From Octopus sinensis (Eukaryota), in contig NC_043005.1 in assembly GCF_006345805.1 (NCBI RefSeq), positions 68,758,001-68,822,000 on the forward strand: a stretch of 64,000 nucleotides of DNA, read 5' to 3'. A program made the position numbers and the translations under genes. Below are positions 1 through 64,000 of this stretch, piece by piece; within the stretch, counting starts at the first letter, position 1; each line of letters opens with the position of its first letter. Below the pieces are notes generated by a model. It had not been told where the DNA came from, made no database searches, and saw nothing but the letters and a program-made list of their open reading frames with translations.

Positions 1-977
1 ATGGTTCAGCAGCATCAGGCGGTGCAGATGTATCTCATCGGGTGATAAACAGAAGAAACTCGTTAAAATAACAGTTCCGCAATGTAACTTCACATTTTGT
101 AGAAAGAAAATCTGCCAGGTGGAGGAAATATCTTGATTTACACAAAAGATCAGAATTAAAATCGCAGATATATATATATGTACGACGAAAGATAAATGTT
201 CCCTCTTTTTATGGAGACAAGAGTTTTTATGGAGACAAGACTGCAAAGAAAAGTGCTCAAATGTAATTGAGATGCAAATTAAAAAAACATTGATCAGAGA
301 ACAAATATCAAACTCTAGTCAACGACTTTATACATAACGCTGTGCCTCCAAACATTTGATCATATGTAAATATTACCATAGTCTTTCAACATATAAAGAA
401 TACATATATAAAAACCACAGGAGGTAAAATCTACAATATGCAAATAGAAATATAGATGCTTAGAAGGGCCTATCAAAAGTGTATATACAATCGACTAAAA
501 TTCCTAAAGCGTGTCATGCGACTAAAAATCTAAATGAAATAATATATCAATTGACTAAAAAGATTTTTCTTACTCCCCTCAAACAAAAACATATATGTCA
601 AAAGAGTTCATTTCTTAAAAAAACATAGTAGGTTGGAGTCCAGGAGCGTAAAAGAGTTCCACAAAATCCAGTCAAACACTATTTGGAGGCAATGGTGTTA
701 TGTATAAAGTCGTTGAATCGAATGTGATGTTTTTTCTCTAATCTATTTTTTTAATACACATGTGTGTATGTGTATGTGTATTTATGTATATGTATATGTA
801 TGAATATATTTATATATGCAAGAATGTGCGTGTGTATGTTTGTATGTAAATATGAAAAAATTCTTTTGTTTTTATGTACATTCTCGAAAAAACTTTCTCA
901 CATTCCCGAGTGTCAAACTAATACATTAGCTTGTTATTTATACACCTGTCTAGGTCCTTTGTTTTTCTATAAATTTC

Positions 978-1027
<50 letters not shown>

Positions 1028-2106
1028 CCTCCTTCATTCATCTATCTTATTATCATCAACTTTGTCACTATTTCGAACCATTGTATCATCCATCATCTAT
1101 CATCCCAGTAGCACAACATTTATATTCACAAACTAAATATATCCCCTAACTGTTGAAGACATGTTTGACAATATTTACCTCTTTTACACCATCTGTTAAC
1201 TGCCTTAGTAAATACTGCTACACAAATTTAACTTTTGTTTGCCAAGAGAGTCTGTTTGACAGTTTCCGTGAATAATGGTATATTTCCGTTTACTATACAA
1301 TTTAATAAATGTTACTCCAAAGAAACGTCCTGCACCCTACTTAACATTTTGCTCTGTTTCATTCAGTCTATTTTCAAATACTTCTGTAAGTGCCCTACGT
1401 AACTGTTCATATATCAAGCTGCTTTCTACAGCAGGTGTGAAATACCATATTGTGAGATCATTAAGGACATGTAGCTTTTCCATTATGGACCTCATGTTTA
1501 TAGTTATCTATGCCAATTGGTTTTTCCTTTTACTGCGGTTACTGGTTGATCTTAAATAATAATCTTGGCTTTATAGTCAAACAGATTTAGTCCAAACTAT
1601 TTTGCGGCATTCCCATTGTGTTGAACTATTTACTGAGATTACTTGATGATAATCGCTATCAGCATTAATAATTTCAGAATGACATCAACATTTGCAGGAA
1701 CTCTTTTGAAAATATTATTACAAATATCAGTGTCTCTTGATTCCTAGCTACAAGGCCGTTTAAATTAATATCTAGTGCTTAAAGGAAACAGCAGAATATT
1801 CCCGAATTATGGCATATACCGTATATTCAAATATTCAAATATACTGACAAATATTTCAGTATACTTACAATAGAATTTTATAAATTTCTCTCATGCTGCA
1901 TACCACTAGGTTCACGCCCCCCATCATTCCTGCTGTTGCTCTTATAAATATATGAAAATGTTTGACCATGCGAAACAATGAATAAATTTGTCAATACATA
2001 CACTTAGCAACATATAGCAATCAGTCGATCAATCATTCAATATATTTAGGTCTTTGTGTTTCTCGGTCATTGTCTATATGTATCTCTCTTTTTTTCTCTG
2101 CCTCTC

Positions 2107-2149
<43 letters not shown>

Positions 2150-2183
2150 AGATATGTGCGTATATATATATGCATATGTATAT

Positions 2184-2265
2184 ATGTGTGTGTGTGTGTG
2201 TGTATATCCACATGTATATATATATATACATATATATATACATATACATATATCTATACACATAC

Positions 2266-2309
<44 letters not shown>

Positions 2310-2620
2310 ATGTATTCGTAATTATGTATATAGAGATAAGGGCAGCAGCATCACACTCCCTTGTTCACCATACTTCACGTATCAGAGGAAATTTTGATTA
2401 GAGAATGGCCGCACCTCCCGAACTAAAAATAGTAAAATAAATAAAATTATAATGAAATACAAACATACGAACAGTGACACAGACGCTAACGCACAGATGA
2501 ACACATGTGTGTATGTGTGTGTGTGTGTGTGGTGTGTGTGTGTATATCCACATGTATATATATATATACATATATATATACATATACATATATCTATACA
2601 CATACATATATATATCTACA

Positions 2621-2653
<33 letters not shown>

Positions 2654-2857
2654 ATGTATTCGTAATTATGTATATAGAGATAAGGGCAGCAGCATCACAC
2701 TCCCTTGTTCACCATACTTCACGTATCAGAGGAAATTTTGATTAGAGAATGGCCGCACCTCCCGAACTAAAAATAGTAAAATAAATAAAATTATAATGAA
2801 ATACAAACATACGAACAGTGACACAGACGCTAACGCACAGATGAACACATGTGTGTA

Positions 2858-2870
<13 letters not shown>
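2184..2870. repeat. Tandem duplication, two ~340-344 bp copies
   Basis: The non-microsatellite core (gtattcgtaattatg...ggcagcagcatcacactccc...gatgaacacatg) occurs at ~2312-2510 and again 344 bp later, apparently identical. Junctions lie in (TG)n. Confidence 0.95.
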
Positions 2871-2889
<19 letters not shown>

Positions 2890-3577
2890 TGTGCGTGTGT
2901 GTGTACATGTGCGCGCACATGTGTGTTCATATATGTGTATGAGAGTAGGTTTAATGGTACGATTAGATATCCATCAACTACCATGTAATTTTACAGCTAA
3001 CCAATAATGTTAGGCATGAATCCAAACTGATTAAGCGTTTTATATATAACATGTCACTGCTGATGGAACACAATTTGGTGACAGGACATTGTTCATAGAG
3101 TATAATAATATGTGGGTGCTATTAATAAATGTGTCTTATAATTTCTGCAAATAAATTAAAATTCAAAACACTTTCAGGAGAAATATCATTAATTGTGCCT
3201 TGAAACACTTCAAGATGATTTTATTGGAGAAATATTAATAACTGAATCATTCTTCTCAAATATTCGTCAACGACTTAAGCATTTCACAAAGTTATCGCAG
3301 TCACCGCTGTTTTAAATATATTTTTTCTGTAATGTTTTACAAGAAAAATGATAGCTGTTCAGCATGAAAGTATAATAAAACATAAAGACACTTGGATTCC
3401 AGTGACAAACAAATGTATATGTTAAGAGAGAATCTACACATGCGTCTTTGTTGCATAATATTCTTTTTAAATAATTTTCTGAAATATTTGATATTACGAA
3501 AGATAATTGAACATCAATATATGTGTGTCTGCACGTGCGTGCGTATATATATGTATATATATATATATATATATAAA

Positions 3578-4915
3578 TGTTGTGGGGACAATAGTAATAA
3601 CGATACTCCCTTCTCACGTGACGAGTGGTATGTGGTAGTTCCTGCAATTAAAGTGAAGTCGCTCAGTGTAAACAGAGACAACGAAGTAGACGGCCATAGA
3701 TACTCCTGGTCTTACTTGTCTTACTACCTATACTGCTATACCAGTGTGTGCTGTATCAACCGGATATTAAGGATTACAACAACGAGGACGAAGAATTAAC
3801 AAACTCACAATGAATTTGTTTTTGTGCGAATTTTACGTGAAAGCCAAAAGTAGTAAAATTATACAAAATTTGTTGGCCGGTTTGCTCGAGTTGCAAAAAC
3901 AGCAACAACAGCAAACGAAAGACCAACTACGGTAGCAGCTACAATTTCAAGGACAACAGCAACTACAAATGCAAAAACAATAACTGAAACAAAACCACCA
4001 CCACCAACAACAATAGCTGAAAGAAAAAACAACAGCGGCAGCTACAACTGCAAGAAAAATAACAGAAGCAACAACAACAATAATTACCATTACAGCAACA
4101 AATACTGCAATGAATAAAGAGTAATTCGCCAGGAAATGCTGAAGAAATGTTCTCGCCATATTATGTTGTGAACAAGATAACAGAATTGAAGTATAACCAG
4201 ACGAAGGGGTTACCTTTGAGGCTGACTATAAAAGATACGAACAAATCTACAATAAAGAGTGCAAAGACTAGGACGACAATATGAAAACGCGTTTAATCTC
4301 ATGAAAACTGGCAGCAGAAGAACAGGAGCGATTCAGAAGTTACATACTCCTGAAAAACCTTCTGAAATAAACTTTAAAGATACAATAGATATGATGTGCA
4401 AACTTTTTAGGGAGAAAAGCTCGTTCTTCAATACACGCTGGAAATTTTTGAACATAGAAAATAACAGGGAAAATAAACCATACGGTGGGAGAGTTAACAG
4501 GTCATGTGAAAAGTTCAAGCTGGACGAATTAACGCCAGGCATGTTCAAGTGCCTGATAGTTATTCAGGCCTGATAGTTATTCAGGCACTAACTCCAGAGA
4601 AAGGCGTAGAAGTGAGAACGAGAATTCTCGCTGAGTTGGAACAAAACCTTACAACAAATATCAGAAGAACGTGAAAGAATAGTAAATGTATAACACGACA
4701 TAGAGAAAATTGAACATAATGATTGATCCCAAGTGAAACAAGTGCGAAATAGGCAGAAGAGAAATCAAGTGTGTACCAAAATACAGGACAAGAATCAGGG
4801 AAAAAAACATGTTTTGCATGTGGAGGTCTACACCTGAGGAAAAACTGTTCAAGAAATCGGAGTACTTCTGTTGTGGAAAAATTAGACACGTAAAAGTGCA
4901 CTGTAAAAAGTTTCC
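3578..4915 (+). mobile_element. Degenerate Gypsy-type LTR retrotransposon (probable LTR plus gag, K02A2.6-like)
   Basis: Spliced frames give EGVTFEADYKRYEQIY, KPSEINFKDTIDMMCKLFREKSSFFNTRWK, VNRSCEKFKLDELTPGMFKCLIVIQA, EVRTRILAELEQ and a zinc knuckle CFACGGLHLRKNC. There are stops and frameshifts. A TG-starting unique segment at 3578-3770 may be the LTR. Confidence 0.8.
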
Positions 4916-5149
4916 TCCTCAATTAGTTTCAATTAGATTTAGTAGCAGTAGTAAACTCTGAACATTCCACAATGAGATTCTTTTCCTCGACTGTTTGCTT
5001 GGGTGAAATTCAATAGCATTAGCAGCAGTGATTGTTGAGATTTCACCAAAAAAACAGTCCATAAATATATTTAACGGAAGATTTATACCCGCGGAGAGTG
5101 TCGGTGAAAGAATGAAATTTGATACTTTTTTGTACGCACATCTTAATCC

Positions 5150-5400
5150 AAGCCTTCCTGGTCAAAAACCAGACCACTTGTACGTCCGGCACCAACATAT
5201 CCGACTTGGCACCGTTTCACTTCTGGCTCTTCTGAAAGAAAAGCTATTTAGATCGCCAAAGGAAATAATAATAAGAAAAGCGACGACGGAGCTACAGAGC
5301 TTTCTGGAGAATGCGTTCGAGAAAACGTACCAGTGGTAGCATAAATGCTGAGTCAGATGTGTGAACTCCCAATAGCTGTATTTTTAAATTAATTAAATAT
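5150..5400 (+). mobile_element. Mariner transposase C-terminal remnant
   Basis: SDLAPFHFWLF* resembles the YSPDLAPxDF motif. It is followed, in another frame, by KEKL...TTELQSFLENAFEKTYQW. Confidence 0.6.
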
Positions 5401-5879
5401 TTGTGAAATGCTACGTTTTGAACACATCTCGCATGTGTATTTATGTATGTATGCGTATTTATGTATGTATCTATGTGTATTTATGTATGTATGTATGTAT
5501 GTATGTGTGTGTGTGTGTGTGCATACATATATACTCACATACATATGTGTATATATCTACATGTCACAGAAAAAAATTATTCCTTCTCCCATTCTCACTC
5601 TAAGAGAGTTACACTTTAGGCATTTAATACTCGACCTCAAATTTCACAGACTAATGGACACGTTCGCCTACAATTCGACTATTTCCAGCAGAGGAATGAG
5701 AAAGTGTCAGACGAGGGGAAGAAGAAAAGCAAAGATGGGACATGAGGAGAAAGATGGAAGAACATCTATGTTTTATTGCAAACAATCGCCGTATGATCGT
5801 TCATCTTGATGGAAATAGAAACCAAAAACCACACAGATCACTCTATATAGAATGACAAAAGATTTTGTGATGACTCATT

Positions 5880-5968
5880 TATAGCAATGGACAATGTAAT
5901 ATACGTTCACGCATACATACACACACATATTCACACGCCTATATAGATGTTTATATGTATGTATATAC

Positions 5969-6000
<32 letters not shown>

Positions 6001-6132
6001 GTGTGTGTATATGTTGAGTGCGTGCTTGTGTGTGTATACATATATGTATATATATATACATACTTATATATATGTTTATATATGTGTGTTTGTATATATA
6101 TACATATATACAAACGCACACATACACATACA

Positions 6133-6220
<88 letters not shown>

Positions 6221-6255
6221 CATACATATACGCATATATACAAATATACATATGT
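5880..6255. repeat. Compound (TA)n/(TG)n/(CA)n microsatellite
   Basis: Directly visible. Confidence 0.95.
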
Positions 6256-6774
6256 AACTTGTGCTCAGACGAAATGTTCTTTATGAAGTTATGCGGCAGT
6301 AGAATAACTTTGTGCATATATGCTAAGCAGCGTATTTATTGACTTCTTATTTGAATTTATGTAATTTTAAACCATGAAAGTTATACGATATTAATATGGT
6401 AATATGAAAACATGAAAGCAAAAGTAAATATTCAATGAAGCATATATAACTGTTACATGCAAATAATACGCGGCAGTGTATTTCTCTGGCATTATACAAC
6501 GATTTTACACACTGATTCCACACGGCACATATAATATATATCACGAGATAAGAATTGTCGCTCTAAATAAGGAGAAATAAAGAACGATTGAATATTAGAA
6601 ATGCGAATAATGCCATCCAACCTGATTTTGACTACTAAAAATATAAATGGAGTTAATACATTCAATATTCAGGACAAATACACACGCATAGGTACATATA
6701 AATATAAGTAAAATGCTATAAAGGAAATTTCCGTTCTGAATAAAATGACAATAAATCTCATTATCATTGTTATA

Positions 6775-6786
6775 TCATCATCATCA

Positions 6787-6859
<73 letters not shown>

Positions 6860-6945
6860 TTTATTATTATTATTATTATTATTATTTTTATTTTATTATT
6901 ATTATTATTATTATTATTTTATTATTATTATCATTATTATTATTA

Positions 6946-6980
<35 letters not shown>

Positions 6981-7030
6981 ATTATTATTATTATCATCAT
7001 CATCATTAATGCTACTATTGCTAATATAAG
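6775..7030. repeat. (TCA)n/(TTA)n trinucleotide microsatellite
   Basis: Directly visible. Confidence 0.97.
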
Positions 7031-7424
7031 TATTATCATAACTATACTGATAGAGAAATACTTATTTAAATATTGACATTTATATATTGACGATGATGAT
7101 GATCTAGGTGGTGGTCGGGTAATAAAAAATTCTATAGAACATAAGAAGCGAATAACAGCGAATAGTCATTAGATTTATCTGGCGCCATCTTGATTGAAAA
7201 AAATCCGAATAGCGTGAAAAAATATTTGTACCATTAGTAAAAAGGTCAGCAATTAGAATTGTATACATAAAAGGCCTATGTAGAAAACAGGAGAAAAAAA
7301 AAGCAGAGTTAACAAAATGGTTTGCTTTACAAGAAATATAATTTGAATCAATAGCAGTCATAATAATGAGATCAAGAATATTTATAAAAAGTATATTTAG
7401 GTTTCATCCAGAAAAATCTAATAA

Positions 7425-7915
7425 AAACAACCAACAACAACAACGACAAAAACAACAGTAATAATAATAATAATAAAAATAGCAATACGGCTACTGCTGT
7501 TACAGAAAATACTACTACTACTACTACTGCCGCTGCTGCTACTGCTGCTACGGCTGCTACTACTACTACTACTACTACTACTACTGCTACTACTACTACC
7601 GCTACTGCTGCTGCTGCTGCTACTACTACTACTACTGCCGCTACTGCTGCTGCTACTACTACTACTACTACTACTGCCGCTACTGCTGCTACTGCTGCTA
7701 CTACTACTACTACTACTACTGCCGCTGCTGCTGATATTGCTATTACTACTGCTATTACTATTGCTACTGCTACTACTACTACTACTACCACTACTTCTAA
7801 TAATAATAATCAAAATAAGTATATGATTTCTACTGATGATGAAGATGATGATGAAAATGATGATAACGATGACGATAATGATGCTGATGATAATGATGAT
7901 GATGATTATGGTCAT
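7425..7915. repeat. Compound (CAA)/(TAA)/(CTA,CTG)/(GAT) trinucleotide repeat tract
   Basis: Directly visible. It generates the poly-S and poly-V/A ORFs in the track. Confidence 0.95.
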
Positions 7916-8264
7916 GGATGTGATGAGTATTTTTAAACATAATTCCACATATTTTTGCACTGAGAGATGCATTCCTATATTTGCATGGTAAAAATAATTT
8001 ATTCAGAGCTTTAAAACTACTCCGCTACTATAATAATTTCGAGTAGTTCTTTAAATATTCTGCCGCAGAATGAGCTTTAGAGAAGGAAAAAAATATATAT
8101 CCATGAGTGATAATAGTAACGACGATAATAATGATGATAGTAAGAATAAAAACGTTGATGTTGAGGAAGATGACGATGAGGAGGAGGACGACAACGACAA
8201 CAATAACAGCAATAGCAATAACAATAGTAGTAGTAGTCGTAGTCGTAGTACTAGTAGTAGTGAC

Positions 8265-8411
8265 CGGTGCTGGTATTTTTCCATCCCCGTAACCTAGTGG
8301 TTCGGCAAAAGCCTGATAGAATAAGTACTAGGCTTACTTATGTTCTAGGGTCGATTTCCTCGACTAAACGCGGTGATCCAGCATGGTTGAAACAAGTAAA
8401 AGAGTAAAAGA
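8265..8411 (+). mobile_element. SINE family A, 3' fragment
   Basis: Matches the 3' half of the full copies (ggttcggcaaaa...gatagaataagtact...gaaacaagtaaaagagtaaaaga). Confidence 0.8.
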
Positions 8412-8473
8412 TAGTGTAGTAGTATTTCAAATACACCACCGAAAATCTGACATAGAAAGGTTATATATATATA

Positions 8474-9130
8474 TATATACAACGCATTGAAGATGGTAGA
8501 GGCTTTATGCAAGTAAGTGTCTACTATAGAATAACCACTACAAGATTACAGAAATATCTAACTGGTACAAATACTCGCAAAACACGAGCAAAACAATAAC
8601 TGCTTTCTGTCTTCAAAGAAGCCGAAAAATTGAAGTAAAAAGTCAAAGTACCTGATAACTGTCAAGATAAATAGGAATCAACAAAATCTTTGCAGCTTTT
8701 GTTGAACTCCAAATTAAAACTGAAACAAATAATACCATGATAATATGATAGCAAGAAAAATCTAAACAGGGCAAATACTGGGGTAAGTTAAACGAAAATA
8801 AATAGAGAGTGTTGAAACCCAACAATGCTTAACAAGCTCAGGACTCTAAGCAAAGGCTGACGGAGTTTTAACTGCGGATGAAGATAAAAATTTCCCAACC
8901 AGAAACTACCAGAAACACAAGGGGAAAAATACAAGTAACTGCAGAATATGAGGTAATGGGGAATAAACGATAAATCATTGTCTCTGGTCCCCCAGTGCTG
9001 GCTAGGAAGGATCATATCCACAGACATGACAGAGATGGTACCTATAAACACTGGACGCTATGTCAACACTATGATATGACAAGAAAAAACCTGGTAGAGT
9101 TATACCCCAAAGAGGAAACATGAGGGAACA
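8474..9130 (+). mobile_element. Decayed R4/Dong-like non-LTR retrotransposon (post-RT region)
   Basis: YIQRIEDGRGFMQ (LYxxRxxGGRGL motif), SSGL*AKADGVLTADEDKNFPTRNYQKH (GLKxETEGxxxAAQDQxLxTRNY motif) and PVLARKDHIHRHDRDGTYKHWTLCQHY (RHD motif before the restriction-like endonuclease). Confidence 0.8.
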
Positions 9131-9249
9131 AATAGAGAGGGCTTTGGAAAAAAAGGAAATGTTAATATGGGATATTCTGGCGAGTATCTCGTCACATGTA
9201 AGACAATGAGTGTTTGATGATATTTCGAATACAAAATGTTAAGTGGTTG

Positions 9250-9560
9250 GCCTTCATTGATACTGGGCTGGAACTGCGTGAAAAAGACGAGCTGGGGAAA
9301 AGTATTTGACAAATCCCAACGGCACATGATCAACGTCAAGGTATCTCTGATGATAGCGTAACATCAACGCATCTCTGCACATCATTATACATAGCATGCT
9401 AAGTTTTTCACTAACAGATATTGACAGCAAATCTGCAATCTGTCCCGTTAAACGCGACTCTTCTGCAAAAGTGAAAGAGCACATACTGCAATGAGATCAC
9501 TCATGAATGGAGACAAAGTGCTACCCAGTAAAAATAGATGACGGAGGCAAAATGCATGTT
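9250..9560 (-). mobile_element. Highly decayed mariner N-terminal remnant
   Basis: EESRLTGQIADLLSIS resembles the mariner HTH motif DRRxTxRxIAxxLxIS. Confidence 0.45.
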
Positions 9561-10229
9561 TATCACGTCAACATTCAGGGATAAAAAAAAACTCAGCAAA
9601 CTAGATCTCTAGTAACTTAAGCTGACCGCCTGTTCGATGCTCTACAATGCTGTTAGGTTGCATAGATCTGCCAATCCAGACTGCCAATCCTAGTTATAGG
9701 TCCATTGGCATTTCTTGTTAATTTACGCTCTTCTCACAATGTGAAGACGTTCAATATTCTTTGCATATAACATATGCACTCAACGAAAATAATCACGGCA
9801 TACACACGGCATTTTATAAAAGTTTTATCCGATTTTAATGATTTATTTCAAAGTACAAACAAAATATTTAATACTTGAAGTTTAATCCACTATATATATG
9901 TATGTTTTAATTTTCTATCACCTTCCGTCATCTACTCGTAAGATTTTGAATACCAAATTTGAAATGTGTATGGGGTTGTGAGTTTTAAAAGTTACATGTT
10001 TAATTAATTTTATGTTTTCATTGATGGCCGAAAATTTTCCTCTTAACGGTTTTGCATGTATCGACTTAGGTGAACAACTGACGCAGCAAAGCCTTTAGGA
10101 TATGAATGTTATAGCAATTTTCCGTTTGAAGCTTTCCAGAATATTTTTAGTCTTTTGTATAGCGTGTAATCTAGCATTATTCCAATATAAGAGGACATTT
10201 TATATTTGGCCCCACTCACAACCGGTTGT

Positions 10230-10415
10230 CAATTGACAACCCGATGTTTCTTTGTTTACGTTCGTGTATCACAGTTGTTTGGCAAAAGATACCATTGTAA
10301 TGTGTATCAGGCTTTAAAAATATGTACCGGTTACGATTCGTTAGATTAATTGCCCTTCTAGGCAGTATCCTAGCATGACCACAGCCGAATAACTGGACAA
10401 AGAACAGTAATAAAA
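10230..10415 (+). mobile_element. SINE family A-related, old diverged 3' half
   Basis: ttgacaacccgatgttt...tttacgt...ggcaaaagatacc...agcatgaccacagc aligns loosely with the full copies. Confidence 0.55.
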
Positions 10416-11379
10416 TAACCTTAAATGATTCTTATGAGAGGTCATGTTACTGCGGCAACAACTACCGAAATATTCTTTAATATTTCTGTAACAGACTGAT
10501 ATACTTATTGTTAATAACATATAATTACTGCAAATGGGTCTTGGTCGCCTTATAAAGATTTAAGTTTATCTTCGATCATCATACACATCTCATATTGACA
10601 AAATATTATACAAAATTTGTTTCATTGAAAACAACAGATAAAGTAGGATCCATTCTATCATCTTTTCTGTTTTTCTTACAATGTCATTATTCAATACATT
10701 TTAGATATTTTATAAAATTTTTCGTATGTGAAACTGTAATTTATGTAAGTTTCAGAGTTACACCCCGCAGCACTTCATCTCCATTAGCTACAAGAGAAAA
10801 TTAAGCATTGCCAGTACCTCTCTATTTGATTAACAGAACATTTCAGAATTTTAACCAAATAGATAATTTATAAGAAAACAAAAGCGGAAAGTAACTCTCA
10901 GTATTCTAAAATCACCACATGCCAAAGTTAATTTTGACTTTCATCCATCACGATAATATATACCAATAAGCACTGAGTCTCGAAATATTCTATACTCTAA
11001 ATAATATTTGGCATATTCTAATTTAAAGCTGAGAGAATTCCTCATGTCACAACAATTCTGGGAGCACACATCAATTAGAACTAGTTGAAAATAACTGGAG
11101 CAAAGATATTGTTACAAGAGATATCATTAAGAGAAATACTCCTATTTTCCCATCTGATACACACAGTCACAGACACAGTCATATACACAAAAAAGTATTA
11201 TAGGTACGAATAATAAGCTTTATACAATATTTTGTGCATTATAGACTTACAGTTGTTTTAGATATTTATTGTGGGTGGGTTCATTCTGCAATTTAATAAA
11301 TCGATCGATTGATCGATTAGTAATACAATGAACAACCATCTCAGTTCTTTCTTTATCACAGCCTGACAGATCAACCTCC

Positions 11380-11700
11380 AATTAAAGGACGAGATGGCAA
11401 AAGAAGCAAACGGTCATTATGCTCTTTGTACGGAACTAGGGCACCTGTCTTACGCTGACGGCCTTAAGATTATCATGGTTGAATAATATTAACATCCAGC
11501 ATAGAAATTTGATATCTAGAAATTTCTTTAGGATTAGTGGCTGGCTTTTAGCGATTACTAGTATGTTTGGACGCTATGCTTGGGGAGGTGCTTGGACATA
11601 TTGAAATCAAAGGCAGCTAGGGTGTTTCTAATTATTTTAAATGTGAAGTATCAAAATCTAATTAGGTACGGGAGTTCATTATATATACATGACAGAGCTA
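11380..11700 (+). mobile_element. Decayed non-LTR reverse transcriptase fragment
   Basis: ELGHLSYADGLKI resembles the HLLY(A/M)DDLK catalytic motif of R2/R4-class RTs. Confidence 0.4.
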
Positions 11701-12212
11701 GTAATCAGGGATTATGAATCAATCAATGAATAAATTATAACAAGCAAAGTCACACAAACCGTAAGATTATACAGCCCTAAAATATATGGCTAGGTTTCAA
11801 TGGCACGGCTGGAATGGGAGGCTAAGAGATGACACATTAATAGGCACGTATAAAATTGCATGTGAATATATGGTAAACTAAAGTAATTATAAAACCGAAG
11901 GATCACAAAAAAAAGGATAATAAAATGGGAAAATAAAAGGATATAGGAAAGTAATACTATAAAATGGGTATCCTCTTAGCATCAAATCAATAGAGAAAGG
12001 TGAAAGGTCTATGATTCGAGGACCTATGAAAACTGACACGTGCGTCAAACCTAATGCAGTGAACCTGGAAGCTTTGCGGGTTTTATCAAATCTAATTCGT
12101 ATAACGATTAATTATTGAAGGAATGGTATTAAAACCTTAATATTATACTTTGTTTTGCATATACGTATGTATCTCTCTCTCTCTCTCTCTCTTTCTATCT
12201 ATCTATCTATTA

Positions 12213-12248
<36 letters not shown>

Positions 12249-12285
12249 CTCTTTATTTATCTGTCTGTCTGTATACATATGTGTA

Positions 12286-12319
<34 letters not shown>

Positions 12320-12565
12320 AATAAAATAAAATAATAATAATAAATATATATATATATATTTAAAATTTATAAGTTTAAATTATTTAAATAATTTTTTAAA
12401 TTTTAACTTTAATTTAAATAGTTCAATTTGGAATTTTATATTTTTATATTTTATATTTTATATTTTTTTAATTCATTTTATTTCTATGTATTGGCTTATG
12501 ATTTTCACTGTTTGATTTGCCTAACAGTGGTTTTATTTCTAATTTAATATAAGATATATATATAT

Positions 12566-13072
12566 AACGTAAAGTGTACTAGCCATCTGAATGTGGCTAG
12601 CCACTGGGGGTGGGGTGTTACTGATGCTTTTAGCCCCAGGCGATCAACGTCACCAGATGGACTTTAGACACTATCTCAGTGCCCTTGTGTTATATCTCGT
12701 TCAGAGATTTACTATTGCTTTCAGACAGTTTTTCTAAATCAGTGACAGTGGTTGCTGTGAAAAACATTATATATTATTTGCAAGGGGACTCCTTCATCGA
12801 AGACCGGTGCTTACCATGCGTTGACATGAGGCAATTACCTTGAAACTATAGTCCGTATGTAGTACTTAGGTCTTCGAGGGAGGATGACCTCCCTTTGCAA
12901 ATAGCACAAGGGCACTGAGATAGTGTCTAAAGTCCCTCTGGTGACGTTGATCGCCTGGGGCTAAAAGCATCAGTAACACCCCACCCCCAGTGGCTAGCCA
13001 CATTCAGATGGCTAGTGCACTTTGCGTTGTCGAGCGGTTACTGTTTATATCTCGTTCAGAGATTTACTATTG

Positions 13073-13074
<2 letters not shown>
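12566..13074 (+). mobile_element. Penelope-type pLTR / retrozyme-like unit with inverted 5' segment, flanked by (TA)n
   Basis: A 128-bp inverted repeat (12566-12693 vs 12901-13028, 4 mismatches), a 30-bp direct repeat (12690-12719 vs 13045-13074) and an internal hairpin with an HHR-like core. Confidence 0.7.
12815..12859 (+). ncRNA. Degenerate or variant type I hammerhead ribozyme
   Basis: CAUGCG UUGACAU GAGG CAAUUA CCUU GAAAC UAUA GUC CGUAUG. Stem I, stem II, GAAA, palindromic stem III (ACUAUAGU) and a GUC site are present. The CUGANGA box is altered. Confidence 0.6.
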
Positions 13075-13108
<34 letters not shown>

Positions 13109-13157
13109 TTTTACACTCACACATGCAGACGTGTACACACACACACATATATACACA

Positions 13158-13220
<63 letters not shown>

Positions 13221-14588
13221 ATCTGATATATGCATATATTCTGACGCGAACAGAACTTTTAGTATTTGTTGGAAGACAAAGTTCACTGTACATAGGAGTA
13301 TCATGAAAAAAGTTTCTGATCTAAATACATGCATAAGCATATGCGCATGTACGAATAAATGTATAATCATGTGTAGGCACTAAGTTGCTTGAAGGGAAAG
13401 GAAACCAATGCCTTCGTTCAGTAGCAACATGTGGAAATTAGCAAATTCTATTCCCAACAGCTTCACGTGATTCAATCCAGGATTTGATACGTGCGGACTA
13501 AACAATTAAAGACAAGATATGTCTTATAGGTGTGGACTAAAGAATTAAGAAAAGAACATTTTTACCTTGTTACTTGGCATGAAATGTGTGAATATATTGG
13601 AGTCACTATACTTTTATTTTTTATTTCCTTATTTCCATTTAGTATAGTGGTAAGGGCATGTGGCAATGCATCTTTATGTTGTGTGTCCGTAGGTATGGAT
13701 TACGCAGTTTTTTACGCCTAAAACGATAGATTTTAAATTAAGTTTTACAGTCAGTTGAAATAGGCCGAAATTATTTTCATTCGTAACGCTCTAATCAGAA
13801 TTTAGATAACAAACACCTCATAACAAATACCTCCAGATCTTCAAGCTTAATATCTGACCGCGTTATTCTTTCTAAATACAGCTGATTTTCAAATTCCTCA
13901 TGCTAACGGAAGTTACTAGACATTTTGAGATGATGACGCAAATATACCTCATAAGCTTTGCCTGCATCAAATAGTTGTTATTGTTCAGTCTATAAATAAG
14001 CAGACCAAACATTAAAGGAATTTTGATAGTCGATTTTTTTCCATACCCAATCTATAGGACCGCATCATTTAATGTGTGCATTCATTTGTGACCTATTAGT
14101 TTATAATTTGAGAAAGAATTATTTTCCATTTGTAACACCGTTTTTTTCTTCCCTCAAGGTGTCACTGGTGATAAGGAACTGCAAAAGCGTTTTAATGCGG
14201 GGTATTGACCTAACCTATGTTTATTACTTCAGACGTGGAAATGCTATTACATACATTTAACAACACTTTAACACTTTAACAACAGTCAATCCCTGCATCA
14301 GATGCCAATCCCTGCATCAACAGTCAATCCCTGCCTTTAATCCAAACATTTAGCGAATCAAAATTCTCACTTTCAAATCCAGCTATCCAATTACTCTTGC
14401 ACAAGAGAAGCTATTCTCATACTGCAGAAAGATCCCAACATGTAAGTCAGATATTTCAAATCAACCAAAAACTCTAAGGTGCATAAAGTGTTTGCATAAT
14501 GTCTGTAACAAAGAATATGTATGACCTCGAAGCACCCTGAAACGTTATAAGGAATGGCAAATATCAACTTGCTATCTCTTCATAGATA

Positions 14589-15153
14589 TTGGGTTGTCCG
14601 GAAAGTTCGTGCCGATTTTCAATGGAAATAGAAAGGTCAATAAATACTTGCTATTACATTTTTAATCAACCAATTATGAACCATTTTGTTACACAATGCG
14701 TCTCCATCTTTCCTTTAACTTGAAAATACTCTCTCCTCAGAATTGAGGTGGTTTCATGGCAAATAATTCATCAAGGTATCTTTTTACGTCATCCAAGGAA
14801 TTGAAATTTTTACCATTAAGACTATTCTGCAGAGACCTGAATAAGTGGAAATCCGAAGGAGCAACATTTGGTGTATATGGAGGTTGGGGAAACACATTCC
14901 AGCCGAGCTGCAGCAATTTTTGTCTGGTTCCCAAAGCATCAAGAGCCAAAATGAACTTTCTTATCTTCCATTTTAAAGGGTTACAGAATTCATACAGGTA
15001 ATAGGAAGAAAAATCTTCTTCCACGAAAAAATAGCTTAAACTGTGCTCTAAATGGAGGTGTAGTCAAATCATATTTTATGGACTCAAACATGCTCTGAAA
15101 TAAGTCGAAATGTAAGCTGCTATAAATCGGCACGAACTTGCCGGACAACCCAA
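14589..15153 (-). mobile_element. Internally deleted mariner element with intact TIRs and TA TSD
   Basis: TIRs ttgggttgtccggaaagttcgtgccgattt / aaatcggcacgaacttgccggacaacccaa, flanked by TA. The minus strand joins an N-terminal MEDKKVHF to TRQKLLQLGWNVFPQPPYTPNVAPSDFHLFRSLQNSLNG. Confidence 0.95.
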
Positions 15154-16272
15154 TATTTGTAATACAACTTAATGTCCTTCACACTGTGAAAATACTCACT
15201 TCAGAAGCTTAAACTTTATATCCCGGTATTTGCAGTAATAGGCAAAAATAAGTGCGTGTTTTATGGATAAAACATCCCTCTCTATATAAGATATCGAACA
15301 GAAACAACAGTATTATATTGACATGCGTTCAATTACGTTGTAATTTAAACTTTGCAAATTCTACAACCAAACTTTTTCTAGTATCAGATGTTTAAATGTA
15401 CGTTTATTCATATATTGGACCAGTCATACATTGAATAGAGATCTATCATCAGAAATATCTTTAAAAGTTGACTCAGTTCTATTTCCTTCAGAAGGCACTG
15501 TAATTTGGATGGTGGTGATTATGTGCTACGTAAAGCTATTAGCAACATATGTCAAATGATTACATCATTAAATCTAATTTGTATGCTAAGACAATTGACC
15601 AAGAGCTTACGACAGCGCTCAGAAAATCTAATGCATGCATAATAAATTACATTAAATGTGAAGCGAATCGACTTTCGCACACGCACACACAACCACACCC
15701 ATGCACACAGACACACAAAGGCGCACACACACCCACAAACACTCTATCATTCTCACATCGATTCTCATCTGTCAACAGTTTAATGGTTTTGTATTATATT
15801 CGGCGACGCGCTGAGACTGACCTGAATTTGCTTAGATTTTAATTAGGAGGACTCAGCTTCAGTTTGTAATTGACATCCAATTAAGTGGTTTGAATAATTT
15901 ACTGATTTGTTATTAACTAATTTGATATAATATAATTTTTTAAAAAAACGAGAAAGAGGAAGCGAGCATGAAAGAAATGGTAAATTTAAGATAAAACAAT
16001 TATGAATGACAGAATGACAGAGTGTTTCATAGGAAAACGTGTAAACGAATTATCATGCGGCTAAATGACGTAACTGAAGTTTGTTGGACTGCATAATGGA
16101 AAGCAATAACAGTCACTTGTCTCAACGCAAAAGAGCTTTTTAGCGTTGTGCTTCATGCAGTGTTATTTGATGTCGTTATATTTTAATAAAATATTCTTGG
16201 TACATTGTTTTATTAATGCAATTCAAGAGTAGAGAGAAACATATGCATCATCATCTTCTCATAACAAACTTG

Positions 16273-16309
<37 letters not shown>

Positions 16310-16437
16310 TATATATGTATATGCATATGTATGTGTGTATTTATGTATTTATGTAAATATGTATGTATCTATGTATCGTCTATCTTACTCTCTCTCTTTT
16401 AATATGTATATACATATACATGTGCGTGCGTGTTTGC

Positions 16438-16477
16438 ATTTGGACACTTGTCCTACGAATATCTTGGTAAGCTTATG

Positions 16478-16533
<56 letters not shown>

Positions 16534-16534
16534 T

Positions 16535-16573
<39 letters not shown>

Positions 16574-17140
16574 TATACATACATATACAGACATACATAT
16601 ATGTATATATATATATATATATTCCGTGTTCCATTCATAGATTAGTAGTTTGGAATTTAAGTTGATAGATGACGCCAGCTATATACGAAGCATAAATGTA
16701 TATGACACGAAAACACACGTTTGTAAAAGGGTAGCTTTTCATGGCATATACATAACTTTGATATATTCACATCGCTAATGACATGTAGGTTACAATTAAT
16801 ATTTCATGCGTTAATGCAATTTATTGTAATATTATATGGAATGAAATAATTTTGATTATATTTGTCGTTGCAATTATTGTATAATTTCATGTCAGACATG
16901 TGGGTGTGTTTCGACACAACAGTGAGTAGTGCGAAGTCTAAATATTCAGAAAAGCACATGAGGCAAAAATAGGAAAGACAATCGTCTCAGCAGTACTTCA
17001 GACAATGTGGCACGACTGCCGACCACGTCCGAATAGAAGACCAATTTAACAGTTGCAAATTATAGAAAAATGAGCCAGCATATATGTAGGCAGAAAACTT
17101 CATAGGCTTACCAAGATACTCGTAGGGAATTTGTCCAAAT
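16438..17140. repeat. 41-bp inverted repeats enclosing ~620 bp (possible MITE or foldback)
   Basis: 16438-16478 vs the reverse complement of 17100-17140: 35/41 identical. Confidence 0.7.
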
Positions 17141-17189
17141 ACACACACGCACACACACACACCACACACAAATATATATATATGCACCC

Positions 17190-17221
<32 letters not shown>

Positions 17222-17367
17222 CTGCGTGCGAGTATAATTTTGTAACCGGTAACAAGCTTTCGTTTATTATTTTTAGAAGTCTAACAATCGTCACCAGATG
17301 AAGGACTTTTCACGCTTTTTTTCATTATCGAAGCAGTAAATAATGACAATGTAATTGCTGGAGAGAG

Positions 17368-17417
<50 letters not shown>

Positions 17418-17502
17418 GGAGATATGGAGGTGATTATTTACTTCTGAGTATACTGAAGAAATATGAAATAATATGATTTGCCTAACAGTATGAAAGTCAG
17501 CG

Positions 17503-17570
17503 GTAGGCAGTGCAGGAATCGAACCCAGGTTCCTATGATTTTGAAACCAACAGCCATGTCATTCTGTCAC
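17503..17570 (-). mobile_element. Isolated tRNA-like SINE head
   Basis: The minus strand has a B-box GGTTCGATTCC and a weak A-box. No convincing cloverleaf. Confidence 0.45.
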
Positions 17571-18059
17571 AGGTTTACACATTATAAGCTTATAAATCTT
17601 TGACGACGACTGAGTTCACCAGCTGTAATTATAAATAAAACTTGAATATCTAAGTGCAAATAATAATGTTAACGTTTCAAATAGCAAAAGCGAGAATAGA
17701 AAATCATAAGAAATATAAATTATGAGTCATCCAATGTAGGCGTTAAAAGAATAATTGGCAATTAGGAAGAAGCACGTAAAAGCGAAAAACGAAAGTAAAA
17801 TCTAGAATGATAATTTTGTGGTTATGTACTTTTATAGGTGAATAAACCAATGAACAATTTCTAAGTATGGCAAAAGTAGCAGTAATAAAAAAAACAAGGC
17901 CAAGTATGAAAAAAAAACGAAGAAAATAATTACTTGAAATATATTTTAAAGTGACCGGCGGGAAGTACACCATAGGAAGAGATAGGATGAAATTTGCAAT
18001 GTGTGATTTGAATGTATTATAAAGATACTATAATAGAACATATTTGCACTCATCTGCAA

Positions 18060-19710
18060 CTTGTTCTACAGATTTCACAAATTGCACAAATATTAAACAA
18101 CTAATGAAGCCTGCAAATAATCAAAGTCAGTCTGCGTAAGCATACCGTTTCTCAAGGATCTAAAATTACAACCAATTTTGGTAGGCCCAGCATGTGAAAC
18201 TCACATACACTTGCGCAATTTTTTGACTCTGTACTAAAATCTCTCTGAAAATTTATACTAAGTTTCATAAGGGATGATCTTGACCTGCTACACCATCTTT
18301 TGAAAACAGTTAATAGGCATACGTTGACCATTTCATTTGATGTAGCAAATTTTCAGATTGCCATCCTACACAAGTATAGACTACAAGTAATAGCATTTCT
18401 GATAAGAAAATTCCCTGAAGAAGTTCTGAACAGAATTGATAAACAATTCATTCCAGAGTGATTAAAATTCACCCTTAAAGACAACTTCTTTATTTTCGAA
18501 AAATAAAACAAACGACAAATACCTGAGGTTACGTTAGCGTATTTTGAGGCAACAAAAGTTGCCCTTACATGAGCTAACAGAGATATAGCATATCTGGAAT
18601 TCCAAATATATGAAAAAACATATCATAGTACGGTATTAACTATCAAAATTATATTGCGACCAATTGGAAACAAAAGAAGAAGACCGCCTTATTCTGTGAT
18701 CATACAACCTAGATAAACTCAATTGTTTCAAATTCCTACTTATTAGTTTCGGTAACAATATTCAGTTCACAACGTAATTTAGCCATACTGCTTTACTTAG
18801 ATATTTTTGATTATAGATAATGACAGGAAAATAGGAACTAACACCCACTGCAAACCAGAGCATTCTAAGCTGTACCTATTATTTGCTTCCTGCCATTCAA
18901 AACATCACAAAACTAATATTGCATTTAAGCTAGCTAAAAGAATCCGGACAATTGTATCGAATCCTCAAATTCAGAATAAAAGACCCCTCGAATTAAAAGA
19001 GGTGATACTTGAAAGAAAGTACTTGTCTACTCTAGTGGGGAATAGAACAGGATGCACCAAAACTATAAGCATATGAAAAGGTAAAACCAGTTCAGTTAAA
19101 CGCAAGGCTATATTTGTAATTACCATATAGAACTCAAGTGAAATCATTCAACTGAAACTAATTCATCAGAAACTAAATTCCTTCAGCCAAGACCCCAAAA
19201 TAAAAAAGACGTTTGAATCATACGAAATTTTCAAATGCAAACGAAGACAACAAAAATCCCAAACAAAATTATTTATCTAGGCAAAAACTCCAGCGATAGA
19301 CTCAACTCCAATCTAATTGCCGAAATTGTGACAAACTCAACCTTATTGTAAACACATTTTATAAATTTAAATCGGGACAGGTTTCAGGTAGCCGTGAAAA
19401 ACAATTTTGGTTCTTCCTAAAACAAAAAATAAATCAATAGATGCCATTAAATGCAATGGCTGCAGAGAACATTGCATTGAACAAAACATTAATTTTAAGA
19501 ATGAGATTAACAATTCAACTTCAAAACGTACGAGATTTCAGATCCACGAAAATTCCGCCCAGTGAACATCGGCACACATGAGCATAAAACAAAACTCCTA
19601 AATTGTTTGCCTTCCTATTCTGCTGTTGGGCGGGCAATACCATAAATTAAGCTAGAATAAATTATGAAAGGTCGTTTATTAAAAATACCCGCTTCAGCTG
19701 AACAGGTATA
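18060..19710 (+). mobile_element. Decayed Penelope-like element (RT plus GIY-YIG)
   Basis: LKFTLKDNFFIF, AYLEFQIY, TNTHCKPEHSKLYLLFASCHSKHHKTNIAFKLAKRIRTIVSNP (PLE RT thumb) and IDAIKCNGCREHCIEQ (resembles IYxIxCxxCxxxYIGQ). Many stops. Confidence 0.85.
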
Positions 19711-20411
19711 AAACTATCCATCATATACGATTCGCATTTTGCTATGAATTTATTGTTCCCCAAATATTTTTGTCTAATGGCGCTCGTTCGTAAGAAAACT
19801 AAAATTCATATAACAGGTACTGTCTCTCTTATTTTTGCCAAATATCGTTATCATACCCCACATAGTTTTAACAAAGAAGGGATATGTTTTACCATGTTAA
19901 ACGGGAGTGAACTAGCACTAATTGAAAACAATATTCTTCAACAGAATAATAAACAAAACCTATCTATAACACATCTGTGTAAACAGTTTCTACTTTTTAG
20001 AATCAAGTTTCAATTTTTTAATAATACTGACATAAAATGAGAGAGAAAACTCAGTAAAATAAATATGGCTTATTCATATCTCTCTTTTCTAAATGTTATA
20101 TGACATACACAACAAAAAAAAAATTTACTTGATCTACTCGTGCAACTGTCACACGAACCCATGTACGTTGACCAACCAAGTTGTACCTTAGCGAATAGCG
20201 TTCTGAACTGCATTCTCTCTTTAGCAACAGACATTTTTCATAACAAACACCGGGTGAGAGGTTCGCGCCGAAGCTCCATATTCTATACAGCTTTGAAAAT
20301 CTGATGTGAAACCAGCCAAGTGCATTTCTATATTTGAAAAGTTAACTAAATTCTAATTACTTTCAATATATTCCCCGAGTAATATACTTCAACTTGCTTG
20401 TATTAATAATA

Positions 20412-20449
<38 letters not shown>

Positions 20450-20451
<2 letters not shown>

Positions 20452-20612
20452 GTGACCGTGTACTGGATTTTTCCTTCTCCTATGTTTCCGACGAAGAGCT
20501 CCGCTCGGAACTTTAAATCCTCCTTCTTTCCCTCTTTCCTGAGCGTCCAATAATACTATATTTGTTCCACATCCTCGCGTTGTTGTGTTTTTTGGTGTTT
20601 TCTTGTTTGGAT

Positions 20613-20616
<4 letters not shown>
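20450..20616 (+). mobile_element. PLE pLTR-like repeat with degenerate HHR (20485-20517), between (TA)n tracts
   Basis: Homologous to 58360-58553. TTT CCGACGA A GAGC TCC GCTC GGAAC TTT AAA. Confidence 0.65.
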
Positions 20617-20705
<89 letters not shown>

Positions 20706-21420
20706 GAGGGAAAGATAATTCTAAGAACACAAGTGTACTGGTTTTCTAGTAATGCAGCAAATATGAAGCTCAGTTAAATTATATACATGGGCGATTGTTC
20801 ATATTTTAGTTACGTAAATAAACAAAGCAACAACTGATAATGTTAAATCTAATCGCGGTACGTCTCTGAAGATTTACTGTATATATAATTATGTAAATTA
20901 CTTGAAGTAACTAATAATTATTTCTTTGTTAATGAAAGGTGCGTAAGATAATGTAACTAAAAATATATGCAATTTTACATGCCTTCATTTATTCTTTGAT
21001 ATACTCTAAATTTTGGTCCTGCAGAATGAGAAGAGTAGAATAATAAAAGCAAGAATACACATGAAAACTTATTTACTGATTATCTATCGTGAAAGTTTAG
21101 CTTTAAAATGCATCATATAGATGTGTATATATAATCATTGTGAAAGTGTATCAACTTATATTAGAATGTTGCAAAATTGAAACTGTTTTAACTTGCGATG
21201 ACAACTAATTCATAGCTAAATCCACAGCAACATGTTAGTCTCATCTCACATTTTTCATAAATCAGATTGTACGTGTAGTCTTCAATTGCATATACACATT
21301 TCATTTCCATAGCTACTACATTTGATTAATTTGTCATCAATCTTGTAAATGTATTCCCCCATCTCACATACAACTTTCCCCTCTCTCACTTTTTTCCCTC
21401 TCTCTCAATGCATATATATA

Positions 21421-21485
<65 letters not shown>

Positions 21486-21494
21486 CATATATAT

Positions 21495-21930
21495 GCAGGA
21501 GTGGCTGTGTGGTAAATAGCTTGTTTACCAAGCACATGGTTCCGGGTTCCATCCCACTGCGTGGGACCTTGGGCAATTGTCTTCTACTACAGTCTTGTGC
21601 GTGGATTTGGTAGACGGAAACTGAAAGAAGCCCGTCGTATATATGTATATATAATATATATATATATATATCTATATATATATATATCTGTGTGTGTATA
21701 TATATATATATGCGTGTGTGTGTTTGTGTGTCTTTGCTTGTCCCCCTAGCATTGCTTGACAACTGATGCTGGTATGTTTATGTCCCCGTTACTTCGCGGT
21801 TCGGCAAAACAGACCGATAGAATAAGTACTGGGCTTAAAAAAGAATAAGTCCTGGGGTCGAGTTGCTCGATTAAAGGCGGTGCTCCAGCATGGCCGCAGT
21901 CAAATGACTGAAACAAGTAAAAGAGTAAAA
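21495..21930 (+). mobile_element. tRNA-derived SINE family A (Octopus-type), near full length
   Basis: A-box TGGCTGTGTGG, B-box GGTTCCATCCC, ccttgggcaa segment, internal (TA)n(TG)n and a GTAAAAGA-repeat tail. Several copies in the window. Confidence 0.92.
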
Positions 21931-21959
21931 TCGTATATATGCATCTCTCTCTCCCTCTC

Positions 21960-21986
21960 TAAATATATATGTATATATATATATGT

Positions 21987-22033
<47 letters not shown>

Positions 22034-22039
22034 ATATAT

Positions 22040-22100
<61 letters not shown>

Positions 22101-22101
22101 C

Positions 22102-22170
<69 letters not shown>

Positions 22171-22175
22171 ACATA
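21960..22175. repeat. (TA)n microsatellite
   Basis: Directly visible. Confidence 0.97.
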
Positions 22176-22474
22176 TTGCAGTTTTCATGCGAATTAATAT
22201 ATATTGTATGTAGTCAATGACTCTTGGCAAGGGATATCCACAGCCAACCTTCTAATTTAAAGTAGGCCTGAATTCATTTTATACACAGTAATAAATGAAC
22301 AAACGTTATGCCTAGTCAATATTTTCATAACAGCAAAGGTAAGAACCTATTTCATATTTCCTAACACGTTACGATTATGATTAACTAAAATATTTCAGGA
22401 TCGTTACAGCTCATGAACTTGGCCCTGCGTTATTTTTAACGTGGAATTGGGAATATCAATTTTATTTTGTGTTA

Positions 22475-22590
22475 GTCGAATTTGCTATTCATCTTTTTGA
22501 TAAAATAAGCATTATTTGAGCAGTAGGGTCAATGTAATCGACTCACTCCTCCACACGACATTTGAGGCTTATAGTTGTGGTAGAAGTAAT
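22475..22590 (+). mobile_element. SINE family B, diverged fragment
   Basis: gtcgaatttgctattcatc...gataaaataag...gggtcaatgtaatcgact matches the family B central domain. Confidence 0.55.
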
Positions 22591-23639
22591 TTTGTATCAT
22601 TCCGGATCTTGCTTGAAATTTGTCAATTTTTAGACATGTGAGTATATGGCTGAGAGCAAACAGGAGAGATTATATCTTGCCCTTGCCTTGGCTACATTTT
22701 ATATCTTTGGGATCGTACAATTAAAAGAAATTAATTCACTTGAGGGGATTCATGTGACCGTGAACATCCCTACCAATATTTGGGCAAACTTTTTACAGAA
22801 CATCCTAGGCGAAATCCGAATCGCAAACGATCTTGAAACATATTAAACATATAACCACCTCACTCATCACCTGTCGTCTGTCTGTGAAAAAAATAAAACC
22901 TCTGATACGTTCAGTAAGTAAACAGTATTGCACTGTATTTATCATCGACTGCAATCGGAAGTTCATATATAAAATACAATTAATAAGTAATAAGAAAACA
23001 CATACAATATTAATAATCTCGTTTCTGTAATTATGACACTACACACAGACTCTGTTAATGTTGCATCAGCTGCAATTTTGAAACTATCATTCAAACATAA
23101 TCGATAGTTTCTATTTAGATTGACCTTTCTTTCAGCCATTTTGAGATTCAATGCCTCTTTTGTCTGTATCAAGCATTTATCACACGAAATCCGTCATATC
23201 AACTCATCGATCATCCCTATAACTCATTATATTGCAGCATCAACATTTGAGATATAAAGTCATCAATCACCTACGATTTCTATAGTAATCTACAGGAATT
23301 CATTGACTTAAGATTTCACTATGAGATTACTATTAATATCAAAAATTTTAATAAAAGAGTAATATTCATATCCTTACATACACATGTCCGTACACATGCA
23401 CACAAATTCACAGACAGATGTACATCCCTATGCATATATAGCTACATATACAGAAAGTGAAACAGATTTATCACATTCACATGAACACATAAAAGAAACT
23501 CTTGAAACTGTACGGATGCAAATAAAACTAAATAGTTTACAAACATTAATTGCTTCAATATCTATCCCAGTTTCTTAATCCACAAAGACACAGTAACGCA
23601 CACACTCACACACATGCACGCATATCTACGTAGTCTATA

Positions 23640-23641
23640 TC

Positions 23642-23684
<43 letters not shown>

Positions 23685-23737
23685 GTCTCTATCAATGAAA
23701 CAATCAGTCTGTCTATGTATGTATGTATGTATAAACG

Positions 23738-23802
<65 letters not shown>

Positions 23803-23995
23803 CTCTCTCTATCTCTCTATCTCTCTCTCTCTATATATATATATATATTATATATATATATATATATGGATAGATAGATAAATATATACATACATATATC
23901 TACACACACATATACATATACATACATATATAATTATATATATATATACCTATTTGTGTATCTATTTATCTATCTATCTATCTGCGTATATATCA

Positions 23996-24090
<95 letters not shown>
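23640..24090. repeat. Compound (CT)n/(TCTA)n/(TA)n microsatellite
   Basis: Directly visible. Confidence 0.95.
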
Positions 24091-24091
<1 letters not shown>

Positions 24092-24504
24092 CTTATATAT
24101 CCTTATCCATTTATACACATAAGTGATTGTGTGTATTTAGAATGTGTTTGTGTGTACGTGTGTATTCACATATATGAAGTAATGGCATTACTCTTAAATA
24201 TGTTTTATTAAATACTTGTTTCTTTTTTTATCAAATTACTTTAGTTCTGCCTGTTTGTATTTTCTTATTAGTTTTTGAAGCTGGTTTCAAAATTCATATT
24301 TTACGTACATTTTCTCACCGTCACATTCTCAATTTCAAAAGATTTAAATTCTTGAATATGAGGATAGGAACATCCGAAGACCTCGAATATGGATCTGTGA
24401 CCATTACTATCTCAAAGTAGCAGTAACATATAAAAAAAGCAGGAATTATATAACCGGAAAGCGATAAGAATGCATCACAGTTGTGAATGTAAGAAGGATA
24501 CACA

Positions 24505-24569
<65 letters not shown>

Positions 24570-25800
24570 GTATATATATATATATAAATACTCGCACACG
24601 CTCACACACATGGACAGACAGACATACAGACACAAATACCAATACACACACACACACTCACACACACACACAAACATGTTTGCCATATCGCTTGCAGACA
24701 GTAGGATTTGTGTAACAAATTGGAATAAAGTGACAATAAAAATGCATTGGTAATGAAATTTTTTTCTGGCAACTATTAGCGGCTCGAATTAAAATAATCA
24801 CAAACTGGCACCGGGAACGGAATGCTATTATGGAAAAGATGTATTTTGTTTATAGGGAGACAATATGAAAGATGTGAACACGTGTTCTTCCTTCAATAGA
24901 ACATATACATACACAACCAAAACATATATCAAAAGGAAAACGACATTTTCATCTCCACAATACCAGATGAATCGATGGGCCGGCATGAGGCAGAGACGAG
25001 GGTAGCGGTGTCAAATTCCCTCATACCACAGTTACGGTTAGAGTTAAGGTTAGGGCAGTGGCGAGATGTAGAAAATTGTTATATGATGTGTTACTTGCTT
25101 CAGAATCAACAAAATGCATAAAGCAGTAAGGTGGGTAATTGAAACTATCGAAAGTTAAATAGTCCTTTATTATGCTTTCAGTGCAGTGCAGAAAGAAATA
25201 ACTCAATAAACACATAAACAGTCTGGCCAGTGGTCTGGAGAGAATACATGCACCACATTTGCATCCATTGCTTTCTTATTTATAAATCGTTTCAGGAATT
25301 GAATAAGAATGACACCTCAGAGAATTACATCTATTTGCACTCAGTTGGACCTAGAACTTGTTGAGTGCTATTGGACAGCTGATAGGCAAAATATATGTTT
25401 GAATGTTACAGGAATGACAAAAGAAGATATAATGAGTTCCTTTAAAAGGCAAACACAAAGAATGAAGGGTATGTTAAATTATGCTAATTAGCTTGGCCAA
25501 ATGGAAAGCTAAGTGGGTAAAGTACTGGTTCATCTAGTGGAAATACCTTTATCTTAACTACAGATTCTGTACAAAAAATAATGAGGACATCGTGAATTTG
25601 AAATAATTGACATTAGCTTAATATGATGTGTGTAATATTATATGGTTGTGCATGCATATATATGAATGTATATGTTATATATCTATCTATCTATCTGTCT
25701 GTTTCTCTCTCTGTCCCTCTCTCTCTCTATATATATGTACATATATATATATATATAGGTATGTATATATGTATACATGCACATGTATATATATTTATGT

Positions 25801-25857
<57 letters not shown>

Positions 25858-25892
25858 TATATTTACATTAGTATAGACATATGTATATATAC

Positions 25893-25968
<76 letters not shown>

Positions 25969-26184
25969 ACACATGCACACATATATAGAGAGAGTGGGAT
26001 ATATAGATATCTACATTGATTGACAAATAGAGAGTTAGATAGACAGATATAGACATATATTATGAATGCACACAAATATATAAGTTCATTTACATTGCAT
26101 GTATGCTGTTGGTATCGTTAGTATGATGTTTCAGAATGATGGGACTAGGAAATTGAATTTTAATATCATTTTTGCAGTCAGTTT

Positions 26185-26392
26185 GGCGAGATGGCAGACT
26201 CGTTAGCACGCCGCACAAAATGTTTAACGGCATTCGTCCGTGTTAACGTTCTGAGTTCAAATTCCGCCCGGGGAGTCTTTGTCTATCGTCATTTTGATGT
26301 GAATAAAATAAGTTCCAGTTGAGTACTAAGGTCGATAAAATACTCTTACCCACTTCACCGAAACTGATGGCATTCTGCCACAATTTCAGACC
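26185..26392 (+). mobile_element. tRNA-derived SINE family B
   Basis: Head tggcagactcgttagc, B-box gagttcaaattcc and the central ataaaataagttccagt domain shared with other copies. Confidence 0.8.
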
Positions 26393-26958
26393 GTTATTAA
26401 AGAATTAAATGAAATAAAGTGGAACGTCTTAACACCAAAGTCACTTCACATCAGCAACTGTTTTCTTGTAATAAAAAAAAAAATGATCTATATAATATAA
26501 AGAACTTAATTAAGATATAGTACTAGACTTACAACTGGGCCAGAAATAGAATACGCATGAATGAAGAGAAGGTTGAAGTGGATGTAAATGTTTAGAAGAT
26601 TTTTACTAAAATATTTATTTCATACCCATATAAAGATATAAATAAAAAAGAAGAAAACTCTAACACAAATATACAATGCTGAATCGACAATCCAAGAAAA
26701 GGTTACAGAAAAGGTTACATATCTTCGGAAGAATAGTACGCTTGAAACATCAATATCAAAAATAATATATATTTTTTCAATTGGAGATAGTATTATTCAA
26801 TTAATCAAACGATTATCGTATTTTGGTGTTTTAATTCAAAATATCGCACTGTAGTGAGCGAATTTCTTATTTATAGATATAGAAAGATGATTGACTCAAT
26901 GAAAGATATCACAAAATTCGTTCCAGATCAGTAGGCCGCTTGAGTATGTCATGTATAT

Positions 26959-27048
<90 letters not shown>

Positions 27049-27104
27049 ATATATATAAACAGACAAATATATTTATGGATCAAAACAATTTGTTTCAAAA
27101 TCGT

Positions 27105-27145
27105 TGGTACTCTTGAGTTTCAAGCGTGATGCAAGTCGTCAGCCA
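27105..27145 (-). ncRNA. Minimal type I hammerhead ribozyme, intact core
   Basis: UGG CUGACGA CUUGCAUCACGCUU GAAA CUCAAGAG UA CCA. 3-bp stem I, weak stem II, stem III ACU(C)/(G)AGU and a GUA cleavage triplet. Confidence 0.7.
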
Positions 27146-27689
27146 TAATAAATTTGAATGCCAAAATTTGATTGCGATTGGTCGAAGAAGGTCATAGAAT
27201 GTAGTGGTTTATTGTAGGTATATAGGTAACAGTTAGCTGGAAAATACCGCAGGTGAACAGGAAATTGATCACGTGGAGGACAGGAAATAGACCACGTGAC
27301 GATTAGGAAATCGGATCGGTTGTCGGGTGGGGAATTGTAAGCCTGTGCTTAATTTCCTGTTGGAGAATTATGAAGTACCTCACTCCACATCGAATTACAT
27401 CCGGACCATAAACTCTAAGCCACTATTTTTTCACCCTTATATATATATATATATAAACACCGTTGTTCCTAACCATTGTTCCTAAACACCATTGTTCCTA
27501 AATTGTTACGGTACAAGGGAGATCACTCTTTTCCTGCATCTGCTTCCTTGTGTTTACTTTTCCGTTTTCCATTTCTTCAACGTTAGACTTTTATATATAT
27601 ACTCCCATTTCGCCTTTTCTTGCTTCTTCTCTTGTCTCATTTCTATTTCGTTATGCTATGTTCGGAGTGTCCGATGACTGAGCTACTAA

Positions 27690-28070
27690 ACCAGCACATG
27701 CAACTAATAGTAACACATAAAACCATATATTGTGTTTATTAACTAATATTTACTTAACGCAGGTTGGACTACGTTTTTGGTTGATCTTAATGTCACATAA
27801 CAGTACACTATATATATGGTGCTTTCGACATTTCCTGATTGGAGCAACCAGGTTGGAAACTGTTATAAGCCTGCAAGTCATTCAGAGGCACAAATATATG
27901 CTTAAATATATATCCAATTCTCTGTAACTTATATGAAAGAATAATGCAACCGTACCTTATATATATTATTATCATTGTGGCTGCCCCCTCGTTATCGAGT
28001 ATGGCCATTGCACGAAGCTTAACTGTTACTGGTGCTGTGATCGAATGTGACTTTTTAGCCCAGCTAAGAT
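27690..28070 (-). mobile_element. Older Helitron PIF1 helicase fragment
   Basis: [16 protein letters not shown] (resembles LIIWDExxM) and [11 protein letters not shown] (resembles FSxWLLxIGNG). 27818-27866 is similar at the DNA level to 29116-29162. Confidence 0.6.
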
Positions 28071-28098
28071 CTACAATGTCATACATACATACGTACAT

Positions 28099-28176
<78 letters not shown>

Positions 28177-28185
28177 ATGTGCGTG

Positions 28186-28216
<31 letters not shown>

Positions 28217-28223
28217 GTATATA

Positions 28224-28275
<52 letters not shown>

Positions 28276-28509
28276 TATACATATAGGTTTAGGAACAATG
28301 GTGTTTTTATGTATGTATATATATATGTGTGTGTGTGTGTGTACTAGCATTGCCCGCGAATGAAATTTTTCCTTATATACTGTAAGAGAAAAGAAAAATA
28401 TGTTGTATATATTGTATAGGAATTTGTTATACTAAATTCAATTTACTCTCCAATTTGGATACAATTTATTTTTTAATTGAGCAATCATTTCTCAATTAAT
28501 AATACGAAA

Positions 28510-28636
<127 letters not shown>

Positions 28637-29340
28637 TAAGAAACGAACATACAAAATTTACCACTTTTATGAAAGGAAATAAATTCTAACACAAATATAG
28701 GAATTTGTGTAAGAGCTTCTGCGTAAACAACATTATTTGCTTTCTAGTTTGGAGCATAAAAAAATAGGCCTTGAAAACTTCCTACACTGGTGCAACCAAC
28801 ATAAATTTTGACCATGAGAAAAGCAAAGCCAGTAGAATTCAAAGTCTGACCCTGCACTTATTAATAGATATTGCAAAGCAAAGTCGCACTGTGAATTTTC
28901 TTCGTTTGAACTCAACCATTTAATTATTAATTCATTAATTCATAGTTACTCCTTGCTACTGTCACATTTTTTGAGCAAGAATTGCCCTTTTACACAACCA
29001 ATTATGTGAATTATAATTATTACTTAAGTCTGGAAATACCCTGTTCTTCAATTCAGCTAGGGAATTCACTGTCATACCAATATGAGCCAAACTGATATTA
29101 CCATTCCTATCAAATGGTACTTTTCCATTTTCTAATTAGAGCAGCCAGGTTGAAAACTGTTTGGCACATTAGTCTCCATGTAATAAAACTCGCACGTTAG
29201 TATTGAAGGAGAATTTCAGTACTTTATTCCATCAGATCTTGTTAGTCGCGGAATGGCTGGTGATGTCTGTCTGAAGTATCCTGATAAAACTAATGTATCT
29301 TCTCCCACGGATTCATTGTTGCCTCTCATGTCCTGTAAGG

Positions 29341-29643
29341 CAGTGCTACTGAAAGTTGTGGTCCACAGACCGGTGCCGGTCTGCGAGCCATCTGCTGCCG
29401 GAAAGCGGCGAGTTTCAAGAAAAGAAAGAATCATTTTAAAATGCTTATAAAATGCTTAGGTAATATTGTATTATTTGTTTACGAAATAAATATAAGATTT
29501 TTAGAAATTGTTAACTTTTATTATAGTCATTTTATATACTGTTTTCAGTATAAATTAATATTACATAGAAATATTACTAGTCCCTGGCACATTGGAAATA
29601 TAAATCTGCCGGTATGTCACATCAGATATTTTGAGAAGCATTA
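29341..29643. mobile_element. hAT/Charlie-like MITE inserted in the Helitron helicase
   Basis: Imperfect TIRs CAGTGCTACTGAAA / TTTGAGAAGCATTA and an 8-bp TSD-like pair ctgtaagg / aagtaagg. Removing it restores GKTLQDMRGNN. Confidence 0.75.
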
Positions 29644-31275
29644 AAGTAAGGTCTTACCAAGAGCTGCCATTGCCTCTCTATGTAATATAGTGCATTTAGC
29701 GCAAATGATAATGTAGCTTTGGCAGAACACTTCTGCTGAACTTGATTCTTTGCTTATGTTACAAATTGGGCTGTCATTTATAACCAGGTTTAGCGGTGAT
29801 TTAAAGGCTGAATGAACTGTTCGTCCTCCTGGAAGAAGGGTGCAAGCCAAGCCAGACAATGGCACAGCACCTGTTATTCTTTTATGTTGTCTTACCTTGG
29901 AGAGAAACAATGTTACAAACGTTTTACCTTTGACACCAGGAGCATCAAGAAAGAAGAAGATTCCGCTGCTTTTTCTTGTGATTGTGGAATGCAGCACGCT
30001 TGCATACACACACACGCACGCAGGTACATATGACTATAGTATCAAACTTCAGATGGAATGGACGGGTGTGTGTGGGGTGGGTGGGTTAGAGAGAGATTGC
30101 GAGTGAATGTGTGTGTTGTCATGTATACGTAGATACACAAATAAATAGGCATACATTTTCTTGTGCGTTTGTGAGTGTGAGAGCGAGAGAGAGAGAGAGA
30201 GAGAGTGCCACTTATACCTCAATCTCTCTGACACACTGAGGCATACATACATGCATACAAAAAAGATGTATGCATATGTATTTATGCAAGTATACATGAC
30301 AACCCGCCCATACACTCACTCACACACACATAGACACACACATACGTTAATGTATGCAAACGTACATACAAAAACACACGTGGGCGTGTTTGAATGACTA
30401 TAAATATATAAAGATGAACGTGGCCTACAAAAAGAAAATAAATAGAAAAATTTACGGAAAATAACGAAGTGTGCGAGTTCAAGCAAACAATGAATGAGAT
30501 AAACATGAATGAAAAAAGTCGTATAAATAAAAGCACGCTTAAAACCTCGATCCGAATATCTAAATTTGTGAACTCAGTAAATATTTCTTTCATTAAGCTA
30601 TCGTAGTAGTTTACAAATGGCGAATAAGAACTTGAAATGAAAACATAGAAATAAAAACATTAAAATAGAGTGAGAGACTTCGGCGTTTTTACTTCAATGC
30701 CGGAAGTTGACATTGAGAAACGTTTTTAAAGAAGTTAATCACAAATATCAAGTAACATTTCTTAACTTTTAATACAAAAAATCTAATGAAGAGCCTAACA
30801 TGTTTCCGAAATCAAATTATCCATGCAACGCAACTATAGAAGCAATTGGTAAAGCCGTCTTCGAGTGGAAAGCGAATACACACATCTCTATTTTATATAT
30901 TAGGTAATACATAATAATTTAAAAATATTTTTCTTGCTGTATTGCGGGTTCGTTTCTCTTTTTTCCATCTGTGATCTTATTTGTGATCTTCTATATAGAT
31001 GAAGATATTTCTCACGCCTAGCTGCTTTTCTTTCTACGAAACGAGCAGTTACATTGCGGAAGTGTTATTTTAACGAGTTGATTCTATTTATCACCCGACG
31101 AATTACATCTGCACCGCCATATGCTCGTAAACCATTTACTGAGTGTCCCATTCATGAGTGGGCGATGCTAGATTTGTCGAAGCAATTGTCGTGATTAATA
31201 ATAAATTCTCGTATATTCTATCTTCCATCTTTCATTTGCCAAATAAATAAATAAATAATAAATAAATAAATAAAT

Positions 31276-31312
<37 letters not shown>

Positions 31313-31347
31313 CTATATCTATCTGTCTATCTATATATCTATATATC

Positions 31348-31403
<56 letters not shown>

Positions 31404-31479
31404 ATATATAAATATATATATATATATAATATATATATATGTATTCTTTTACTCTTATTTTCTTCCATTCATTAGACAT

Positions 31480-31820
31480 ATTTCTAAAGCATGTTACTTA
31501 TTTATCGGCCTCTTTATTGAAACCCAAAATTACGTGGTTCTAAATACACCAACAGCAAATTACAATCGGTGGACAAACACAGACAAAAAGACACACACAA
31601 ACACCCCAATGATGAGGTCACGGCAAAGCCGCAACCTTAGTGCTGAAACATATAAAGTAATAAAATAATATAAACGTATATAGGGCGTACGCATTTCAGT
31701 TTCCGTTACAAAGTTTAGATGGGCCCAACGATATAGCAGAAGACAATTGTCCAAATGTCCACGCAAAAGGACTGAGCGCGGAAATCTGTAGTTGGGAACC
31801 AAACTTCTTTCCACAGAACA
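31480..31820 (-). mobile_element. SINE family A, old diverged copy
   Basis: ttcagtttccgt...atagcagaagaca...gactga matches the minus-strand copy at 32934-33351. Confidence 0.6.
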
Positions 31821-31823
31821 ATG

Positions 31824-31872
<49 letters not shown>

Positions 31873-32211
31873 AATGTAAAAGAATACAAACTGGGACTAG
31901 AACGTGAAACATTTAGAAGACGATACAAAAAACACGGACGGGCCATTCGAAGCCTTCAATCTTCAGTCAAGAACCGGATCATCTTAGCATTGTCGGCTGA
32001 TTAATCTTGAGATTTATCCGATCTGGCCAGCCCCAAAGGAAAATCTAAGCCAAGCGCATTAGATTCCTTGGAAGAAAGCCTCGAATGTATACAAAACAAG
32101 GACAGAAAAACGGACGATGTTACACGAATAAAAATAAAAATACAAAAATACGTAAACACAATAATGATAGCACGGATAAGAATACAAATATTTGTAAAAA
32201 CAATAATGATA

Positions 32212-32245
<34 letters not shown>

Positions 32246-32259
32246 CCGAAATTTAAAGG

Positions 32260-32410
32260 TAGGGTAAAATGATCGATAGAATCAAGTACTAGGTTTAAAA
32301 TATTAGTACCGGAGTCGATACGATCAACTAAATTTCTCTCTACGATGGTGCCCCACCGTTGCTGCAAAACAATGACTACAACAGCTAGAAGGTAAGAAAA
32401 AGATAAAAGA
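32260..32410 (+). mobile_element. SINE family A-related 3' fragment
   Basis: gatagaatcaagtactagg...gtcgat...ggtgcccca...aaaagataaaaga. Confidence 0.55.
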
Positions 32411-32434
32411 TATATATATTTGTATATGGGCAGA

Positions 32435-32500
<66 letters not shown>

Positions 32501-32933
32501 CAAGGGGACGAGAAATAAAAAGTGAAATATAGCTGCATATATAGATATTTGGGGTTTCCTACCTGGTAGATGTAAAACACAGAAGTCAAGGCGAATTCTG
32601 TGTTCCCTATTTTCCTGTTTGGTGAGTTATGAGTGTTCATTGCGCTGACAGTTTTTCCTTTCTTCTTTCCGAACCAGCTTTTTTTTCGAATTTAAAGCAT
32701 GTTCTTATAAAATGCGTATCATATCATAAAATTCCATATTGATCTCTTTCAAAAGTGTGCTTCTTAGTGTTAGAATAACTCAGCTACCACACTCTTTAGG
32801 TTCCTGTTCTTAAAATCCTCGTTTCCGATGTTAAAATGCTTATGTATGTTTGCCGATCCATTTACATAACGAATCAATGACTCTAAGCTTGTGCAATTGT
32901 GCGCATTTATGTTTCTAACTTTTTTCTCTTCGA

Positions 32934-33351
32934 TACTCTCTTTACTCTTTTACTTGTTTCAGTCGTTTGATTGCGGCCATGCTGGAGCACCACCTTTAGT
33001 CGAGCAAATCGACCCGGGACTTATTCTTTGTAAGCCCAGTACTTATTCTATCGGTCTCTTTTTTCCGAACTGCTAAGTGACGGGGACGTAAACACACCAG
33101 CATCGGTTGTCAAGTGATAGTGGGGGGGACAAACACAGACACACAAACATATACACACACTTACACATATATATATGTACACTTATATACGACAGGCTTC
33201 TTTCAGTTTCCGTCTACCAAATCCACTTACAAGGCATTGGTCGGCCCGAGGCTATAGCAGAAGACACTGCCCAAGATGCCACGCAGTGGGACTGAACCCG
33301 GAACCATGTGGTTGGTAAGCAAGATACTTACCGCACAGCCACTCCTGCGCC
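32934..33351 (-). mobile_element. tRNA-derived SINE family A, full length
   Basis: Reverse complement of the 42072-42472 type, with a complete 5' end GGCGCAGGAGTGGCTG. Confidence 0.95.
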
Positions 33352-34059
33352 TAACTTAATTCATGCGCATTTTTCCAAAAATTACTGAAGAACTACTGCT
33401 TTTTTTTTAAACATTATTTCATGTACAACTGCTTCCGGCTCACCTTGCTTTTCAGGAATTATCAGAGAATTTCTAGTTTTGTGCATGATTGTATTAAATG
33501 CTCTTTCATGGATGTTTATACAATGTGTTTGTGGTGCCTGGTCAAAGGTAATTTCCTTTTCATTTCGTTTATTATTTCATAAGCTCTTATATATTTGCCT
33601 ATTGCTAATTTATGTTTACGCACGTTTTATCCCCTTATCTGATTATAAAACAGTCTATAACACAAAGTTTTTTTAATCATTATTTGAATAAATACGATTT
33701 TACTTAGTGGTCAATTTTGTTAGTTTAAACTTTGCTTCTTTTTTTCGATGAATCCATATTCAACAATGTTCAAGGCATACACCATTGGGAAACGCACACT
33801 TCGATCTAGAAATCGTATTGAGGATAGTGTCTAAATGTGCATCACTATTGAAGTAAGTACATATAACAGCTTGAGATTTTGTAGAACTTAGTTGTTCTTC
33901 GAGGTAATCACAAAGGTAAAGCATGCTTGAAGAATATGTGACGAACGATCTGGATCCATATTAAAAACCCATATCTTTTTGTTCTTTGTGCAACATAAAC
34001 GATCATTTCTGGGCCGTACCTGGATGTGATGTAAAGTTGGTTTCAAATTATAACTGAGC

Positions 34060-34540
34060 TTCAGCTTCAAAAAGGTTGGATGGACGTGAGCAACAAAGGA
34101 TTTTCCGAAACCGAAGTTGCATAAAAACTAATCTATAGACACTGATTGGTGATAGACTAGTGGAATTTACCATTTCTAGAACTCCGGTGAAGCTGTCACA
34201 ATGGGAGAGTAATTAAAAATACATCAAGGACTTACGGTTTTCAGTCGAAAAGAACCGATTACTCTCTATAATAGCACATGATATATGTCTTCTAAGCATA
34301 ACACGGGGAACATAATTCTATCTCACCCAGGTTACTCACCAAACATCTTTCTAATTGCTTACAACTTTTGATGCATTTAGATAAATCCCGCCAGAGATAA
34401 TCACCAAAAATCAAAAAGTACTTCAACACTCTTTGAAATAATATCTTGGGTTCACAACTTCAAACTTGAGAAACGAAATAGGAAATATCTTGTTTGGAAA
34501 CAAATATTTTCTCATTGTAGAGGTTGCTATGTCGATGTAT
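34060..34540 (+). mobile_element. Decayed mariner transposase
   Basis: FPKPKLHKN followed by a decayed equivalent of VMVTVWW...IIH...PGETIT, and a YSP motif further on. Confidence 0.6.
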
Positions 34541-34544
34541 AAAT

Positions 34545-34750
34545 GTGGTGGAATAGAAGAATCCTTAGCTCGCTGAAAAAAATGCTAAGCGGCATTTCTC
34601 CGTCTTCATGTTCATAGTTCCGACTCTGCCAAACTTGAATTTGCATTTCATCTATTCGGTGTCAATAAAATAATTACCAGTTAATCATTGAAGCTGATAT
34701 AACCAACTACACATCCACTACGTCAGGCCTTGTGCCTAAAGTAGAAAGCA
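34545..34750 (+). mobile_element. SINE family B, diverged
   Basis: aaatgctaagcggcatttc...ttgcatttcatctattcggtgtcaataaaataattaccagtt...ggccttgtgccta. Confidence 0.7.
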
Positions 34751-35649
34751 TTCTTTCGATGTATACATGCATTTTGAGCTTATATTAAAAATATGCCCAT
34801 ATTTTTGTTCTCATTTAGCATCTTAGCGTTTTCTGTAGGTCATGTGCAAGTACACTCCATTCAACTTCTATTAAGAAAATCTCCTTGCACGGCAGGTTAG
34901 AAATAAAGGACATATCTGAAGAACGAGTATTAATTTATCAATCGGTGATTTTAAACTTATCATATGAGAGAGTGTATGATGTATAAAATAAGTTTCTTCA
35001 AAATACCGACATAAATTATATTAGCTGTCTATAGCTCTCAGCAATATATTAAATTACTTCAGCTCAAATTGCAAATTTCCAATGATGAAAACAAATAGAG
35101 CAAAAGATTAAAAATTTCAGATACTTGATGCATCTTGCTCGGGGTTGTCAATCTTACTTTTATTAAAGTTAATTATTTCATAAATCTTTATATACCACAT
35201 CTCATAGTTTTGAATTAAATTCTTTCGAGCGCCTTCCCAAATTACAAAATAATTGAAAGTTACTCGCTTGAAAAACTAATATTGGTTCCCAAATATTTTT
35301 ATGTCCAGTAAACATTTTCTTACTCTTTTTAGATTTATTCTGTTCTAGTTTGCTTTCATTAATAAAATGAGAACAAATTACCAAATACATGAAGACAACA
35401 ATATTCTATTTCACAGGAGGTGAAAGAAAAAATCTTCGAATGGTACAAATATTAGAAAGAATTGGAATGTTTTTTCTTAATTATCCACAAAATATATTTC
35501 CCTGCTAGTCCCATGAAATATCATTTATTTATTTTTTTCTTTGACATTAGACATATTTTGACGAACTACGCTTTGATTCGAAAAACTGAGCAGGCAAGTC
35601 GTAATTCAGAATTTGGACTTTTTGTGCTAGATTTTAGTCAAACAAAATT

Positions 35650-36706
35650 CATTTATTAGCATTTAACATCTATCAGATCATCTCATAATTAATGTCTGAA
35701 TATTGAAACGATGACTTCTTTCCATCTACGTATAGGTTGTTTTTTAAAATTCCATTGGTGAAAGACACTTTTGCTTTGGATGCGAAGGAAGAAGGGGAGG
35801 TCCCTTTCGACCATTTTCGTGATTTTGATTACTAATTTGTCAAAATGATTCTGCAAGCTTTAAAACATATGGTAATGAGAAGGAGTGAAGTCCGGGGAAT
35901 AAGATGCGTTCTTCGATTTTTCTGGAGTAATCATTACAGTGCGAGGCCTTGCATCATCATAATAAAACACCACACCCATACGATTCGCCAAAGTAACATC
36001 CAAACGATTCCTCAAAGTAAAATCCAGACAACCAGTAATTGTTGCAATAGTTGGTAACAGCTCAAATTGGATGACTTTCATGTAATCCTGCCAAAAAGAA
36101 GAGAGAACCTTTTTTGCCTGAAATGCCTTTACCTTTCAGTTTGTGGTTTAGCTTGTTCTCCGTTACTAAAAAACTGCCTGTGTCGATTAACATCTTCATA
36201 AAAGTTCAATTTTTCATCATCAGTCAGTCATCCAAAAATGGTGAGATACGTTCACGAGAGTGAAGAGACGAGCAGATGTGCACTCGTGATTTTCGGTTGG
36301 CTTCTGTCATCAAATGGGGAACCAATTTTCTGTGTTTGGGCACGTTTCCAAGCTACTGGTGATGGCGGTGAACAGTGGAATGGCTTCAATTGGACTTATT
36401 TGCCAATTCTTTAACTGACGCAGCACTATCCTTGCTCATCATGAAATTCAACAGGGCTCCCAATTCGTGGCTTTTCTCTTGGGCTGTTGAACTTTGCAAG
36501 CCACCTTCTACAAATATTTTCACTCAAGCATTCTTGCCCATAAACAACTTGCTTCAAGTGCAGTGTTTCCCTATTTCAACTCATATGCGTCTTAAATGCT
36601 CCTTCCGTATACCCATCCTTCTTGGGGTTAATAGTAATTAGTCCAGTCAGATTATTCTATAAAAAGAAATTAAGTTCAAGGGTTCCAAGTTCATATGAGT
36701 ATATAT

Positions 36707-36799
<93 letters not shown>

Positions 36800-36840
36800 T
36801 GTGATACTTCTCCCGTTATTTATGGGATGACCCGATATTT
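35650..36840 (-). mobile_element. Decayed mariner element
   Basis: LANRMGVVFYYDDARP (HDNARP motif) and SYSPDFTPSHYHMF. The N-terminal region is at 36300-36640. Confidence 0.8.
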
Positions 36841-37494
36841 TCAGACTTTCCTAAACTGTATTTTCTTTATTCTGTCTCTCAATGCTCATTAACTGGAGAT
36901 TACACCCTACAGAAATTAAACTAATTACTTAATTTCCGAAATATATGCATTATAGTAACAATCAGGTCACAATGACGTTATTGCAAATCATATAATTTTA
37001 ATGAGATATTGCAGTTGTGACTGTACTACAGACAGTATTGCATGAAACCTTGCATTTCTCACAAAAGTACGTAAGAGATTTTCCTTTATAAAAACTGTTT
37101 TCTCATATAAAGTAAATCTATGCTTGCAAATTCGTGACAGTGAAACCCAAACAAACTATCGTCATGAATATGCATCAACGCTTTATGCGTCTTTTATTGG
37201 AGTAAGCCATAATGTATCGAAATATTGTCCATATGAATTTGTAATTGCATCGATACACGTAGCTGACAGTATGTTGATATGCGAATGGTCATTTACGTAT
37301 CTACCTTACAGCAAATATCAATATATATGTAAAACATACAAAACTTTAAATTTGCATCATTCTGTAAGGCAGGAAAACATTTATACAATCACCGACACTC
37401 GTTAATTTACATAGATGCATACATGCAATAATGGTACATGTTCACCGATCCCCCTGTTTTCGTTGTTGTGTTTCTCTTTTACTAATATTTTCAT

Positions 37495-37900
37495 GTCACT
37501 GTGAGGCAATTAGATTCCCTACCAACCACATGGTACTGGGTTCAGTCCCACTGCGTGGCATCTTGGGCAAGTATATACTACTATAGCGTCGGGCCGACCA
37601 AGGCCTTGTGAGTGGACTAGTTAGACAGAAACTGAAAGAAGCCCGTCGTGTATATATGTATATATATATATATATATGTGTGTGTATGTGTGCTTGCGTC
37701 TGTGTGTCTGTGTTTGTCCCCCCCATCATCACTTGACAATCGATGTTGATGTGCTCACGTCCCCGTGACTTAGCGGTTCGGCGATATAATCCGATAGACT
37801 CAGTACTAGGCTTACAAAGATTAAGTCCTGCGGTCGATGTGTTCGGCTAAAGGCGGTGCTCTAGCTTGGCCGCAGTCCACTGACTGCAACGGATAAAAAA
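37495..37900 (+). mobile_element. SINE family A copy, moderately diverged
   Basis: accaaccacatgg...gggttcagtcccactgcgtggcatcttgggcaagt...ggccgcagtc. Confidence 0.92.
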
Positions 37901-38097
37901 AATACATACACACACATACATACACACGCACGCTGACTGACACACACAGATATAGACATATATATATATATATGTATTGAAGGAAATAGGGAAATACAAA
38001 TGATACGTAAATTTATTAACATTATAATATAATTATACTATAGAAAGATATAATGCTATAATGTAATATAATATAACAGTTAAATTAAACAAATGTA

Positions 38098-38169
38098 TAT
38101 TTTACAATATGTTTCGATTCATTTCCACATTTATATACATTTATGTATATAGATCTCGTCAGGGTAATA
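38098..38169 (-). ncRNA. Hammerhead ribozyme candidate, intact core, weak stem I
   Basis: CUGACGA GAU...[UAUAUACAU/AUGUAUAUA]...AUC GAAAC AUAUU GUA. Stem II is closed by GAU/AUC and stem III is ACA/UGU. Stem I pairs only as UAUU/AAUA across an internal loop. Confidence 0.55.
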
Positions 38170-38964
38170 TTTGTCTAAAAAATAGACAAATATTTTATGC
38201 AAGGACTGCTAAATCATAAAATTGACTGATTTAAAATATAGCTATATTTACATGCCTGAACGTTAATAATTTTTAAATATGATAAATATTAAAATTTCAA
38301 ATAGGTAACATACATTAAATAAGTAAAACAATTACAACGGTATAAAATGGATTATGAATCTTTAATAATAGTAATCTAAAGATATTTTAATCTGATATTA
38401 TCACAGCCCATATTTATTATATAAAATCAATATAATAGAATCTATTATAATATTTTAAGAACTTAAGGCGGAGTAGGAAATATATTTTTAATTTCTATAT
38501 GCTATTATGTAAAAACGAATAAGTATATATTTGATTCGCATACGAAATTCCTTAAAAAAAAATTAATCAATGATACATTAATTCAAAACTTTTTTTCTAA
38601 ATTCGCCGATGTTAAACATATGTATAAAGTTACGGTTATAATAAACTATATATCATTTCTTACATAAAAATGATAATATATAAATGAATTATTAAAACTT
38701 AACTTATTTTTACAGAAGAAAACAAATTAGAGTAAGCCATTAGTATTATGTTTCCATAATTTTTATGTGCATATAAGTTCGAAAGAACAGAATATAATGA
38801 TATATACTAAATATTATAGGCTTTACAAGAACTATTCATATAGGCATAAATATTCAAAATATATACAAGCATATTTAAGAATCATATTTATCTATGCGTC
38901 GTAATGTAAACATTATTCTTAATAATGAACACGTGAAAAGCACAAATTTAATTAGTTTATCAGA

Positions 38965-39024
<60 letters not shown>

Positions 39025-40271
39025 TATGTGTATATGTGTATGTATATCTGTATATATATATATATATATAAATACATACACCCATATACATAGTATGAAA
39101 CTTCGGAATTTTGTAAAATAACCTCCCTAGCTTTCCGATTTGTGTTTCGCTCTTCCCCTCTCTTTCACTCTCTCTATCTTTTTATCTCTGTATGTCACTG
39201 TCTCACTTTGTCTCTGTCACTCTTTCTCTCTTTTATAAGTATACATATATATACTAATACACACATAAATAGGCACATCTATTTATATGCACCTGCCTAT
39301 AAATACAGACACATATATTCATATAAAAGATAAATGCGCACACAATCAAAATACAATACACGCAGAATGCACAGACAAAAAATACACTACATGCACAATG
39401 CACAGATGCATGTATATTCCTGGTAACATATAAAAACATACATGCATATACTCATGCAAGCAAATATATACAAATACACGGACTTATACATCGATATATA
39501 TGCGTTCATATGCATATAAAACTCATACATCCAAGCATACATATAAATGTGTATAGTTATACACATAGTCCCATGTAAATATATCCGCACATACATTCTT
39601 ATAAATTTACGCACACACCAACACAAGCATATACCAACGCATACACAAAAGAAATACATATAAATGTAAACACCGATAAATTCTAAGTAGGTTCCCTTCT
39701 ACAAGACATACACACTTTAATCCCTAAAATCCCGCACACATTGTGTGTATATATAATAGCTGTAACCATATAAGCGTGGTTGCCAATGTTACTTAACGGC
39801 GGAGAAATAAAGTAAAAGGAAAAATGAAAAATAACCGTCAATATAATCGTACAATTGTAGATACATATAATATAATCTGTACATAATCGACACAGTTCTG
39901 TTTACAAACGAGAGTATTCGTTTTGAAGTAAACAGGGAAGATATAACTTGCGTATCCTGGTAGAAAGACACATATATACCAAGTGTATGGCTGCAGAGAC
40001 ATAAATGACTGATATCATTATTCATTATTGAAGATAAAAAAACATGGAAAAATAAGTAGTTAAAGAAACCGTAAATAATCGCACAAATTAAACCTAATTT
40101 TCATACTGTGCGTAAGCAGATTAGATAGTATTATATAGGAAAGTTATCTTCATAAAATCCTGCAATCTAATAATAATCTGATTAAAACTATTTATGAAAA
40201 AATATCCAGCAGTTCATTACGGCAACGGCCTTGGTGTTGCTCTATATGTGTCTGACGTCGTCTCCACTAAC

Positions 40272-41163
40272 CGAAGGGGTACCCAAAATACACTTTGCAA
40301 TAATATTTTATTCTCTTAGTTTTACATGTTTACACTTTTATCCCCTTGAAAGTATTCTCCATTTGAAGCAGTGTATCGGTCCAGACGCGTTTTCATCTAT
40401 TCGAAGCAGTGTTAGGACTCTTTCGAACTGATGCCTTTTAGCGACACCGCCGTTTACTTCTTTACACTTCCACATCAGCTTATTCCGTAGCGCCAGCTTT
40501 CGTCACCAGAGATAACCTCCGAAAAAAATGTCCGGGTCAACTTCTAAATCCTCTTTCAGTTCACGACGCGCATTCAGCCGTGACTGATTTTGATCTTCTG
40601 TGAGCAAGCGAGGCACACATTTTGCTGTAACTCTTTTCATTCGCAATTCCTCACTCAAAATTCGTTGAATGGAGCTCTGGGACGCCGCACACATATCAAA
40701 ACAAAAATTTTGTCAGTTACTCTGTTATGTTCCTCCAAGATCAGTTAATGAATTTTCCTGATGTTATCATTAGTTCTGTCGACGGTCTTCCTGGACGAGA
40801 TTGGTCTTCAAGTCACAAGTGACCATTCCTAACACGTCAAAACCACTAGTAAACATGTTTTGTTTATGACAGCATCCTTGTAAGCTCTTTGAAGCATAAC
40901 AACTATTTCGGCTGCACTTTTTCCCGACACTAAACAGAATTTCATAGAAGCACGTTTCTTCCTTTCAGACGTCGCAAAAATCGACGAACAAGGGAGAAGC
41001 ATTACAAAGGAAAGACGTACCAAGTGATAGTACGACTTAGCCCGACGACGCCAGATGGTAGACTGATGCATAACGGTCGCTTCAAGTCTATAGCGGTAGA
41101 AGCCTGAACTACAACAGGCTTGTGGCACAGAGAACGTTTCGTTTACTTTTGCGTACCCCTTCG
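40272..41163 (-). mobile_element. Internally deleted mariner element with TIRs
   Basis: TIRs cgaaggggtacccaaaa / ttttgcgtaccccttcg(ta). The protein reads RASMKFCLVSGKSAAEIVVMLQRAYKD and IQRILSEELRMKRVTAKCVPRLLTEDQ (WVPRxL motif). Confidence 0.9.
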
Positions 41164-42071
41164 TATGATATAGCACGTCTAACTATTGACGAAGGTTCTC
41201 TACATAATTGTTGAATTCTACATTCTACACGTCGAACCGAACTATTGTAAGCCACATTTTTAATAAGACGCTTAATTTCTAACGTATATACAACCGATCA
41301 TTTACAATTACCCATACACAAATTCCTCGCCGAAACGCAGTTCCGAGGGCTAGTGCTGTTGTGTCTACGCTTGGTTTCATTATTACTATGTAATTTTGTC
41401 CCGCGGGTATTTGTTCTACCTGTTGTTTTGATTAAATGACTCTTAATATTTCTGCTAAATAATACAAAAGGGAGTTGATTGGATGGAAACATTTGATATA
41501 TTTCATCTATTTGCATGTAGTTGAAACACTCATAATTCGATATCATGATTGACATACTACTGTATTAAAATTGGATATTTAGTGCTACCCTGCTATGTTC
41601 GAACGTGATGATGAAAGCAGACGAAAGACTACCCAGGAAAACTCTGCTTCCAATACTACAACGTTTCTGTTACCTCTTGAGTCGTGCAAACAACAATAGA
41701 TTTGTTATTGCTCCTACATATGATATAAACTATGTACTTTCTAAGGCTAATGAGAAGAAGAGGACGCACTATTTCAATATCTTAGAAAAACATAATTGCC
41801 CAACAGCTTAAAAAAAAATGTCCAACCTACGATTTTGTTTTGTTGAAGTCAGAAGAAATATTCATTAGGCAGAATGTACATAAGCATAAAAAAAGTATAG
41901 GGTCACCCATTTACGTAACACATATGATGCTTTCTAAATGCTAATAGTAACCTTGTCCTAAATGATTTACAGATATAAAATGAACTTTCACAAATATCTT
42001 TATATAAACAGCGACATTTAAGTGCATGCACACTGTTGGACACACACACACACATATGTATATATATATAT

Positions 42072-42472
42072 TGGCTGTGTGGTAAGTAGCTTGCTAACCA
42101 ACCACATGGTTCTGGGTTCAGTCCCACTGCGTGGCATCTTGGGCAAGTGTCTTCTGCTATAGCCCCGGGCCGACCAATGCCTTGTGAGTGGATTTGGTAG
42201 ACGGAAACTGAAAGAAGCCTGTCGTATATATGTATATATATATATGTGTGTGTTTGTGTGTCTGTGTTTGTCCCCCTAGCATCGCTTGACAACCGATGCT
42301 GGTGTGTTTACGTCCCCGTCACTTAGCGGTTCGGCAAAAAAGAGACCGATAGAATAAGTACTGGGCTTATAAAGAATAAGTCCCGGGGTCGAGTTGCTCG
42401 ATTAAAGGCGGTGCTCCAGCATGGCCGCAGTCAAATGACTGAAACAAGTAAAAGAGTAAAAGAGTAAAGAGT
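42072..42472 (+). mobile_element. tRNA-derived SINE family A, young copy
   Basis: A and B boxes, internal microsatellite and a GTAAAAGA-repeat tail. Very similar to the copies at 21495 and 32934. Confidence 0.95.
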
Positions 42473-44431
42473 ATATATGACATTCATACACACATACATA
42501 CAAAGATGTATGTGAATGTTACCGAATGGTAAAACTTGTTAGAACATTAGATAGAATATCATGTGTTGTATAGTCGAGTTAGTATTCCAGTGTATCACTG
42601 TAAACTTCGTGTATTCTTATGCTGTATATACATTACCAGCGAAGTAGTTGTGCCTTTCTTTTTGTATCTCACCATTTTCGTCCCTGCAACAGCTGGCCTT
42701 GCTCTGCTTCTAGGAAGTTGCCTGATACCACACAAAACCTGTAGTGATGTCAGAAAATATATAAGAAGCTAGTCACATAATCTTCTTCCACATTGTAAAT
42801 AATTTATAAACCCTATGTATATTTTCTTTTATACACTGTATGCATACGCCTTTGCTCAAGTTCTTCCGTATGTTGATTGATTTCAACATCACCTATTACA
42901 TTTTGGGATAGGTTAGCCCTTATACTTTGGTAAATTTTAATTCTTTTATGGAATCGAATTACTGCATAGATTCAAAGGGGTTTTGTATTTTGTGTTTTTA
43001 CTAATGATTAATTAATATCACATTTTATCTAATCGATGAACGTTCGTAGGGTATCAAAATATAATTGCGGTATTTCATATATTTTAAATGGTTACAATAG
43101 AAAAAATATTCCCTAATAACACTTTGTCGTTGTTCTTTTCCTTCATGCAGTATACTCTTATCATCAAAATGAAATAAATTTTTAAGTCAAGACTTACAAG
43201 GATATCTTATCTCCAGTTGTATCATTATATACGGATTTTATTTTTGCTTTTATCGGAAATCATTGATTTTCTCAGTGAATGACTTTCTTAATCTCAATAA
43301 CCACACAATTCACCTCTTTTCATTTCTCTTCTGCCTACTCAATTCCTCACTATATTAATGCAATTGATTTTATTCAAAAGTGTAAGTTCAATCTTATTGA
43401 TTTCAATAGGGATGCCAAATATTTTCGATTAACACTAGATTTTGTTTCTTTGTTTGAATGTTTCGTTATTTCTTTCAGTTGCTCATTTATCTCTCATAGT
43501 TTGAGGGCAAAACGTGAAAGATAAATGAGTCAAAATCTTGAAATCACATTGTATTTATAAACTGAAACATGATTCGATATGCGATTGCTTACAGCAGCGA
43601 CAACAGAAGTGAAATGATAATAAGATTAGATACGAGAACATTTATGGAAGTTCATGCTAAGAATAAGAAGTATCTAATTCATGTGTGTTTTGACAAAACT
43701 ATCTCGATGTCTACGTAACATATTTGTCTGCAACGGTATATCGGCTGATTGATCTTCGAATTGGAATACCAAAAGGTCATAAGGGAGAGATGTCAGTTTT
43801 ACAAATAAACTTTACAATAAATGTCTTCAGTAATTTAGGTAAATGAATAAACGACTGATGGACGCCCAACAGTCTTCAGTTCATATTCAGAAACACATTC
43901 AGATTCCAAATTCCACACAATTATGCATATGAACAAAACTTTTCCTTTACTACAAAATTCTATGTATTATAGGTACCTACAACATATATTCTCAGCTCCA
44001 TTATATCATTCTACAAAGGATATCCACAGTATCTTTACCAGAACACATACTTTCTCGCAAATTTCAAATTCTTGTTTATCATTATAATCATAGCCGAGTA
44101 CATTTGAAAACACTTTGGGGTATACACTAACATAATGAATCAATTTAGGAAGAAGGAAACTGTAGAGAATCACGTCGCATGGGTTATAAGTGTAAGCTAA
44201 AGGCCCAACCTTGTTGCACTGAGTTGCAATTACAAAATCGTGAGAAGGATATGTGCCTGAGCATATTCAGCCACTTTATACACAACCATATTTTGACACT
44301 CGTCCACTTGATTCAAAAGCCGAACATTTCAACATAAAAACCGATGTCGGAGAACATCGTATATGAGCATACAAATCGCTGAAATACAGTCGCGCTCACG
44401 CATACACACCCGCAATATCATCTATCTATCA

Positions 44432-44513
<82 letters not shown>

Positions 44514-44619
44514 GTAGGTACGTACGTACGTACCTACGTATCTACCTATTTGCCTATATATCTATATTATTATGCATCGCTTGTCACAATTGCGCTTTGC
44601 TTCACTTTAGCTTTGAAAT

Positions 44620-44815
44620 GATGCCACCTTGCCGGCTAGGCGAACATGCTATCATTTTGCCCTGATCGGAAGCTAGTCCGTCACAGTGTTGCCCATTTAC
44701 ATCTACGTGAACAAGGGCAACCAGAAATGAAGTGTAGTTTGCTTAAGAATACGACACGCTGTTCGTTTCCGATCACGCAATCGTGAGTGGAGCAGGCTAA
44801 ACACTAGGTTGCGTA
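44620..44815 (-). mobile_element. Old SINE-like fragment (possible third family)
   Basis: The minus strand has cctagtgtttag (A-box-like) and gtattcttaagcaaactacacttcatttc, resembling a CORE-type SINE segment. Confidence 0.4.
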
Positions 44816-44872
44816 GCATATCATTACACACGCACACTCACATACACGCGCGCACACACATAAACAAATGTT

Positions 44873-44940
<68 letters not shown>

Positions 44941-45119
44941 TATCTAAATATTAATGTATGTTTTTAAGTTTAGAAATGAAAAAAAAAATTACACTAATCT
45001 GATGGGTTACTCTATACTTTTTTTAGAGTACAAATCTATTCTTCTTAAAAGAGAATGATGTTGACAGTGACTTCGAATTTTCAGTCAGATAAGTCATCAT
45101 GTTGATTAAGAGTAATAAT

Positions 45120-45547
45120 CTTTTGTACTCAAGGTACAAGTCATGAAATTTGGGGGAGGGTGATAGTCGATTATATCAACACCAGTACAACATTGGTACT
45201 TAAATCATCGACTCCGAAAAGGTAAAATGCTAAGTCGACCCCGGCGGAATTTGATATCAAAAAGTAGCGATCTGTGAAATACTGCTAAATATTTCGTCCA
45301 ATATGCTAATAATTCTTATTTCTTTATTGCCCAGAAGGGGCTAAACACAGAGGGGACAAACAAGGACAGACAAACTGATTAAGTCGATTAGAACGACCTC
45401 AGTGCGTAACTGGTACTTAATTTATCGACGCCGAAAGTATTTAAGGCAAAGTCGACCTCGGCGGAATTTGAACTCAGAACGTAACGGTAGACAAAATACC
45501 GCTAGGCATTTAGAATATTAGAGTGCTAACAATTCTGCCAGTTCATC
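45120..45547 (-). mobile_element. Two adjacent SINE family B copies (45120-45310 and 45315-45547)
   Basis: Both contain aagtcgacc.cggcggaatttga (B-box complement) and ggtacttaa...tcgac. Their tails differ. Confidence 0.85.
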
Positions 45548-45614
45548 AATGATAATAATGATAGTAACGAGAACAACAATAACAAAGACAACAACAATAT
45601 CATTAATAATAGGT

Positions 45615-46081
45615 ATAAAAGATGGGCTACAGCAAATATTCTGCTCAATACCACAGATTTGCTTGTCAGTTGTTTGACCTTAACCGGTTGAGCATGTCCC
45701 TTAGTGGCTGACAATATATGCATCTCTGATCACGAGCAGAAGTAGTGGGGGAGCATCATAGCCATGTATTGAGAGGGATTCTTTGGGGTTTGAATAATTC
45801 ACCTCTGGAAACATGGGTGGTTCTTTCAACATCCTTAAACAACCCTTACTCAGGGACCTTTTGAGCGGGATGGGCTACTCAACCTGAAGAAAATTCTAAC
45901 TGGGCCCCACCTGCAAGGTCATGTGCTGTTTATCTTGATATGAGATCACCATGTCGCGCACATATGGTTGTGATGCATGTGCCTGGTGTACCCTTATCAG
46001 ACGGGTAGTCATGATGGGTATATTGGGCTTCGTATATTTTACCCCAGTGTCACTTTGATGGCATGAACTGCTCTCTCACTC
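45615..46081 (+). mobile_element. Probable 3' end of a non-LTR retroelement running into (TAA)n
   Basis: A higher-GC, non-microsatellite block that ends abruptly in ...ctctctcactc(ATA)n and is preceded by aataat. I recall it as a common Octopus repeat. The class is inferred. Confidence 0.55.
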
Positions 46082-46093
46082 ATAATAATAATA

Positions 46094-46147
<54 letters not shown>

Positions 46148-46155
46148 TAATAATG

Positions 46156-46211
<56 letters not shown>
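46082..46211. repeat. (TAA)n microsatellite
   Basis: Directly visible. Confidence 0.97.
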
Positions 46212-46212
<1 letters not shown>

Positions 46213-48296
46213 TATGAATACTCACACACACACTCATATATATACGACTACATGTGTCTGTGTATATATGCATCTATGCGTGTACGTATGTATTCACGTA
46301 TATATGTATGTATGTACGTATGTACGTGTGTATATAAGTATGCATGTATGCATATATGTATGTATAACGAACATCCAAGAAAGTGAAGAGATCAATTCAC
46401 AATCAATATTAATTAGAATGACATCCTGGGAAAACTGAAAAAAAGCTACTTTCTTTAATACTTAATAATTGTCATTCTGCTGATAATGGAAATTGAGGAG
46501 AAACTGGAATAAGAAAAAGCAAAAAGTGTAATTACTGTGAAAAATGCTCAGAGTGATGGTCTCTATACAGGCAACTACACACATATTTACGCAGAGAGAA
46601 ACGCATTATGTGTATACTTATGGTCTGCGGAAGGAAGAAGGGGTGTCTTCTTATGGACATATTTTAGTTTTCATCACTGCTCCTTAGAGAAAATGTATAC
46701 TCCATCCTATCCCTCCCCGACTACATAGATAACTTACTAGTTGACTTATGGTAGTCTACACATTTGGTAGTAAATGGAATTTGAATATATTCGCTTGTCA
46801 CATCTCGTCATTAATTACATAATTTTTATTTATAATCATGACAACATAAATGAGAAGAAACGAATTTAAGAGCAAATATATAATGCCTCCATGTCACTAA
46901 TATCAGAATGTAAACACATTCATACTACGTTACTTTTAGCAGCAAAAATAGAGGAAGCATCTGAACTATGCTATTAATAAGAGATGGAATCTGTAAACAA
47001 TTCGTAAAAGGGTGTGACAGGTGTTTCCTCTCCACATTCTTTTACTGTGCATCATATTATAGAATGATTTTGCATAGAGTATCATTTAACCCGCGGTCAT
47101 CTTAATCTATATGATTACGTAATTGAGTATGTTACGATGAGCTTCCAAAATTAAAAATATACAATATTGGGCTATATAAACTTTGTAGACTATCGGTTTG
47201 CTGAATGAGGAAGGAAACCTGATACGTCTAACCTGATGAGGTAACAATACATCGGGAACGTACGTCCAGCGGTTTCGTCTGTCTTCTTCCCGCATATAAG
47301 TGGTATAGAAAAAAATGCGCTTAGACTCTTACTTAGTCCGCAAGCAGATTATATAATTAATTTTGTTTCCATTTCTCTCCTGTCCTGTGTTTGCGTGCGT
47401 GTACGCTCAACTGAATTTAATAGCAAAAGCTTTAGATAAATAGATAGACAAGCAGACAGCCAGATAAACACAGACAAGTGCAAATTCGAAGAAATGTTCA
47501 TATATATATAATGATGTGTGTGTGTGTGTGTGTGTTTGTGTGTATCAGGTCTGTGTGTGTGTGTTTGTGTGTATCAGGTCTTTAGTTTCGACCGGGATCC
47601 TATATTTTTTTTCCTTTTTATTATTTTCATGAACAAAAACAGGTTTCTTCGATTTGCTTGAGGACATCATAAAACAACTTGTCAAATATACTGAACGTAA
47701 ATATCATCTGAGCTTTCAAATGAGACGTAATACAAATTAGTCCACTCAGATTTGTCGTGGAGCGTGTTAAAACAGGCTACACAGGAGCAAACAACAAAAA
47801 GAGAAGCAGCTGAGAGATAAGAGAAATGAGAACGTAGATGAACGTTCATATGTACTAATTACAATCAGCTGGAGTGGCATAATTCGTATAACCTAAGGAT
47901 TTCACTATAGCCGGTGACTTTCATATACTCTATTCAAATTTTCTGCCTTCATTTCCCACTATTACAATCCCTCATCTGCGCTAATCTAAAGAAATTGCAC
48001 GACCAAGGCCTTACTATTAAAAGATATGATAATGAAGAGTCGAAGACGTGAGATAATTGATAAGGAATACGTGATGGTCACATCACGTATTTCTTATAAT
48101 AAAAGGTACATGTACACATGCGAATCTACAAAAGTAGATGTCTTTCTGTGAATATGCGTACCCAGGCACTTGACTACTGTTTCCATCTCTCTTCTCTTAC
48201 TCAGTTTCTCCATTCAGGATTTCGCTGGTGGGTAACATACGTTACTCACTTGCTGACTGTCATTCTGTCAATCTCTCTCCCCGCTCTCTCACTATA

Positions 48297-48344
<48 letters not shown>

Positions 48345-48599
48345 ATGTGTGTGTGTGTGTGTGTTTGTGTGTGTATGTGTATGTGTGTGTGTGTGTGTCT
48401 CTGTGTGTGTGTGTCTGGTTGTAAGAATTTGAATGTCTTTTCGTTTGTGTAAGAGTGTGTCTGTAAGAGTTTTGTGTGTATAGGGAATAGAAATTGTATG
48501 CATTGGGTTGTTAGATAATTTCTTTCCCTTTTTAACATGTATATATTAATCCTTATATTTCACCAACAATCTAAACAAATGGAACCTTAATATATTCTC

Positions 48600-49480
48600 C
48601 TTCATTTTCCGTGACTTCTTGCCAACGTTTGACATGAGATATTGCATTCTGACATTAGAAATTTCGGTATTTGAGTGGCAGGATTTACCAAACAAGATAT
48701 TAAACTCAACGTAGCTGTTGAACGAAACTCCTTGCCGAATCTTTGGGAGCGAACAAAGAAATTGATTATCTAAATATTTTACACTAGGAAAATAATGATC
48801 TCCCCGAACTAGCGCTTTAATAGCGTTTTTATTTTGTTCAAATTAGTGACTTAAGGGCAAGAGTTCTCGTGTTGAAGCGTGCTCTGTTGTCGGTCGAGTC
48901 GTTTCAGCTCGTGCATTTCATGAGTATAAATATCTGCATTGACAATGTGGCTGTTTCCAAATCTCCTCAATTTCACTAAACCCAGCTCATTGCCTTGTGT
49001 GAATGCAGCTTGCTCTTGGCTTGAGATGTTGCTTGCCTGTATGGTAGCAGCCATTCATTCCCCTGTTTCACGTAGGCCCAAAGCCACCATTTTCATTACC
49101 GGATGATATGCAGTAAAGAAATCTCTCCTCGTTTATTCAGAGCATAGGACACCCACAAACAGCTAAGTTTTTAGCTTCCCATCAAATGACGATTACGGGA
49201 CACAGTTTCATGAAAGCATTCTATCTGTTGTGCCAATTGTCTAGTAGTCTGGCGAGGTTCATCGTGGATGAGTTCGTTCAATCGATTCCCATTGGAATGA
49301 ACAGATGAGCCAAGATGTATACAATCTATGTGGTCGCATTGTCCTTCTTTAAATTGAGAAAACAATTTCTGTACAGTTTTAAGGTAATAGCTCCAACTCT
49401 AGAATCTTGATTTGACAACTCTAGAATCTTGATTGAAAGCAAAAAAGAAAAAAAAATGGAGTCCAAAATGCTCTTTAATA
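48600..49480 (-). mobile_element. Decayed mariner element
   Basis: FSQFKEG...RLNELIHDEPRQTTRQLAQQIECFHETVSRNRHLMG (HTH) and TLQHENSCP (LQHDNAxP motif). Confidence 0.75.
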
Positions 49481-49774
49481 TACATAGAAGCCCATCATAA
49501 TATATCTGTATAGGCGTAAAATTAACTAAAATTCCAGAACTGGTAAAAAGGATTATAGCGGGTGAATAGAGTTACAAAACATTGGGAAAATCAAGTTGTC
49601 CTGATAATTCAAATAACATTGGACAGAACCAACAAATTATCTCACAACACCATACAGGTCTTATTTTAATAATTATTTCATGATTAATGATTGCTTTGGT
49701 CCTTTGGTAGAACTTTTCTAATCCCTACAGTAGAAGTGAGTTCGAGTTCCACGAGAAGTCTTCCATCGCATCTA

Positions 49775-49990
49775 AGGCAGTAAGTTGACGGAATCGTTAG
49801 TATGCCGGGTAAAATGCTTAGCGATATTTCATCCGTCTGGACGCCCTGATTTCGAAGACCACCAAGGTCCACTTTGTCTTTCATCTTTTCGAGGATCGTT
49901 CAAATAAGTACCAGTTCAGTTCTGGGATCGATGTAACTGATTTAGCTCCTATCCCTGAAACTTCCGGTCATGTGCCATGATTTGAAGCTA
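49775..49990 (+). mobile_element. SINE family B
   Basis: gaatcgttagtatgccggg...aaatgcttagcgatatttc...actttgtctttcatc...aaataagtaccagtt. Confidence 0.8.
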
Positions 49991-51714
49991 ATAATTATTT
50001 CACATGTATTGTTTTATGTCTTCAGTGTTCGTAAAACTCTAACTCACCACCCTCTATATGCAGTATCATGTCTCATTTTCGTTATCTCAATTTTCATGTA
50101 ACTTAGCAACACTAAACGTCATTCTAAGCCTCCTTTTTACACTTCCTATTTCTGGGAGCCCTTCTGATTAATAAAGAATACTATCATTGTTTTTGCAAGG
50201 TAATCAGAAATACGTATGTTTTTTGGTCCTTATGCGATGATAACGTGTTGGTAGGCACAACAAATGGTTCTCCGTAAAGAATCAGCAAAAACGCCATAAC
50301 ACTTTTTAATAATTCATGTATATTTTCTTATTTTCTGAGTGGAATTAACGAAACCTGACGTTATAGTTTATATTCTGTTATAGTAAATTCTTTTATTACT
50401 ATTTTAAATTTAATTTTAAGCTACAATAAAATACTCTATCGTTTCCAATTTCTGATCTGCTTTTCACCTAAGTGCAAAGTGTTACATTTTATTAATTGTC
50501 TGCTTTGCTGTGTTATTTTAATCCAGACTGATTAATTGGAGACTTTTATTGGAAGCAGGTGTAAGCCATTTTGTCACCATTTTTTCTGATTATCTTTTCA
50601 ATGATAATATTTTTTAAAGTGCTTATCATTATAACAGCTTTCACCTTAGTCGCACTTACATATATGTTTCATTTCATATTCAGAGAAAAGAAGTTATTAC
50701 ACTCGTTTATATTTTATGTTGTATTAGTTTTTCCCCAATTATTTTACAATATATATTTGAGTAATATTTTCTTTCACTGTTCGAGTTGATGATGTTTTTG
50801 TTTTATATGTTGTTATTGCTGTTGTTCTTGATGCTTTTGTTGATGTTCATCCTCTTCTTCCTTTTCTTTTTCTTGTTGTTGTTAGCACTTCTAAGGTATT
50901 TGTCATGCAATGCCTTACTTTTCCATCTATTTCGCAACTCACAGCTTCCATTTGATTCCATTGGTGCTTAAAATTATAGTAATGCCAACAACTGGAATGA
51001 AACTGCTTTGACTCTTATCAAATAACGAAACTGGATGCAAATGTAACTCACAGTGCAGTACCTTTAACTGTATTAATATATATATTTAGTATCATCCTGC
51101 CAATGTGCTAATTCGGGCATTAATTCTAAAGAGATCGCTCTGCTATTCATTTCCCCACTGAGTGAAATGACAGTATGATCTAACAAATGACTTACTTGCA
51201 ACAATCACCTGAAAAAGCACATACATGATAGTGATCACACATTATATCATCCCACCAATGTTCTATGAGTGTAAAACTGTCAAAACAATTGTAGTGATTT
51301 TAAATAATGAATGTCTTTCTATTCATTTCCTATCATTTATCTATTTACATAAACTTTATGTACACACACACACATACACACACACATGCATACACTAACA
51401 CATAGACACACACACGCACACACACACACATATATATATATATGTATATATATATGCATACATATACTGACACATACAAACACAGACTCACATATTCAAT
51501 CAAATTATTCAACAAGTGGAACAGATTTGTGTCCAAGAAAATACCCGCTGAGAAAGACTGCCAAGAAACACGTGTTTATGAATCTAAAATGTTTACTTAA
51601 GATCCGTGCCATCGACTCTATTCCTCATTTGTATTATACCTCACTGCAGTACCTAAGCAACATTCTATTTCTTCAATCCGAACCTTACAAATATTTTTCT
51701 ATATAAAAAATATC

Positions 51715-52000
51715 GAATGGAGGAAAGATAAAATAGGTGTAATTTGTATTCAAAATGTAAAGATGACAAGATGTCGCTAAGCATTTTGCCCGGCCTGGTA
51801 AGATTCTGCCGTGTCGCCGTCTTAGTAGCAGGATAATAAGGATTTCCAAGTTTGGCACAATGGCAGAAATTTTTGCATTTATTTTATGGACCAGAACTTG
51901 CGAAGTCAGCCTGGGCAGAATTTGGACGCAAAACGTAAAACCGGACGAAATGCAGTCAAGCAAATTTGCTCGGTGTGCTAACTATTCTGTCATCTCGCCG
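51715..52000 (-). mobile_element. Two SINE family B fragments
   Basis: cgctaagcattttgcccggc...ctaagattctgcc and aagtcagcctgggcagaattt...gctaactattctgtcatctcgcc. Confidence 0.65.
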
Positions 52001-52359
52001 GCTTTAGTAGAAGAACAATATGATCATGACATCGGTTTCTTCCATAAGGATTAAAGTTTTCAATATAACAATGGCCTCTTTAGCTTTATATGTTTACATA
52101 TTTGCCACTGTTACCTCGAAAAAGGTAGATCCCATTCAATAATCGTGGAACGTATACGATATGCTACAAACGAATATACAAAAATGTGCTGCTCTAAAAT
52201 GTTTACAATAATGAGTTGTTCACAGTGTCATACACAAACATGCAGGTTAGACAATGGGAAGTTCAAATTTCCGATATTCAAGCATATATATTTTGAGGCA
52301 TACTTATATGTATATACACACATATGGCTAACGTGTGTGTATGCCTTTCTACCCATCTG

Positions 52360-52407
52360 ACTGTCTGTCTGTCTATGTATGTATGTACATATCTATCTAT
52401 CTCTCTG

Positions 52408-52492
<85 letters not shown>

Positions 52493-52558
52493 TTATCTAT
52501 CTACCTATCTATCTCTCAGTCTATCTATCTACCTGTTTGCCTGTCTCTCTAGTTATCT

Positions 52559-52594
<36 letters not shown>

Positions 52595-52727
52595 CAAATA
52601 TATATATGTATTTATAAACATACGTATGCAGAAAGAAAGAGAGAGGGCGAGAAAGAGGGGAGGGAAAGAGAGGGGCAAGAAGGTGTGGCGGGGTAAGGGA
52701 AAGAGAAAAAGGGAGAGACAGAGATAA

Positions 52728-52796
<69 letters not shown>

Positions 52797-52830
52797 CAGA
52801 CATATATATAGAAAGAGAGAGAGAGTGAGA
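52360..52830. repeat. (TCTA)n, (TA)n, GA-rich and (GATA)n microsatellites
   Basis: Directly visible. The (TCTA)n and (TAGA)n tracts are mutually complementary. Confidence 0.95.
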
Positions 52831-53100
52831 GAGAGCATCTTCATCTGTTTAATATGTGCCATGTTGCCATTGCCAATCGCAAGCCAAGGATTTATCCATA
52901 TAGAAAGACTGACGGAAAAATCACTCCTGTCCGCAATAAGCAACTCGATTGAATTAACATCACATAGGTGGAAAAGACACAAGCTATATACTTCAGCATT
53001 TGTCTGGAGAAATTATCGAGAATACTGTGTTTATTTACTTACCTCGTCAAAACAAACAGAGATACACAAGCATATGAATTTTCTTTATATTTGTGAATTA

Positions 53101-53240
53101 AGGGGCCGGTATGGCTGTGTGATTTGGTTTCCAACCAGAAGGTTTCGAGTTCCATCTCGCTGTATGGCATTTTAGGTGAGTGTCTTCTACTATAGCCTCA
53201 GGATGACCAAAGACTAGTGAGTGAATCTGAAGTGAGCCCC
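53101..53240 (+). mobile_element. SINE family A 5' fragment
   Basis: tggctgtgtg...gagttccatctcgctg...gtgtcttctactatagcctc. Confidence 0.65.
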
Positions 53241-53443
53241 GCGAGAATGTGAATACATGCGCGCGCACACAGCAGACGCAACAGAGAAATACAATGGCCA
53301 TGAGCTTCGGGCGTTGGCAATTATCAAAGGATAACGCACGAAACATTCGGCCCTTGAGTCATTCTGTTGCTTCAGTTAAATATTAATAAATTATTTACGT
53401 TATTTACAATTGACTGATATTTGCCTCATCTTGCTTGCTGTTA

Positions 53444-53487
53444 ACACAACGCTTCGGCTGATATACTATCCGGCCTTCATGAGGTAT
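53444..53487 (-). ncRNA. Degenerate hammerhead ribozyme in a PLE-type repeat (~53385-53535)
   Basis: AUAC CUCAUGA A GGCCG...CAGCC GAAGC GUU GUGU. The stems are largely retained, with two core substitutions. Confidence 0.55.
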
Positions 53488-53549
53488 CTTGGGGAAATTT
53501 CGAACATGGGTTCTCATTCCTAAGTTAATTTTCGATGTTGTTGTTGTTG

Positions 53550-53647
<98 letters not shown>

Positions 53648-53677
53648 TCACTGCTTGGTATCGAACTCGGAATTTTT

Positions 53678-53709
<32 letters not shown>

Positions 53710-53961
53710 TTTTTTTTTTAAATTAACAATTGAGGATAAAATCTTTAAAAGAAATTATCAGTAGTCAGCGTGAAAAACCTCGTAAGAGAAAAAATCTGTA
53801 AATTCTTCCTCTTTGAAAATATTCATTTATATTATATTGAGGGAACTACTATTCGTAGATACCAACACGCTAAGAGGGACCAATGCGGTCAAAACTACTA
53901 AAAATAAACAAAATTTTACCGAATGCAAAACTTCAAAACACATATTTTAAAAAATAATTCA

Positions 53962-54026
53962 GTTACATATCACATGTGATTTCGCATTTAAATGCAGAAT
54001 ATGCATTTTATGTTCATCAGTGCAAC
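53962..54026 (-). ncRNA. Type I hammerhead ribozyme, intact core
   Basis: GUUGCA CUGAUGA A CAU A AAAUGCA UAUUC UGCAUUU AA AUG C GAA AUCACAUGUGAU A UGUAAC. 6-bp stem I, long stem II, perfectly palindromic stem III and an AUA cleavage triplet. Confidence 0.85.
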
Positions 54027-54152
54027 AAACTCAAGAAATATAAGAGAAAAACATAACATTACAAACTCGATAGCCAACCGTAGAATTCGTCGTAGCATGT
54101 CCGAATGTTTATCTTTACATATCTATGAAAATGGCGGGCTTATTCGCAATGC

Positions 54153-54184
<32 letters not shown>

Positions 54185-54289
54185 GAGTGTGTGTATTGAT
54201 ATCGGTATAATTTAAAAAAATAGATTTGGGTAAATGAATAATGATATGTATTATGCATTGTTACGCATATGTATATGTGTATATATAAT

Positions 54290-54682
<393 letters not shown>

Positions 54683-54726
54683 GTATATATCTATTATTAA
54701 TCTTTGATCTTTAGTAATGATTATTA

Positions 54727-54853
54727 TAAACAATTAATATAATGCAATATACAATATTATTTCGTATTTGACTATCTAGCCATAGATAAATAGCGTGCTG
54801 TTTATCTATGGGTACGTAGTCAAGTACGAAATAATATTGTATTAATTGTTTAA
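54727..54853. repeat. Foldback palindrome (MITE-like)
   Basis: Arms atacaatattatttcgtatttgacta...catagataaatagc and gctgtttatctatg...tagtcaagtacgaaataatattgtat, with about 5 mismatches in 46 bp. Confidence 0.85.
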
Positions 54854-55254
54854 ATAGCGTGCTGTTATTATCATAATATGCATTTTTAATAATGTGAAAG
54901 AATGAAAGATATTTTTCTTATTTCACCATAGTTCTCTTAAGTATTTTTAAAATACCTTTTAAAATATTGTTCCTGGTATTTAAAAAAAAACTTAATGTGC
55001 TAAGATATATATATACATTAAAATACTTAATAGTATACAAATATGTTTTATGGCCGTTATATTAATTTATTTTTCACATTTTATTTTCGATTTTACATTT
55101 TTGTTTTTGTTTTTAATTATTGACGCCCACGCTTATACTATATTATATTATGTTATACTATATTATATTATATATTATTATATTATGATATTATAAGAAA
55201 ATACTGTAATATTATATTGATGAATTTTAATTTTTGAAATATCAGCTGCATATC

Positions 55255-55385
55255 TTTACGTTCTGGGTTCAAACTAAGCCAAAGTCGACTTTGTCTTTCA
55301 TCCTTTCTGGGTTGATAAATTTAGTACCAGTGAAAAACTGGAGTTTTTGTAATCCCTCCCCTAAATTTGAGGCGTTGTGTCTATG
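55255..55385 (+). mobile_element. SINE family B fragment
   Basis: acgttctgggttcaaact...gtcgactttgtctttcatcctttc.gggttgataaatttagtaccagt. Confidence 0.7.
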
Positions 55386-55399
55386 TATATATATGTTTC

Positions 55400-56200
55400 A
55401 TTTTAACAGGTATACTTACCAAAATTACATAGAAAATATCTTGAAATACTAAAGAGTAAATCTATACAATAAAATCGACATTGGCTTCATCCACGACCTC
55501 CAATCAACTTCGGAACCTCCTGCAACCATTCTGGATAATCTCCTTGTTAAAGTTCGTATAATCAATGCCATCAGTTCATCTTTGGAGTTACAAGGATTGG
55601 TCACCACTCCCCACACATAATAATCAAGAGAGTTGCAGTCTGGGAAGTTAGTTGGCCTGATATTAGGGGTGATGTGGTCGCAGAAATTGTCTGACAGCCA
55701 TGAATGTGTTCTCCTGTTTGTGTAGCAATGTGTAGAGTCCTGTTGCCGGACACAGGTTCTTCCAGTAACCGCCCTCTTGACCCAGAGCTGCAATATCTCC
55801 TCCAGGCATTTTGTAGAAGCCTACGTGTTGTGTCCGAGGCCGTATGGGAAGATGAATGGAGGCATAAATTCGCCATCACTAGCGAAATCTCCAAACACCA
55901 TAATGTTGATTGGATGTTTGATTTTTATCTCTCTCGGTACATGTTTTGGGGACATGGCACGCCAATGATTGCTCTGTGTGTTCACTATATGTTCATATTG
56001 TAACTTCCATCGCAAATGCCGAGCAGTATAGCATGTCTTTTACAAATTTCTGGCGGAGTGAATTGCGTCTTGGTGTTGTTTTTCTCATTGATGGTGCCTA
56101 ACTGAACCTAATACATTGTGTAGACGACAAAAAAAAAATACATGTGCAAGTGCGAAGTATGAAATATCATATGGCGACAATTTACGCATCGCAGCCTACA
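55400..56200 (-). mobile_element. Decayed Tc1/mariner-superfamily element (maT/DD37D-like)
   Basis: KHPINIMVFGDFASDGEFMPPFIFPYGL, QQDSTHCYT and IRPTNFPDCNSLDYYVWGVV (WPPNSPDxNPLDY motif). Confidence 0.85.
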
Positions 56201-57149
56201 TATATAAGGAACAAGTACGGTAGTCGCTTCATTCAGCTAATATTTCTCCATCGTCTAATGGTTTGAAAGAAGCAAACGATCAAAGATGTAAGACAGAGAC
56301 GGCGAATTATGCGGAAAGCATTAGCAGAGTTTACTATCCATACCCATAGATATTTTGGTTGATATATAAGAGGAATCACTGAGAAGATACCTCGAAAATG
56401 GTCGTCCCTAAAAGGGGTGGAATTGTGACTTTCTTGGTTAGTTCTATCAATCAATGATCTATTTCATCAAAAACTAGGTAAATGAATATGGATCGATCAC
56501 ATAGTGTTTCAGGGATTATGTATGTATATATATAAACACATATAATATATGTGTGCGGGTCTGTGATTGAGTATATCTGTTATCTCTATCTCTTCCCATA
56601 CGCAGACACACACTCACAAACACACGCAGTCACACACACACACACAAATTTACATACAGACTAACATTTCGGTGAAAGCTGTTTAAACCAAATCACCTGT
56701 AAAGAAACGAAAGAAAGATAAAAAAAAATTAGGTTTTTTATTTCACTTTTTTATTTGAAAATTTTGAGAGACAATTTCCAACCGGAGATCGATTTTCGAA
56801 GCTGAAATCTCTAAAAAAAATGACAATTGAACCGAAAATATTCTTTTTGATTTTATTGTTACGTAATTTTCACTTGTGATGTTATCATATATATACATGC
56901 ATGCGTATTCACATACATAAGTATATATATATATGTGTATGTATCCCTGACCTCTGAGCGTGCGTATCTGTGTGTGTGTGGTTGTATATATATATATAAT
57001 ATATATATGCATATATACATATATGGAAAGGCTTATACATACACACACATATATATATATATATATATAAACACATACATACATGTTTATATGTATATAT
57101 GCACAAATATATATCTGCGATAGTATGCATTTGTGCGAATTCTTAGCTA

Positions 57150-57950
57150 CAATTACTTTTTCAAATGTAAGCGTACAAAAAAGAATGCAGTAGATAAATC
57201 TACGAACTCGGGCTGCATAGATATAGTGGACTTACGTAATACATTATGTGGAAATTTATTAAATCGTATTGGCTTATAACACACCTCTTCTTGTGCATGC
57301 CATAACACACATATCTTTATTGTGTTTATTTAGTAAATTGTTTGAGTTTGCTAAGGGACCTCTAACGACTCACACATTCAAAACCTCACAAAAACGCTCC
57401 CAGTATTTTGGGGCAAATCATATAAGAAATCTTTAAAAACTGTATAATAATCATGGATTTACTCTGCTGGGGGACTTGTGAATCTAAATCAAGTCTTAAA
57501 GGACTCATGCCTCTGTAATCAATTGCGTTAGTTCATGTGATTTACTGAACATACCATCAACGTCATTCCGTAAGTCCCTGTGTAATCCCTCGTATGTTAT
57601 CTTCTGTATCAATGGCATATAACTGCGCTTTGCTTATAATAAGTGCAGTGCATCGAAATATCAGGTACTATCACCGTTTGCGTAGCATTTAGCCTCAAAT
57701 CCTATAATACACAGACCAGATTAGCCATCAACTATGCATTGGTTCATCCCATAATTAATGTGGTTTCTCATACTACTGTTAGTTTTCAAAATTAAGAAAA
57801 ACAAAGTTTTTTTTTTAATCTGAAATATACTCTGCTCCATTTTCTACCATGCTCTTCCATCTATCTGGTAGAATTGCAAAGCCCCTCTTTCAAGATTTGA
57901 CCGTGACGAAAACTACTCCTCCAACACTATTCGGACACACAGAATTCATC
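57150..57950 (-). mobile_element. Possible highly decayed LINE RT
   Basis: AIDYRGMS resembles NYRGISL, and a downstream VFKDF resembles VFIDF. Weak. Confidence 0.3.
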
Positions 57951-57987
57951 ATCATTATCATCATCCTCATCAACATAATCACCATTA

Positions 57988-58070
<83 letters not shown>

Positions 58071-58080
58071 ATTATTATCA

Positions 58081-58137
<57 letters not shown>
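57950..58137. repeat. (TCA)/(TTA)n microsatellite
   Basis: Directly visible. Confidence 0.97.
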
Positions 58138-58199
58138 CATTTATCTCTCTATCTCTCTATCTCCTTTTGTATATATATATATACATAATTCAAATTTTT

Positions 58200-58553
58200 C
58201 CATCCAAATGATTTGGAAGACCGCGGAATAAATGATAATCAGATGGGATAATGTCCGGTGAATATGCCTCCTTCTCTTGCACTCTCCTGTCTTTGAAAGA
58301 ATATTTAAGAACTTTTTCTTCGCCCATTCCCTTCCGGTCATTTCAATGTGTGATCGCGTGTGTAACGTTGGCGATTTTCTTTGTCCGTCTTCCCTTCTTT
58401 GGACTTCTTTTTTTTTCTACATTTCTGACGAAGAGCTCTGCTCGCAATGTTAAATCTTCCTTCTTTCTGTCCTTTCCTGAGTGTCCAATAACACTATACT
58501 TATTCCACATCCTTGCGTTGTTGTGTTTTCTCTCTGTTCATGTATGGATTAAC
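58200..58553 (+). mobile_element. PLE pLTR-like repeat with degenerate HHR (58421-58455), ending near (TA)n
   Basis: ATTT CTGACGA A GAGC TCT GCTC GCAAT GTT AAAT. Homologous to 20450-20616; both copies end in ggattaac. Confidence 0.65.
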
Positions 58554-58574
58554 GATACGTACATACATATATAA

Positions 58575-58615
<41 letters not shown>

Positions 58616-58695
58616 TTTGTGTGAGTGTGTGCGTGCGTTTATGTGTGTGTATGTACATATATACATACACACACACACACATATATATATAATAT

Positions 58696-58738
<43 letters not shown>

Positions 58739-59312
58739 TATGGTATGAATCTTGCCGGTGGCTGCTCTATTCTATGATTTAACTACTTCTGGTTAACAAT
58801 TTCTGCATTGAAACAGGTCGACTTGAATATATTAACAATTGCAGGGATAGTAAATAGTTCACAATTGAAATATCATAAGTGCATTCAAATTATTTAACCC
58901 GTCCAACTACATATGAAAAGTATAATTTGATATTTTTCAACAAATTCTGTTTCACGGTGATTCTTGTATATTTTTTGCATCAATCACTAAATCAAAATTT
59001 AAACCTCTTATATTCCGCCAGAATATTCAATGTTGCGAATCCTTATTTCTTCCCAACAATATTCTCAATTAAAGTACGTCAAAATAAGTAATGAGACAGT
59101 TGAATCCAAACACAAACTCTTTTTTGGTCTATATTGAAAAGGAAATTTAATGCAATTTTATTTAATAAAACTCTCGATTCGATCTACAAAATAATGTTTG
59201 TGGTGTGAAATATTGGTTACGAATATTTATATATATATAGGTATATATTCTTCATAGATTTGGCCGTGATAAAGCTGTAACATTTCTCTCGGTCACACAC
59301 CTTTATATACAC

Positions 59313-59429
<117 letters not shown>

Positions 59430-59532
59430 TAATATTAATTAGAGACAAAACCACTATTTTGCAAATCGAACAAAGAAAGACTTAATCCAATACATAAAAA
59501 AAATTAATATATATTAAATAAAATTAAATTCG

Positions 59533-59578
59533 CCACTACAATTGTTTCGTGTCTCTTCTAAGGACATTCATCAGGTGG
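59533..59578 (-). ncRNA. Minimal type I hammerhead ribozyme, intact core
   Basis: CCAC CUGAUGA A UGUC CUUAGAAGA GACA C GAAAC AAUU GUA GUGG. 4-bp stem I, 4-bp stem II, palindromic stem III (ACAAUUGU) and a GUA site. Confidence 0.88.
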
Positions 59579-60850
59579 ATTTCAGATCTAAAAATAATCA
59601 ATATTTTAAGATATAAATTTAAAATGACTAAAACTCTAAATAATATAAATTTATCAATGAAAAAATATATATATATAATCTATATATAATCTATATATAA
59701 TCAAGAACTAAAATAACCTCTATAACCAATTGAATATAAAGAAACCTAGTGTTTAAGTTCTCATATTTAAAGATGAAGAATCTAATTTCAAAAAACAAAA
59801 AATAAAAAATAAAAATAGAATATATATACACACATGCTCATACACATATATCTAAGTATATATAAACATATCTAAATACATACACTAACTCACACATCCA
59901 TATATATATCTCTATACATAAGCATAACCATCTAGGCAACGATAAATTAATAAAGTAGCCGTACATACAACCCTCATTCATAAACACACTCACTCTACAT
60001 GACAACCACACATTCAGCAGCCGCATATACTCAACCACAACAACATAAACATTTCATTCTTAGCAAGAAACTACCAAATACCATATACCACATATATACA
60101 AGAACCATACATAAATACTTAAAACAAACACACACCCACACATATTCCAAATACCACATGCATGCAACAAACATACAGAAATACGCAAACAAACACACAC
60201 ACACACACATTCACACATACATAAACACTCAAAAGAAAACAACATTTCTACACATAAATAATGCACACCCACACACACACTCACACACAATCACTCACAT
60301 ACAACCGCACTCCTACCGCCACTCCTACACAGAGGAGTAACAAATTCAGCAGATACATACACTCAGCCACATACATACAGTAACATTCCCTACTCAGCAA
60401 TATACTATTAAAAACCCCAACATTACTCTAAAACTAATTTATGAATGTGAATAATAACTTATATAGAATTATTCTATTATTAAACATAACCTAAACGAAC
60501 CTATCTATTCATCAAAGTATGTCTAAGTTATTTAATAATTAATAACAAAGAAAAGTACGATAAATAGAACACTACATAAACAACAAGATTAACATAAGGA
60601 GAATATATTATTATTCAAAAGCTTATACATATTAAAATTACAATTAGGAGAACTTAAAAAAATACATACCTTCTATTCAATTTTAAGTTATGAAGTGAAT
60701 TTAAAAGTCTAACTGTTACAGCGTTTACAAAATTACGTTACCATAGAACTAGAATATATTTTTAATAAATTCTTTGCGCGTGATGAACGAACGTTATTTT
60801 AAAGATTATGAATGGAATAGAATGGAATGATATGTTAATCAACGTAAATA

Positions 60851-61141
60851 GACTAAATTTACTACAAAATTCTTTAATAAAACAATCATGATAAACGAAA
60901 CCCATACATACAAATATAATGATAAAACCTCCCTTTACCATACACATTAACAAACCTATATAGCAATGCCCCTAATCTATACATTCACACACAAATACAC
61001 ACACATATAACACACACCCACAAACATATACATATACCCACTCACACATACATATACATACGTACAATACTCGATATATACACCGATATATTCACACCCA
61101 CACCCATACAGATAAATAAATAATTATATATACATCCATAA

Positions 61142-61204
<63 letters not shown>

Positions 61205-62198
61205 ATTATATATATATATATATATACCCTCACACATATCATCAAATACACATATATATAAAAATACACACATTCACAAAAAAAAAATAAATATTTATTA
61301 TATGTATATATGAGTGTGTACACGCAAACGGGTGCAATCTCACGCACATTCAAACATGCATGTATACAAGTGCATACACAAGCACATGCATTTACATAGC
61401 ACTCATGCACTCCCGCATCTACACATGCACTTGTACACGCGCACACATGCACACACACCCATGCACATGCATATTCACGGACACCCTCCTAAACATCTAA
61501 ATGTACGTATATATGGCTACAGACAAAACCCAAATAAAAATAAAACTACCATGATCAACATACCAAGTATAATACATGGGGACTGAATTTACTACAAAAT
61601 TCTTTAATAAAACAATCATGATAATCGAAACCCATACATACAAAAATAATGATAAAACCCCCCTTTTTACCAAATACACAATACACACAAATACACACAC
61701 CCACAAACATATACATATACACACTCACACATACATATACATACGTACAATACTCGATATATACACCAATATATTCACACCCACACCCATACAGATTAAT
61801 AAATAAATACATATACATCCATAAATAAATATATATACATTCACACATATCATCACATACACACATATATAAAAAATACACACATTCACAAAAAATAAAT
61901 AAATATATAAATATTTACTATATGTATATATGAGTGTGTACACGCAGACGGGTGCAATCGCACGCACATTCAAACATGCATTTATACAAGTGCATAAACA
62001 CGCACACTCACTTACATAGCACTCATGCACTCCCGCATCTACACATGCACTTGTACACGCGCACACATGCATACACACCCATACATGCATATTCACGGAC
62101 ACCCTCCTAAACATCTATATAAACGTATATGTCTACAAACTATACCCAAATAAAAAAATAAAGCTGCCATGATCACCATACCAAATATAATACAAGGG
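60851..62198. repeat. Diverged tandem duplication (60851-61580 and 61581-62198)
   Basis: Shared blocks aatttactacaaaattctttaataaaacaatcatg, cgggtgcaatc, catgcactcccgcatctacacatgc and ttcacggacaccctcctaaacatct. Confidence 0.92.
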
Positions 62199-63077
62199 GA
62201 TTGGAAACATTCACAATATAGGGAACTACCATACAAAAACACCCCTAAACACCTAGTGGCTCCCATTCATCCAAATCAACCCGTAACAAGTTATACCCAT
62301 ATAAGCCATAAATTAATATTATATTATAATAAATTAATAAATTAATGTAAATAAACAAATCTAAATACGTACATACACAAACAAACCTATATAGCAATAC
62401 CCCACCCTATAAACTATTTCCCACACCCTCACATCCCAAACTAAAACTAATATTCAAACAAACCAATTCCGCAAAAAATATAGTACAACCACATCACGTA
62501 TACACAATATAATAAAATACCAAATTCACATCTGCACATATACATATATACACATATACACATACACATACACATACACAAATACGTATATACACACACA
62601 CACAACTACATACAAATACATATACATACACAAATACACATATATACTCACATACTTATATACATACACATATGTACACACACCTACAACACACACTTAT
62701 ACATACATTATACATACTAAACATACATACAATACTCGATATATACACCACTATATACACGCCCATTTCCATAAAATAATATATATACACATATATACAT
62801 ATAATATATATATATATAATAAAATAAAAAATATATAAAATAAAATAATTCTAATATAAATAAAATTGTAACTTACCAGACTCAATATTCCATAAACAGT
62901 TTTATATTAATATACATTAATAATAAATTAATTAATACAAAGAAATACCATTTATAGCCTAACTATAATTAAAACCTAAACTACATAACTAAAGAATTAT
63001 AATGGTACTCTAAACACATAAAATTTATATACTATAATAACCTTTAATAGGGAGCTATTAATGCTATTAAATAATTA

Positions 63078-63463
63078 TTATTTATCATGAAACTTATTAT
63101 ATAGGTAAAGTAACCTATGTCTGCATTTTATTTTGCGCTCTTCACCTGTATTAAATAAATTATCATACTTATAAAATAAAATTTCCTTAAACTCATTAGA
63201 GCATAAATAACAAAAATTCGCTCCTATAGTATATGATTTGGTTTTACAAATTATTTCCCAAGTTAAATTATAATTAATATTTTGTGATTTAAGTCTCCAA
63301 ATGTACTTGCAAAGTCCAGTGGAGTTGATTAAGTTTTTATTTTTAAAAGAATTCAGATGTTGTGCGATTCTTAATTTTATTTTAGAGGAAGTAGACCCTA
63401 TATAAATCGCTTTTGGGTAATTATTATTTTTAAAGTTATTATCATGTAATGTAACTATATATA
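63078..63463 (-). CDS. GIY-YIG endonuclease domain of a Penelope-like element (truncated ORF)
   Basis: IYIVTL...IYIGSTSSKIKLRIAQHLNSFKN...STGLCKYIWRLK...WEII...CYLCSNE...LFN...KCRH*. This matches the Neptune-type PLE C-terminus and has no internal stops. The ORF-track N-terminus is microsatellite. Confidence 0.88.
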
Positions 63464-64000
63464 TGTGTGTGTGTGTATATATGTCGATATATATACAAAT
63501 ATATACATATATGTCGATATATATACAAATATATACATATATGTATACACACACAAACACACATATATCATCTTCTTAGGTTAGTGTTCTGTAAGGCGCC
63601 GATTGTCTGATCTTAGAAGATAAGACTCATGGTGCCCCCCCCCCCTCCACCAGGCTGACGCTCTGGGCTTCCACGCTGGGCGTTGTTTGTGTATATGTAT
63701 GTACATATTTAAATACATATATGTATGTATGTATGAATTTATATATATATATATATACACTATTAGTATAATATTTATGTATACACATATATACAGATAT
63801 ATCATATGTATGTATGTATGCATTATTACTGAATTAAATACAGTTATACAATATTGATTTTCTGCTCATTTTTCTTTTGGAAGTATTGTGGTTCCAGTGT
63901 ATTTTTCTGCCAGTTTCATTGAAATGAAGTTTTACATTTCTTAGTTCTTCATTTGAGAAAAAATAACAGCTTCTAGTTTACTGCATATATATATATATAT

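Follow-up and report, generated by a model that had tools for sequence, protein, structure and literature searches.

The insertion in the window and its dispersed family

The window, the whole 64,000-nucleotide stretch of Octopus sinensis DNA analysed here, carries a 509-bp element at 12566-13074, set between two runs of alternating A and T. Its parts are given below in window positions, with "unit" denoting the 355-nt repeat unit of the family to which the element belongs and S1 and S2 the two fixed sites at which the outer (3') ends of that family's insertions lie.

12554-12565, no strand: left target remnant, a short (AT)n run (direct reading)
12566-12693, minus strand: inverted arm A', unit 212 to 339, with its outer end at S2 (unit 339; repeat search and family mapping)
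12690-13074, plus strand: direct arm, a full 355-nt unit (12690-13044) followed by unit 1-30 again, with its outer end at S1
12690-12719, plus strand: B, first copy of the 30-nt direct repeat, unit 1-30 (100% identity to 13045-13074)
12774-12904, plus strand: long hairpin ("rod") with a hammerhead-like motif at its tip (circular MFE folds)
12815-12859, plus strand: hammerhead-like type I motif (alignments, pair counts and majority letters in other copies)
13029-13074, plus strand: 46-nt "tail" between S2 and S1, made of x (13029-13044) and the second B copy (13045-13074)
13075-13106, no strand: right target remnant, a (TA)n microsatellite (TRF)

A repeat search places the inverted arms at 12566-12693 and 12901-13028, where 128 nt are 97% complementary with 4 mismatches and lie 207 nt apart, and finds an exact 30-nt direct repeat at 12690-12719 and 13045-13074, a spacing of 355. 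The first B copy overlaps the inverted arm by 4 nt (12690-12693), and the 46-nt tail is present on one arm only. The original prediction had described this layout as (TA)n-A'-B-C-A-x-B-(TA)n, and it is exact, from the 128-nt arms and the 30-nt repeat at 355 to the TA on both sides. A chance origin is excluded because the 355-nt unit recurs genome-wide at 87-97% identity. RNA spanning both arms folds at −333.9 kcal/mol, compared with −132.5 +/- 5.7 in 100 shuffles (z = −35), a strong fold that is a trivial consequence of the inverted repeat.

The right-hand microsatellite appears in TRF as a row at 13074-13106 of period 2, with 16.5 copies and 100% matches. Rfam matches to mir-297, mir-1277 and mir-3149 at 13070-13247 all fall below their gathering scores and were rejected as miRNA genes, being hairpins of TA/CA microsatellites. 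On the other side, the left flank at 12470-12560 is a very high-copy repeat whose summed contig depth is about 5-20 times that of the element in four DNA runs, and in copies L005, L014 and L084 a similar word (TTATTTATGTATTGG/CCTTATG) adjoins the (TA)n target. The junctions of the window insertion have no bridging contig in the DNA contigs of four organism labels, the microsatellite flanks being without cover.

Used as a query, the 509-bp element has at least 212 matches in its own genome (2.72 Gb) at 87-97% identity, a lower bound that comes from scoring 40 of 2700 first-look candidates; the other copies that a BLASTN-type check had been proposed to reveal thus exist in number. The commonest full match among those listed, query 125-509, consists of one 355-nt unit and its first 30 nt. 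Two family words around the ribozyme-like motif occur 203 times each, compared with 0 for the reversed control, and no second family copy was found within the 64-kb window. The unit has a GC content of 45.4%. The longest ATG ORFs inside the element encode 48 and 45 aa, among 108 ORFs of at least 120 aa from 66 loci none that overlaps an element has a Pfam match, and the RT plus GIY-YIG endonuclease ORF of an autonomous Penelope-like element (PLE) is absent from the family element. The 509-bp element is a single insertion from a dispersed family of non-coding 355-nt repeats, in agreement with the predicted insertion of a non-coding unit of about 355 nt.

Several further properties of the family can be read from genomic and run data. 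Two of its insertions, L088 and L094, occur twice each with identical flanks within 1.5 kb, as the result of segmental duplication. Another repeat (L031:1387-1926; G000 C28:9447387-9447926) is 71-74% identical to unit ~192-323 in tandem pieces of about 80 bp, and the same region has the highest depth in DNA contigs; together these point to a module at unit ~192-323 that is common to other families. Logan contigs from three runs of presumed RNA type and one DNA run hold short family contigs with no readable starts, ends or circle joints. The genomic copies show no excess of A-to-G change over T-to-C, with A>G at 1.30% and T>C at 1.24% (p = 0.75), and give no sign of editing.

Compared with the family majority, the direct unit in the window has 9 changed letters in 355 and the inverted arm 1 in 128; between the two arms there are 4 mismatches in 128. 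With a family median difference from the majority of 3.1%, the insertion is of ordinary age for its family. Its description as "young" is therefore relative, and the insertion is not strikingly young. For Octopus vulgaris repeats, a Jukes-Cantor distance of 0.065 is equated with 18 My in the repeat paper (PMC13282606); if that scale applies, the insertion would be some millions of years old, which is a rough guide.

Ends, arms and templates of 67 insertions

The architecture of the family was mapped in 67 insertions drawn from two sets: 26 loci found with the query, which returned 30 loci of which 4 overlapping duplicates were left out, and 40 loci taken in list order from exact-word hits. The second copies at the segmentally duplicated L088 and L094 were left out of the survey. 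The 106 arms measure 28-994 nt, with a median of 337. More than one unit is present in 48 of them and more than two in 8, always in register and to a maximum of 2.8 units per arm. Inner (5') ends are scattered over the unit, which amounts to variable 5' truncation, and across the 67 insertions they form no peak at the predicted ribozyme cut (unit 164/165). Outer (3') ends, on the other hand, lie at two fixed sites 46 nt apart: S1 at unit 25-34, after a full unit, and S2 at unit 333-341.

Two arms arranged head-to-head are found in 37 of the 67 insertions and a single arm in 29 (10 ending at S1, 14 at S2 and 5 elsewhere); the remaining one is complex. In the two-armed class an inverted 5'-truncated copy stands beside a direct copy inside one target-site duplication (TSD), where a TSD is visible. 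Of the 32 two-armed insertions whose ends can both be assigned to S1 or S2, 30 combine one of each, 2 are S1/S1 and none is S2/S2 (binomial 1.2e-7). The pairing is also seen in the exact-word set alone, found with the motif word and the unbiased one of the two (16 of 17; 7e-5). The arms meet with an overlap of 0-8 nt in 24 of the 37 two-armed insertions and are separated by 1-29 nt in the rest. The window copy, with its S2 and S1 ends in a TA run, is a typical member of this class.

The targets are AT-rich. Runs of (TA)>=4 border both flanks of 24 insertions and one flank of another 13 (37 of 67 in total), compared with a background of 8-13% of positions. Outside (TA)n, 15 insertions have TSD-like words of 10-16 nt common to both flanks, which correspond to true TSDs of about 9-13 nt because the flank comparison included 3 element letters per side; the TSDs are AT-rich as well. 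The junction sequences show no homology between the flank and the template at S1 or S2. An inverted 5' fragment, partial tandem units and a fixed 3' end are the marks of the Penelope-type architecture that had been proposed from the window alone, and the family survey bears them out.

Arms of more than one unit, together with rare variants common to units and arms, indicate that one unit-length template is copied repeatedly in each event. Units of one arm diverge by a median of 0.030 and units on opposite arms by 0.025, compared with 0.055 for units from different loci, and shared rare variants (those below 10% in the family) number 0.45 per 100 nt within an arm, 0.21 between opposite arms and 0.019 between loci. 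At L012 the same 10-nt deletion recurs in two successive units. No bond of the unit is left uncrossed by arms, not even those at the predicted cut site and the unit boundary, and this, with the shared variants, suggests a template that is uncut or re-ligated and either circular or concatemeric. Because genomic arrays are short and each round of copying truncates, multi-unit arms would also need some step that adds units, which could be copying round a circle or jumping between identical RNAs.

Two simpler origins for these features were rejected. The snap-back of a single cDNA as the source of both arms is ruled out by their asymmetric lengths and inner ends, and a Pol III transcript end at S1, where many copies have TTTT, is ruled out by the TTTTT run at unit 40-44.

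At one locus of the 67 (L127:2606-4580; G000 C1:98848606-98850580), a 5'-truncated RT element with an RVT_1 match, a C-terminal zinc-finger-like end and an (ATT)n tail is joined to a family copy precisely at unit 32, just past S1. This junction could be a nested insertion or a hybrid event.

A hammerhead-like motif and an older sister family

When the window unit and a second copy are folded as circles, a check that had been proposed for the monomer, the MFE structures contain a long hairpin over unit 85-215 that carries the hammerhead-like motif at its tip. In the majority copy the motif reads GCG-UUGACGA-GAGG-CAAUUA-CCUU-GAAAC-UAUA-GUC-CGUAUG, where helices I, II and III are 6, 4 and 2 bp long and a palindromic tetraloop caps helix III. 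In the window, helix I is formed by 12815-12820 and 12854-12859, the core box lies at 12821-12827 and helix II at 12828-12841, followed by GAAAC at 12842-12846, the palindromic loop III TATA at 12847-12850 and GUC at 12851-12853, with the predicted cut after 12853.

The invariant core of the hammerhead consists of C3 U4 G5 A6 N7 G8 A9 ... G12 A13 A14, the pair A15.1-U16.1 and H17 (PMC7151607). The family motif has 11 of the 12 core letters on that list, the only deviation being U at position 3, and its 10.1/11.1 pair is G.U. Exact-word counts of the family words in the genome give U3 203 times and C3 0 times, and the contigs of eight runs under four organism labels hold no alternative letter at this position. 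The window copy adds two private changes to this family trait (U3 at 12821), G8A at 12826 and A9U at 12827, at both of which the same eight-run contigs show the family letters. With these two changes besides U3, the window copy is inactive by the consensus rule and is most likely a dead copy, as judged from its letters. The predicted rod tipped by a hammerhead ribozyme therefore survives as a long hairpin with a hammerhead-like tip, but the window core reads UUGACAU in place of the consensus CUGANGA. At the level of the family, the majority keeps a hammerhead-like core, with U3 in place of the invariant C3.

The fold can be compared with that of an older sister family, met beside a PLE fragment at L062:4546-4919 (G000 C6:25718546-25718919) and at L108-L126. 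Its copies are 78-90% alike and resemble the 355-nt unit at about 65-70% over 145-385. They share its 3' end (…ATTTATTATTGCT), are two-armed and lie in (TA)n; a first look for the family gave 3370 candidates. The sister motif has the canonical CUGAUGA box with identical spacings, and its loop III is the palindrome CCGG where the 355-nt family has TATA. Between the families, compensatory changes turn a U-A pair into C-G in helix I and an A-U pair into G-C in helix II, and change both loop III pairs. In an alignment of 25 sequences 93.4% of cells are paired, compared with 84.4% in shuffles, and 0 of 500 shuffles reach the observed value. Six of 14 pairs change on both sides, which represents few independent covariation events because only two lineages are compared; slid controls are 14-52% paired. 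These compensatory changes against the sister family support a hammerhead-like fold.

Rfam gives no hammerhead in the window region at E<=10, in the whole window at the gathering score, at four family loci or in a 121-nt piece, a blank that reflects a limit of sensitivity because three sister-family loci with the canonical CUGAUGA box are missed as well. The drawn hammerhead fold, at −4.7 kcal/mol, is less stable than the monomer MFE of −11.4, which counts against it. Cofolding of a dimer through loop III does not use loop III and is not informative on the dimer.

Minimal hammerheads are known from the pseudo-LTRs of PLEs, where they are described as having a short palindromic helix III, acting as dimers, showing low activity in vitro and covarying at U3-A8 (Cervera and de la Pena 2014, PMC4209133). 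The present motif resembles them, as far as that description extends, in its short helix III, its palindromic loop and the dimer to be expected from it. It differs in two respects: the PLE hammerheads have a U3-A8 pair, whereas here U3 stands opposite G8 as a wobble, and they usually have G-C at 10.1/11.1, where this family has G.U (PMC4209133). The motif is predicted to process multimeric transcripts as a dimer through the palindromic loop III. Given U3 in place of C3 throughout the family, cleavage may be weak or unnecessary for spread.

Probable insertion by Penelope-like machinery, and the alternatives

The footprint of endonuclease-bearing (EN+) PLEs offers a close parallel. Their insertions are described as 5'-truncated, partially tandem and set in (TA)n targets, with an adjacent inverted 5'-truncated copy and a tail of 30-40 bp that is often confined to one end (Craig et al. 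2021, PMC8557442). The purified PLE protein cuts and extends both strands and prefers AT-rich DNA, and its reverse transcription begins inside the RNA at two neighbouring sites, neither of which has homology to the target (Frangieh et al. 2024, PMC11167929). The stretch between these two start sites is the tail of genomic PLEs, a signature that the same study calls unique to PLEs (PMC11167929). In vitro the start sites are the same on top and bottom strand, ribozyme mutants of PLE RNA still insert, and a dimer is predicted for the protein (PMC11167929). The 355-nt family shares with these published accounts its 5' truncation, partial tandems, inverted copy and one-end extension, its AT-rich and (TA)n targets, its use of both strands and its start sites without target homology (PMC8557442, PMC11167929). 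It differs in that EN+ PLEs carry an RT/GIY-YIG ORF and this family has none, and its tail is 46 nt long compared with the 30-40 bp given for PLEs (PMC8557442). The strict pairing of one S1 with one S2 goes beyond what the PLE descriptions drawn on here contain (PMC8557442, PMC11167929).

We are fairly confident that the window element is a two-armed insertion of the 355-nt family made by a PLE reverse transcriptase/endonuclease, with synthesis starting at two template sites. The protein would nick the two strands of an AT-rich target about 10-13 nt apart, and each 3' end would then prime cDNA on the element RNA, one at S1 and one at S2, neither being homologous to the target. The template would be a circular or concatemeric RNA in which the bond at the predicted ribozyme cut is intact. 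The two cDNAs would grow towards each other, stop at scattered points and be joined with an overlap of 0-8 nt, producing the head-to-head pair of arms.

The published enzyme data do not predict the S1/S2 pairing, since the start site does not differ between strands in vitro. We hypothesise that it is a hint of a two-headed complex on one RNA. The fuller proposal, that S1 and S2 on opposite strands reflect an asymmetric two-headed complex with one template and that self-cleavage by the ribozyme is dispensable for retrozyme-type spread in vivo, given the hundreds of copies made by a family with U3 throughout, is possible and rather doubtful.

A search for the autonomous partner covered a sample of PLE families. 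The genome has at least 147 GIY-YIG matches, from scoring 150 of 5029 candidates. It contains a young PLE (L063:1620-5611, L064, L065 and L066) with copies 98-99% alike, a 781-aa open frame with GIY-YIG, (TA)n flanks and a fixed 3' end (…TTTTTTACAAA). Comparison of the unit by blastn with the 30 best GIY-YIG loci and the four young-PLE copies finds no DNA similarity, tblastx finds no translated similarity of the unit dimer to the sampled PLE loci, and a simple hammerhead pattern has no match over those loci. The match at L058/L062 was rejected as a partner, being an independent sister-family insertion in (TA)n beside a PLE fragment.

Since the family footprint is the PLE footprint, the copies might instead be end-pieces of an ordinary autonomous PLE, a solo pseudo-LTR with its tail left by extreme 5' truncation. 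This is improbable, because arms contain as many as 2.8 consecutive in-register units, all lacking ORFs, and in none of the 67 insertions do they run on into an RT or GIY-YIG frame. The sole GIY-YIG hint is about 1 kb away and, at 21.7 bits, below the cut-off, and the unit is absent both from the 30 GIY-YIG loci and from the young 781-aa PLE. Two further readings have hardly any probability left. The window copy, with its inverted arms beside the left end and its TA-rich flanks, has the look of a fold-back DNA transposon (MITE) with 128-bp terminal inverted repeats, yet the right arm of its inverted repeat is internal, because 46 nt follow. Elsewhere the inverted arm varies between 28 and 994 nt or, in the 29 one-armed insertions, is absent, and only the 3' side of the arms is fixed. 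Terminal inverted repeats are thus not constant across copies, which refutes the reading of the element as a MITE and removes one of the conditions that the original prediction had named as refuting it. Tandem units with a 355-nt period, and the segmental duplications at L088 and L094, would fit an immobile piece of satellite or a local duplication with inversion, but copies dispersed over many contigs, each with its own flanks and target-site duplications, refute it.

L1 elements can insert by twin priming, in which a second priming on the other target strand leaves an inverted 5' part inside one TSD and the second primer anneals anywhere by microhomology. The 355-nt family resembles this in having an inverted 5' part that would stem from second priming within one TSD, whereas both of its syntheses start at fixed template sites and its arms overlap in sequence. 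A SINE-like element moved by a LINE, with the inverted arm made in this way, has only a slim chance of being the right account. It would explain the 5' truncation, the TSDs and the frequent 5' inversions; LINE RTs are common around the copies, and in one case a LINE-like RT element directly adjoins a family copy. The copies nonetheless lack a poly(A) or microsatellite tail of their own, since TA runs lie on both flanks, and against this account stand also the two fixed ends 46 nt apart that follow the S1/S2 rule and the tandem units in register. The short palindromic helix III of the motif is, moreover, typical of PLEs and retrozymes in the published description (PMC4209133), and the tail signature is the one called PLE-unique (PMC11167929).

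The family is a new member of a kind already published, a non-LTR retrozyme or a non-autonomous PLE derivative. Metazoan non-LTR retrozymes are described as having units of about 150-450 nt and a link to PLEs, in work on coral, mussel, axolotl and vertebrates (Cervera and de la Pena 2020; Li, Clavereau and Pollet 2026; PMC7229834; bioRxiv 10.64898/2026.07.22.740005). The family shares with those descriptions a small non-coding head-to-tail unit (GC 45.4% here), a hammerhead-like motif of type I whose 2-bp helix III ends in a palindromic tetraloop, and a presumed dependence on PLEs. In contrast to the long arrays reported there, it occurs as short dispersed insertions of at most 2.8 units per arm. 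It also differs in the U3 core of every copy and in being known here from genomic sequence alone. A search of literature listings and text passages found no paper describing elements of this kind in cephalopods, and neither "retrozyme" nor "hammerhead" appears in the main text of the Octopus vulgaris repeat paper.

Most of what is known about PLE insertion and retrozyme spread comes from a single in vitro study and from footprints in genomes. The family is a clean natural data set on both, with short units, sharp ends and many TSD-flanked events, in which the two published PLE start sites are used one per strand within an event. U3 throughout the family, set against C3 in the older sister family, is a natural experiment on the need for hammerhead cutting. 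For annotation, such copies are best treated as PLE-dependent non-autonomous elements and not as MITEs, satellites or miRNA-like hairpins.

Each 355-nt unit contains the word TTCAGA three times; its positions in the window are 12700-12705, 12720-12725, 13003-13008 and 13055-13060. Two of the occurrences fall within hairpin loops and lie 14-20 nt upstream of S1 and S2, where synthesis starts; as a post-hoc observation, TTCAGA is a possible protein-binding word.
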